Origin: Ranitomeya imitator
Taxonomy: Eukaryota
Direction of reading: 5' to 3'
Assembly (NCBI RefSeq): GCF_032444005.1
Contig: NC_091284.1
Coordinates: 572,136,001-572,200,000 of the forward strand
Length of the DNA: 64,000 nt
Shown here: positions 1 through 64,000 of the stretch, piece after piece
Layout of the letters: each line of letters starts with the position of its first letter
Numbering within the stretch: the first letter of the stretch is position 1
Translations under genes and position numbers: made by a program
Notes under the pieces: generated by a model
Database searches by the model: none
Told to the model about the DNA's origin: nothing
The model's input: the letters and a program-made list of their open reading frames with translations, nothing else

Positions 1-283
1 TGAACAGATGCTGCAAGCGTATATAGAGCAGTAAGTGCTCCGTGAGTTGGGGTGCCACTCCAAAGAAAATAGCCACAATGGATACAAAAATTGAAAGGAA
101 CGGATGGCTGTTGTCCATTCCATTCCTGCTCCCATCCTCCCTACGCCGATGTTTTTAAGTGTTGGAATAAAGAAGTTTTTTTAACCGGTCTGTGCCATCC
201 GTTCCTTTCAATTTATAAAAGTCAATATTTCAGTGTTACTAGGGATCAGAAACGTAAGAGCCACCTTCACAGAATGCAGCCTA

Positions 284-1058
284 AAGGTACTGTTACAATA
301 AACGACTTGCCAACGATCACGACTAGCGATACAACCTGGCCGTGATCGTTGGTAAGTCGTTGTGTGGTCGCTGGGGAGCTGTGACACAGACAGCTCTCTC
401 CAGCGACCAACGATCAGGGAAAGACTTCGGCATCGTTGAAACTGTCTTCAACGATGCCGAAGTCCTCGGGTAACCAGGGTAAACATCGGGTTACTAAGCG
501 CAGGGCCACGCTTAGTGACCCGATATTTACCCTGGTTACCATTGTAAAAACAAAAAAACACTACATACTCACATTCTGATGTCTGTCACAACCCCCGCCG
601 TCCGCTTCCCGCACTGACTGTGTCGGCGCCGGCCGTAAAGCAGAGCACAGCGGTGACGTCACCGCTGTGCTCTGCTTTACGGCCGGAGCTGACAGTCAGT
701 GCAGGGAAGCTGACGGCGGGGGACAGACATCGGAATGTGAGTATGTAGTGTTTTTTTGTTTTTACTTTTACAATGGTAACCAGGGTAAATATCGGGTTAC
801 TAAGCGCGGCCCTGCGCTTAGTAACCCGATATTTACCCTGGTTACAAGTGAACACACGCCAATCGAGCGATGACAGCGGGTGATCAGTGACCAAAAAAAG
901 GTCCTGATCATTCCCCAGTGACCAACGATCTCCCAGCAGGGGCCTGATCATTGGTCGCTGTTACACATAACGAGATCGTTAGCGGGATCTTTGCTACGTC
1001 ACAAAGTGTGACGTTGCAACGATATCATTAACTAAATCGTTATGTGTGAAGGTACCTT
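284..1058. mobile_element. MITE with AAGGTACC-type terminal inverted repeats (Harbinger-like), complete copy
   Basis: Ends AAGGTACTGTTACA / TGTGAAGGTACCTT; two internal ~70-bp hairpins GGTAACCAGGGTAAACATCGGGTTACTAAGCGC...GCTTAGTAACCCGATATTTACCCTGGTTACC; related copies at 3266, 32260, 45051, 55116. Confidence 0.85.
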
Positions 1059-1099
1059 TAGTGCTGCTGAATGTGGCTCTTAACAACGCCCTGGGGGGG

Positions 1100-1390
1100 G
1101 GACAAGTTCCCTTTAAGAGCAGACTGGCTTTTCTGTTAACCATTCTTACCTCCAAGGAAACACATCCAGTCATCATTACTTTGCATCAAATGGGTTTTAC
1201 AGGCAAGGACATTGCATCCTTTTAGATTGCCCCTAAATCAACTGTTTTTCGGATCATCACAAACTTCAAAGTTCTTTTCAAAGGTTCATTTGATGCGAAG
1301 AAGGCTTCTGGGCACCCAAGAAAGTCCAGCAAGTGCCAGGACCATCTCCTAAAGAGGATTTCGGTATGCGACTGATTCAACACCAGTCAA
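1100..1390 (+). mobile_element. degenerate Tc1 transposase N-terminal fragment
   Basis: Broken reading resembling SKETxxVIITLHQxGFTGKDIA...PKSTVFRII...KKASGxPRKSSK (Tc1 paired-like HTH). Confidence 0.55.
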
Positions 1391-1699
1391 GAAGGAGAGG
1401 GAAAAGGCACCTTGTGTGGATCAACAAGGCAGGAGAGCTGACATTATTAAAATACTGCTCACCTATGGAAGATGTGCACCTGTGTCACATCACTGGCTAA
1501 ATTGGATGAAAGCTCTGTTAGCGGCTGGTCCACCTGTTAGAGCACTTCAGGGTTCAGATCCAAATAGCAGAAAAAATTGGGTTATCAGGTGGTGCGTGTC
1601 CAATCACGAGGCAAAAATATTTAAAAAAATGTATTGCTCCTTCATCAGGCGAAATGCAAATATACCATATACAATAACTCCAAACCATTATATACATCC

Positions 1700-3230
1700 T
1701 TGGGTATCTGCTGACAAATCAGATTTTAGGACATTCAGGTGATCATGAAGTAATCAATTAACATTGAATATCAATCACATTGGTTGTTATAATGTAGCAT
1801 TAACCATTTCCAACAAATGTACCTGTAAAAGAAAGATACACACGTACAACCCCATATATTGAGCTAAACATTTTGAAAGCGTTAATTCTTTGAAAAGAAT
1901 TTGTTGATCCATAAAAGCTAACACAAGTTATGAGAAAAAAACCCCAAACAACTTTCTCCCAAAGCGCACAAGAATCCCCATCCCCATACATTCATTCAAT
2001 CCTTCAAGCTTGAGCATGGAAAGTTTGTAAATCCAGTAGGATTCCCTTCTGATCAGCCTTTGTAGACAGTTCTGCACATTTTCTGGAATCTGTTCAATGA
2101 TGGTTAGTTTCAAATAGCTGGGATCCCTATTGTGTTCCATTGAAAAATGCCTGGAGAGACTATGTTGAACAGCGGTTCTGATGTGGTGTTTATGTCCATT
2201 CATTCTAGAACAATGATTGTGCAGAGAAGAAAAGGTGAGCACTCCTATAAGTCCTGTGTTCCAACAGTAAAGCATCCTGAGACCATTCATTTGTTGGCTT
2301 TCCTTTCATCCAAGGGCATAGGCTTACTCACAAGTTTGCCTAAAACACAACCATTAACAAATAACTTTTTCTAAATATCCTCCAAGAGCAACTTTTCCAA
2401 GCTAAGCAAACCTTTTTCCGGCATGATGGAGCTATGTCCCAAAGCAAGTGATAACTACGTAGCTCTGTGAACAAAACATTGAAAGTTTGGAGCCTTTGCC
2501 AGGGATCTCCATGCCATTTTGAACCTGTGGTAATTACTTAAAAAAGTGGGTGGACAAACCGACAAATTGTAATAAACTCCAAGCTCTGATTACACAAGTA
2601 TGGGTTGTCATGAGTCAGGATTTGGTCTAGAAGCTGGGTCAGCACTGTAAATAATGACTCTTTCCATAAACTTGACATAATTGTCAAAAGTTTAAAAACT
2701 TACGAAATGCTTATAATTGTGCTTCAGGTTCACATCTGACTAAAAGATTTAAAATTCTGAAGCGGCAAACTTTTGGTGAAAGCCAAAATGTCAGTCTTTT
2801 TTATATCAGAGGTAAAACATCTGACATTTACCTGCTTGATGCCTAATATATATATGCCGTATCCGCAGTATATGCCAAAGATGTATGATTGGTGTGGAAA
2901 TAAATCGCATCTTGGTTTTGCAGAACATAGAAATAGAAATGATGTTTATTGTGACAACATTTTACATGTCTGGAAGGTCTCATTTGACAACATTGTCACT
3001 TTGGAACTTGAAGCCCTTTGTTGGTGTTGATTAGAAAGGAGCTTGGCAAATAGGCCAAGGATATCATTTATCCAACGTTAAATCTTGCTAAGACCCACAG
3101 CTGTTGTGTAAAATAGTGCTGTTGTTCCTGGTGTAAATCCTGATAAATGGCATTTGGCATCCCCGTCTTCTGTCGGAAAAGAGCAGGAGGAGCTGAGCAA
3201 ATTGATTTATAGCTTTGTGGGAAAAGATTC
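1700..3230 (-). mobile_element. degenerate Penelope-like retroelement (GIY-YIG endonuclease end)
   Basis: ORF 1928-2290(-) carries RMNGHK...RHFSMEH...LKLTIIEQ...LIRRESYWIYKL...GLNE, the C-terminal half of a PLE GIY-YIG domain; upstream frames broken; boundaries approximate. Confidence 0.6.
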
Positions 3231-3265
3231 AGTATGAGTTGCGTTTTTTTTTTTTTCCTACTTTA

Positions 3266-3921
3266 AAGGTACCGTCACACTGAACAATATCGCTAGCGAT
3301 CCGTGACGTTGCAGCGTCCTGGCTAGCGATATCGTTCAGTTTGACAGGCAGCAGCGATCTGGATCCTGCTGTGCCATCGTTGGTCGGCGCAGAAAGTCCA
3401 GAACTTTATTTTGTCGCTGGATCTCCCACAGATATCGCTGAATCGGCGTGTGTGACGCCGATTCAGCGATGTCTTCACTGGTAACCAGGGTAAACATCGG
3501 GTTACTAAGCGCAGGGCCGCGCTTAGTAACCCGATATTTACCCTGGTTACCAGTGTAAATGTAAAAAAAAACAAACACTACATACTTACATTCTGGTGTC
3601 TGTCCTCTCCGGCGCTCTGCTTCTCTGCACTGTGTAAGCACAGCGGCCGGAAAGCACAGCGGTGACGTCACCGCTGTGCTCTGCTTTCCGGCCGGCGCTT
3701 AATGCAGGAAGCAGAGCGCCGGAGAGGACAGATGCCGGAATGTAAGTATGTAGTGGTTTTTTTTTTTTACGTTTACGCTGGTAACCAGGGTAAACATCGG
3801 GTTACTAAGCGCAGCCCTGTGCTTAGTAACCCGATGTTTACCCTGGTTACCAGAGGACTTCGGCATCGTTGGTCGCTGGAGAGCTGTCTGTGTGACAGCT
3901 CTCCAGCGACCACACAGCGAC
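3266..3921. mobile_element. AAGGTACC-type MITE, right end truncated
   Basis: Left TIR AAGGTACCGTCACAC; same internal hairpins; close match to 55116-55809. Confidence 0.8.
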
Positions 3922-4984
3922 GCTTTTGTGTAAATAGCTTTTGTGTAAAGGCGCCAAACCATAAAAAAGTGCCATCGCTGTAATCATACTGACCTGAAGA
4001 ATAAAACTGTCTTATCAATTTTACCACACACGCAACAGCATTGGGAAAAAAAAACAAAAAAAGAAACAATTCTTGAATTGCTGGTCTTTGTTCATTCAAC
4101 CTCTCAAAAATCGGAATAGACAGGGATTAAAAAAAAAAAAATTGCGCCTTTAAAATGGTACCAATAAAAACCTCAACACGTCCCACAAAAAACACACCCT
4201 CACATGACTGACGAAATATGGAAACATTATGGCTACATATAGAATGGAAAAACTAGTTTTTGCAAAAAATAAAAAGCATGTTTTAGTGTGTTTCGGAATT
4301 CAAAATCAATTTTTCACCTGCTGCTGATTTGTTCATTCTGCCTACCAACCAAGTTTCGTCCCATATTTATCCTGCAATCTACATTAAGCGCTTACATCGG
4401 GGTTTCCATGTAAGTCTCTGAAGTATGTGATTCAAATGGAAGTCCTGCGGAAGACTTCCTATAACAGTGATGGTGAACGTTTTAGAGACAGAGTGCCCAA
4501 ACTTCAATCCAAAACTCACTTATTTATGGCAGTGTGTCAACACTGCAATTTAACTTGAGGTTTTAATTTAGAAAAATAAGTCCTACATTAGCGCGCTATA
4601 GAGTCTATAATGGCAAAGCACTTGTAAGCACTGCTCTTCACGCCTAAGATACTAGCCACCGATTCCTGTAGAGGTCTTTTCTTGAGAATGGAGAATAGTT
4701 TTAATCAAAAGTAAAATTGCAAAGTTGTTTGTTTTTATAACCTCGTTCCAATTGTAACCTTTTATCATGATCAGAATAATCCTTTTAAGTCAGGGATGGC
4801 AAATGCAAATGCACAGAGGGCCAAAATTAAAAGCTTGGACAAAGTCGCGTGCCAAACTTGCTAATTGATGAGGAAAAAACTTCATTTTATTTGATTAAAA
4901 AAAAGGTCTACTATTGATCAACTTTTGGAATAATATTGGAATAATGTTATGTAATAGCAGTAAAAAAAATATGGTCTCATTTAA

Positions 4985-6242
4985 CCCCTTCATGACCTTG
5001 GGATTTTTCATTTTTCCGTGTTCGTTTTTCACTCCCCTCCTTCCCAGAGCAATAACTTTTTTTATTTTTCCGTCAATTTAGCCATGTGAGGGCTTATTTT
5101 TTGCGGGACGAGTTGTACTTTTGAACGACATCATTGGTTTTAGCATGTCTTGTACTAGAAAACGGGAAAAAAATTCCAAGTGCATTGAAATTGCAAAAAA
5201 AAGTGCAGTCCCACACTTGTTTTTTGTTTGGCTTTTTTGCTAGATTCACTAAATGCTAAAACTGACCTGAAATTATGTTCTCCAGGTCAGTACGAGTTCA
5301 TAGACACCTAACATGACTAGGTTATTTTTTACCTAAGTGGTGAAAAAAAAATCCAAACTTTGCTAAAAAAAGAAAAAAAAAATTGTGCCATTTTCCGATA
5401 CTCGTGGCGTCTCCATTTTTTGTGATCTGGGGTCGGGTGAGGGCTTATTTTTTGCGTGCCGAGATGTCGTTTTTAATGATAGCATTTTGGTGCAGATACG
5501 TTCCTTTGATCGCCCGTTATTGCATTTTAATGCAATGTCGCGGCGACCAAAAAAACTTAATTCTGGCGTTTCGAATTTTTTTTCTCGCTACGCCATTTAG
5601 CGATCAGGTTAAAGCTTTTTATAATTGATCGGGCGATTCTGAACGTGGCGATACCAAATGTGTAGATTTGATTTATTTTTTTTTAATTGATTTATTTTGA
5701 TTGGGGCGAAAGTGGGGTGATTTAAACTTTTTATATTTTTTTTTTTTTTTTTTTTCACTTTTTTTTTAACTTTTTTTTTTTTTACTTTTGCCATGCTTCA
5801 ATAGCCTCCATGGGAGGCTAGAAGCAGGCACAACTCGATCACCTCTGCTACATAGCAGCGATCTGCTGTTCGCTGCTGTGTAGCAGAAAATCAGGTGTGC
5901 TGTGAGCGCCGACCACAGGGTGGCGCTCACAGCTACCGGCGATCAGTAACAAGGTACAAGCATCGCCGACCTCCGATCATGTGACGGGGGTCGGCGATGC
6001 CTCATTTCCGGCCGCCCGGCCTGATGCGGTAGTTAAATGCCGCTGTCAGCGATTGACAGCGGCATTTAACTAGTTAATAGGTGCGGGCAGATCGCGATTC
6101 TGCCCGCGCCTATTACGGGCACATGTCAGCTGTTCAAAACAGCTGACATATCCCGGCTTTGATGCGGGCTCACCGCCGGAGCCCGCATCAAAGCGGGGCT
6201 TCTGACCTCGGATGTACTATCCCGTCCGAGGTCAGAAAGGGG
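4985..6242. mobile_element. non-autonomous piggyBac-like DNA element
   Basis: TTAA|CCCCTTC...GAAAGGGG|TTAA ends with TTAA duplication; internal sequence shared with 39400-42426 and 52560-53745; no coding capacity. Confidence 0.8.
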
Positions 6243-7489
6243 TTAAATATATAATAACAAAGAATAAAAAAAAACCTTGAATAAAACAGTTAAGGGATGC
6301 AAACAAGTGCCCCCAAACACAGAAGGATACCCCCACAATGAATTCCTCCACATGCACAGTATGATGACCCTACTGTACACCCTTCCCTCAATCCTCTCAA
6401 CCAAGAATGGTGAGCCCATCACCACCGTATGATTCTCCAACTGTAATCCCAACACAGCCCTCCATACAGTATAATGGGCACAAAAAGTCCTCCAAACAGT
6501 GTTATGGGCCCCACAGAGTGCTCTATACAGTGTAATGGGCCCCACATAAAAAAAAAAAAAGAAAAAGTAAATAACTACTCATTTGCCAGTTCCCCCGCTG
6601 CTCTGCATTCTTCATATATTACAGTCCTACCTGTGGGCAAGTGCACCATCTCCTCATCATTAGTGTCGCCACCCTCGGCACGCGAACAGCTTGATGGGAC
6701 AGTGTGTGCAGAGGAGATGGTGCACATGCCCACTAGGAGGGCTCTGCGCGCCTGCTCTGGCTCACTTGCCATAGGTTGCCACCACTATCCTATAATGACG
6801 GAGAATGGAGGCATTATGGACTGGCCTACGATCCTGCAGTGTCGGTCTCTTTAGATGTGCATAAAAGTGCCGTCGGCCACAGTTTTGAGCACCTCTGGGG
6901 GGGAAAAAAGGACACTGCTGAACAGAGGCCAGACTGATTCCAGACTAACTCTGCTGCCTCGTTATAGTGAATGGATCCCTCGGGGGTTTCATCTTCATCA
7001 TGTCATTCAGCGATTTAGATGGAACCTCAAGGTAAGTGCTAAACATAGAGCGCTGGGTAAATGTGATCCAAATGCCATGTAAAATGGCCCCAGTAAAAGA
7101 GTAAACTCAATCCACAAAAAAATCAACTCCCCACTCAGGTCCTTCATCTGTTAACAGACATATAGGGAGCTTCCGTGCACTATGGCTCCTTGCCCTCCCT
7201 TCCCCTAAAGAAATCCAGGGAATTCTGCACTCCCATATCCAAGTTCTCCCCCCTCACTTTCTGAGCCCCACAGAGTCTAAACCACATTTAGCCTCCACCT
7301 GTTTGGTTTTTCTGTAGCGATGAGGGCCCTCTTAATTTACGGGCGCAAGTCTCCAGAAGCACGAGTTGGGCACTACAATTGCAGATTTGCAAATATCATC
7401 ACTATACTTGTAGATATAATTCCTAAAGGAGTATAATTTCCAAAATGGAGGTCACTTGAGCAGGGAATATTCTGCACTTCTAGCACTTA

Positions 7490-8406
7490 GGCTATGTTCA
7501 CACGTTCCTGATTTCCCTCCTTTTTTTTCAGGACTAAAAACCGCAGCTCTTGGCAGAAAACGCAGGTCCGTTTTTTTGTGTGTTTTTTGGTGCGTTTTTT
7601 GATGCGTTTTTTGATGCAGTTTTCTATGCAGAGTCTGTGTGTTTTCTAGGAAGTTTTTTAGGGTTAAAATGGCTGAAAATACCCTAACCTTAACCCTAAC
7701 CCTACCCCTAACCCTAACCCTATTCTAACCTTAGTGGAAAAAAAAAAAATTCTTAATTTTTTTATTGTCCCTACCTATGGGGATGACAAAGGGGGGGGGG
7801 GGGGGGTCATTTACTATTTTTTTTATTTTGATCACTGAGATAGGTTATATCTTAGTGATCAAAATGCACTTTGGAACGAATCTGCCGGCCGGCAGATTCG
7901 GCGGGCGCACTGCGCATGCGCCCGCCATTTAGCAAGATGGCGGCGCCCAGGGAGAAGACGGCCGGACGGACACCGGGAGGCCGGGTGTGTATAAGGGGGG
8001 AGATGAGGGCACGGGGGGGGGCGGAGCACGGGGGGTGGCATCGGAGCATGGGGGGGTGGGATTGGGGCACGGGGGGCAGCCACACTGCAGCGGTTCTGCA
8101 CCACAAACCGCAGTAAAACCCGCAGATATATTTTTCATCTGCGGGTTTTAATGCGGGTTTGACCTCACAATGGAGGTCTATGGGTGCAGAACCGCTGCAG
8201 TTTTGCAAAAATAAGTGACATGGTACTTCTTTTTTACCGCGGCTATTCAGCGCGGCTTTTTTCGCGATTTTCGGCAATGTGGGCACAGCAGTTCCTGTTT
8301 TCCATAGGGTACATTGTAATGTACCCTGCATGGAAAACAGCTGTGGACCCACAGCAGGAAAATCGCGGCGATTCCGCATGAAAAAAAGGATGGTGTGAAC
8401 ATGGCC
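7490..8406. mobile_element. composite Harbinger-type MITE carrying (CCCTAA)n-like repeats
   Basis: TTA|GGCTATGTTCACAC...GTGTGAACATGGCC|TTA; reverse-complement copy at 27742-28624; telomere-like repeats at 7682-7731. Confidence 0.85.
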
Positions 8407-8720
8407 TTAGGGGCTTTGTATATGGAGTCTGCAAACTATTGTTGGAAAATCTGGGGATAAAACATTTTTTTTTGTGATCAATGCACCCTTAGATGAATTC
8501 ATTGAGTAGTGTGGTTTGTAAAATGGGGTCACTTATGGGGGTGTTCTGGCATCTTAGGGGGCCTTCCAGTGGGTCATGGCACCCGCGAACCAGAACGGTA
8601 AAATCTCCATTCTAATATGGCGCACCTTCCCTTCTGAGCTTTTCACTGTGCCTGAAAAGTCATTTCTGATTACATATAGGGTATTGGTACGCTCAGGATA
8701 AATTGCACAACAAACACGGA

Positions 8721-8751
<31 letters not shown>

Positions 8752-9026
8752 CTGAGTAAGCCTAATAAATAAATTTTGGGGCTAAAACATCATTTTAGTG
8801 GTAAATATGTAATTATTCATTCTTCACCACCCAATTATATACATTTCTATAAGGCACATGTAATGTCAACATGCTCACTTCACCCCTAGATAAATTCATT
8901 GAGTGGTGTAGTTTTGTAAAATGACATCACTTATGGGGGGGTTTCCTTCTGTTCTGGCACCTCAGAGGCTCTGCCAATGTGACATGGCACCCTCAAACCA
9001 TTCCAGCAAAATTTGAACTTCAGTAT

Positions 9027-9307
9027 GGCGCTCACGGTGGCTCAGTGGTTAGCACTGCAGCCTTGCAGTGCTGGAGTCTTGGGTTCAAATCCCACCAAGG
9101 ACAACATCTGCAAAGAGATTACATGTTCTCCCCCGTGTTTGCGTGGGTTTCCTCTGGGTTCTCAGGTTTCCTCCCACATTCCAAAGACCTACTGATAGGG
9201 AATTTAGATTGTGAGCCCCATTGGGGACAGTGATGATAATGTGTGTAAAGCACTGCGTAATATGTTAGCGCTATATAAAAATAAAGATTATTACAAAGAT
9301 TATTATT
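9027..9307 (+). mobile_element. tRNA-derived SINE with V-type core and LINE-like 3' tail
   Basis: Pol III A box TGGCTCAGTGG (9038-9048), B box GGTTCAAATCC (9082-9092), core GTGTTTGCGTGGGTTTCCTCTGGGTTCTCAGGTTTCCTCCCAC, tail ...GCGCTATATAAAAATAAAG(ATT)n also seen alone at 44781-44849. Confidence 0.8.
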
Positions 9308-10129
9308 CTACCCTTCTTCTGTTATACAGTCATGGCCAAAAGTATTGACACCCCTTCAATTCTGTCAGATAATACTAATTTTCTTCCTGAAAATGATTGC
9401 AAACACAAATTATTTGGTATTATTATCTTCATTTAATTTGTCTTAAATGAAAAAAATAAAAAAAGAATTGTCCTAAAGCCAAATTGGATATAATTCCACA
9501 CCAAACATAAAAAAAGGGGGTGGACAAAAGTATTGGCACTGTTCGAAAAATCATGTGATTCTTCTCTAATTTGTGTAATTAACAGCACCTGTAACTTACC
9601 TGTGGCACCTAACAGGTGTTGGCAATAACTAGATCACACTTGCAGCCAGTTGACATGGATTAAAGTTGACTCAACCTCTGTCCTGTGTCCTTGTGTGTAC
9701 CACATTGAGCATGGAGAAAAGAAAGACCAAAGAACTGTTTGAGGACTTGAGAAACCAAATTGTGATGAAGCATGAGCAATCTCAAGGCTACAAGTCCATC
9801 TCCATAGACCTGAATGTTCCTGTGTCTAAACTTCTTGATGACACTGCGCACGGTAAAGCCCATGCACTGTGGCTAACCTCCCTAGATGTGGACGGAAAAG
9901 AAAAATTGACAAGAGATTTCAATGTAAGATTGTGCGGATGTTGGATAAAGAACCTCGACTAACATCCAAACAAGTTCAAGCTGCCCTGCATTCCGAGGGT
10001 ACAACAGTGTCAACCCGTACTATCCATCGGTGTCTGAATGAAAAGACTGTATGGTAGGAGACCCAGGAAGACCCCACTTCTTACCCCGAGACAAAAAAGC
10101 CAGGCTGGAGTTTGCCAAAGCTTACCTAA

Positions 10130-11032
<903 letters not shown>

Positions 11033-11099
11033 GCGGCATATACTTTTTTTAGTCATGGAGTGGATCGCACTGGTGTTTATAGCCTGTGGGACCGTAGAG

Positions 11100-11261
11100 C
11101 AGAGGTCCCCAACTCCAGTCCTCAAGGCCCACCAACAGGTCATGTTTTCAGGATTTCCTTTGCATTGCACAGGTGATGCAATTATTACCTGGGCAAAACT
11201 AAGGAAATCCTGAAAACATGACATGTTGGTGGGCCTTGAGGACTGGAGTTGGGGACCTCTG
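11100..11261. mobile_element. hAT-type palindromic MITE
   Basis: CAGAGGTCCCCAACTCCAGTCC...GGACTGGAGTTGGGGACCTCTG with 8-bp TSD CCGTAGAG on both sides. Confidence 0.9.
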
Positions 11262-11625
11262 CCGTAGAGCACTATCCTGGATTGTGTTTGTGTTGACATG
11301 TTAAGCCTGAGGACATGCAGCAGCGGTGTAGACTGTAGTACCATGTGAGGATTTGAATTGGTCAAACGCGATTGTATAGCTATTATACGTGTCGATTCCA
11401 TAATTACAGCATGACTGCATAAGGTCTGTTACATATGTCTTAACATTTTCAAATTTGTACAATGTCTATTATCGATATGATCTTAGCTCCGTGCACAGTG
11501 CTGGAGGTTTTGTTTTTAATGGTTTATGTTTTTAACTAGTTAGTGTACCGGGGGAGGGCGGGTGACGGCACAAGGAGGGGCGCTCGTGTCGGGCGCTACT
11601 TCAGGCGTCACATCCGTCCTCCCAT

Positions 11626-11670
11626 CGAACCCGTTGAAGCGCCAGGAGGGCGCAAAACGGCCGTCGTTCG
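11626..11670 (+). ncRNA. degenerate minimal hammerhead ribozyme (Penelope pLTR)
   Basis: Stem I CGAAC/GTTCG, core CCGTTGA (for CUGANGA), stem II GCGCC/GGCGC, AAAAC (for GAAAC), palindromic ACGGCCGT, GTC triplet. Confidence 0.65.
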
Positions 11671-13754
11671 GCTGCCACTTTCTTTGTACACACCCCCGTG
11701 CCGTGAAGTTTTGCAATAAAGTACCTGTTTTAGAAGACCGGTGAGTGCTGCCAAAGTTTCTTCTTTATTTTTGCATCGCTGATGGTCGTTGTTCTGGCTA
11801 CAGCACCTAAGGTCTGCTGGCCGGCTGAAGTCTGTGAGTTTCATGTTTTTCCGGTCTGAGTAGCGGTGGTGCGGTCAGCTGTTCTCTTCCCTGCACGTAA
11901 ATGAAGATAATGCCAAATAATTTGTGTTTGCAATCATTTTCAGGAAGAAAATGAGTATTATCTGACAGAATTGCAGGGGTGTCAATACTTTTGGCCATGA
12001 CTGTATTGGTCACTCAGTCACTTCAAATGTAATGTGGTCCCCCAAAAAATTGTTATGTAAATTTTGTTGGAAAAATAAGAAATCTCTGCTCAACTTTTAA
12101 CCCTTGTAACTTCCTAGCAAAAGCAAAATAGTTTAAGAGAAAAAAAAAAAAAGTTTGATGTAAGGTAGACGAGGGAAATAACGGTTATGTGACATAATTT
12201 TTATGCCTTTAAATCAGTTAAGTTTCAAAATTGCAAAGCATTCCAAATGTTTGTCAAATTTCCAATATTTTCACAAATAACTGCAAGTCGTATCGAACAA
12301 ATTTTACTACTTTCATGAAGTAAAATATGTCACAAAACCGTCTCAGAATTGGTGGAATCTGTTGAAGCGCTCCAGGGCTATAACCTCATAAAGTGACAGT
12401 GGTCAGAATTGAAAAATTTGGCTTTGGATGGGAAGGTGAAAACAGGCTTTGGGGTGAAGGTTTTAATTCAGAGGTGAGGAAATGGTGATTTCAACCATAA
12501 TGGACATTCATCTGTTAAAGTTGACAAAAAAATGATTGTTACAGATGAGACGGCCGTGGTTTGAGTTTTGTTTCAGACAATCTTTCTTGAACTGCTTTGC
12601 AACCACTGACTTATATGTATTTGCTGTGCATTTATGATGAGTGTTTCTCTGGCGATGGGGTCCCCCACAATGTCGCTAGTGCCCATATCAAGCTTTTCAA
12701 GACAGGACCTGGAGACCCCATCAGGACTTCAATCAATCATGGCGTTCTCAGAATCCTAGTGCTGCTTCTTGTCTGGGCTTGTGTGAGTGAGCGATCAGAA
12801 GACAGTGTGCAGGCGGTGTCCGCTATATATTATAACTTGCGTTTCACTGCTAAGGCCTTGATCTTTGTAGTATAGCTGTTTGTCCCGAACAAACAGCAAT
12901 CCCTGCATGCGTGAGACATTCCCTGCCATGAGACATTCAGCCGCGGGGTCTTAACTATATTTTTTGAGCACACCAAAGACACCGTTGGCATCCGATCATG
13001 CTCGCATAACACCTTATCCAAGCATGTTTGCTCCACACTATTAAAGGGGGGTGTATCGCTCAGGATTCTCTGGGTGTGTGTGTCTTTAAACTACTCTGCA
13101 TTATGTGAGCAACATCCCTTTGTAAAGACCATGAAAATGCTGTGCAACATAACGAACAGTACTGATTTATATAGTACCACCTACATTTTTGGGTGACTCT
13201 TTTTTTCAAAGTTTTGCATTATACGTGCCCACATTGCGTTGTGCTTTTTCTGCTGAACACATATTTGTAATTCTTGCCGAACATCTTTAAAATTGTTTTT
13301 CTGCATAATTTGTTACACATGATGAATTTCTTGTAAATAAAAACCTTTGGGTTCAGCATGATCTCTGACTACAAATTTATCATAGATGTTGTACTTCCCA
13401 CTTTTATTATGTATCTATAAGTTTAGCCTCGTCCTTTTTTGTCGTCTTCTTCAACCATGGCTTTTAAGACCCGTATGTTTTGCCAACCATTAAATAAACC
13501 CATTCTGAGTATAGTGTCCCTTTCTATGCTTTTGTATTCTGTATGCAATTTAGATCACTCATTAGTGTCATCATTTTACTAAATCATTTTTTTTTTTTTT
13601 AAATCACCACAGTAATGTGACTGATAATATTCACTTTCATTGCCTCTTTCTATCTGGACAGGGAAACATCAAGTGTTATTGGTACAGTGTTATATACTAC
13701 TTTGCTTTGAAAAAATGTGAACTTATTAATTTTACTTCTAATTTTCTTTTGCAG

Positions 13755-13899
13755 GCTTGGATCGCTCTAAACTTATTAATTTAGCATATTTGATGGGGAG
13801 TGATTATACGGAAGGAATACCCTCAATTGGCCATGTATCTGCCATGGAGATACTGAATGAATTTTCTGGGTATGGTCTAGAACCTCTGATAAACTTCAA
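13755..13899 (+). CDS. ERCC5: ERCC5/XPG internal coding exon (145 bp; equivalent to human exon 12), I-region helix-2-turn-helix of the nuclease
   Basis: ttttgcAG acceptor and AA|GTAAGT donor; translates (G)[47 protein letters not shown](K), recognisable XPG GxDYTxG motif; splice phases chain with the next exons. Confidence 0.96.
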
Positions 13900-14044
13900 G
13901 TAAGTTCTGTAGTATGCATGTGTGATTATATAGATCTATAATGTTTAAATATGGATTTGGTTGTCTGGAAGTACTCTTTAACTATAATTTAGTTATTTAA
14001 TTTTGCATCACCTTATCTGTGTCAATGGGTGTAATAATCTAATG

Positions 14045-15191
14045 CAGGAGGCTCAAACGCAGAGCCCAAAAAATGCATGCAGTCCCTGAGGCTGCTTCAT
14101 GCGGCCTGCAGTCACCAGAGATCCCGTGATGTGGCTCTGTCCTGGAACCGTGAGGCCGGCGATTCTTTACAGTTGAATGTGTATCCTTAGGCTAGGTTTA
14201 CATCGCGTTAGGGCAATTCTTTTAACGGATCCGTTTCTAAGCGGCACTAATGCAATTTAACTGATCGTTAACGCACGCATAGAATTACACTAGCGTAACG
14301 GATCCAAACGCATGTCAAAATCGGCATGCACTAGTGATGGTCCGTTATTTTGTGACGCACCTTCGAACGCGGACTACTAAGTTTTCGGGTCCGTAACGGC
14401 GAATGCACAGTGAATGGAAGCGTTCGCTCTGCATAAAACTCTATTGTTAACACATGCTAACGCAATGCAACCATGCGTTAATGCGATCGCAAAAATACAG
14501 ACAATTTGGGCTCATCGTTGGCGCATCAGTTTAATGGATTTGTTAAACGTATTGCCCTAACGCGATGTGAACCTAGCCTTAGACGCAGAAGGATTTTCTT
14601 AATGTACATTTGAAACGTGGCAGATTTAGGAACATTACTACAGGATGGGCACATAACTATAAGATGAGGACATTACTACAAAATGCAGACCAGGATGGGG
14701 ACAGTACTATAAGATGGAGACCAGAATGGGGACAGTACTACAAGATGCTGACCAGGACGAGGACTTTACTACAAGATGGAGATATTACTATAAGATGTTG
14801 GTCAGAATTACTACATGGTGCTAATTGTAAGACAAAATTACTGTATGTAGCCAATTGTGGGACACAATAAGGAAATAAAAAAAAGCTAAAATAAACAAAA
14901 AAATTGTACACTCAAAATGCTGTTTTAAATATAAACTAAAGTAAACAAAGTGCATGATTATTATCGCTGCATCCGTAATGACCGAAGCAATAAAACTGTA
15001 CCGTAACCCATAAGATGAATGCTATTTAAAAGGATAAAATTAAAAAACAAGCCAAAACATTTGGAAAAGGTGTATAGAAAAAACAATATTGTATCACTAA
15101 AAATATAATCTCACCCTGGAAAGAATGTGGCCCTTCAAGTTCACATTCTTCCATGTACGGCCCATATACTCAGCATTGTTTGAGACCCCTG
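14045..15191. mobile_element. non-autonomous hAT-like element with internal minisatellite
   Basis: CAGGAGGCTCAAAC ... GTTTGAGACCCCTG ends; repeats like GGACATTACTACAAGATGG at about 14630-14820; TSD not clean. Confidence 0.55.
14190..14578. mobile_element. Harbinger-type MITE
   Basis: TTA|GGCTAGGTTTACATCGCGTTAGGGCAAT ... ATTGCCCTAACGCGATGTGAACCTAGCC|TTA. Confidence 0.85.
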
Positions 15192-16587
15192 AAATGTACT
15201 GTCTTATGGTTTCAAGGAGCTCTAAGCTTCTGTAAAATAGAGATCAAATTATACATACTACTTTGTTACATTCTTTGTTAGTGGATAGGTCATCTGTGTC
15301 TGATCGGTCAGTCCTACACGCGGCACCCCCACCGACCAGCTCATCTCAGAGTCAGTAGTGGCCACCAGCCAGAACTTCTCACTTGCGGAGCTGGCAGTCT
15401 TCTGATAGTGGCTGCCTCCTATTAACTTGAATAGGAGGTGGATGTGAAGTGGCCGCGACAGGGTACGATCAGGAGACACCGAGAGCAACTGATCGGCGCG
15501 GGTGCCAGGTGTTGGACCCTGATGGATCAGATGTTCATGAACTATCCTAAGGATAGGTAGTCAATGCTATAGTGGACAACCTCTTTTTAATGTAAGGGAA
15601 CTTCAAAGCGGACCTATCGCCAAGTTAAAACCATATCACAGGATTTTCTGAGGATATGTCTTTTTTAATGGGTTGTCCAGGTTTAACACGAAAGTCTGCA
15701 GTCCCTCTGTGTGATGGCAAACTTGTGAATACTTGCAGCACACTGTCCGGATTCTTCAGCGTCTGCTGGTGGCTCGGTCATAAAACTGCAAGACCCTGGA
15801 GAAAGCAGCAGTAGCTGAGTATATTAATACACTTGCACAACACTACATGCCCATATACACAGATTTAATTAAAAAATATATAGTTTGGAGTGCTTCTATA
15901 ATGTTTAGGCAGCATGATCTTATGACCAGTTCCCCTTTTAAAGTTCTATTGGGTTTTATTTTATGCACAAGCAATATACACTCGTGTCGTGTAATCTAAT
16001 CTATTGTCATATGGCTTCAAAGATTTTTAATGTTTACAGACAATTATGTGTGTTATACTATTAAGTGTTCAAAGCATTCTTTCCTTGTCCATTCATTATA
16101 ACTGAAGCCCCAACCTTCCTCTGCTCAGATCTTCTTAAAGACTGTAAAGCTATTGCAGATGTTGAAGCTTCTTAATTACAAGTATTTGATTTGGAGAGGA
16201 GACTTTGAAAGGCACTTGGAGTTGCAGAGACTAATTTGGTGGTAGAAACTGTGGGTGGTATCCATTTACAGTGCCTGGCATTCTCGTTCTGTAAAAACAA
16301 GTTTATGTAATGGGACTCATTCAAGGAGCTGTCAACTCTTGATGTTTAAAAATACCATGTTTGAATAGAAGCTGACCTGCACTACGCAAGCGTGGCCACT
16401 AGACTGTGCACTGAGTTTTCTGTCCCGCTCCATACACAGTTTACACCTTGCCACCACCAGAGTTCGTAACATCAGATTGAGGGAACGACCCTCAGCACCA
16501 CCACCAGTATGATATTGCTCACCTATCCTAAGAATAGGATAGAGCATCAGTAATAAAACAGTCCCTTTTAACCAAATTTCTTTGCAG

Positions 16588-16788
16588 GGATTGGTGGGCA
16601 GAAGCCCAAAAGAATAAGAAGATCAGCGTTAATCCTAACGATACCAAAGTGAAGAGGAAATTACGTAATCTGGAGCTACAACCTGCGTTTCCTAACCCTG
16701 CTGTAGCTGATGCATATTTGAAGCCTGTGGTAGATGATTCCAAAGGAGCTTTTGCCTGGGGAAGGCCAGATCTAGATGAAATCCGGGA
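16588..16788 (+). CDS. ERCC5: ERCC5/XPG internal coding exon (201 bp; equivalent to human exon 13)
   Basis: tttgcAG acceptor; [66 protein letters not shown](E); ends at a U12 donor ATATCCTTT. Confidence 0.96.
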
Positions 16789-17572
16789 ATATCCTTTACA
16801 TAGTTACAATTTGTATAGAATCATCCAGAATAAGATTTTAGAAGTCTTTCAAATAAACTTGTATTCTCACATTTTTATGTATGTTACAGTTTTTCAGAAC
16901 ATGGTTTCATTATTAAAGAGGACCTTTCACCAGTTTGAGCATTTTAAACTGTCAACATCCTGGATTGGTGGCGGCCGAACTGACTTAAAATCTACTGTTG
17001 TTTTTATTTTTCATCTTTATTACAGAAGTATTAGCATAGATTAGGATCTAAACTGTACAAGCTGAGACCAAGAGGGTGTTGGCATAGATTGGACTCTAGG
17101 GGCATGCTCACTACATGACACCCCCTGCTTCTGATAGGCCAAAATCATGCAGGGGAATTAAAAACACTCTCCGAGAAAAGGTCATAGCAGGCCTTTTCAT
17201 TTTGAGACATGTCACGACACACAGCCATGCTCTCTGATCTCTCTGAATCTACGGAGTAGACTAGAGCAGAGCTACAGTATGTGTGATTACAAACACTTTT
17301 TGCAGCTTTTCTCTCTGTCTATGGGTTTAATCTGGTATCGCAACCTATCTGATCTATTGAAATTATTGGGACTGAATTGAATAGTCAAAAGCACAACCAG
17401 TGGAAAGGAGCAGAATCCCTTTTGTTTTGTTTTGTTTTTTCCTTGACCACTCCTTTTTTTTAATTTATTTATTTTTATTTTTTTATTGCTTGCATCCTTG
17501 TTTACATAGATGAAGCATTAATTGTACACTGTAGTACTTACAATTTAAACCAGTTTTCTTAACTCCAAATAC
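16789..17572 (+). other. ERCC5: U12-type (minor spliceosome) AT-AC intron of ERCC5
   Basis: 5' end ATATCCTTT (16789-16797); branch site TTTCTTAAC (17555-17563); terminal AC at 17571-17572; joining GA|A restores the XPG frame ...EIRE-FCESRFGW. Confidence 0.93.
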
Positions 17573-17657
17573 ATTTTGTGAGAGCCGCTTTGGCTGGTAT
17601 CGATCCAAAACTGATGAAGTTTTACTGCCAGTGATGAAACAGTTAAATTCACAGCAG
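17573..17657 (+). CDS. ERCC5: ERCC5/XPG internal coding exon (85 bp; equivalent to human exon 14)
   Basis: (E)FCESRFGWYRSKTDEVLLPVMKQLNSQQ followed by CAG|GTAAGT. Confidence 0.95.
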
Positions 17658-18388
17658 GTAAGTCCCTATTTGCTCAAACATATTCTTTAATCGTAGATGT
17701 GTGCATTTAATATAATGGATCTTTTGAATTATTATTATTTTTATTTTATTTTTCCTAGAAACCGTGCACCTCTGTGAATAGGCTGTATCTGGCATTGCTA
17801 CTCATTCCCATATAACTAAATAAGACTGGGGTCCAATGTCATACATAGCCAATAGGCAAGAGCGTTGCTGTGTTTGTTTTTTTTTTGTTTTTTTTTTTGA
17901 GGAGGTGGGGGTTGTTTGTAACCTTGGGTCAGATTTCCACCTATGTGATATTGATGACCTATCCTAAGGAAAGTACACAACAAAGATATTCCTATAAATA
18001 CACCGAACATCCCAAATAGAGTAAACTATTAGCTGTATGTTATCACTTCAAAAGACACATTAGACCAACAAAAATAAAAACCTTTTAAATACACATAAAA
18101 GCATAATGGGGCCTGAATATTAAATATTCATACCTAGTAAGTGACCATGCCCTAAATAGCGCAATAAACTAGGCCTGAAAACAGTGGCTGTTTTAAACTA
18201 AATAGGGCTATAGTATATCATATATACGAATACAAAGGAGAAAAATGACCTATCCAATAATTCAGACAATTGCACCATTTAGTAATTTGACATCCAAACA
18301 GTATAAGTGTGCTGAAAACATTACAGGGAGTGGATACTAAATAATTGCTTGTATAAACTCCCACACGTATCGCTGCCAATTGGCAGCT

Positions 18389-18925
18389 AACTGTTTATCA
18401 GGGAAACGCAGTAGATGTAGTATATCTTGACTTCAGCAAAGCATTTGACAATGTCACACTATCCTTATTGAAAAAATTACCAAGTATAGAAGGCAACTGT
18501 TAGGTGGATTCATAACTGGCTTAGTGATCGGACCCAAAGAGTGGTCATAAATAGCTGCGCTTCTATTTTGAAGAATGTCTCAAGTAAGATACCACAAGGC
18601 TTTGCTCTGGGCCCTGCGTTGTTCTTTATCAATGATTTAGATGAAGTAATTGAGGGTTAACTGATTAAATTTACTGATGACACAAAGTTAGGAGGGATAG
18701 CTAATACTAGAGAAGAAAAATGAAAAAAAGCATATACAAACTGGAAGGATTAGGGCTAATCAACAGCACATGTGAAAAAGACTTGGGTACACTAATAGAT
18801 CACAGACTGCACATGAGTCAACAGTGTGATGCTGCAGCAGCAAACAAACCAAACATTTTAAGCTATATTAAGAGGATGATACAGTCTAGATCACGAAAAT
18901 ACTTCAGACAGATGTCCAGCCTCTA
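18389..18925 (+). mobile_element. old CR1 LINE reverse-transcriptase fragment
   Basis: QGNAVDVVYLDFSKAFD and IKFTDDTKLGG recognisable in broken frames. Confidence 0.8.
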
Positions 18926-19940
18926 ATACCAGAAGACCCAGACTCATGGTAATATGTGGACAGAGCACTATACACTCAGCCACAGAAAAAAAAACACTCC
19001 AAAATAAGCATTATAAAATAGGAGCACAGGAGTGTTTAAAAATGTACAAAAATACTTTATTAGCACCTAAAATATTACATACTAATCACACCAAACAAGT
19101 GCAAAATGAGGACACACAGTAGTGGTTCTCTGCAGAAATGTATAATTACAGAAAGTTCATATACAGGTCAGAAAATTCTTTATGGTAAGGTCTACTATGT
19201 AAGTTTGTATCCCTTTAATTAAATACTGCCTCAAATAGGGAAAACACTACATAAATCTCCCATATCAAAAAGAATCATTGGTATCACTTCAGAGGTACAA
19301 ACACGAATGTGGAATAAAAGGTACTGTATATACTCGTTTGGAAGTGCATTTGAACAGCAAGGTGGATTGCTGTTGAGGGGAACTAGAGAAAAAAAAAAAT
19401 CTATAAATCTTCAGCATAGCGAGTGTGAGCGAGCTAAGTGTGACCAGAGCGTAAGTGTGGACAGCGGTAAGTGTGACTTGTGATTCAGTGAAGAGGTATT
19501 TGGAAAGCCTTTAACAAATACCTGTGTGAATTGGTGTGAGTTGCTGAATTGGGAGTAGCTATATTCATAAGGGGTTAACTTAGGGTGGGGGCTCATAGTT
19601 AAGGGTTTATAAGGGGCAGCTGTTTGGGGCTCAAGTCCTTTTTGGAAGTGCACTTGAACAGCAAGGTGGATTGCTGTTGAGGGGAACTAGAGAAAAAAAA
19701 ATCTATAAATCTTCAGCATAGCGAGTGTGAGCGAGCTGAGTGTGACCAGAGCGTAAGTGTGGACGGCGGTAAGTGTGACTTGTGATTCAGTGACTTTGGA
19801 GTCAGGGAGTTTCCAAGGGAGGAAGTACTGAATTGCTGTCTTTTTTTTTTTTTTTTTTTTTTTAATTAATACTTTGTATTTATTTTTTATTTATTTATTT
19901 TTTATTTAACTTTTCTGTCTGGTGCAATCCCCATTAGGAA

Positions 19941-20864
19941 ATGTGCTCCACGATTGTTAATGCCATCCAGTGCACATCTTGCCACATGTATGCAGTCCTT
20001 GAGCAGCCGATCGAGGGTGCATACTGCTGTGCGAGATGTGAGCACGTTGTGCATTTGGAAACCCAGATTCTGACTCTAAATGTGCAGCTGGCAACACTGA
20101 GATCCATTGACAATATGGAGAGGAGTCTTCTGCTCACGGAGCAGACGCTCTATGGGACAGATGAGGGGGGGATGGTAGGATGGAGCTGCAGGACGGTGAA
20201 GTAGCAAGCTGGATGACAGTTAGGAGGTGGGGTAGAGGGAAGAGTGCCAGGGAGGCTAGTCCTGATCTGGAACACCCCAATAAGTTTGCTAAGTTGGCAG
20301 ATGAGGGGGGTGCCAGTACAGGGGTAGCACTGCTGCAGCCAGGCATGTCCTCTGAAAGCCGGGGGAGTGACTGCTCCAGTAAGGAGGGAAATAGGAGAGC
20401 AGGGCAGGCCAGACAGGTGCTGGTAGTGGGGGACTCCATTATTAGGGGAACAGATAGGGCAATCTGTCACAAAGACAGGGATCTTCGAACGGTGTGCTGC
20501 CTACCTGGCGCTCGAGTCCGACACATCGCTGATCAAGTGGACAGATTACTGGGAGGGGCTGGTGAGGACACAGCGATCATGGTGCACATAGGCACAAATG
20601 ACAAAGTTAGAGGTATGTGGAAGGTCCTTAAAGATGATTTCAGGGAATTAGGCTGCAACGCCAGAGAGGCAACGGGAGATTAGGGAGGTTAATAAGTGGC
20701 TCAAGAATTGGTGTAGGAAGGAGGGGTTTGGGTTCCTGCAGAACTGGGCCGACTTCTCAGTTGGCTACAGGCTCTACGCTAGGGATGGACTGCACCTCAA
20801 TGGGGAAGGTGCAGCTGTGCTGGAGGAGAAAATAGCTAGAAGGTTGGAGGATTGTTTAAACTAG
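19941..20864 (+). pseudogene. CR1 ORF1: CxxC...CxxC zinc finger and SGNH esterase, frameshifted and internally deleted
   Basis: CTSC...CARC; VLVVGDSIIRG; VHIGTND; RDGLHLN; ends ...GAT TGT TTA AAC TAG. Confidence 0.88.
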
Positions 20865-23803
20865 GGATTCGGGGGGAGGGTATTCATTTCATAGGAGGGG
20901 AAGATAGTGCAGACAGAGACCTGGGCACAAATAAGGAAGTTGGGGGTGGTGGTGGCATGGGGGGTGGGGTTAGAACAGTTAATAATTTAAGAAAGAGTAG
21001 AGGTACAGAGAGGAACATCAAGTGCATGTATACTAATGGCAGAAGCCTCGCCAACAAAATGGACGAATTAGAACGAATGTTGTTGGAGCATAATTATGAC
21101 ATGGTGGGGATATCTGAAACGTGGCTGGATGAGAGCCATGACTGGGCTGTTAACTTGCATGGCTATAGTCTGTTCAGAAATGACCGTACAGATAAGCGAG
21201 GGGGTGGGGTGTGTCTATATGTAAAATTGTCCTTAAAACCCATCCGGCGTGATAATATAGGTGAATTTAATGAAAATGTAGAATCCCTGTGGGTGGAGAT
21301 AAGGGGAGGGGGAAAAAATAATAAATTACTGATAGAGGTTTGTTATAAATCTCCAAAAATAATGGAAGCAATGGAGAATATCCTCGTAAAGCAAATAGAT
21401 GAAGCTGCGACTCAAGGAGAAGTCATTATTATGGGGGACTTCAACTACCCTGAAATAGATTGGGGAACAGAAACCTGCAGTTCCAGCAAAGGTAATCGGT
21501 TTTTGACAACTATGAGAGACAATTACCTTTCACAACTGGTTCAGGACCCAACAAGAAGGGGGGCACTGCTAGACCTAATATTAACCAACAGGCCAGACCG
21601 CATAGCAAATATAAGGGTTGGGGGTTACTTGGGAAATAGCGATCACAAAATAATAAGTTTTCATGTATCCTTTAAAAAGATGTGTAATAGAGTGGTTACA
21701 AGGACACTAAACTTCAGGAGGGCAAATTTCCAACGGATGAGAGAGGATCTTGGTGCAATTAAATGGGATGATATCCTGAGACACAAAAATACACAAAGAA
21801 AATGGGAGACGTTTATTAACATCCTGGATAGGACCTGTGCACAGTATATGCCGTATGGGAATAAACATACTAGGAATAGGAGGAAACCAATATGGCTAAA
21901 TAGAGCTGTAAGGGGCGCAATAAGTGACAAAAAGAAAGCATTTAGAGAATTAAAGGCAGTAGGTAGTGAGGAGGCATTAAATAAATACAAAAAATTAAAT
22001 AAATTGTGTAAAAAGCAAATCAAGGCAGCAAAGATTGAGACAGAGAGACTTATTGCCAGAGAGAGTAAAAATAATCCCAAAATATTCTTTAACTACATAA
22101 ATAGTAAGAAACTAAAAAATGATAGTGTTGGCCCCCTTAAAAATAGTCTGGGTGAAATGGTGGATGAGGATGAGGAAAAAGCCAATATGCTAAATGACTT
22201 TTTTTCATCAGTATTTACACAAGAAAATCCCATGGCAGACAAAATGTCTAGTGCTAAAAATTCCCCATTAAATGTCACCTGCTTAACCCAGCAGGAAGTA
22301 TGTTAGCGTCTAAAAATCACTAAAATTGACAAATCTCCGGGCCCAGATGGGATACACACTCGAGTACTGCAGGATTTAAGTACAGTCATTGATAGACCAT
22401 TATTTTTAATCTTTAAAGACTCCATAATAACAGGGTCTGTACCACAGGACTGGCGTATAGCAAATGTGGTGCCAATATTCAAAAAGGGGACAAAAACTGA
22501 ACTCGGAAATTATAGGCCAGTAAGCTTAACCTCTACTGTGGGTAAAATCCTGGAGGGCATTCTAAGGGATGCTATACTGGAGTATCTGAAGAGGAATAAC
22601 CTCATGACCCAGTATCAGCACGGGTTTACTAGGGACCGTTCATGTCAGACTAATTTGATCAGTTTCTATGAAGAGGTAAGTTCCGGACTGGACCAAAGGA
22701 ACCCAGTAGATGTAGTGTATATGGACTTTTCAAAAGCTTTTGATACGGTGCCACACAAAAGGTTGATACATAAAATGAGAATAATGGGGATAGGGGAAAA
22801 TATGTGTAAGTGGGTTGAGAGCTGGCTCAGGGATAGGAAACAAAGGGTGGTTATTAATGGAGCACACTCGGACTGGGTAGCGGTTAGCAGTGGGGTACCA
22901 CAGGGGTCAGTATTGGGCCCTCTTCTTTTTAACATATTTATTAATGACCTTGTAGGGGGCATTCAGAGTAGAATTTCAATATTTGCAGATGACCCTAAAC
23001 TCTGCAGGGTAATCAATCCAGAGGAGGACAATTTTATATTACAGGATGATTTATGTAAACTAGAAGCTTGGGCTGATAAATGGCAAATGAGCTTTAATGG
23101 GGATAAATGTAAGGTCATGCACTTGGGTAGAAGTAATAAGATGTATAATTATGTGCTTAATTCTAAAACTCTGGGCAAAACCGTCAATGAAAAAGACCTG
23201 GGTGTATGGGTGGATGACAAACTCATATTCAGGGGCCTGTGTCAGGCAGCTGCTACAAAGGCAAATAAAATAATGGGATGCATTAAAAGAGGCATAGATG
23301 CTCATGAGGAGAACATAATTTTACCTCTATACAAGTCACTAGTTCGACCACATTTAGAATACTGGGCACAGTTCTGGTCTCCGGTGTATAAGAAAGACAT
23401 AGCTGAACTGGAGCGGGTGCAGAGAAGAGCGACCAAGGTTATTAGAGGACTGGGGGGTCTGCAATACCAAGATAGGTTATTACACTTGGGGCTATTTAGT
23501 TTGGAAAAACAAAGACTAAGGGGTGATCTTATGTTAATGTATAGATATATGAGGGGACAGTACAAAGGCCTTTCTGATGATCTTTTTAATCATAGACCTG
23601 AAACAGGGACAAGGGGGCATCCTCTGCGTTTGGAGGAAAAAAGGTTTAAGCATAATAACAGACGCGGATTCTTTACTGTAAGAGCAGTGAGACTATGGAA
23701 CTGTCTGCCGTATGATGTTGTAATGAGTGATTCATTACTTAAATTTAAGAGGGGACTGGATACCTTTCTGGAAAAGTGTAATGTTACAGGGTATATACAC
23801 TAG
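20855..23803 (+). pseudogene. CR1 ORF2: apurinic endonuclease and reverse transcriptase with one in-frame stop
   Basis: CMYTNGRSL, ISETWLD, MGDFN, SDH, KSPGPDG, YRPVSLTS, GVPQGSVLGP, FADD; ORFs 20852-22306 and 22466-23803 share a frame, separated by TAG at 22304-22306. Confidence 0.93.
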
Positions 23804-24016
23804 ATTCCTTGATAGGGCTTTGATCCAGGAACTAGTCTGATTGCCGTATATGTGGAGTCGGGAAGGAATTTTTTTCCCCAAGGTGGAGCTTACTCTTTGC
23901 CACATGGGGTGTTTTTGCCTTCCTCTGGATCAACATGTTAGGGCAAGTTAGGTTAGGCTATGGGTTGAACTAGATGGACTTATAGTCTTCCTTCAACCTT
24001 AACTATGTAACTATGT

Positions 24017-24410
24017 AAGCCAAGTTTTTCAGCACATTTTTTGTGCTGAAAACGCCCCCCTCAGCTTATACACTAGTCAATTGTCCCAGAAAACCGAGGG
24101 GGAGCAGTGGGTCACAGAGGAAGGAATCGGCTGTGGCAAAAGCCTGTGCCGCTGCTAAAGAGAAATTAATATTAATTTCTCTTATAGCGCGCACAGTGAC
24201 ACTCGCAGCCGCCGGCTTCCAGAAGACATCCTACTCACCCTCCAGCGTGCCCTCCCAGTATCTTGTTAGTCTCGGCGCCCTCGCATCATCTCGTTGGTTC
24301 TGGTTTTCAGAAGCTCTTCCTGTGCTGGGCAATCACATGACACCGCTCATTAAGGTAATGAATATGCATGCGTGTCCACTTTCATAGGTGTGGAGGGAAT
24401 ATTCATTACC
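24017..24410 (+). mobile_element. remnant of a Tc2/pogo-like non-autonomous element
   Basis: AAGCCAAGTTTTTCAGCACATTTTTTGTGCTGAAAA...CTCAGCTTATAC; outer TIR bases lie at 19324-19336, left of the CR1. Family assignment is from memory. Confidence 0.45.
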
Positions 24411-24414
24411 TTAA

Positions 24415-25123
24415 CCCCTTCCCGACCTGTGACGCCACGTGGGCGTCATGAAAGTCGGTGCTAATCCGACCTGTGACGCCTATGTGGCGTCATGGTAGGA
24501 TCGTATCCCTGCAGATCGGGTGAAAGGGTTAACTAATTTCACCCGACCTGCAGGGACCTTTCACCCGACCTTTGCCCCCCACCTCTGTGGCTATGATCAC
24601 TCTGATTGGCTGTTGAAAATGACATTACACTTTCAATCAGAGCAATCGTAATATTTCACCAATGAAAATTGGTTAAATATTACAATCCAGCCATGGCCGA
24701 TGCTGCAATATCATTGGCCATGGCTGGAGACCACGATCTGCCTCTGCCTCTGTCCTGTCCGTCCTGTCCTCTACCCCCCCCCCCCCCCTCCGTCCTCCAG
24801 TCCGCTCTCCCAGTGCTCCGATCCCACCCCCTCATACTTGCCGACCTCCGGTGTCCGTCCGTCTTCTGCATGGGCGCGGCCATCTTCCAAAATGGTGGGC
24901 GCATGTGCGCCCGCCGAATCTGCCGGTAGATTCATTTTGATCACTGTGATAGATCATATCACAGTGATCAAAATAAAAAAAATAGTAAATAACCCCCCCT
25001 TTATCACCCCCATAGGTAGGGAACATAATAAAATAAAGAAAATATATTTATTTTTATTTTTCCACTAGGGTTAGGGTTAGAACTAGGGTTAGGGTTAGAA
25101 CTAGGGTTAGAGTTAGAATTAGG
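24415..25123. mobile_element. piggyBac-like element left part ending in TTAGGG-like repeats
   Basis: TTAA|CCCCTTCCCGACC; 24830-25065 matches the core of the composite MITEs; (TTAGGG/TTAGAA)n at 25066-25123. Confidence 0.65.
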
Positions 25124-25285
25124 CTATGTGCGGATTGGCCGCTGCAGATTCGTAGCAGTTTTCCATCACGTTTACACATGGAAGTTCATTCTATGTTCTC
25201 CGTAGTACACGCCTGCGCAATCTTGCCTTGCGCAGGCGTGTACTACGGAGGACATTGAATGAACTTCAATCCAATATTGCGGCCA

Positions 25286-25835
25286 TCATGCAGCCAGCGG
25301 GTAAGGAAAGGGTGAATTAAACACCCGAAAACTCCGCCCATATGACCGAAAACCGGTCCCGCCAAATTCAGGTGACAGGTTCCCTTTAAGTCTCCTTACC
25401 CTTCTTTTTTGCAAGCTAAACCTTTTCAGACCCTTTAATCGTTCCTTGTAGGACATACTTTGCAGTCCGTTCACAATCCTGGTAGCTTTTCTCTGAATTT
25501 GCTCCAGTTTTTCAATGTCTTGTTTTTTTGTTTTGTTTGTTTGTCTTTAAATGTGGTGCCCAGTATTCCAGATGAGGCCTGATAAAGGATGTGTAGAGGG
25601 GGGATAATTACTTCACCTGACCTGGACTTCATGCTTCTCTTAATACATCCTAGAATGGTATTTGCCTTTTTTTGCTGCTTCACACTGTTAATACTTGTGC
25701 AGTCTGTGATCTATTAGTATACTCAATTCTTTTTCACACGAGCTGTTGCTTAATTCTATTCCACCCATTCTGTAGATGTAATTTTTGTTTTTCTTGCCCA
25801 GATGTAGAATCTTGCATTTCTCCCTGTAAAATACC
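25286..25835 (-). mobile_element. old CR1 3' fragment
   Basis: KANTILGCIKRS and SYKERLKGLKRFSLQKRR, typical of the CR1 ORF2 C-terminus. Confidence 0.75.
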
Positions 25836-25922
25836 ATTAAGGGGGTTGGACCAGATGACCCAGGAGGTCCCTTCCAACTGTACTATTGTGACTATTGTAG
25901 AGAACGAAACTTCTTCTATATA

Positions 25923-27576
25923 CAGTTAGGGCCAGAAATATTTGGACAGTGACACAATTTTCGCGAGTTGGGCTCTGCATGCCACCACATTGGATTTGAA
26001 ATGAAACCTCTACAACAGAATTCAAGTGCAGATTGTAACGTTTAATTTGAAGGGTTGAACAAAAATATCTGATAGAAAATGTAGGAATTGTACACATTTC
26101 TTTACAAACACTCCACATTTTAGGAGGTCAAAAGTAATTGGACAAATAAACATAACCCAAACAAAATATTTTTATTTTCAATATTTTGTTGCAAATCCTT
26201 TGGAGGCAATCACTGCCTTAAGTCTGGAACCCATGGACATCACCAAACGCTGGGTTTCCTCCTTCTTAATGCTTTGCCAGGCCTTTACAGCCGCAGCCTT
26301 CAGGTCTTGCTTGTTTGTGGGTCTTTCCGTCTTAAGTCTGGATTTGAGCAAGTGAAATGCATGCTCAATTGGGTTTAGATCTGGAGATTGACTTGGCCAT
26401 TGCAGAATGTTCCACTTTTTGGCACTCATGAACTCCTGGGTAGCTTTGGATGTATGCTTGGGGTCATTGTCCATCTGTACTATGAAGCGCCGTCCAATCA
26501 ACTTTGCAGCATTTGGCTGAATCTGGGCTGAAAGTATATCCCGGTACACTTCAGAATTCATCCGGCTACTCTTGTCTGCTCTTATGTCATCAATAAACAC
26601 AAGTGACCCAGTGCCATTGAAAGCCATGCATGCCCATGCCATCACGTTGTCTCCACCATGTTTTACAGAGGATGTGGTGTGCCTTGGATCATGTGCCGTT
26701 CCCTTTCTTCTCCAAACTTTTTTTTCTTCCCATCATTCTGGTACAGGTTGATCTTTGTCTCATCTGTCCATAGAATACTTTTCCAGAACTGAGCTGGCTT
26801 CTTGAGGTGTTTTTCTGCAAATTTAACTCTGGCCTGTCTATTTTTGGTATTGATGAATGGTTTGCATCTAGATGTGAACCCTTTGTATTTACTGTCATGG
26901 AGTCTTCTCTTTACTGTTGACTTAGAGACAGATACACCTACTTCACTGAGAGTGTTCTGGACTTCAGTTGATGTTGTGAACGGGTTCTTCTTCACCAAAT
27001 TAAGTATGCGGCGATCATCCACCACTGTTGTCATCCGTGGACGCCCAGGCCTTTTTGAGTTCCCAAGCTCACCAGTCAATTCCTTTTTTCTCAGAATGTA
27101 CCCAACTGTTGATTTTGCTACTCCAAGCATGTCTGCTATCTCTCTGATGGATTTTTTCTTTTTTTTCAGCCTCAGGATGTTCTGCTTCACCTCAATTGAG
27201 AGTTCCTTTGACCGCATGTTGTCTGCTCACAGCAACAGCTTCCAAATGCAAAACCACACACCTGGAATCCACCCCTGACCTTTTAACTACTTCATTGATT
27301 ACAGGTTAACGAGGGAGACGCCTTCAGAGTTAATTGCAGCCCTTAGAGTCCATTGTCCAATTACTTTTGGTCCCTTGAAAAAGAGGACGCTATGCATTAC
27401 AGAGCTATGATTCCTAAACCCTTTCTCCGATTTGGATGTGGAAACTATCATATTGCAGCTGGGAGTGTGCACTTTCAGCCCATATTATATATATAATTGT
27501 ATTTCTGAACATGTTTTTGTAAACAACTAAAATAACAAAACTTGTGTCACTGTCCAAATATTTCTGGCCCTAACTG
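25923..27576 (-). mobile_element. full-length Tc1 (DD34E) transposon in ERCC5 intron
   Basis: TA|CAGTTAGGGCCAGAAATATTTGGACAGTGACACAA with identical 35-bp TIR at the other end and TA TSD. Confidence 0.95.
26178..27217 (-). pseudogene. Tc1 transposase with a single frameshift
   Basis: MRSKELS...KRPGRPR...WTDETK; A8 run (plus-strand T at 26718-26725) breaks the frame; then QMDNDPKH...PDLNPIEH (34 residues between D and E)...GFATKY-stop. Confidence 0.9.
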
Positions 27577-27741
27577 TATTTATGTAATACATTGAATATA
27601 TAATTCAAGGAACTGGTCACTCGATTCATGCTGTCTGAACCAGGGGCAGCATGAATTAGAGCCTGGCAGAATGATTGCAGCCAAGCATGTCCTTCACTGA
27701 AACTCTACTGTTTCATAGAAATAATAGTTTGAAATGAGTTA

Positions 27742-28624
27742 GGCCATGTTCACACAATGCTTTTTTTACTGCGGAACCGCCGCGATTTTGCCGCTGCGGG
27801 TCCGCAGCTGTTTTCCATGCAGGGTACAGTACAATGTACCCTATGGAAAACAGGAACCGCTGTGCCCACATTGCGGAAATGCACTAAAAAAGCCGCGCTG
27901 AATAGCTGCGGTAAAAAAGGACCATGTCACTTCTTTGTGCGGCACTGCAGCGGTTCTGCACCGATTGACCTCCATTGTGAGGTCAAACCCGCAGTAAAAC
28001 CCGCAGACGGAAAAAATATCTGCGGGTTTTCTGCGGTTTGTGGTGCAGAACCGCTGCAGCAGGAAGTGCGTGGGCGGAGTGTGGCTGTCCCCCCGTGCCC
28101 CAATCCCACCCCCCCATGCTCCGATGCCACCCCCCGTGCCCTCATCTCCCCCCCCTTATACTTACCGGGCCTCCTGGTGTCCGTCCGTCCGTCTTCTCCC
28201 TGGGCGCCGCCATCTTCCTAAATGGCGGGCGCATGCGCAGTGCGCCCGCCGAATCGGCCGGCAGATTCGTTCCAGGCACATTTTGATCACTGTGATAACC
28301 TCACAGTGGTCAAAATAAAAAAAAAAGGTAAATGATCCCCCCCCCCCCCTTTATCACCCCCATAGGTAGTAACAATAATAAAATAGAGAATTTATTTTAT
28401 TTTTTTCCCCCCACTACAGTTAGAATTAGGGGTAGGGTATTCTCAGCCATTTTAACCCTAAAAAAACTTCCTAGAAAACACACACTCTGCAGAGAAAACT
28501 GCATTAAAAACCGCATCAAAAAACGCACCAAAAACGCACCAAAAAACACACCTGCGTTTTCTGCCAAGAGCTGCGGTTTTTAGTGCAGAAAAAACAGGGA
28601 AATCAGGAACGTGTGAACATGGCC
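27742..28624. mobile_element. composite Harbinger-type MITE (inverse copy of 7490-8406)
   Basis: TTA|GGCCATGTTCACAC ... GTGTGAACATGGCC|TTA; collinear with the reverse complement of 7490-8406. Confidence 0.87.
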
Positions 28625-29377
28625 TTAATCATATTTTGTACATTTATATTTTATTGTTTTATAAACCTCTTTTAGGTTCAATATGATCTATTTATTTAAC
28701 TAACGACGGTATTAAACTATTTAGTCACAGCAGTACTTTTTAAGCTGATGTTGCATGGCTTGATAGGGGCAATTAGCTGACATGTTGGTTTTGTTAGCCT
28801 AAAATTATCATATTAGGCCTATATTACTGCTACATTTATAGGCCTGATGGTCTATACGAGGGCGTGTTGACATTGGCATTTGTGAGCACTGATTGGAGGA
28901 ATCGTCAGCAGGACGTTTTGTAAGATGTATCAAAATGACTGCTCTATCTATGATATGTCACATGTCTCTCTGTAGTAGAAATACCATTGTAGCTGATTTC
29001 TCTTTTAGGGCCTAGTGGGGAAAACCCGGGTGAGCCGACATTGAGTGGGGATGCCATTTGCACTTTATTAGGGTGCCAACCTCCGGGGCCAAATAGGAAC
29101 CACACTAGTATGCTTTATAGGATAATTTCCTCTTGGGCTTCCCTGGACCCCTTTTATCTTTTTAATCGCACCAATGTATGTTCTTCACAAAAATAATGTA
29201 AGATGGTAGTCTTCAAGTTGATTCTAGCCATTATAGGCTTTAATTATTAATAAAGGACTGTTTTAATAGTGTATATTCTGTGAATTGGGTTAGAATACAA
29301 TACACACTTTTTGAATTGGTTTAGTTGGTGCTTTTGTTCTAATTCTGTAATTATCCTTCTGGCTTTTTTATTCACAG

Positions 29378-29923
29378 ACCCAGCTCCGGATTGATTCATT
29401 TTTTCGGATGGAGAAACATGAGGCTCAAGGTGTGAAAAGTCAGCGACTGCGCAGAGCAGTGACTTGTATGAAAAGAAAGGAAAAGGACAGCGAAGCTCTA
29501 GAAGTAGAAGAAGCTACAATGCTGATGGAGAATGAGTATGGATATAGGGATGTGATAAATGCAATGCAGTGTAGAACCCCCCAGAAAGGGAAGAAGAAAA
29601 ATGAGCAAAAATTGGATAGTCCTGCTCCCGAGAAGGCGGATGGCGGCTTTCTTGGGTTTGGGACCAAACCGTTGTCTTCTAAGGATGAAAAATCACTTGG
29701 TGAGGACTTGGACAGGGATACACAAAAACTCAAGAGTTGCACAGACACTTGCAAGGAAGTAAGTCCAAGCAAACCTAGCAAAGCTGACTCGAGTGTAAAA
29801 ACGGAAACACTGGAAACTAGCAGTTCAAGTGACGATGATGATCAGGTAGTGATGGTAGCAGCCAAGCCTGTATTTAAGTGCAATAGGAGAAAACCGACAA
29901 TTCTCAGGAGTAAAAAGAAATAA
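29378..29923 (+). CDS. ERCC5: ERCC5/XPG last coding exon (PIP box, basic C-terminal NLS-like tail)
   Basis: ttcacAG acceptor; TQLRIDSFFRMEKHEAQGVKSQRLRRAVTCMKRKE...RRKPTILRSKKK-stop; Q-x-x-I-x-x-F-F PCNA-binding motif; phase 0 matches the previous exon. Confidence 0.96.
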   Translation, partial: TQLRIDSFFRMEKHEAQGVKSQRLRRAVTCMKRKEKDSEALEVEEATMLMENEYGYRDVINAMQCRTPQKGKKKNEQKLDSPAPEKADGGFLGFGTKPLSSKDEKSLGEDLDRDTQKLKSCTDTCKEVSPSKPSKADSSVKTETLETSSSSDDDDQVVMVAAKPVFKCNRRKPTILRSKKK

Positions 29924-29982
29924 CGAAGACAAAAAACAGCTTTGACCCATTCTTATCTTTTTTTTATACACCATTTTCTAAT

Positions 29983-29988
29983 ATTAAA
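29983..29988 (+). promoter_or_regulatory. candidate ERCC5 polyadenylation signal ATTAAA
   Basis: ATTAAA 60 nt after the stop, followed by U-rich sequence; an alternative AATAAA lies beyond the DIRS insertion near 35874. Confidence 0.4.
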
Positions 29989-30818
29989 TTTTGTGCATCA
30001 ATGAATTTTGTCTGTATTCATTTAATAGTCATTGTTTTCTATTCGCCATGACAGCACCCACTAGAGAGAGGGGATCCGCCCCTAGGAATAGGAAACCTAC
30101 AGAGAGATAAAAGGGGCGGTCCCCCCTTGCTCCTCAGTTGGTTTCCTGTTCCTAGATGGGAACCCACAGAGAAGACTCTGGTGGATGCTATGGATGAAGA
30201 GGAAAACCCGCCTGGACTGCCGCCTGTGCGTCTCTGCTGAGCGGCAGGGGCTCCAGAGCGGGTAGACAGTCGGGGGAATGATCCTACTGGCTCCTCCCTC
30301 ATCTGCTAATGCTGCTGCGATGCCTGGAGGTTCTCAACAGAGTCCCTGCTGGGACACTGTTGTGTGAGGCTACCGGTGAATGGGTAAGGAACGGCACCTA
30401 CCTCTTTCGGCCCTGACTGGGGACAAGTAAGTGGAGTGCGCTCCTGGGATGTGAGCGCTGCTGTGATGCTGGCGTCTCCTCTGCCTACAACGTTTACCCC
30501 TGGGCGACATGAGATAGCTGCAGGTGCAGCACTTACCACGGCATCTTCCGGCAGTGCAGCAGAGACGCGGACGCATGCCCAGTAGCATCGGCGTCCCTGA
30601 AGTGGTTGGTTGAACTTCCGGGGTCGCGAAGTTAGAATGCCACTTCGGTGGAGGCGCCATGGCTGCTCCCTGTGTGGTCCGGTCCACTCTAACAAAGCCT
30701 GGATCAGGATACAAAGGTAAAAAAAAATAATAAAAAATACAAAAAATGGCAGGAAAGGGTGTGTTTAATGGTTCCTACACTATAAAGAGCATGTCGGCAG
30801 GTTGCAGTGTGCGCAATC

Positions 30819-32117
30819 ATGTTGTCCCAAGAGGAGGTCACTGAGCGCCCTATGGAGGAGTTAATGTTACCCGTGGGTGATACCAGGAGGAAGAGTAGTG
30901 GACACTCGAAAGTGAGTGACTCCACTGACAAATCGGGGAAAAAGTCGTCCCGTTCCACACCCCAGGCTGATCAAGCAACCCGACAGCCGGTATATATTTT
31001 TATTTCCGGGGAGAGTGTATAGACAGCTTCATGGAATCTTATAGTAGTCTCTTCTGCTTGTGTTTTTTCTAGGCAAAAAAGATGGGGAAGTCCAAGCACA
31101 AGCAGTGTGCGATATATGTACCGAGCCCCTGCCTGACTCTTATATAAATAAATTGTGTCAGAGTTGTATAAATAACACCTTGCAGCAGGAGGGGTCGGTC
31201 AAAATGAATGAGATCTGTCTCATGATCCATGAAGAGCTTCAGTCATTAGGTGGTGGGCCATCTATGAATATTGAGAAGAGAAGCAGGAGAGCACCCTCAC
31301 CTAGAGCATCTAGACACATCTGCAGAAAGCGGGGAGATTGATTCTGACATCTCTCAGGTTTCGGGTTCCTCGGATAAGGAGGATTATGTCTGTTGTCCTA
31401 CTGACGGTGTGAACAATTTGGTGAAATCCGTAAGAAGCACAATGGGGCTATCAGAGTCTAAGGAACCTCAGATGCCGCAGGAGGTTGTTTGCAGGTCTCT
31501 CTCAGCAAAAAGGTCATGTATTTCCTGTTAATCAGACCATTAAGGACCTTGTAAAAAAGGAATGGAGTAAGCAGGGGCAAAAGGGGTTTGTACCAATATC
31601 TTGTAAGAGACGTTACCCCTTTGATGATGAGGACTTGGCCACCTGGGCTAAGGTACCTAAAGTGGATGCGGCCGTAGCATCCACCTCTCGCCGTTCTTTA
31701 CCTGTGGAAGATGTTGGTTCTTTGTCTGATCCAATGGACAGAAAATCAGACGCGCTTCTTAAAAGATCATGGGAAGCCTGCATTACCGCATTTAAACCAG
31801 CCATCTCAGCCATGTGCACTAGCAGGTCTATGTTGGTTCGGCTAGACCAGCTGGATCAGAACATCAAGAGTGGTATATCCAGAGAAAAATTGCGTGCCTC
31901 TATTCCCTTGATTAAGGGTGCTGCGGCCTTTCTATCAGATGCCTCAATAGACTCGCTCCACTTAGCAGCCAGAACAGCTAACCTTACTATTACAGCTCGA
32001 CGAGCGTTGTGGTTAAAGAAAAGAGACTTTAAGGACCGCTGGAGTAACAGGGAATTCAGGCAGAAGGGAAACTTATTCAATAAACGTCTCTTCAAACCAG
32101 CGGATAAATTCCGTTAA
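30819..32117 (+). pseudogene. DIRS gag-like ORF1 (probable 83-bp intron, frameshifts, internal deletion)
   Basis: KSKHKQCAI-CTEPLPDSY..LCQSC zinc finger; KRRYPF; VPKVDAAV; DPMDRKSD; RRALWLK. Confidence 0.8.
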
Positions 32118-32259
32118 TCCTATTCTACCTGTAGGAGGTAGATTGCTGAAATTTGTTGATCAATGGAAGGAAATAACAGCTAATTCATGGGCCATACATT
32201 TAGTATCTTCAGGCCTCACCTTAGATTTTATCCGGACACCTCTGGATTCTTTCCTTCTA

Positions 32260-32703
32260 AAGGTACCTTCACACATAACGATATCGTTAAGGATATCGTT
32301 GCAACGTCACGCTTTTTTGTGACGTAGCAACGATCCGGCTAACTATATCTTTGTGTGAAAGCGACCAACGATCAGGCCCCTGCTGGGAGATCGTTGGTCG
32401 TGGGGAATGATCAGGACCTTTTTTTGGTCACTGATCACCCCGCTGTCATCTAGCGATGTGTCCACCTGTAACCAGGGTAAACATCGGGTTACTAAGCGCA
32501 GGGCCGCGCTTAGTAACCCGATATTTACCCTGGTTACCATTGTAAAAGTAAAAAAAAAAAAAAAAACGCTACATACTCCCATTCTGATGTCTGTCACGTC
32601 CCCCGGCGTCCACAGGGTTAAAACTGCTTTCGGCAGGAGCGCTGCTGCCGAGAGCTTCCCTCCACTGACTGTCAGTGCCGGCCGTAAAGCAAAGCACAGC
32701 GGT
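32260..32703. mobile_element. truncated AAGGTACC-type MITE in DIRS RT
   Basis: Left TIR AAGGTACCTTCACAC; matches the reverse of the 284-1058 copy; no right TIR. Confidence 0.85.
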
Positions 32704-33009
32704 CAACAGAGGTTGGAGGAAGTTGTGTTTTCTTTGGATTATCAATTGGGAAAAATCCAGGCTCCAACCAGTAACATGTCAAACATTTCTTGGGCTCCTT
32801 CTGGATTCAGTGAGCCAGGTATGTTTGCTCCCTGAGGATAAAAAGGCCTCCATAATTAGTAAGGTGAACTTAGGGATTGAAAAACACAGTATGTCATTAA
32901 GAAGTGCCATGTACTTGCTAGGTTCACTGACTTAATGTATTCCTGCGGTTCAGTGGGCGCAATTTCATACTAGACAGCTGCAGAAATTTGTATTAGAAGA
33001 GGACATTAA

Positions 33010-33362
33010 GGCTATGTGCACACGTTCAGTTTTTTTCGTGTTTTTTTTTCACGGTAAAAACTCATTAAAAACGCATACATTATGCATCCTATCATTTAGA
33101 ATGCATTCTACATGTTTTGTGCATATGATGCGTTTTTTTTCCTCGAAAAAATGCATCGCGGTAAAAAAAAAGCAGCATGTTCATTAATTTTGCGGATTTT
33201 CTGCGTTTTTCCCGCTTTTCTATGCATTTGGGAAAAATGCATAAACACACCAATAACGCATCAAAAGCGCGTGAAAAACGCGGTAAAAACGGATTTCTGA
33301 CAGAAATGTCCAGTTTTTGTCAGGAAAATTTCTGCAAGAAATCCTGACGTGTGCACATACCC
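33010..33362. mobile_element. Harbinger-type MITE in DIRS pol
   Basis: TAA|GGCTATGTGCACACGT ... ACGTGTGCACATACCC|TAA; removal restores EEDIKKRGRL. Confidence 0.9.
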
Positions 33363-33867
33363 TAAAAAGCGGGGACGTTTGAATCAGACAGTTCTTCTAA
33401 CTTTAGAGGTGGTTCACTCTCTTACGTGGTGGTTGGACTGGGAAAATCTCTCGAGAGGAGTTCTGTGGGTGATGACTCCCTCAAACATTGTGACCACAGA
33501 CGCTAGTCCAGAAGGCTGGGGGGGGGGTGGGGGCACATTTTCAGGAGCAGACGGTTCAGGGTCTTTGGTCCAGATCAGAATCTTATAATTCTTCTAATGT
33601 TAAAGAATTAAGAGCTATATATTATTCCATACTCCACTTTCTTCCTCAGCTGCGAGGTTCTCACACAAGGGTCCTTTCCGACAATACCACTGCGGTAGCC
33701 TACCTAAACCATCAAGGAGGTACACGGTCAGACACTCTCATGGATGTTATATCAGACATCATGAATTTAAACGAAAATCATCTGTTGTCCCGATCAGCGG
33801 TACACATCAGGGGCATAGACCATTTTTATGCCGATTTCCTCAGCCACCATACCCTTCATAAAGGAGA

Positions 33868-35284
33868 ATGGATGCTCAACAGGAAAATTTTCAGACTGAT
33901 AACAGCTCGATGGGGGGTGCCTCAAATGGACTTATTTTCAACAAGAGCCAACCGTCAGGTCAGAACATTCGCCTCGTTATGCAGACAGGACAATCCGAAC
34001 ATATTCGATGCCCTTCAAGTTCCATGGACATTCAGTCTAGCTTATGCTTTTCCCCCATGGAATCTCCTGCCCATAGTTATAAGAAAAATAAGGGAAGAAG
34101 GAGCAAGGGTGCTGTTGATTTGCCCCATTTTTTGCCCAAAAAGACCATGGTTCCCATGGCTCAGGGCAATGTCGATTACAGACCCTTGGATTCTTCCTCA
34201 GACCAAGGACCTGCTCTCTCAAGGACCATTCTTCCACCTTCAGGTAAAGGGCATGAACTTGACTGTCTGGAATTTGAGAGGCAGATATTAAATCTTAGAG
34301 GATTCTCCAAAGGGTTAATAGATACCCTCCTGAAAAGTAGAAAACCTTCTACTACCAAAATTTGTCAGTCTGGAGAAAATTTCTTGAATTCCACACAGCA
34401 CAATTTTCTTCTGAGGTACCCATATTTTCAATATTCGAGTTTCTGCAGAAGGGTCTTGAGTTGGGTCTCTCTGTAAGCACTCTAAAAGTTCAGATTTCAG
34501 CTCTAGGAGCTCTCTTCAATCATGATGTTGCAGATATTCCGTTTTATATCGACATGCCAGCGATCAAAACCAATCGATATACCACAGGTCCCACAGTGGG
34601 ATCCAGCTTTGGTCCTAGACGCATTAACACAGAGCCCTTTCGAACCTCTTCATACAGCCTCATTGAAAAATACTTCATTAAAGACGGTGTTGGTAGCATT
34701 GGTATCTGCTAAGAGAGTGAGCAATCTCCATGCCTTATCAATAGATCCTCCTTTTTTATCTGTAACATCTGACAGAATAATTTTAAAAACGGACCCGTCC
34801 TATCTTCCTAAAGTAGCCACTAGGTTTCATAGATCCCAGATCTTTCTGCCTACTTTTTATAAAGGCCACTCAACTCCAGAAGAAGTGAGGCTTTATACCC
34901 TAGACTTTAAAAAGACTTCCGGCCTATTTAGAGAGGATTAGGGACTGGAGGAAGAGTAGGGCTCTCTTTGTGTCTTTCCAGGGTAAAAACAAGGGGTCCA
35001 GAGTCACAAAGAATACGATATCACGCTGGATCAGAGATGCCATAATCTTGGCGTATAAAGCTAGAGGAAGAGATCCACCACTACATGTGGGAGCACACGC
35101 TACAAGAGCCTTGGCGACTTCCTGGGCAGAAAAGGCGGACGTGCCAATAGACCTTATATGTAAGGCTGCAACCTGGTCTTCACCTAGTACTTTCTATAAA
35201 CACTATAGATTAGACCTATCTTCCGCCTCTGATCTAACCTTTGGGATATCTGTCCTTGACTCAGTTAACCCACCCAATCTATAG
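33868..35284 (+). pseudogene. DIRS tyrosine recombinase ORF (frameshifted, overlaps the MT coding region)
   Basis: TLKVQISAL; VSAKRVSNLHAL; SRWIRDAI; HATRA; TWSSPSTFYKHYRLD (R, HxxR and Y catalytic set). Confidence 0.9.
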
Positions 35285-35295
35285 TCTCTGTAAAT

Positions 35296-35382
35296 CTCTC
35301 TAGTGGGTGCTGTCGTGGTGAATAGAAAATACTGGATTACTTACTGGTAATGCTCTTTTATAGAGCCCACGACAGCACCCAT
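35296..35382 (+). repeat. DIRS internal complementary region (ICR)
   Basis: Reverse complement of the left terminus (TCTCTAGTGGGTGCTGTCGTGGTGAATAGAAAA) joined to that of the right extension (TACTGGATTACTTACTGGTAATGCTCTTTTATAGAGCCC). Confidence 0.9.
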
Positions 35383-36466
35383 TCACATCCCTCCTTTTTA
35401 TAGTAGCACGTGGTGCCTTTGTGGTGAGGTGTAAATAATAGAATATAGTATAAGTCTATTAACTAAAACCTGGCGGCGGTTCCTCCTATTCTCTGTAATA
35501 TAACTGAGGAGCGAGGGGGGACCGCACCTTTTATCTCTCTGTAGGTTTCCTGTTCCTAGGGGCGGATCCCCTCTCTAGTGGGTGCTGTCGTGGGCTCTAT
35601 AAAAGAGCATTACCAGTAAGTAATCCGGTATTTCGTTTTGTTTTTGTTTTTTAGTGAATTTTATACTACTAGTACATTTTAGAAGAATAATATATTACGG
35701 GAACATCAGGACCTTTGGTTAAAGTATTATGACCATGTGCTTTTTTTAATCAATGTAACTGGAATTTACGGTTACCATTTAGAGTGTGTCACCATCCTTA
35801 AAAAAGAAAAAAGGCCTTACACCATTGTTTGTGCTGGTTTTACTTTTGCTAAAACTTGTGCAGATCTGTTTGGAATAAAACAGGTGAAATTATTTCCCCA
35901 AATCTGGGAATATTTACAGCCTAAATACAAACTATGAATTTTAAGATTAATATGGTTATGTTTCTGGCTGGGAAAAAAAGTAAAATATACTTCAAGTAAA
36001 TCATGCACCATGGCCTTTTAGAGCAAAATGCATGCATATTGTTGGCTATTCAGCAGAGTCTTACAAATGTATTTTTTGGAAGGGGGCTCCTGTTGCTAAG
36101 ATGAATGCAGATCTAGTGTATGTCGCAGCCTTAAATTACAGAGGCACCTCGAATAAGGCTTAATAACCCTTAGTAAGATAAAACATACGAGAGAAAAGAA
36201 AAAAGATCCAGCTTTTGCCTTACGGATATAACTTTGTGTTTATTCTAGAAGTACTTTAAAAAAATATCCCTTTTTTCAATCTATAAATTTATTATATTTT
36301 TCTGACCGTGCTCCCTATTGTCCCTATTTATTGCACGCTTTGACTATAGACTGCATAGTTTAATATGTTCTTATAAAGGCTCCTGGTAATGTGGTCAGTT
36401 TTTTTTGTTTGTTTGTGGCCTTTGAGCCGTAGAATGGTTGCATCTCAAGAATGGTGCAGTGCCTAA

Positions 36467-36771
36467 GGCTAGGTTCACACTAGCGTTGCGCCGCCCTGCG
36501 TCGGCGACGCAACGCGCGACGCACGTAAAAACGCGCGCAAACGCGCGCGTTTTGCGACGCGTGCGTCGTTTTTGACGAAAATCGGACGCACAGAAAATGC
36601 TACAATGTAGCGTTTTCTTGCGTCCGACGCTAGCGTCGGAAACGACGCACGTGGCAAAAACGCCACCAAAACAACGCACGCGTCCCCTATGTTAAACATA
36701 GGGGCGCGTCGCCGCTGCGTCGCCGGCGCAACAGCGACGCACATTGGCGGAACGCCAATGTGAACGTAGCC
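36467..36771. mobile_element. Harbinger-type MITE (GACGC-rich)
   Basis: TAA|GGCTAGGTTCACA ... TGTGAACGTAGCC|TAA. Confidence 0.85.
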
Positions 36772-36909
36772 TAACAGATTTCAACTGTAGCAGGCTTTAC
36801 TATAACTGCACAATCTGAGCTGCTAGATACAGAGCTGAGTATGGGTTTACATTTGTATGGGATTCCTCAAAAGATAGATGGTAAAATGTGCTTGTGCTAC
36901 AAGATACCA

Positions 36910-37420
36910 GTGATTGTCTGTTGTCTATAACCTTTTTCTTCCAACTATTTAAAACTTAATCTGTCAAAAACGGCACTCCTTGTTTCCAACCCTCTACTAA
37001 TCTACCTAGACGTGTGTGGTTCTACCATAACTCCAAAGCAGAATATTCGCTGTCAGTTATATTTGAGTCAGATCTTTTACTTGCTCCCTACATGTGATCA
37101 CTCACCCGCTCATGCCACCTGCACCTTAAAAGCATCACTACTAATCAACCTTTTCACTCTGCAAAAACTCTTACTATTGCTCGGATTCATTCTCTCCTTG
37201 GCTGTTGCAAGTCTCTACTAATCTGTTTCCTTTCTAAACTCCCCTCTCTAACCATTCTGAATGCAGCAGCTGGGATCATATTCCTGTCCAACTGGTACTC
37301 CGATGCTGCCACCATGTGCCAGTCATTGCACTGGTTGCCCATTCGGTACAGAGTCTAATATAAACTTATCACACGCCTACAAAGCTCTCATCAGTTCTCA
37401 CTCATGCAGTGTTATTTCAA
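36910..37420 (+). mobile_element. degenerate L2-type LINE 3' fragment
   Basis: LKLNLSKT; ILNAAAGIIFLS; CQSLHWLPIRYRV in broken frames. Confidence 0.7.
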
Positions 37421-38129
37421 TACCCTGTTTATTGTGTTCTTTACAATTTACATATTTCGGTAGGTGCATTACAATTTTATATATTTTTTTACATTTTTAG
37501 CCCTTTTACCCCCAAGGGTGGATTGCACGTTATGGACCGGGCCAATTTTTACAATTCTGACCACTGTCCCTTTATGAGGTTATAACTTTGGAACGCTTCA
37601 ACGGATCCCGGTGATTCTGACATTTTCTTGTGACATATTGTACTTCATGATAGTGGTAAAATTTCTTTGATATTACCTGCGTTTATTTGTGAAAAAAACG
37701 GAAATTTGGCGAAAATTTTGAAAGTTTCGCAATTTTCCAACTTTGAATTTTTATGCAATTAAATCACAGAGATATGTCACACAAAATACTTAGTAAGTAA
37801 AATTTCCCACATGTCTACTTTACATCAGCACAATTTTGGAACCAAAATTTTTTTTTGTTAGGGAGATATAAGGGTTAAAAGTTGACCAGCAATTTCTCAT
37901 TTTTCCAACACCATTTAATTTGAAGTCATTTTGAGGGGTCTATATGATAGAAAATACCCAAGTGTGACACCATTCTAAAAACTGCACCCCTCAAGGTGCT
38001 CAAAACCACATTCAAGAAGTTTATTAACCCTTCACGTGTTTTACAGGAATTTTTGGAATGTTTAAATAAAAATGAACATTTAACTTTTTTTCACACAAAA
38101 TTTACTTCAGCTCCAATTTGTTTTATTTT

Positions 38130-39120
38130 ACCAAGGGTAACAGGAGAAAATGGACCCCAAACGTTGTTGTACAATTTGTCCTGAGTACGCCGATACCCCA
38201 TGTGTGGGGGGTAAACCTCTGTTTGGGCGCATAACAGAGCTCGGAAGCGAAGGAGCGCCATTTGACTTTTCAATGCAAAATTGACTGGAATTGAGATTGG
38301 ACGCCATGTTGCATTTGGAGAGCCACTGATGTGCCTAAACATTGAAACCCCCCACAAGTGACACCATTTTGGAAAGTAGACCCCCTAAGGAACTTATCTA
38401 GAGGTGTGGTGAGCACTTTGACCCACCAAGTGCTTCACAGAAGTTTATAATGCAGAACCGTAAAAATAAACATTTTTTTTCACAAAAATTATCTTTTCGC
38501 CCCCAATTTTTTATTTTCCCAAGGGTAAGAGAAGAAATTGGACCCCAAAAGTTGTTGTCCAATTTGTCCTGAAGGCGCTGATACCCAATATGTGGGGGGA
38601 AGCCACCGTTTGGGCGCATGGGAGGGCTCGGAAGGGAAGGAGTGCCATTTGGAATGAAGACTTAGATGGAATGGTCTGCAGGCGTCACATTGCGTTTGCA
38701 GAGCCCCTAATGTACCTAAACAGTAGAAAACCCCCACAAGTGACCCCATATTGGAAACTAGACCCCCCAAGGAACTTATCTAGATGTGTTGTGAGAACTT
38801 TGAGCGCCCAAGTGTTTCACTACAGTTTATAACGCAGAGCCGTGAAAATAAAAAACTTTTTTTTTTCCCACAAAAATTATTTTTTAGCCCCCAGTTTTGT
38901 ATTTTCCCGAGAGTAACAGGAGAAATTGGACCTCAAAAGTTGTTGTCCAATTTGTCCTGAGTACGCTGATACCCCATATGTTGGGGTAAACTCCTGTTTG
39001 GGCACACGGGAGAGCTCAGAAGGGAAGGAGCACTGTTTCACTTTTTCAACGCAGAATTGGCTGGAATTGAGATCGGACGCCATGCCGCGTTTGGAGAGCC
39101 CCTGATGTGCCTAAACAGTG
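38130..39120 (+). repeat. about 388-bp tandem repeat, roughly 2.5-3 copies
   Basis: CCAAGGGTAA(C/G)AG(G/A)AGAAA(A/T)TGGACC-like starts at about 38132, 38519 and 38907. Confidence 0.8.
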
Positions 39121-39526
39121 GAAACCCCCCAATTATAGCTGAAACCCTAATCCAAACACACCCCTAACCCTAATCCCAAACCTATTCCCAACCGTAAATG
39201 TAACACTAGCCCTAACACTAGCCCTAGCCGGAAAATGGAAATAAATACATTTTTTTTAATTTTTCCCTAACTAAGGGGGTGATGAAGGGGGGTTTGATTT
39301 ACTTTTATAGTGGGTTTTTTAGCGGATTTTTATGATTGGCAGCCGTCACACACTGAAAGACGCTTTTTATTGCAAAAAATATTTTATGCGTTACCACATT
39401 TTGAGAGCTATAATTTTTCCATCTTTGAGTCCACACAGTCATGTGAGGTCTTGTTTTTTGCGGGACGAGTTGATGTATTTATTGGTAACATTTTCGGGCA
39501 CGTGACCTTTTTTTGATCGCTTTTTA

Positions 39527-39909
39527 GGCTACTTTCACACTGGCGTTTTTTTTTTTAATACGTCGCAATGCGTAGTTTAGGGGAAAAAACGCATCCTGCA
39601 AAGTTGTTTGCAGGATGCGTTTTTGCCCCATAGAGTAACATTACCGACGCATTGCGACGTATTGACACACGTCGCAACCGTCGTGCAACGGTTGCGCCGT
39701 GTTGTGTCGGACCGCCGGGAGCAAAAAACGTTAAATGTAACTTTTTTGCTGTCAACGGACCGCTTTTTCCGACCGCGCATGCGCGGCCGGAACTCCGCCC
39801 CCACCTCCCCGCACCTCACAATGGGGCAGCGGATGCGTCCGCTGCACCCATTGTGCGGCGCATCAAATGCTAGCGTCGGGCCGAATCCGACGCTAGTGTG
39901 AAAGTAGCC
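39527..39909. mobile_element. Harbinger-type MITE
   Basis: TTA|GGCTACTTTCACACT ... AGTGTGAAAGTAGCC|TTA. Confidence 0.87.
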
Positions 39910-40369
39910 TTATTCCGATTTTTGTGAGGCAGAATGACCAAAAGCCAGCTATTCATGAATTTCTTTTGGGGGAAGCATTTATACCGTTCCGCGTTTGGTA
40001 AAATTAATAAAGCCGTTTTATTCTTCGGGTCAGTACGATTACAGCGATACCTCATTTATATAATTTTTTTATGTTTTGGCGCTTTTATACAATAAAAACT
40101 ATTTTATAGAAAAAATAATTATTTTTGCATCGCTTTATTCTGAGGACTATAACTTTATTTTTTTGCTGATGATGCTGTATGGTGGCTCTTTTTTTGCGGG
40201 ACAAGATGACGCTTTCAGTGGTACCATGTTTATTTATATCTGTCTTTTTGATCGCGTGTTATTCCACTTTTTGTTTGGCGTTATGATAATAAAGCGTTTT
40301 TTTGCCTCGTTTTTTTTTTCTTCTCTCACTGTGTTTACTGAAGGGGTTAACTAGTGGGACAGTTTTATA

Positions 40370-41916
<1,547 letters not shown>

Positions 41917-42974
41917 CGGTGATCTGACAGTTTGCACAGCACTCTGTCAGATCACCGATCTGTCTGAGAGCAGTGCAGGCCTACCAAGCGCCTGCTCTGA
42001 GCAGGCACTTGGTAAGCCACCTCCCTCCCTGCAGGACCCGGATGCCGCGGCCATCTTGGATCTGGGCCTGCTACAGGGAGGGAGGTAAGAAGACCCTCGC
42101 AGCAACGCGATCACATCGCGTTGCTGCGGGGGGGCTCAGGGAAGCACGCAGGAAGCCCCCTCCCTGCGCGATGCTTCCCTATACCAACGGCACACCGCGA
42201 TCATGTTTGATCGCGGTGTGCCGGGGGTTAATGTGCCGGGGGCGGTCCGTGACCGCTCCTGGCACATAGCGCCGGATGTCAGCTGCGATAGGCAGCTGAC
42301 ACCCGGCCGCGATCGGCCGCGCTCCCCCCGTGAGCGCGGCTGATCGTGCTGGACGTACTATTCCGTCTGTGGGAATTAAGGCCCACCCCACATGGACGGA
42401 ATAGTACGTCCGATGGCAGAAAGGGGTTAAAGAGGATATTTCACCAATTTACCATACAACTTGTACTTTCATGCACATAGTAGCCAGAAAGTACATAAAA
42501 AGGTGTTATTTTCATTTTTCCTCCATTGTGGTGATACAGGGTGACATTACTGGTGCAAAATGTTGTATTGTTCAACCGGGCAGTTCGATTCCTTCCGCTC
42601 TATGGGCGTGTACTTTCATCCCACTATAAGGCTGTCCAATCAAAATTAGGAAGTATCCATAGGTAGGAAAGTGTAGATGCCCACAGCTCTGATCTAAATG
42701 AAGTGCCAATTAAGACTAGGTGCCAGTGTTGTCATGTCAGACATCTGCAATGCTTTCCTCCTTAACATTAATTCTTACCCTTGGTCCTCGACTGTTCTCT
42801 CAACGCTCCTCACTCTGAAGCTACTGACTAAGAAGTGGTGTCCAGAAGGAGGCATGGTCATGTGAGATCGATAAAGTCTTGTAAGAATTTGTTGGCAAAG
42901 TCCCTGAACTTAATGGGTATTTCATTTGGGTTAGAAATGTGGACATCTACCTTTTTCCTACCTATGTGCACTGC

Positions 42975-44154
42975 TGTAAGAGCGTGGTGCTGTTATGGAC
43001 AGTAAGGAACATGCTGTCACTTTAAGAGGCTGCACCCCCTTGTCGGGCATGATGGAATGTTCTGCTTCTCCCCTGCAATAATCATTGTAATGAGCTAGTC
43101 TGTGTAGAGTGCAGGTGTGGAGCTGGAGGAGCGTGTGTGAGCTGAGGCTGCTGCAGAGAGGACTTGTGCTGATAGCTGAAAGAGAGAAGAACTGTGTCCT
43201 GTTATAGCTGCAAGAGAGCCATGAAGATACAGAGAAAGGGATTTACAGTTTCCAGGAGCATCCCTAGGATCCAGAAGCAAGGAGAAGACCACGTTTCACA
43301 GAGCTGACAGAAAGCTGTGCGCACCACCGTATTAGACTTCTGGGGCCCCCCTGGGACTGGACCGGAATCTCCAACATCACAGTGAGTTTGTTCCTGTTTG
43401 GTGCACCTGTTAGGGCCTAGTGTAGGCTTCAATAATCAGTACACGGCAGCTGTGTGGCCTGCTTAGTAAAGGCCAGGGAGGTTATACGTAGAGTAGCATC
43501 ATCACTCGTTTATTGTTTACATTTGCTTGTTAGACATATTTTGAGTCTGTTATAGCTGGAGCACCGTGCTATTTTACGGAAAAGATAGTTTATTGCCCTT
43601 GTAAATTGTCTTTTGCCATTGGATACCCCTAGAAATATGAAAAATGAGAGCTTTTAGCGCATAAAAATGGCCAATTTTATGTGTACCTGGTAGCCCCTTT
43701 ACGGCATCTCTCTTATACCAGGTCCTACGCTTGCCTTACCTCGCTGAGAATAAACGTCTCCATCTGAATGGGTACATGTGAAACCTCTTCTTAGACTAAA
43801 ATTCTCTCTCTCTGTGGAGGGGTATTGGACCTGCTGTAATTAAAACACCTGAAGCTAGGAGGCGGAGTGCACGATCAGAAGGCTAGAGAATACATTTCAA
43901 AAACCTGACCTGCACATCCAGCGAGGTAAGGCAAGCGTAGGACCTGGTATAAGAGAGATGCCGTAAAGGGGCTACCAGGTACACATAAAATTGGCCATTT
44001 TTATGCGCTAAAAGCTCTCATTTTTCATATTTCATACCCCTGTCTTCATCTTCCTCATTCCCTTCCTTCCAATAAATCTACCTTTTGTTGTTTGCACCTC
44101 ATCTTGTGTACAGTAGTCTTCCTGCACCGTGGTGGTCCACCGGCCATCGCTTCA
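42975..44154 (+). mobile_element. solo LTR (Gypsy-like)
   Basis: CTGC|TGTAAG ... CGCTTCA|CTGC (TG...CA ends, 4-bp TSD); AATAAA at 44071. Confidence 0.7.
43632..44033. mobile_element. Mutator-type MITE with 115-bp perfect TIRs
   Basis: G...C termini; 43632-43746 is the exact reverse complement of 43919-44033; 9-bp TSD ATACCCCTA / ATACCCCTG (one mismatch). Confidence 0.85.
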
Positions 44155-44265
44155 CTGCCATTTTATGATTGGATGGTATCATTGTGAGATGAAAGTGCAC
44201 ATCCACTGAGCTAAAGGAAATGAACCACATAGTTGAACAATAAAATATGCAGGAAAGAGATGATG

Positions 44266-44298
44266 TATATATGTATATATGTATGTGCATATATATAT

Positions 44299-44343
<45 letters not shown>
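44266..44343. repeat. (TA)n microsatellite
   Basis: Direct inspection. Confidence 0.95.
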
Positions 44344-44348
<5 letters not shown>

Positions 44349-44358
44349 TGTATCGTAT

Positions 44359-44642
44359 TAGCAAGTAGATAGAAAAATATTTAGAATTGAGTCCTCAGTG
44401 GTTGATACCTTTTTAATGGCTAACTGAAAAGATGGTAACAAAATTTCAAGCTTTTGAGACTACTCGGGTCTCTTCATCGGGCATATACTAATGCAAAATC
44501 TGAAGAATCACATATTTATACACAACACAGAAATAATGTCATAGATAAGACAGGTGATTTGTTACCATTTAATGGCTAACTGAAAAGATGGTATCAACTA
44601 CTGAGGACTCTCAATTCTAAATATTTTTCTATCTACTGGCTA
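44359..44642 (-). mobile_element. short Penelope-derived element with inverted ends and decayed hammerhead
   Basis: About 50-bp inverted ends (TAGCAAGTAGATAGAAAAATATTTAGAATTGAG / CTCAATTCTAAATATTTTTCTATCTACTGGCTA), internal direct repeat TTTAATGGCTAACTGAAAAGATGGT, hammerhead-like motif at 44447-44482(-). Confidence 0.65.
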
Positions 44643-44644
44643 TT

Positions 44645-45049
44645 TAAGGGTGAAGCCAGGACATGTTGTACATGCATTTCTTCTTGAAAGCCTGAGAAAT
44701 ATGGGTCGTTCAAGACATTGTTCAGAAGAACAGCGTAGTTTGATTATAAGTTTTACCCTCTCCAATCAACTTTTTAAAGTGATAATGTCTGTAAAGCGCT
44801 GCGGAATATGTTAGCGCTATATAAAAAATAAAGATTATTATTATTATTAAAGTGCAGACAATGATAGACTGTTAAGATAAAATGATCTCCAATGCTTTAA
44901 AATGAAAAGCCAAACCAGAGAGACGTGGAAGCAAACCGGAGACTATTTGCATGGATGGAAGAATAGCCAGAATGGCAAAGGCTCAGCCAATGATCAGCTC
45001 CAGGAAGATCAAAGACAGTCTCAAGTTACCTGTAAGTACTGTGACAGTT
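44645..45049 (+). mobile_element. Tc1 5' fragment interrupted by a LINE/SINE 3' tail
   Basis: MGRSRHCSEEQRSLI at 44701; tail at 44781-44849; RMAKAQPMISSRKIKDSLKLPVS. Confidence 0.7.
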
Positions 45050-45050
45050 A

Positions 45051-45640
45051 AGGTACCGTTACACTAAACGACTTACCAACGATCACGACCAGCGATACAA
45101 CCTGGCCGTGATCGTTGGTAAGTCGTTGTGTGGTCGCTCGGGAGCTGTCACAGACAGCTCTCTCCAGCGACCAACGATCCGGGGAAAGACTTCGGCATCG
45201 TTGAAACTGTCTTCAATGATGCTGAAGTCCCCGGGTAACCAGGGTAAACATTGGTTACTAAGTGCAGGGCCGCGCTTAGTAACCCGATATTTACCCTGGT
45301 TACCATTGTAAAAGTAAAAAAAAAAAAAAAAAAAACAGTACATACTCACATTCTGATGTCTGTCACGTCCCCCGCCGTCAGCTTCCCGCACTGACTGTGT
45401 CAGCGCCGGCCGCAAAGCCGAGCACAGCGGTGACGTCACCGCTGTGCTCTGCTTTACGGCCGGCACTGACAGTCAGTGCAGGGAAGCTGACGGCGGGGGA
45501 CGTGACAGACATCGGAATGTGAGGAGTATGTAGTGTTTTTTTTTTATTTTTTAACTTTTACAATGGTAACCAGGGTAAATATCGGTTTACTAAGCGGGGC
45601 CCTGCGCTTAGTAACCCGATGTTTACCCTGGTTACCCGGG
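45051..45640. mobile_element. truncated AAGGTACC-type MITE
   Basis: Left TIR AGGTACCGTTACAC; collinear with 284-845; breaks at the second hairpin. Confidence 0.85.
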
Positions 45641-48600
45641 TAAAAGCACTGAGCCAATACATCCGAGTAGAAAAGTTCAAAATGGAAACTCTAAAAACGG
45701 CAGTAAAGTTACTGTATCCGGGCTGTTACATGGTGGTAATAGATCTCACAGGTGCTTACTTCCATGTACCAATCTGCGTAGAGCATCACCAGTATCTGAG
45801 GTTGGTGGTACAGCTGGAGCAAATTTACACCCATCTACAGTACCAATGCCTTCCCTTCGGGGTGTCCGTGGCCCCTCGTATCTTCCAGAGATAGCATCCT
45901 TCGTGAGGAGGGAAAATATTCGACTAGTACCTTATTCAGACGATTTTCTCCTTATAGCAGACAATCAGAAAGACTGCGTAAAGGCAGTTACAAGAATACG
46001 AGAGGTATTGTCCAAGTTGAGATGGATAATAAATTTAAAAAAAATCAAGAATGGTTCCAGTCCAGATACAGGAGTTCCTCGGGATCCAGTTAAACTCAAT
46101 CAGACAAGATTGTGTCCTTCCAGACAGGAAAATCGAGGCCATAAAACAAAAGATAAAACAAACACAGGTGGCCCAGTCCATCTCAGTGAGGGAGGCCATG
46201 TCCCTCTTAGGTATGCTGACGGCAGCAATTCCAGCGGTCCAATGGGCACAACTGCATTCAAGAGAATTACAGTGGCGGATCTTGGCAGAAAAAGCAAAAA
46301 ACCCCTACAACCTAAATTGGAAAATCTCCACAAGTACGGGACTCTCTAAATTGGTGGCTAAAATCCGGAAATTTAAAAAAGGGGGTTCCATGGTCGGTCC
46401 AGAATCCATTAGTACTAACCACAGATGAGAACTCGTTAGGCTGGGGAGCGCGTCTACCAGATCAAATCCTACAAAGCCTATGGGATCCTCAAATGGAGGC
46501 AGCTTCCTCAAACCTGAGGGAACGAACGACAGTAAGACAAGCAATTCTTCAAGCAGCAGAAGACCTCAAAGGCATTTAGTAGTGTTGTCCAACAACAGCA
46601 CAACAGTCTCATACATAAATCGGCAGGGGGGAACAAGATCGAGATCTCTGCTTGAAGAGACAAAAAGACTGTTTTGCTGGACAGAAAACCATCTCTTATC
46701 TCTAACAAGCACACGCTTAAAAGGTACGGACAACCTTGTTGCAGATTTCTTGACACGTGCTGCACCAGGGCGAGTGGTCCTTAAATCAAGAAATTTTTGG
46801 AGAAATCTGTGCGGTCTGGGGTGTTCCACAAGTGGATCTGTCTTCCACGAAACAGAAACGGAAGGTAAAATTATTTTACTCCCTGAACCCAAGGGAAAAC
46901 CCAGGAGTGGATGCGCTGCTGCACCAATGGAAATTCCAACTGGCTTACGCGTTTCCCCCAATTCTGCTAATTCCTACAGTCATGAAGAAAGTCCAAGTGG
47001 ACAAAACGCGAATAATCCTAATCGCACCCTTCTGGCCAAAGAGGGCATAGTTCATTTGGCTCAAACGTATGTCCATCTTGGACCCTTGGATCCTTCCAGA
47101 TGTCCCAAATCTCCTACACCAGGGTCCAGTAACACATCCTTAAGTACAAAGTCTGCATCTCACTGCCTGGAACTTGAGTGGACTTCTGCTAGCAAAAGGG
47201 TTCACGGATCCGTTAGTTGCTACTTTGCTATCTAGCAGAAAAAAGGTCACAACTGATAAATACCAAAAAGTATGGGGAAAATTTCTAGAACTTTCAGGAC
47301 GACGTCTGTCAAATACCATCCAGAAAGTCCCAATAGCCGAGGTTCTAGAATTCCTCCAAAAAGGGTTGGAGAGAGGATTGTAAACCAGCACCCTAAGGGT
47401 ATGTTTCCACGTTCAAGAAACGCTGCGTTTTTGACGCTGCGTTGAGCCGCAGCATCAAAAACGCAGCGTCTAGATGTTACAGCATAGTGGAGGAGATTTA
47501 ATGAAATCCCGTCTCAACTATGCAGGAAAAAACACATGCGAAAACGCACATGTGGCGCGTCTTTTCAAAACTCAGCATGTCCTTAGAATGAGCAAAACAT
47601 ACAAGAACACCGCAGGTGACCTGCCAGTGACCTCAGGTGCAGATTTGGTCAGGATTTTACCTGCATAAAATCCTGACCAAATCCTGAAGCAATCCTGAAT
47701 GTGGACACATACCCTAAAGGTGCAAGTTTCGGCGCTTAGTGCCTTGTTTGACCAAAAATTGGCTGATCACCCCTGGGTGTGTAGGTTCATCCGAGCCTCC
47801 TTTACGGCCAGACCATTCAAACCTCACCCAAAGGTAGCTCCCTGGGATCTAAATTTAGTGTTGAATGCCTTAACCTCCTCTCCTTTTGAGCCTCTTACTT
47901 CCATCTCTGTGAAAGCCCTAACTTTAAAAACCGTTCTCCTGATTGCCCTTACGTCTGCCAGACGTATTAGTGAGCTCCCAGCTATATCTGTAGATCCCCC
48001 ATACACTACTTTTTTGGATGACAGTGGTTATTAAGACCGACCCGGCCTTCTTACCAGAGGTCAATTCAAAATTCCACAGGGATCAGGAGATAGTTTTACC
48101 CTCATTTTGTGCTAACCCAAAATCCCAGGGAGAAGAAACCTTTCATTGCCTAGACGTCAGACGTTGCCTGCTTCAGTATCTAGAAGTATCAAAACCATGG
48201 CGGCTGTCTTCAGCCCTTTTTGTCTCCTGCCAGGGGGCAAACGGGAAAAAAGGCTACAAAATCAACCATTGCACGATGGCTCCGTATGGCTATCTCGCTT
48301 ACCTATTCCTCTTCGGGGCAAGCTCCTCATCTCGGTGTAACGGCCCATTCTACAAGGGCCATCACCATATCCTGGGCGGAAAGGGCAAATGCATCTATAG
48401 AACAAATCTGTAATGCAGCAGTATGGTCTTCACCCTCTACTTTCTTCCGCCACTATAGAATAAATCTGGGGTTATCAAGTCTTGCCTTTGGAAGGAAAGT
48501 TCTATCTGCTGTTGTTCCACCCTAGGAGTCTTTTTCTATTTCTTCATCTCACGTAACGGTGCGGTCATGGGGAAGGGAAAAAATGATAATTACTTACTGG

Positions 48601-48943
48601 TAATTTCATTTTCCAGATCCATGACCACACCGCACTAATTCCCGCCCTATCTTGTTGATGGTTGTGTGATTCACAAAAAAAAAAAAAAAAAAGATGAAAT
48701 ATCCATATGAATGTAAAAATAAAAAATAGATAAGTAAATAATCCTTGGAAATGAGTGTAATGTACATATATCCAAACTAATAAAGCGGTTACCTTGCATA
48801 CTCTGAAAAGATGGAGGCGGTGCCTCTCTCCTCAGTTTATCTCCACTGCAGGTTTCCTGTTCCTGGGGGTGGGAGCCATCTCTCACATAACTGTACTGTC
48901 ATGGATCCGGAAAATCAAATTACCGGTAAATAATTATAATTTT
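45641..48943 (+). mobile_element. second DIRS1-like retrotransposon (different subfamily), 5' half missing
   Basis: RT (KFKMET, IDLTGAYFHVPI, CLPFGVSVAPRIF, PYSDDFLL), RNase H, MT (VDLSS...YAFPP), YR (ARRISEL, HSTRA, FFRHYRIN), ICR about 48553-48634, right end ...TTACCGGTAAATAATTATAATTT. Confidence 0.9.
47397..47714. mobile_element. Harbinger-type MITE in DIRS YR
   Basis: TAA|GGGTATGTTTCCAC ... GTGGACACATACCC|TAA; removal restores TLKVQVSAL. Confidence 0.9.
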
Positions 48944-50250
48944 TTTTTTTTTTTTTTAATTCGCGGACAGCCCATCCCAAAAAAATAAGATATGCTAATA
49001 TTCCCATGGACTATAATTGATATTTGTTCTGTTAGTGAAAAATAGAAGTATAAAACATGGACAAGAATAACAGAAATCTCAATGTATCCTAAAAGCAGAA
49101 ATTCAAGTGATAGAAAATCCACTCATGGAGTTGTTTATGAAGCGTGGGCATGAAGGGACAATCACTGAAGGTTATGCAATAGATTGCTTGGCTTAGCCAA
49201 TTTTTTTTTCTTTTCTTCAAACCATATTGCACATTTTAATAATTACAAATTGGAGCAGATATCAATTCAACTTTTAGATCCTTATTAGCAAAAATGTTCA
49301 GAAAAAAAAATGCATTTTTATGAAAAACAAACAACCTGATGCTTGTTTTTAACTTTGTGATTAAATATTATTTTGCAAACTATTATCCTTCTCGTCTCCC
49401 ATGCATAGTAATTCCAAATACCGTATGTGTACACTGAAGTACCCTCTGCTTTGTATCAATATATTAAAGAGATATTCGTAAAATATTAATTCCCTATCCT
49501 ATGAAAAACCTGCTGATTGTTGGGGATTCAAGTGCTGCACCCCAGAAGATCAAAGATCTAGCTCTGGAGCCTATGAACTAGACTCTGCAGAACCATGTCT
49601 TAAATTAGGTGCGCATGTTTGATCTCTGCTCCATTCATTGTCTATAGGCCTGCAGAAAAAGCCAAGCGTTCCAGAGCCCTTATCATGGAAGGTCCTGTTG
49701 CTCATACCCCAGTACATTTTTCCATATTCTAAAGGTGGGATTTAACGTAAAGGGTATTGGTCACCAGTATTTCCCAATATAAACTAAAGCCACTATCTTT
49801 TCTTTAGATAGTCTATTAGAACAGTCCATCAAACTGTATGTAAGCCCTCGTGTCACCTGGCGTATTGCAAAAAAAAATACCTTTTAGAAGTCTCATATGC
49901 CATATGCTAATCGTCATGGTCCAGTTTGATGAGCGTTGATGGTCTGGGATTGGTGCTTTATCGGCAAAATTGCCGTTGTCCTGCCTTGATTGATGTGGAT
50001 GCTTTGTCCTTTGTCCTACATAGATCGCTGAGAATTTTGTGCCTGCGCAACTGAAGTGCAAGCGCTTTTCTCTGTGCAGCAATGCGTTGGCTCCCCAGTT
50101 AAAGGTGGTTGCTTTAGTTTATATTGTGAGAACCTGCTGACAGGTTCCCTTTAAATTCTTTGGGAACTCTTTAGTGCCTGAGCAAATAACTCCCATAATT
50201 AATGTGTATCTGTTTTATGCGAGCTGTATAATACTTTTTTTGCTAATGTC

Positions 50251-50561
50251 TAGTGATGAGAGAGTATACTCGTTGCTCGGGTTTTCCCGAGCACGATCGG
50301 GTGGTCTTTGAGTATTTAGGACTGCTTGGAGATTTAGTTTTCCTTGCCGCGGCTGGATAATTTACAGCTACTAGCCAGCTTGAGTACATGTGGGGGTTGC
50401 CTGGTTGCTAAGGAATCCCCACATGTAATCAAGCTGTCTATCAGCTGTAAATTATCCAGCTGCAGCAAGGAAAGCTAAATCTCCAAGCACTACAAAATAC
50501 TCGGAGACCACCCGAGAGTGCTCGGGAAAACCCGAGCAACGAGTATACTCTCTCATCACTA
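50251..50561. mobile_element. palindromic hAT-like MITE
   Basis: TAGTGATGAGAGAGTATACTCGTTGCTCGGG ... CCCGAGCAACGAGTATACTCTCTCATCACTA; TSD degenerate. Confidence 0.8.
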
Positions 50562-51017
50562 CTATAGTGTCCTCATGGAACTAACTGTTTGACTACCAGG
50601 ACTTGTAGAATAACTCTGATCCTTTTGACACAATATAAATTAACGGATTCCTTTATTGTTCAAGCACAATAATATTACAGGGCTGTTCATTTCAGGAACA
50701 GACCATCGAACGATCTCTAATCCTTTCAGCAAGTGTTTCCACTGCCTTTTGCTCCATTCATGAAGACATTGCCGCAGTTTTTCCAACCGTCCAGAAAATC
50801 TAGGACCGTCTGTAAAAATAAGGCCTTTTTTTTTTCTTCTTTTTTTTTCTTCTTTTTTTTCGTACTGTCTGTAAAAATTAAGGCATCCATGATTTTTTTT
50901 TTTTTTTTAGGCTAGGGAAACTTCTATAGATTAAAATAATATTTACAGTCAAAATACAGTTTCCAGTGAAGGCAAGTGATCTCTTCTAGATTCCATAAAA
51001 TAGATCACTTTGTGCAA

Positions 51018-51814
51018 TCTACTATATAATTGTCTAAGGGTCACTTCCGTCTTTCTGTCTGTCCCGGATATTCATTAGTCGTGGCCTCTGTCTGTCATGT
51101 GATGCAAGTCGCTGATTGATCGTGGCAAAACACCCACGACCATTGCCACGACCAATCAGCGACGGGTGCAGTCCGGCAGCAACATGGCCGCTCCTTCCTC
51201 CCCGCAGTCAGTGCCCGCTCCATACTCCCCTCCAGTCAGCGCTCACACAGGATGAATGGCAGCGCTAATGGACCGCGTTATGCCGTGGTGTAACGCACTC
51301 CATTAACGCTGCTATTAACCCTGTGTGACCAACTTTTTTACTATTGAGGCTGTCTATGCAGCCTCAATAGTAAAAAGATCTAATGTTAAAAATAATAAAA
51401 AAAATTAAAATAAAAAAATCATCATACTCACATTGTTGCGCCTTTCCCGCTCCTCGTGACGCTCTGGTAACCGCTCCATGCAAGCGGCAGGTTCCGGTGG
51501 CAAGGATGGTATGCGACAAGGACCTGCCGTGACGTCATGGTCATGTGACCGCGACGTCATCACAGGTCCTGCGCCTATACCAACCCTGGGACCGGAAGCT
51601 GCCGCGTGCACTGCACACAGGGCCAGGACTTCAACGGAGGGTGAGTATATATTTTTTTATTTTAAGTCTGTATACTACATGGCTCTGTGCTATATACTCC
51701 GTCGCTGTGCGATATTCTACGTGGCTGGGCAATATACTACGTCGCTGGGCAATATACTACGTAGACATGCATATTCTAGAATACCCGATGCCTTAGAATC
51801 GGGCCACCATCTAG
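51018..51814 (+). mobile_element. non-autonomous Helitron
   Basis: A|TCTACTATATAATTGTCTAAGGG ... CCCGATGCCTTAGAATCGGG hairpin-CCACCATCTAG|T: TC/CTAG termini in an AT site, no TSD. Confidence 0.85.
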
Positions 51815-52559
51815 TTATCAATATAGGAGGAAAAAGCAGAATGTTAGTGACGTTATTAATGGTGATGACACAGAATTTTGTGAGAATGTTAAGGACAAAC
51901 ACTTCAGTGACACAATCCTAACAGAGCACAGCCTAGGTGTAAAGACACAAACGTTTTTTTTTTCACATCGACCATACAGAACACAGCCTAAGAATAGCTA
52001 ATCTTTTCAGCAAATAGTTTGGCAGCCTTCTGCTCCATGTATGAACTCGCTGATTTAGCACTTCTTTTTTTCATTGTCTAAAAATAAAGCACTAGAAGGC
52101 AAGAAAGCAATTCTCTGCCATGTCTTCCAGTATGAAATGGATACATACACAAAGTATGTATATTCTGCACACCAACCTGCGGGATTCTTTGGATTTCGTA
52201 ATCTAAGAATTTTATACGTAAGATTCACGGGGACTCCTCACCTATGTGCTGACATTCAATATGCATCTACTGCTGACCTGCTCACTTTGCGGTTTGACCC
52301 CAGACTGCTGCCTTCTGGGTTTTTTTTTCTTCCACTGCGCCATAGTCCCAACTGTTGATACTGATCTCCTGAACTATAACTTTAAAGCATACTTCCAGTT
52401 TTATAGGACCTAAATATATTGCAGGACTTTGCAATGTGTATGTTTTCTTTTATAACTGCGGCAAGTCATATCACATTTATCCATGAACTGACCAAGATCT
52501 GTGCTGCAGGATGCACTTAAAGGGAGTCTGTCACCCCTGAAAAGCAACCTAAACTAATT

Positions 52560-53745
52560 ACCCCTTCACGACCAGAAGGATTTCCGTTTGTGCGTTTTCA
52601 TTTTTTACTCCCCTTCTTTCCAGAGCCAAAACTTTTTTTTTTATTGGCCATTTGAGGGGTTGCTTATGAGGGACGAGTTGTACTTTTGAATGACACCATT
52701 GGTTTTAACATATCGTCTAATGGAAAACGGGAATAAAATTTCAAGTGCGGTGAAAATTGCAAAAACCGTGCAATTCCACAGTTGTTTTTTTGTTTTTTAC
52801 CATGTTCACGAAATACTAAAACTGACCTGCCATTATGATTCTCCAGGTCATTGCGAGTTCACAGACACAAAAAAAAACCCTTGACATTTTGAAGTGGTGA
52901 AAAAAAAATTCCAAAGTTTGGTAAAAAAAAAAAATGGCGCCGTTTTCCAAAACCTGTAGCGTCTCCATTTTTTGTGACTTAGGGCTGGGTGAGGGCTTGT
53001 TTTTTGCGCTCCAAGCTGACATTTTTATTGATACCATTTGGGTGCAGATACGATCTTTTGATCGCCTGTTATTGCAATGTAGCAGCGACCCAAAAAATTT
53101 AATTTTGACTCTTTGAATTTTTTTTCTTGTTACGCCGTTTAGTAATCGGGTTAATTCTTTTTTTTTTTTTTTTTTTTTTTTTAAACATCGGGCGATTCTG
53201 AACACAGTGATACCAAATATGTGTATATTTGATTTTTTTTTTTTTTAAATAATTAAATGGAGAAAAAGGGTGGTGAGTGACTTGAACTTTTTATATATAT
53301 ATATTTTTAAACTCTTTTTTTATATACTTTTTGCATGCTTCAATAGTCTTCATAGGAGACTAGAAGATGCACTAGTTCAATCGCCTCTGCTACACACAGA
53401 TTATGATCAGATTGTCTGTCTGTGTGCAGCATAAATGCTCACTTGCCACGAACAGCGACCACTGGGCGATTCTCATAGCAATTCAGCAATAACAACCATA
53501 GAGGTCTGCTTCAGACCTCTGGTTGTCATTCCGACCCATCGGTGACCTGTGATCATGTGACTGGGTCACCGATGGACGGGATTTACGTTGCACTCCAGGT
53601 AAGTGTGAGTTAAATTCTGACAGCGGCGTTTAACTAGTTAACAGCAGTCGGTGGATATCAGCTGACCTGTGCCCGTAAAGGTGCGGGCTCTGCGCCAGAG
53701 CCTGCACCAAAGAAGGGGCATCCAACAACAGTGTACTAAACCTTT
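52560..53745. mobile_element. older piggyBac-like non-autonomous element
   Basis: Starts CCCCTTCACGACC; collinear with 4985-6242; ends degenerate. Confidence 0.65.
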
Positions 53746-53781
53746 ATAAAAGGGACTTGCACCCTAAAAAAATCATATTAA

Positions 53782-54130
53782 GGCTATGTGCACACATAGA
53801 ATGGGCCACTGCGGATTTTTCCGCAGCGGATTTGATAAATCCACATTGGAAAACCGCTGCGGTTTTTAATGCAGATTTATTGCGGATTCTACTGCGGATT
53901 TTCATCTGCAGTATTTTATTGGAGCAGATGTAAAACCGCTGCGGATTCCGCACAAAGAATTGACATGCTGCGGAAAATAATCCGCTGCGTTTCCGCGCTG
54001 CTTTTTCCACAGCATAGGCACAGCGTTTTCTGTTTCCCATAGGTTTACATTGTACTGTAAACTTATGGGAAACTGCTGCGGATCCGCAGCTGCGGAAACA
54101 CTGCGGATTCGCAGCAAAATCCACATCGCG
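53782..54130. mobile_element. Harbinger-type MITE, right end missing
   Basis: TAA|GGCTATGTGCACAC; GCGGATT-rich body. Confidence 0.7.
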
Positions 54131-54488
54131 GATACATTTCACCATTTGTATTTAGTTTGTATTTTACCATACAGTATACATTTCACCATTTGTATTTAAT
54201 TTGAAAAGTTATGCAAATGAGGCAGTTTTGATGCACCATTAGTGTGGACAAGAGCTTGGTACACCCTTATGCCTCCATCATTTTTGCATACGGAGCAGTT
54301 CCCTGCTTCTTATTGGCAGTGCTTACTTGCGTCATGGGTATAAAGTGACGGAAGGGTCAGAAGATCATGGTGTCTGGTTACACGTGCACTCGCACTGGTT
54401 GGATCTGCTTTGCCTTCCAGTTAGCTGTGTAGATTTCCCTTGTTCCCAGTTCGGTTTGTCTCCTAGAGCTCTCTATCCTGAGTTCTAA

Positions 54489-54892
54489 GGGTACCGTCAC
54501 ACAGTGCAATTTTGATCGCTACAACGGTACGATCCGTGACGCTCCAGCGTCGTAACAATATCGCTCCAGCGTCGTAGACTGCTGTCACACTTTGCAATCT
54601 ACGACGCTGGAGCGATAATTTCATGACGTATGTGCGATGTAGAAGCCGTTGGTTACTATGCGCACATCGTATACGATATATGTTACACCATGCAATCATG
54701 CCGCCACAGCGGGACACTAGACGACGAAAGAAAGTTTCAAACGATCTGCTACGACGTACGATTCTCAGCGGGGTCCCTGATCGCAGGAGCGTGTCAGACA
54801 TTGCGATATCGCTCGAACGTCACAGATATATCGCTCGAACGTCACGAATCGTGCCGTCGTAGCGATCAAAATTTCACTGTGTGACGGTACCC
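54489..54892. mobile_element. Harbinger-type MITE
   Basis: TAA|GGGTACCGTCACACAGTG ... CACTGTGTGACGGTACCC|TAA. Confidence 0.88.
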
Positions 54893-55115
54893 TAAGCCGT
54901 TCTGATTTCTGTACTCCTCTATGGAATAAATACCTCTTAGCTTGAGTAGTTGCTAGTGATAGCTTGCTATAACCTGATTAGGAGCTGGAGGTGTGAGCTG
55001 CGTGAAGAGATGTTGTTTCTGGAGATATGCTTGGAAGTTTGTTTGAGTGTCTTCCTTTTACCTTATTTCCTGTTTTGGTTAGCCTCACCTTTTTCTTTCC
55101 TTTTCAGAGCGTGTA

Positions 55116-55809
55116 AAGGTACCGTCACACTAGACGATATCGCTAGCGATCCGTGACGTTGCAGCGTCCTCGCTAGCGATATCGTCCAGTGTGACAGGCA
55201 GCAGCGATCAGGCCCCTGCTGTGCTGTCGCTGGTCGGGGAAGAAAGTCCAGAACTTTGTTTCGTCGCTGGACTCCCCGCAGACATCGCTGAATCGGTGTG
55301 TGTGACACCGATTCAGCGATGTCTTCGCTGGTAACCAGGGTAAACATCGGGTAACTAAGCGCAGGGCCGCGCTTAGTAACCCGATGTTTACCCTGGTTAC
55401 CATCGTTAAAGTAAAAAAAACAAACGCTACATACTTACCTACCGCTGTCTGTCCCCGGCGCTGTGCTTCTCTGCTCTGGCTGTGAGCACAGCGGCCAGAA
55501 AGCAGAGCAGTGACGTCACCGCTGTGCTTTCCGGCTGCCCGGCGCTCACAGCCAGAGCAGAGAAGCCCAGCGCCGGGGACAGACAGCGGTAGGTAAGTAT
55601 GTGGCGTTTGTTTTTTTTACTTTAACGATGGTAACCAGGGTAAACATCGGGTTACTAAGCGCGGCCCTGCCGGGTTACCGGGGACCTCGGGATCGTTGGT
55701 CGCTGGAGAGCTGTCTGTGTGACAGCTCTCCAGCGACCAAACAGCGACGCTGCAGCGACCGGCATCGTTGTCGGTATCGCTGCAGCGTCGCTTAGTGTGA
55801 CGGTACCTT
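55116..55809. mobile_element. AAGGTACC-type MITE, complete copy
   Basis: AAGGTACCGTCACACTA ... TAGTGTGACGGTACCTT; internal hairpins. Confidence 0.88.
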
Positions 55810-56179
55810 TAAGTGATTGCTGTTTCTTTTATCCTTCTCTGTTTCCCTTTGTGTATTTGTTAGAGCAGGACTAGTGTTCCTGCTACCCTACAAACTAATC
55901 AGGGTCATTCTCAGGTGAAGACAGGGATAGGAACTTGATTGCCACACTGGGTAAAAGATCCCATCTAGCGACGATAGGGAGCTTAGGGTTGCGCAGATTT
56001 TACTGCTGCTCTGTATACCGACCCCTGGCGTATTGGTCGGTATACGGTACTAGGCTGCATACTACTCCTTAAAACTACATTGCTGCTCCTATGTACTGAC
56101 TCCTTGGCTATCCTTGACTGGGCTAATACGTTGGTTCCTGCTGGTAAAAACTAACTTAGAGTTGCAGAAAGCTAAATAA

Positions 56180-56730
56180 AAACTGAGATGTTACAAAAGG
56201 CCCAGGAAGATTGCAAAGAAACAGCAGATAAACAATGCAAAGCCCCTTCTAACCTTCAGGTCAGTGACAAGGTTTGACTTTCTCCCCCCAAAAAATCTGA
56301 AAACGAACGTACCATCGCCTAAACTGGGTCAAAAATTCATAGGACATTTTCCAATTTCTGCACAAGTTAACAGTTTCTTTCCATTTAAAACTTCCTAACC
56401 GCCTTAAAATTCACCCTGTGTTCCATGTATCCTTTATCAAACCATTCAGTGAGAACCCATTTCTAGGAAGAACTCGGTAATCTCCTCCCCCAGAAAGTCC
56501 ATGAAGAAGAAAGGTATGTTGTGGATGAAATTCTGGAATCTAGAAGATTGAGGAAGACTACCATATTTGGTGCAATGGAGGGGTTACGGACCAGAAGATA
56601 ATTCATGGGAGCCGGATGGCAACATCCATGCACCCAGGCTTACAAACAGTGTCCGACTTTGGTGCCAGGGACCCACCAGTAACATTGACTTGGGGGGGGT
56701 GCTCATCGGCCCCATATGTCAGTAAGGGAT
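56180..56730 (+). mobile_element. degenerate Gypsy integrase end, chromodomain and PPT
   Basis: [41 protein letters not shown] in broken frames; GGGGGGG at about 56692-56699. Confidence 0.75.
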
Positions 56731-56947
56731 GTAATGCCTTGATGGTGGCCCTGACAATGATTACACAAGAACCACATGACGGATTTCTTCACCCCAGGTA
56801 TCATTTTTAAGAGTATAACAGCAGCAACATGACAATGTCTGTAGTTTTCTTAGCAAAATCCTGCTGACAGGTACGCTTTAATACAACAAATTTAAAATTC
56901 CATGTCCCTTAGCTTCATGACTAAATCTTTCAAATCTAAATGGCTTA

Positions 56948-57709
56948 GGCTGGTTTCAGATTTGCGTTTTTTGCCGCTGCGTTTTAGTGCAAAAAAAGCA
57001 TGTGTTTTTTTCCTATACTTAACATTAAAAACGCATGCGGTTTTTATGCATGCGTTTTGCCGCGTTTTGACAACGCATGCGTCGTTTCTATGCATGCGTT
57101 TTGTTGCAGAAATGCAACATGTAGTAATTTCTAGCGGCGTTTTTTTTGCCGCAAAAACGCATGCGTTTTTTTGCCACAAAAAAAAGTATTGCTGTCTATG
57201 TAAACGCATGCGTTTTTAAGCACATGCGTTTGCATGCGTTTTAATAGAAAAACACAAGAATACACACTGATAAGCCACCCCCCAACCCTAACCCTAGGGA
57301 TCCTAACCCTAACCCTAAGGGTTAGGGTTAGGAACCCTAAGGGTTAGGGTTAGGATCCCTAGAGTTAGGGTTAGGAACCCTAAGGGTTAGGGTTAGGATC
57401 CCTAGGGTTAGGGTTAGGATCCCTAGGGTTACTAGGGATCCTAACCCTAACCCTAACCCTAGCTATTTCTGTTTATAGTGGGTTTTCTAGTTGATTTTGA
57501 TGATTGGCAGCTGTCCCACACTTCTCATCATGCGTTTCAAAAACGCAAACGCAGGAAAAAACGCATGTAAACGCATAAAAACGCCGCGTTTGTTTTAAAA
57601 CATGCAAAAAAGCATGCGTCTAAAAAAACGCAGTGTTTAAACGCGTTTTTTCACCACATACGTTTGCGTTTAAAACGCTGCGTTTTTAAACGCAAATGTG
57701 AAACCAGCC
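56948..57709. mobile_element. Harbinger-type MITE with a telomere-like fold-back core
   Basis: TTA|GGCTGGTTTCA ... TGAAACCAGCC|TTA; ACGCATGCG-rich arms; TTAGGG/CCCTAA array at 57281-57462. Confidence 0.85.
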
Positions 57710-58434
57710 TTAGATTGAATCCGCTTATACTCATTGGGCATCAATATTTTTGTTCATTGTTTATACCTCTTTGCAATAATTGACAAAACAATTGCTATGA
57801 CAAAACAATTGCTATTACAGCTAACGTTAAAATAGTTTCTACTTTATTACTTGTATGAATTTCTAGAAAATTCCACAAGTGCTTTGTTATAGAAAGGTTA
57901 CATTACAGAAAACCTTCCTATGTCTACATAAGCTGTAGCAGAGGAACCACAAACTATCCGTCTCTGTGTTTGTCCCCAGCTCTGCTCTTAGAAATGTGGT
58001 GATAGGACATTCCAGTTTGTGTTCTAGCTGCAGCTGTCAGGATTCATTAAGCCTTCTCCTTGTAGGGAAAGCATCATCATGACATTAGCTGTGTGTAACT
58101 TACACTAGGAATACAGTTTTCTTCTCTCTGGAGGGAAAATCCAATGCTAACATTCAAGTGGTTTCTACCGCCAAGAAATGCAGGGATCATTCTTGTCTGA
58201 TGATCTTGTTCTCCAGGTACAAGGTAATCACTGTCTTGCGTTACTTACAAGTAGAATAAAATTTTGTTGTTCTTCACTTTTTTTTTATTCTTCAATTAAT
58301 TACATATAAGTAATCAGAATGATGTGTAATTTAGCTACTATACAACATATACATTTATTGAGGCTGCTCATTTGCATAGTAAAGATGAAAATATATCCAC
58401 GATTCAATGAAAACTACCAACGTATTAATCAGAC

Positions 58435-59480
58435 AAATCCTACATGGATATTTGATGAGGCAATGGTGTATCCATCTCATTACACTTCTTTGAAAAGTAC
58501 AATTTTAATATCTCATCGAACACCAAAACAGTCTTGTCAAAATTTTGGAAACTGAGTTTGATGGAACATTTTTTAACCCATAACATGAAAGTAAGGTTAA
58601 CATTATAACTTTCATTACAAAATCTCCAGTTTTACTCAGATGATTCACAAATGAATACTCCCCACATCAAAAATTATTGCAGCATGTATTTTGTATGACC
58701 TCCATGATTTATGATTCTATATGTTTCCATTCTTCAAGAACAACATCTTTCAAGCCTGGATGATTGATGGAGAGTGAAGCTCAACTTGTGTCTTCAGAAT
58801 TCCCCATAGGTGTTTCAGTTGCGTTCAGTTCAGGAGACATACTTGGCCATTGAATCACTTTCACCATGATCTTCAGAAATGCAACAGATGTGTGTTTTTG
58901 ATCATTGTCGTGTTAGAAAAGTGACTACTGAGGGCACGGAGTGATAGTAGCATTTTCTCTTTCAATATAGTGCAGTACATCTGTGAATTCATGATATCAA
59001 TGAAATGAAATGTAGCTCTCTGACACAAGCAGCACTTATGTCTAGAAGAGTTGGTGCTGTACTTAAAAATCATAGCGGTCATACAAAATACTAAATGTAG
59101 TAGATTTTGATGTGGGGTGTATTTATTTTTGCTTCAACCAATTTGAGTACAACTGACAATTTTGTAATGAAAGTTGTATTACCTTACTTTTATGTTTATA
59201 CTATAAATCCTACATGGATATTTGCTGAGGCAATGGTGTATCCATCTCATTACACTTCTTTGAAAAGTACGATTTTAATATCTCACCGAACACCAAAACA
59301 GTCTTGTCAAAATTTTGGAAACTGAGTTTGATGGAACATTTTTTAACCCATAACATAAAAGTAAGGTTAACAGTTTAACTTTCATTACAAAATCTCCAGT
59401 TTTACTCAGATGATTCACAAATGAATACTCCCCACATCAAAAATTATTGCAGCATGTATTTTGTATGACCTCCATGATTT
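58435..59480 (+). repeat. 276-bp direct duplication (58435-58710 and 59205-59480) around a decayed Tc1 piece
   Basis: AAATCCTACATGGATATTTG ... GACCTCCATGATTT present twice, 770 bp apart, with few substitutions. Confidence 0.9.
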
Positions 59481-59557
59481 TTAAGGACTGATTCAAGTCT
59501 ACTAGGCATGGAATGAATAAGTTTGTGAAATACAACATCTATATGTTCTGATATATA

Positions 59558-60649
59558 CTAGATGGTGGCCTGATTCTAACGCATCGGCGGGTATTCTAGA
59601 GCATGTATGTATGTACGTAGTATATAGCACAGCCACGTAGTATATAGCACAGCCCATGCAGTATACTAGATGGTGGCCTGATTCTAACGCATCGGCGGGT
59701 ATTCTAGAGTATGTATGTATGTATGTACGTAGTATATAGCACAGCCACGTAGTATATAGCACAGCCCATGCAGTATACTAGATGGTGGCCTGATTCTAAC
59801 GCATCGGCGGGTATTCTAGAGTATGTATGTATGTACGTACGTAGTATATAGCACAGCCACGTACTATATAGCACAGCCCACGTAACAGACATCCACGTAG
59901 TATATAGCACAGCCACGTAGTATATAGCACAGCCCATGCAGTATATAACACAGGCATGTAATATATAACACAGCCCACGCAGTATATAACACTGCCCATG
60001 TAGTATATAGCAGCCTGGCAGTATATAACAGCTCACGTAATATATAGCACAGCCCACATAATATATAACACAGCCCACGCAGTATATAATACAGCCCACA
60101 AAGTATATAACACAGCCCATGTAGTATATAACAGAGCTCATGCACTATATAACACAGCCCACGTAGTATATAGCAGTGTGGGCACCATATCCCTGTAAAA
60201 AAAAGATGAAAATAAAAGTTATATACTCACCCTCCGTCGTCCACCGAAGCTGTCCCGACGCGCGTGATGCGGCCGCCAGCTTCCGTTCCCAGAGATGCAT
60301 TGCGAAATTACCCAGATGACTTAGCGGTCTCACGAGACTGCTAAGTCATCTGGGTAATTTCGCAATGCATCTCTGGGAACAGAAGCTGGCGGCAGCATCG
60401 CACGTCGGAAGGTGAGAATAGCACAATTTTTTTATTATTATTTTTAACATTATATCTTTTTACTATTGATGCTGCATAGGCAGCATCAATAGTAAAAAGT
60501 TGGTCCGGGATGGGGCAACACACTGGCACTGACTGGAGGGGAGTAGGGAGGGGGCACTGATTGGTCGCGGCTGGCAGCAACGTGCGATTTCCATTACAGA
60601 CAGACAAACAGAAAGACAGAAGTACCCCTTAGACGATTATATACATAGA
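59558..60649 (-). mobile_element. non-autonomous Helitron with triplicated 3' terminus
   Basis: Minus-strand 5' TCTATGTATATAATCGTCTAAGGG at 60649; CTAG and hairpin modules at 59558, 59666 and 59778; GTATATAGCACAGCC minisatellite; family of 51018-51814. Confidence 0.85.
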
Positions 60650-60848
60650 CTAGATGGTGGCCCGATTCTAACGCATCGGGTATTATAGAATATGTATGTA
60701 TTTATATACGTTGCGCTTAGCACAGCCACGTAGTATATAACACAGCCACGTAGTATATAGCAGCCACATAGTATATAGCACAGCCCACGCAGTATATAAC
60801 ACAGCCCACGCAGTATATAACACAGCCCATGCAGTATATAACGCTGCC
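60650..60848 (-). mobile_element. Helitron 3' end abutting the previous copy, interrupted by a Gypsy LTR
   Basis: CTAGATGGTGGCCCGATTCTAACGCATCGGG starts immediately after the 5' end of the left Helitron. Confidence 0.82.
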
Positions 60849-61651
60849 TGTTATGAAAGGCAATTCAGTATCACAATGGACATGGAGGTCAGAGCACATA
60901 CAGTGATCTGACAATAACCCAAAATAATAGAACGAGCTCTGAGACGTGGGAACTCGGCAGACCGCAATCCCTGATCCTCTACAAACACAACTAGAGGCAG
61001 CCGTGGATTGCGCCCAACGCTACCTATGCAACTCGGCACAGCCTGAGAAACTAACTAGCCTGAAGATAGAAAAAATAAGCATACCCTGCCTCAGAGAAAT
61101 ACCCCAAAGGAAAAGGCAGCCCCCCACATATAATGACTGTGAGTAAGATGAAAAGACAAACGTAGGGATGAAATAGATTCAGCAAAGTAAGGCCCGATAT
61201 TCTAGACAGAACGAGGATAGGAAAGATAACTTTGCGGTCTACACAAAACCCTAAAGAAAACCACGCAAAGGGGCAAAAAGACCCTCCGTACCGAACTAAC
61301 GGCACGGAGGTACACCCTTTGCGTCCCAGAGCTTCCAGCAAAACAAATAGACAAGCTGGACAGAAAAAATAGCAACAAATAGCAAAGAAGCACTTAGCTA
61401 TGCAGAGCAGCAGGCCACAGGAATGATTCATAGAAACACAAGTCCAACACTGGAACATTGACAGGAAGCATGAATCAAAGCATTAGGTGGGGTTAAGTAG
61501 AGAAGCACCTAACGACCTCACCAGATCACCTGAGGGAGGAAACTCAGAAGCAGCAGTACCAGTTTCCTCCACAAACGGAAGCTCCCAGAGAGAATCAGCC
61601 GAAGTACCACTTGTGACCACAGGAGGGAGCTCTGCCACAGAATTCACAACA
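60849..61651 (-). mobile_element. 3' LTR of a Gypsy chromovirus
   Basis: TGTTATGAA ... TTCACAACA termini; minus-strand polypurine tract AAGGGGGGGGG-TAC at about 61652-61666. Confidence 0.88.
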
Positions 61652-64000
61652 GTACCCCCCCCCTTGAGGAGGGGTCACCGAACCCTCACCAGAGCCCCCA
61701 GGCCGACCAGGATGAGCCACATGAAAGGCACGAACAAGATCGGGAGCATGGACATCAGAGGCAAAAACCCAGGAATTATCCTCCTGAGCATAACCCTTCC
61801 ATTTAACCAGATACTGGAGTTTCCGTCTTGAAACACGAGAATCCAAAATCTTCTCCACAATATACTCCAATTCCCCCTCCACCAAAACCGGGGCAGGAGG
61901 GTCAACAGATGGAACCATAGGTGCCACGTATCTCCGCAACAATGACCTATGGAAGATGTTATGTATGAAAAAAGAATCTGGGAGGGTCAGACGAAAAGAC
62001 ACAGGATTAAGAACCTCAGAAATCCTATAAGGACCAATGAAACGAGGTTTAAACTTCGGAGAGGAAACCTTCATAGGAATATGACGAGAAGATAACCAAA
62101 CCAGATCCCCAACACGAAGTCGGGGACCCACACGGCGTCTGCGATTAGCGAAACGTTGAGCCTTCTCCTGGGACAAGGTCAAATTGTCCACTACATGAGT
62201 CCAAATCTGCTGCAACCTGTCCACCACAGTATCCACACCAGGACAGTCCGAAGACTCAACCTGTCCTGAAGAGAAACGAGGATGGAACCCAGAATTGCAG
62301 AAAAATGGCGAAACCAAGGTAGCCGAGCTGGCCCGATTATTAAGGGCGAACTCAGCCAAAGGCAAAAAGGACACCCAGTCATCCTGATCGGCAGAAACAA
62401 AGCATCTCAGATAGGTTTCCAAGGTCTGATTGGTTCGTTCGGTCTGGCCATTAGTCTGAGGATGAAAAGCCGAGGAAAAAGACAAGTCAATGCCCATCCT
62501 ACCACAAAAGGCTCGCCAAAACCTCGAAACAAACTGGGAACCTCTGTCAGAAACGATATTCTCTGGAATGCCATGCAAACGAACCACATGCTGGAAGAAC
62601 AATGGCACCAAATCAGAGGAGGAAGGCAACTTGGACAAGGGTACCAGATGGACCATCTTAGAAAAGCGATCACAGACCACCCAAATGACTGACATCTTTT
62701 GAGAGACGGGAAGATCTGAAATAAAATCCATAGAGATATGTGTCCAAGGTCTCTTCGGGACCGGCAAGGGCAAAAGCAACCCACTGGCACGAGAACAGCA
62801 GGGCTTAGCCCGAGCACAAATCCCACAGGACTGCACAAAAGAACGCACATCCCGCGACAGAGATGGCCACCAAAAGGATCTAGCCACTAACTCTCTGGTA
62901 CCAAAGATTCCAGGATGACCAGCCAACACCGAACAATGAACCTCAGAGATCACTTTATTTGTCCACCTATCCGGGACAAACAGTTTCTCCGCTGGACAAC
63001 GATCAGGTTTATTAGCCTGAAATTTTTGCAGCACCCGCCGCAAATCAGGGGCGATGGCAGACACAATTACTCCTTCCTTGAGGATACCCGCCGGCTCAGA
63101 TAAACCCGGAGAGTCGGGCACAAAACTCCTAGACAGAGCATCCGCCTTCACATTTTTAGAGCCCGGAAGGTACGAAATCACAAAGTCAAAACGGGCAAAA
63201 AACAGCGACCAACGAGCCTGTCTAGGATTCAAACGCTTAGCAGACTCGAGATAAGTCAGGTTCTTATGATCAGTCAATACCACCACGCGATGCTTAGCTC
63301 CTTCAAGCCAATGACGCCACTCCTCGAATGCCCACTTCATGGCCAGCAACTCTCGGTTGCCCACATCATAATTCCGCTCAGCAGGCGAAAACTTCCTGGA
63401 AAAAAAAGCGCATGGTTTCATCACAGAACAATCAGAACCTCTCTGCGACAAAACAGCCCCTGCTCCAATCTCAGAAGCATCAACCTCGACCTGGAACGGA
63501 AGAGAAACATCAGGTTGACACAACACAGGGGCAGAAGAAAAACGACGCTTCAACTCTTGAAAAGCTTCCACAGCAGCAGAAGACCAATTGACCAAATCAG
63601 CACCCTTCTTGGTCAAATCGGTCAATGGTTTGGCAATACTAGAAAAATTGCAGATGAAGCGACGATAAAAATTAGCAAAGCCCAGGAACTTTTGCAGACT
63701 TTTCAGAGATGTCGGCTGAGTCCAATCATGGATGGCTTGGACCTTAACAGGATCCATCTCGATAGTAGAAGGGGAAAAGATGAACCCCAAAAATGAAACC
63801 TTCTGCACACCAAAGAGACACTTTGATCCCTTCACAAACAAAGAGTTAGCACGCAGGACCTGAAAAACCGTTCTGACCTGTTTCACATGAGACTCCCAAT
63901 CATCCGAGAAGATCAAAATGTCATCCAAGTACACAATCAGGAATTTATCCAGGTACTCTCGGAAGATGTCATGCATAAAGGACTGAAACACTGATGGAGC
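61595..64000 (-). CDS. Gypsy (chromovirus) pol: RT end, RNase H, integrase, chromodomain; continues beyond the window
   Basis: Uninterrupted ORF: VYLDDILIFS, VEVDASEIGAG, ERNYDVGNRELLA, HxxxxxxH...CxxC, SMDFI, IVSDRG, GQTERTNQ, YIVEKILDSR...YLVKWKGY...NSW. Confidence 0.95.
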   Translation of the reverse strand, partial: APSVFQSFMHDIFREYLDKFLIVYLDDILIFSDDWESHVKQVRTVFQVLRANSLFVKGSKCLFGVQKVSFLGFIFSPSTIEMDPVKVQAIHDWTQPTSLKSLQKFLGFANFYRRFICNFSSIAKPLTDLTKKGADLVNWSSAAVEAFQELKRRFSSAPVLCQPDVSLPFQVEVDASEIGAGAVLSQRGSDCSVMKPCAFFSRKFSPAERNYDVGNRELLAMKWAFEEWRHWLEGAKHRVVVLTDHKNLTYLESAKRLNPRQARWSLFFARFDFVISYLPGSKNVKADALSRSFVPDSPGLSEPAGILKEGVIVSAIAPDLRRVLQKFQANKPDRCPAEKLFVPDRWTNKVISEVHCSVLAGHPGIFGTRELVARSFWWPSLSRDVRSFVQSCGICARAKPCCSRASGLLLPLPVPKRPWTHISMDFISDLPVSQKMSVIWVVCDRFSKMVHLVPLSKLPSSSDLVPLFFQHVVRLHGIPENIVSDRGSQFVSRFWRAFCGRMGIDLSFSSAFHPQTNGQTERTNQTLETYLRCFVSADQDDWVSFLPLAEFALNNRASSATLVSPFFCNSGFHPRFSSGQVESSDCPGVDTVVDRLQQIWTHVVDNLTLSQEKAQRFANRRRRVGPRLRVGDLVWLSSRHIPMKVSSPKFKPRFIGPYRISEVLNPVSFRLTLPDSFFIHNIFHRSLLRRYVAPMVPSVDPPAPVLVEGELEYIVEKILDSRVSRRKLQYLVKWKGYAQEDNSWVFASDVHAPDLVRAFHVAHPGRPGGSGEGSVTPPQGGGYCCEFCGRAPSCGHKWYFG

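Follow-up and report, generated by a model that had tools for sequence, protein, structure and literature searches.

A conserved slippery heptamer and G-box at the ORF1/ORF2 junction of esterase-type CR1 LINEs point to a probable programmed −1 ribosomal frameshift

The stretch of DNA analysed here (the window, 64,000 nucleotides of the Ranitomeya imitator genome, contig NC_091284.1, forward-strand positions 572,136,001 to 572,200,000) carries a near full-length LINE in a dead copy. Its features, numbered by position in the window, are the following.

19941..20864, + strand: ORF1, with a zinc-finger-like N-terminus and an SGNH/GDSL esterase, broken (ORF list, Pfam, homologs)
20855..20861, + strand: slippery heptamer U_UUA_AAC in ORF1 phase (sequence, 94/96 family loci, 13/13 lineages)
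20862..20864, + strand: ORF1 stop adjoining the heptamer, TAG here and TGA in the turtle-like lineage (sequence, lineages)
20861..21016, + strand: open −1-frame linker from the putative shift site to the endonuclease (ORF list, lineages)
20872..20876, + strand: G-box at +11 to +15 from the heptamer end, within the G-run 20871-20876, a candidate stimulatory element (lineage profile)
20957..20959, + strand: first AUG after the ORF1 stop, in the ORF2 frame, GGC-ATG-G, family-specific (92/96 family loci)
21017..21646, + strand: APE-type endonuclease, first strand IKCMYTN, Asn codon 21035-21037 (PF03372, profile comparison)
22481..23152, + strand: reverse transcriptase (RT), in the same frame as the endonuclease (PF00078)
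23801..23803, + strand: end of ORF2 in the window copy (ORF list)
23804..24019, + strand: 3′ UTR with a terminal hairpin (stem 23962-23969 / 23992-23999) and 8-base tail repeats ACTATGTA

In the window copy, ORF1 has lost one base of the G-run at 20165 and is further damaged by a deletion close to 20660; ORF2 is interrupted by a private in-frame stop at 22304-22306, beyond which the RT continues in the same frame; intact sister copies encode an ORF1 protein of 327 amino acids ending in C-L-N-stop. ORF1 has the GDS, GxND and DGxH motifs of an esterase, and although the Pfam match of its last piece to PF13472 (E 0.001) lies below the curated cut-off, its homologs carry PF13472. ORF2 matches Exo_endo_phos (PF03372, E 4e-17) and, farther downstream, RVT_1 (PF00078, E 9e-34). 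The element ends in the 3′ hairpin and the 8-base tail repeats, which stand in place of poly(A) as is usual for CR1, and it is presumably a CR1, a label drawn from its architecture. Both an APE endonuclease and an RT lie in ORF2, in keeping with the definition of the CR1 group, and the layout given for that group, an esterase ORF1 followed by an endonuclease-RT ORF2, matches the element (PMC13343379).

At the junction, ORF1 ends GAT TGT TTA AAC TAG (20850-20864), so that TTTAAAC directly precedes the stop codon, and the frame starting at 20840 (KVGGLFKLGIRG...) is −1 relative to ORF1 and runs for 488 codons without a stop, through the CMYTNGRSL of the endonuclease. A preliminary description of this DNA, made from the letters alone, had pointed to the slippery heptamer in front of the stop and to a −1 frame that is the ORF2 frame and stays open into the endonuclease, and both statements are confirmed. 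Downstream of the heptamer, the window copy carries GGGGGGAGGG at 20871-20880. The presence of TTTAAAC is in itself unremarkable, as 23 matches in the window compare with 18.5 ± 5.3 in shuffles; it is the position, phase and conservation of the heptamer that go beyond chance.

A scan of the 5.96-Gb genome gave 1109 junction candidates and about 18,000 esterase candidates. The window copy belongs to a large frog-like CR1 family, its closest named homologs come from frogs, and protein searches of its own genome returned matches almost all from the same family. Among 105 family loci examined (a few fetched twice), 96 span the junction, and the heptamer and stop are kept in 94 of them, which says little since the copies are mostly 93-98% alike. 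Two older families of the same genome, B and C, were seeded by a motif search and collected by DNA similarity; family B carries TTTAAACTAG in 19 of 29 aligned loci and family C GTTAAACTAG, with G_UUA_AAC, in 13 of 20. Because the seeding pattern contained the heptamer, these families are no independent test of it, and as a count the seeding search gave no enrichment (21 matches vs 26 for a control pattern).

The comparison with more distant relatives carries more of the argument. Among 46 ORF1 homologs, with frogs, shark and turtle among their sources, 26 proteins terminate in L-N, and in these the stretch that follows DGxH measures either 26 or 32 amino acids; two of the same length end in L-K and L-V, three of fish type end otherwise, and 15 are partial, chimeric or without the motif used. 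The residue preceding L-N is C, Y, T, L, F, I, G, A or H, all nine of which have a U-ending codon, and is never one of the five amino acids that lack one. At the DNA level, 49 metagenome loci were picked by an internal ORF1 motif and not by the heptamer; 32 of these match the ORF1 C-terminus, and with 10 stopping short and one truncated (L079), 21 retain the ORF1 end. T/G-TTAAAC stands at that end in 17 of the 21. Of the other four, L051 reads TTTAAAT with the stop lost, L069 reads TATAAAC, and the fish-type pair, L065 and L071, lacks a heptamer at the ORF1 end. In the ORF1 tree, the heptamer loci fall into bird-like, turtle-like, invertebrate-like and frog groups with long branches between them (host labels of the metagenome groups are presumed from named neighbours), the fish-type pair branches outside, and the window element groups with frog, shark and lizard records, apart from that pair. 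The only recurrent variant of the heptamer is G_UUA_AAC, found in L034 and in the 13 family C loci, and a deviation to GUU is also tolerated by equine arteritis virus (PMC3542737).

The codons themselves are held constant. All 13 lineages scored have TTA and AAC, with pooled usages of 0.17 and 0.40, which corresponds to a joint probability of 1e-15.7 if the lineages are treated as independent, an overstatement, since they share ancestry and 7 of the 15 are bird-like. A fairer measure is the synonymous control, in which a single codon is kept across 8 lineages at only 2 of 34 invariant residues of the endonuclease, the codons of the other 32 being scrambled. Of 18 loci, 15 reach far enough to be scored, and in 12 of these the endonuclease begins in the −1 frame; the three out-of-frame loci have probably decayed. 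The length of the linker varies by lineage, from 33 to 84 codons, with the endonuclease Asn at codon 39-90. The conservation of heptamer phase, which the preliminary description had named as a point to be checked, is thereby upheld across lineages, and two canonical features of eukaryotic −1 frameshift sites, an X_XXY_YYZ heptamer in the phase of the upstream ORF and an open ORF in the −1 frame, are both present.

A second conserved block lies a fixed distance downstream. In an ungapped profile of 15 lineages, two blocks stand out, namely the heptamer with the stop, and G at +11 to +15 (in 15, 14, 14, 14 and 12 of the 15 lineages), of which +11 and +14 fall on wobble positions in the ORF2 frame. 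When each of 8 deep lineages is represented once, 34 of 40 G-box bases are G, a number reached by 0 of 20,000 slid controls. The C at 20870 is private to the window copy and the family base there is G, so the family run is G7 from +9. A short motif at a fixed spacer of 9-11 nt is the arrangement of the porcine-virus (PRRSV) type of stimulator, and the CR1 G-box has it.

How such a box might act is less conventional. The G-rich tracts had been suggested to form a G-quadruplex; however, the four-tract pattern is missing from the window copy (20862-21050) and from 56 of 56 GGAATT-type loci, and where it occurs, in 25 of 43 GGGATT-type loci, it begins at +3, on the stop codon (loci of both types not deduplicated), while the distal G-tracts, 80-110 nt from the junction, are not common to other lineages. 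The folding of the downstream region, likewise proposed at the outset, gives only a weak local structure (−8.7 to −15 kcal/mol over 74-134 nt) with the first 13-16 nt unpaired, and in these folds, computed without pseudoknots, no stem-loop is found 5-9 nt downstream. No C-rich local partner for the G-run occurs in the compared lineages. The best pairing partner of the window junction is the 3′ UTR (−26.6 kcal/mol, partly owing to the private C20870), and cognate junction/3′-end duplexes have z values of −2.0, −0.5, +0.8 and +1.4, with several non-cognate ones lower, down to −3.6, the 3′ ends of families B and C being each assigned from two rearranged copies; because cognate pairs do no better than non-cognate ones, this pairing is not counted as support. 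A fixed G-box without a local fold would point to an unusual stimulator. Taken together as a pattern of sequence conservation, the heptamer, the stop and the G-box at its fixed distance strongly support a recoding-type signal that is real and deeply conserved.

The signal has to be weighed against the start codons of ORF2. Past the ORF1 stop, the first AUG is the one at 20957, which lies in the ORF2 frame, has a good context (G at both −3 and +4) and is kept in 92 of 96 family loci; the preliminary description was right that this AUG permits reinitiation, which could therefore coexist with a frameshift in the family of the window. A wider claim would be that ORF2 is made mainly by termination-reinitiation or by scanning to such an in-frame AUG, the heptamer being a relic or a minor route. 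It draws further on four bird-like loci (L031, L033, L036 and L042) with an AUG 2 nt past the stop, and on SART1, which employs an overlapping stop-start (PMC3708506). However, the position of the AUG varies: the bird-like sisters of those four have GTG, TCG or TGG in its place, and in the lineages that have one the first in-frame AUG lies 2, 11-38, 56, 74 or 92 nt past the stop. Three loci (L037, L038 and L040) have no in-frame AUG before the first conserved Asn of the endonuclease, and in L038 and L040 the first Met comes 14 codons beyond it; at every codon column of the family B linker, for which 24 of 30 loci were aligned, ATG occurs in at most 2 of 20-24 copies. The endonuclease first strand aligns to exonuclease III from its first residue, by a profile that also matches the L1 endonuclease, so a start past it would truncate the fold. 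The check on AUG conservation that had been proposed along with the heptamer thus comes out against a common start codon: in the sequences compared, no AUG is conserved before the endonuclease, and the invertebrate-like clade and the sister family B have none. Since reliance on an AUG also leaves the fixed TTA and AAC codons, the fixed phase and the G-box unexplained, we regard it as a distinctly unlikely main route.

One further observation speaks against a frameshift fusion. In 23 of 77 scored family copies (19 of the 96 were unscored), the G-run departs from G7 (G6, G8 or G9), a change that disrupts the frame of the fusion and leaves intact that of an ORF2 begun at AUG 20957. A G6 subfamily that spread with a broken fusion frame was considered and rejected. 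G6 is scattered on the tree, with 8 changes against a shuffled mean of 8.6 (a poorly resolved tree that includes non-homologous flanks), and it occurs on several haplotype backgrounds, with G7 commoner in the large ones; moreover, the G8 run in ORF1, necessarily intact in the source element, is the modal length in only 17 of 35 copies. From the scatter, the several backgrounds and the equal instability of the ORF1 run, recurrent slippage in dead copies is the simpler reading, although a minor G6 source element may exist. Polymerase slippage within the G-run as a bypass of the stop is rejected, because the stop precedes the run.

Reinitiation of the L1 type, independent of any AUG, would dispense with the start codon altogether, with the heptamer, stop and G-box retaining or restarting the ribosome and no slip taking place. 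The start of L1 ORF2 is thought to be unusual and independent of its AUG (PMC5009743), and such a mechanism would fit the lineages that have no AUG, and likewise the absence of a stimulatory fold; yet it leaves unexplained why an exact X_XXY_YYZ stands in the phase of ORF1, why the first base varies between U and G only and why the −1 frame is open from the heptamer itself, and we consider it very improbable. Least credible of all is that the junction is a 3′ splice acceptor (CTAG/G) or that it reflects conservation of the C-terminal L-N in the protein with inherited codons. YAG does stand at the stop in most lineages and L-N is conserved in the protein, but a polypyrimidine tract is absent upstream, the turtle-like lineage has TGA, the codons of invariant control residues are scrambled (32 of 34), and no joint ended at the junction in four runs, this last being a weak point as the runs consist of contigs that thin out or break there.

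Based on these comparisons, we propose that programmed −1 frameshifting at the ORF1/ORF2 junction probably yields an esterase-endonuclease-RT fusion, a reading in which we place good though not full confidence. Of the frameshift fusion as first suggested for this locus, the parts open to comparison, namely phase, codons and open frame, hold up, and the G-quadruplex stimulator falls away. Most ribosomes would terminate at UAG and release the ORF1 protein, while a minority, having decoded UUA and AAC, would slip back one base on U_UUA_AAC and read CUA in place of UAG. The shifted ribosomes would then traverse the linker of 33-84 codons into the endonuclease and RT, giving a fusion of about 1300 residues (about 327 + 980) with C-L-N followed by L-G-I-G-G at its junction. 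A slip at a low rate would keep the polymerase scarce relative to the ORF1 protein, as in Gag-Pol. The pause may come, with less assurance, from the adjacent stop together with the G-box at +11, which would more probably work by binding a protein or by contact with a distant partner than by folding of the nearby RNA. As a more tentative extension, which we think possible but rather unlikely, the heptamer with its stop and the G-box 11 bases on could form an ancient two-part signal common to esterase CR1 LINEs from invertebrates to birds, wherein a G-run-binding protein, the ORF1 protein or a host factor, switches on the Gag-Pol-like fusion. Natural in-frame ORF1-ORF2 fusions were absent among the longer proteins, which is weak evidence; among viral contigs, no relatives were found, and five loci in prokaryote-genome contigs included no esterase-CR1 junction.

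The proposed signal resembles several known ones in part. In the nidovirus ORF1a/1b junction, the heptamer (U_UUA_AAC in IBV) is identical to that of CR1 (PMC5009743), the first-codon variant G_UU of equine arteritis virus recurs in CR1 (PMC3542737), and in both cases the upstream ORF ends close by with the polymerase in the −1 frame. Unlike nidoviruses, CR1 shows no stem-loop at 5-9 nt and has a short G-box at +11 instead, and its host is a chromosomal LINE. Among non-LTR elements, the Dictyostelium TRE5-A and TRE3-A are stated to require a −1 frameshift for ORF2 (PMC5911963); they are of APE type like CR1, but belong to the L1 clade, live in amoebae and have another ORF1. The nsp2 −2/−1 frameshift of PRRSV is stimulated by nsp1beta and poly(C)-binding protein (PMC4937337), and its motif is short, unstructured and of low complexity, with a 10-nt spacer equal to the offset of the CR1 G-box (PMC4937337, PMC5009743). 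The PRRSV motif is C-rich with another slip site, whereas the CR1 G-box is G-rich, so the likeness is one of geometry only. L1 and SART1 share with CR1 a bicistronic LINE RNA and a low ORF2 output; their ORFs are separate or joined stop-to-start, while in CR1 the second ORF overlaps the first in the −1 frame where the slippery sequence lies. Retroviral and LTR-element Gag-Pol, as in chicken ALV-E (PMC11835228), likewise joins a structural RNA-binding ORF to enzymes at a low rate, as the CR1 fusion would. In contrast to Gag-Pol, CR1 encodes no protease to cut the fusion. LINEs, unlike retroviruses, replicate by target-primed reverse transcription.

Our literature search returned no report of a CR1 frameshift in the papers covered; the CR1 papers of 1997-2001 may already mention the site. 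The term CR1 is absent from the first 300,000 characters of a 2016 frameshifting review (PMC5009743), a 2026 survey of the CR1 group has no match for overlap, translation or start codon, and the first of three parts of PMC3894237 holds nothing bearing on CR1 frameshifting.

It is a standing question by what route LINE ORF2 is translated, and the cases worked out, L1 and SART1, speak for reinitiation. In most vertebrates, the dominant retrotransposons belong to the CR1 group (PMC13343379). If the frameshift is conserved as proposed, the active CR1 enzyme would be an ORF1-ORF2 fusion, ORF2 models that begin at the first Met would be mis-annotated or truncated in the endonuclease, and the levels of ORF1 and ORF2 would be set by a 25-base signal.

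In four elements without the slippery TTTAAAC heptamer, namely the fish-type metagenome locus L071 and the loci L155, L156 and L157 from prokaryote-genome contigs, the upstream ORF and the endonuclease share one reading frame, separated by a UGA that is followed by C, and UGA followed by C is a leaky-stop context. The stop contexts, including that of a second fish-type locus, L065, are as follows.

L071, position 1741: TGA CTG at the ORF1 end; frame continuous to the endonuclease
L065: TGA CTG at the ORF1 end; stop context only, the continuous frame having been established for L071 and L155-L157
L157, about position 1520: TGA CTA; frame continuous to the endonuclease
L155 and L156: TGA CAA at the upstream ORF end; frame continuous to the endonuclease

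The heptamer-less lineages (L071, L065 and L155-L157) may employ stop readthrough in place of frameshifting.

L155, L156 and L157 are LINE endonuclease ORFs inside three MAG contigs labelled prokaryotic, and a shark-like CR1 ORF1 (P0023) occurs in a record named Pseudomonas SGNH hydrolase; these LINE sequences under prokaryotic labels are probably eukaryotic contamination.

In the window, a stretch of the 5′ UTR, about 150 bases long, is present in two copies (19339-19492 and 19640-19792), 300 bases apart, and it is doubled in 12 of the 31 window-family loci containing the probe; a tandem 5′ monomer is therefore characteristic of the family. In the same CR1 copy, the 12 bases shortly before the heptamer (20839-20850) could base-pair with the 3′ UTR, where their complement (23989-24000) forms the 3′ arm of the terminal hairpin. 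A short GGGTTA / GGGTTAGAACTA repeat array, resembling interstitial telomeric sequence, occupies window positions 25060-25125.

Nested inside L190 (3250-3345; G000 C7), a copy of the older CR1 family B, is the 3′ end of an amniote-type CR1, which bears ATTCTATG repeats, and therefore the R. imitator genome holds at least one further CR1 lineage.
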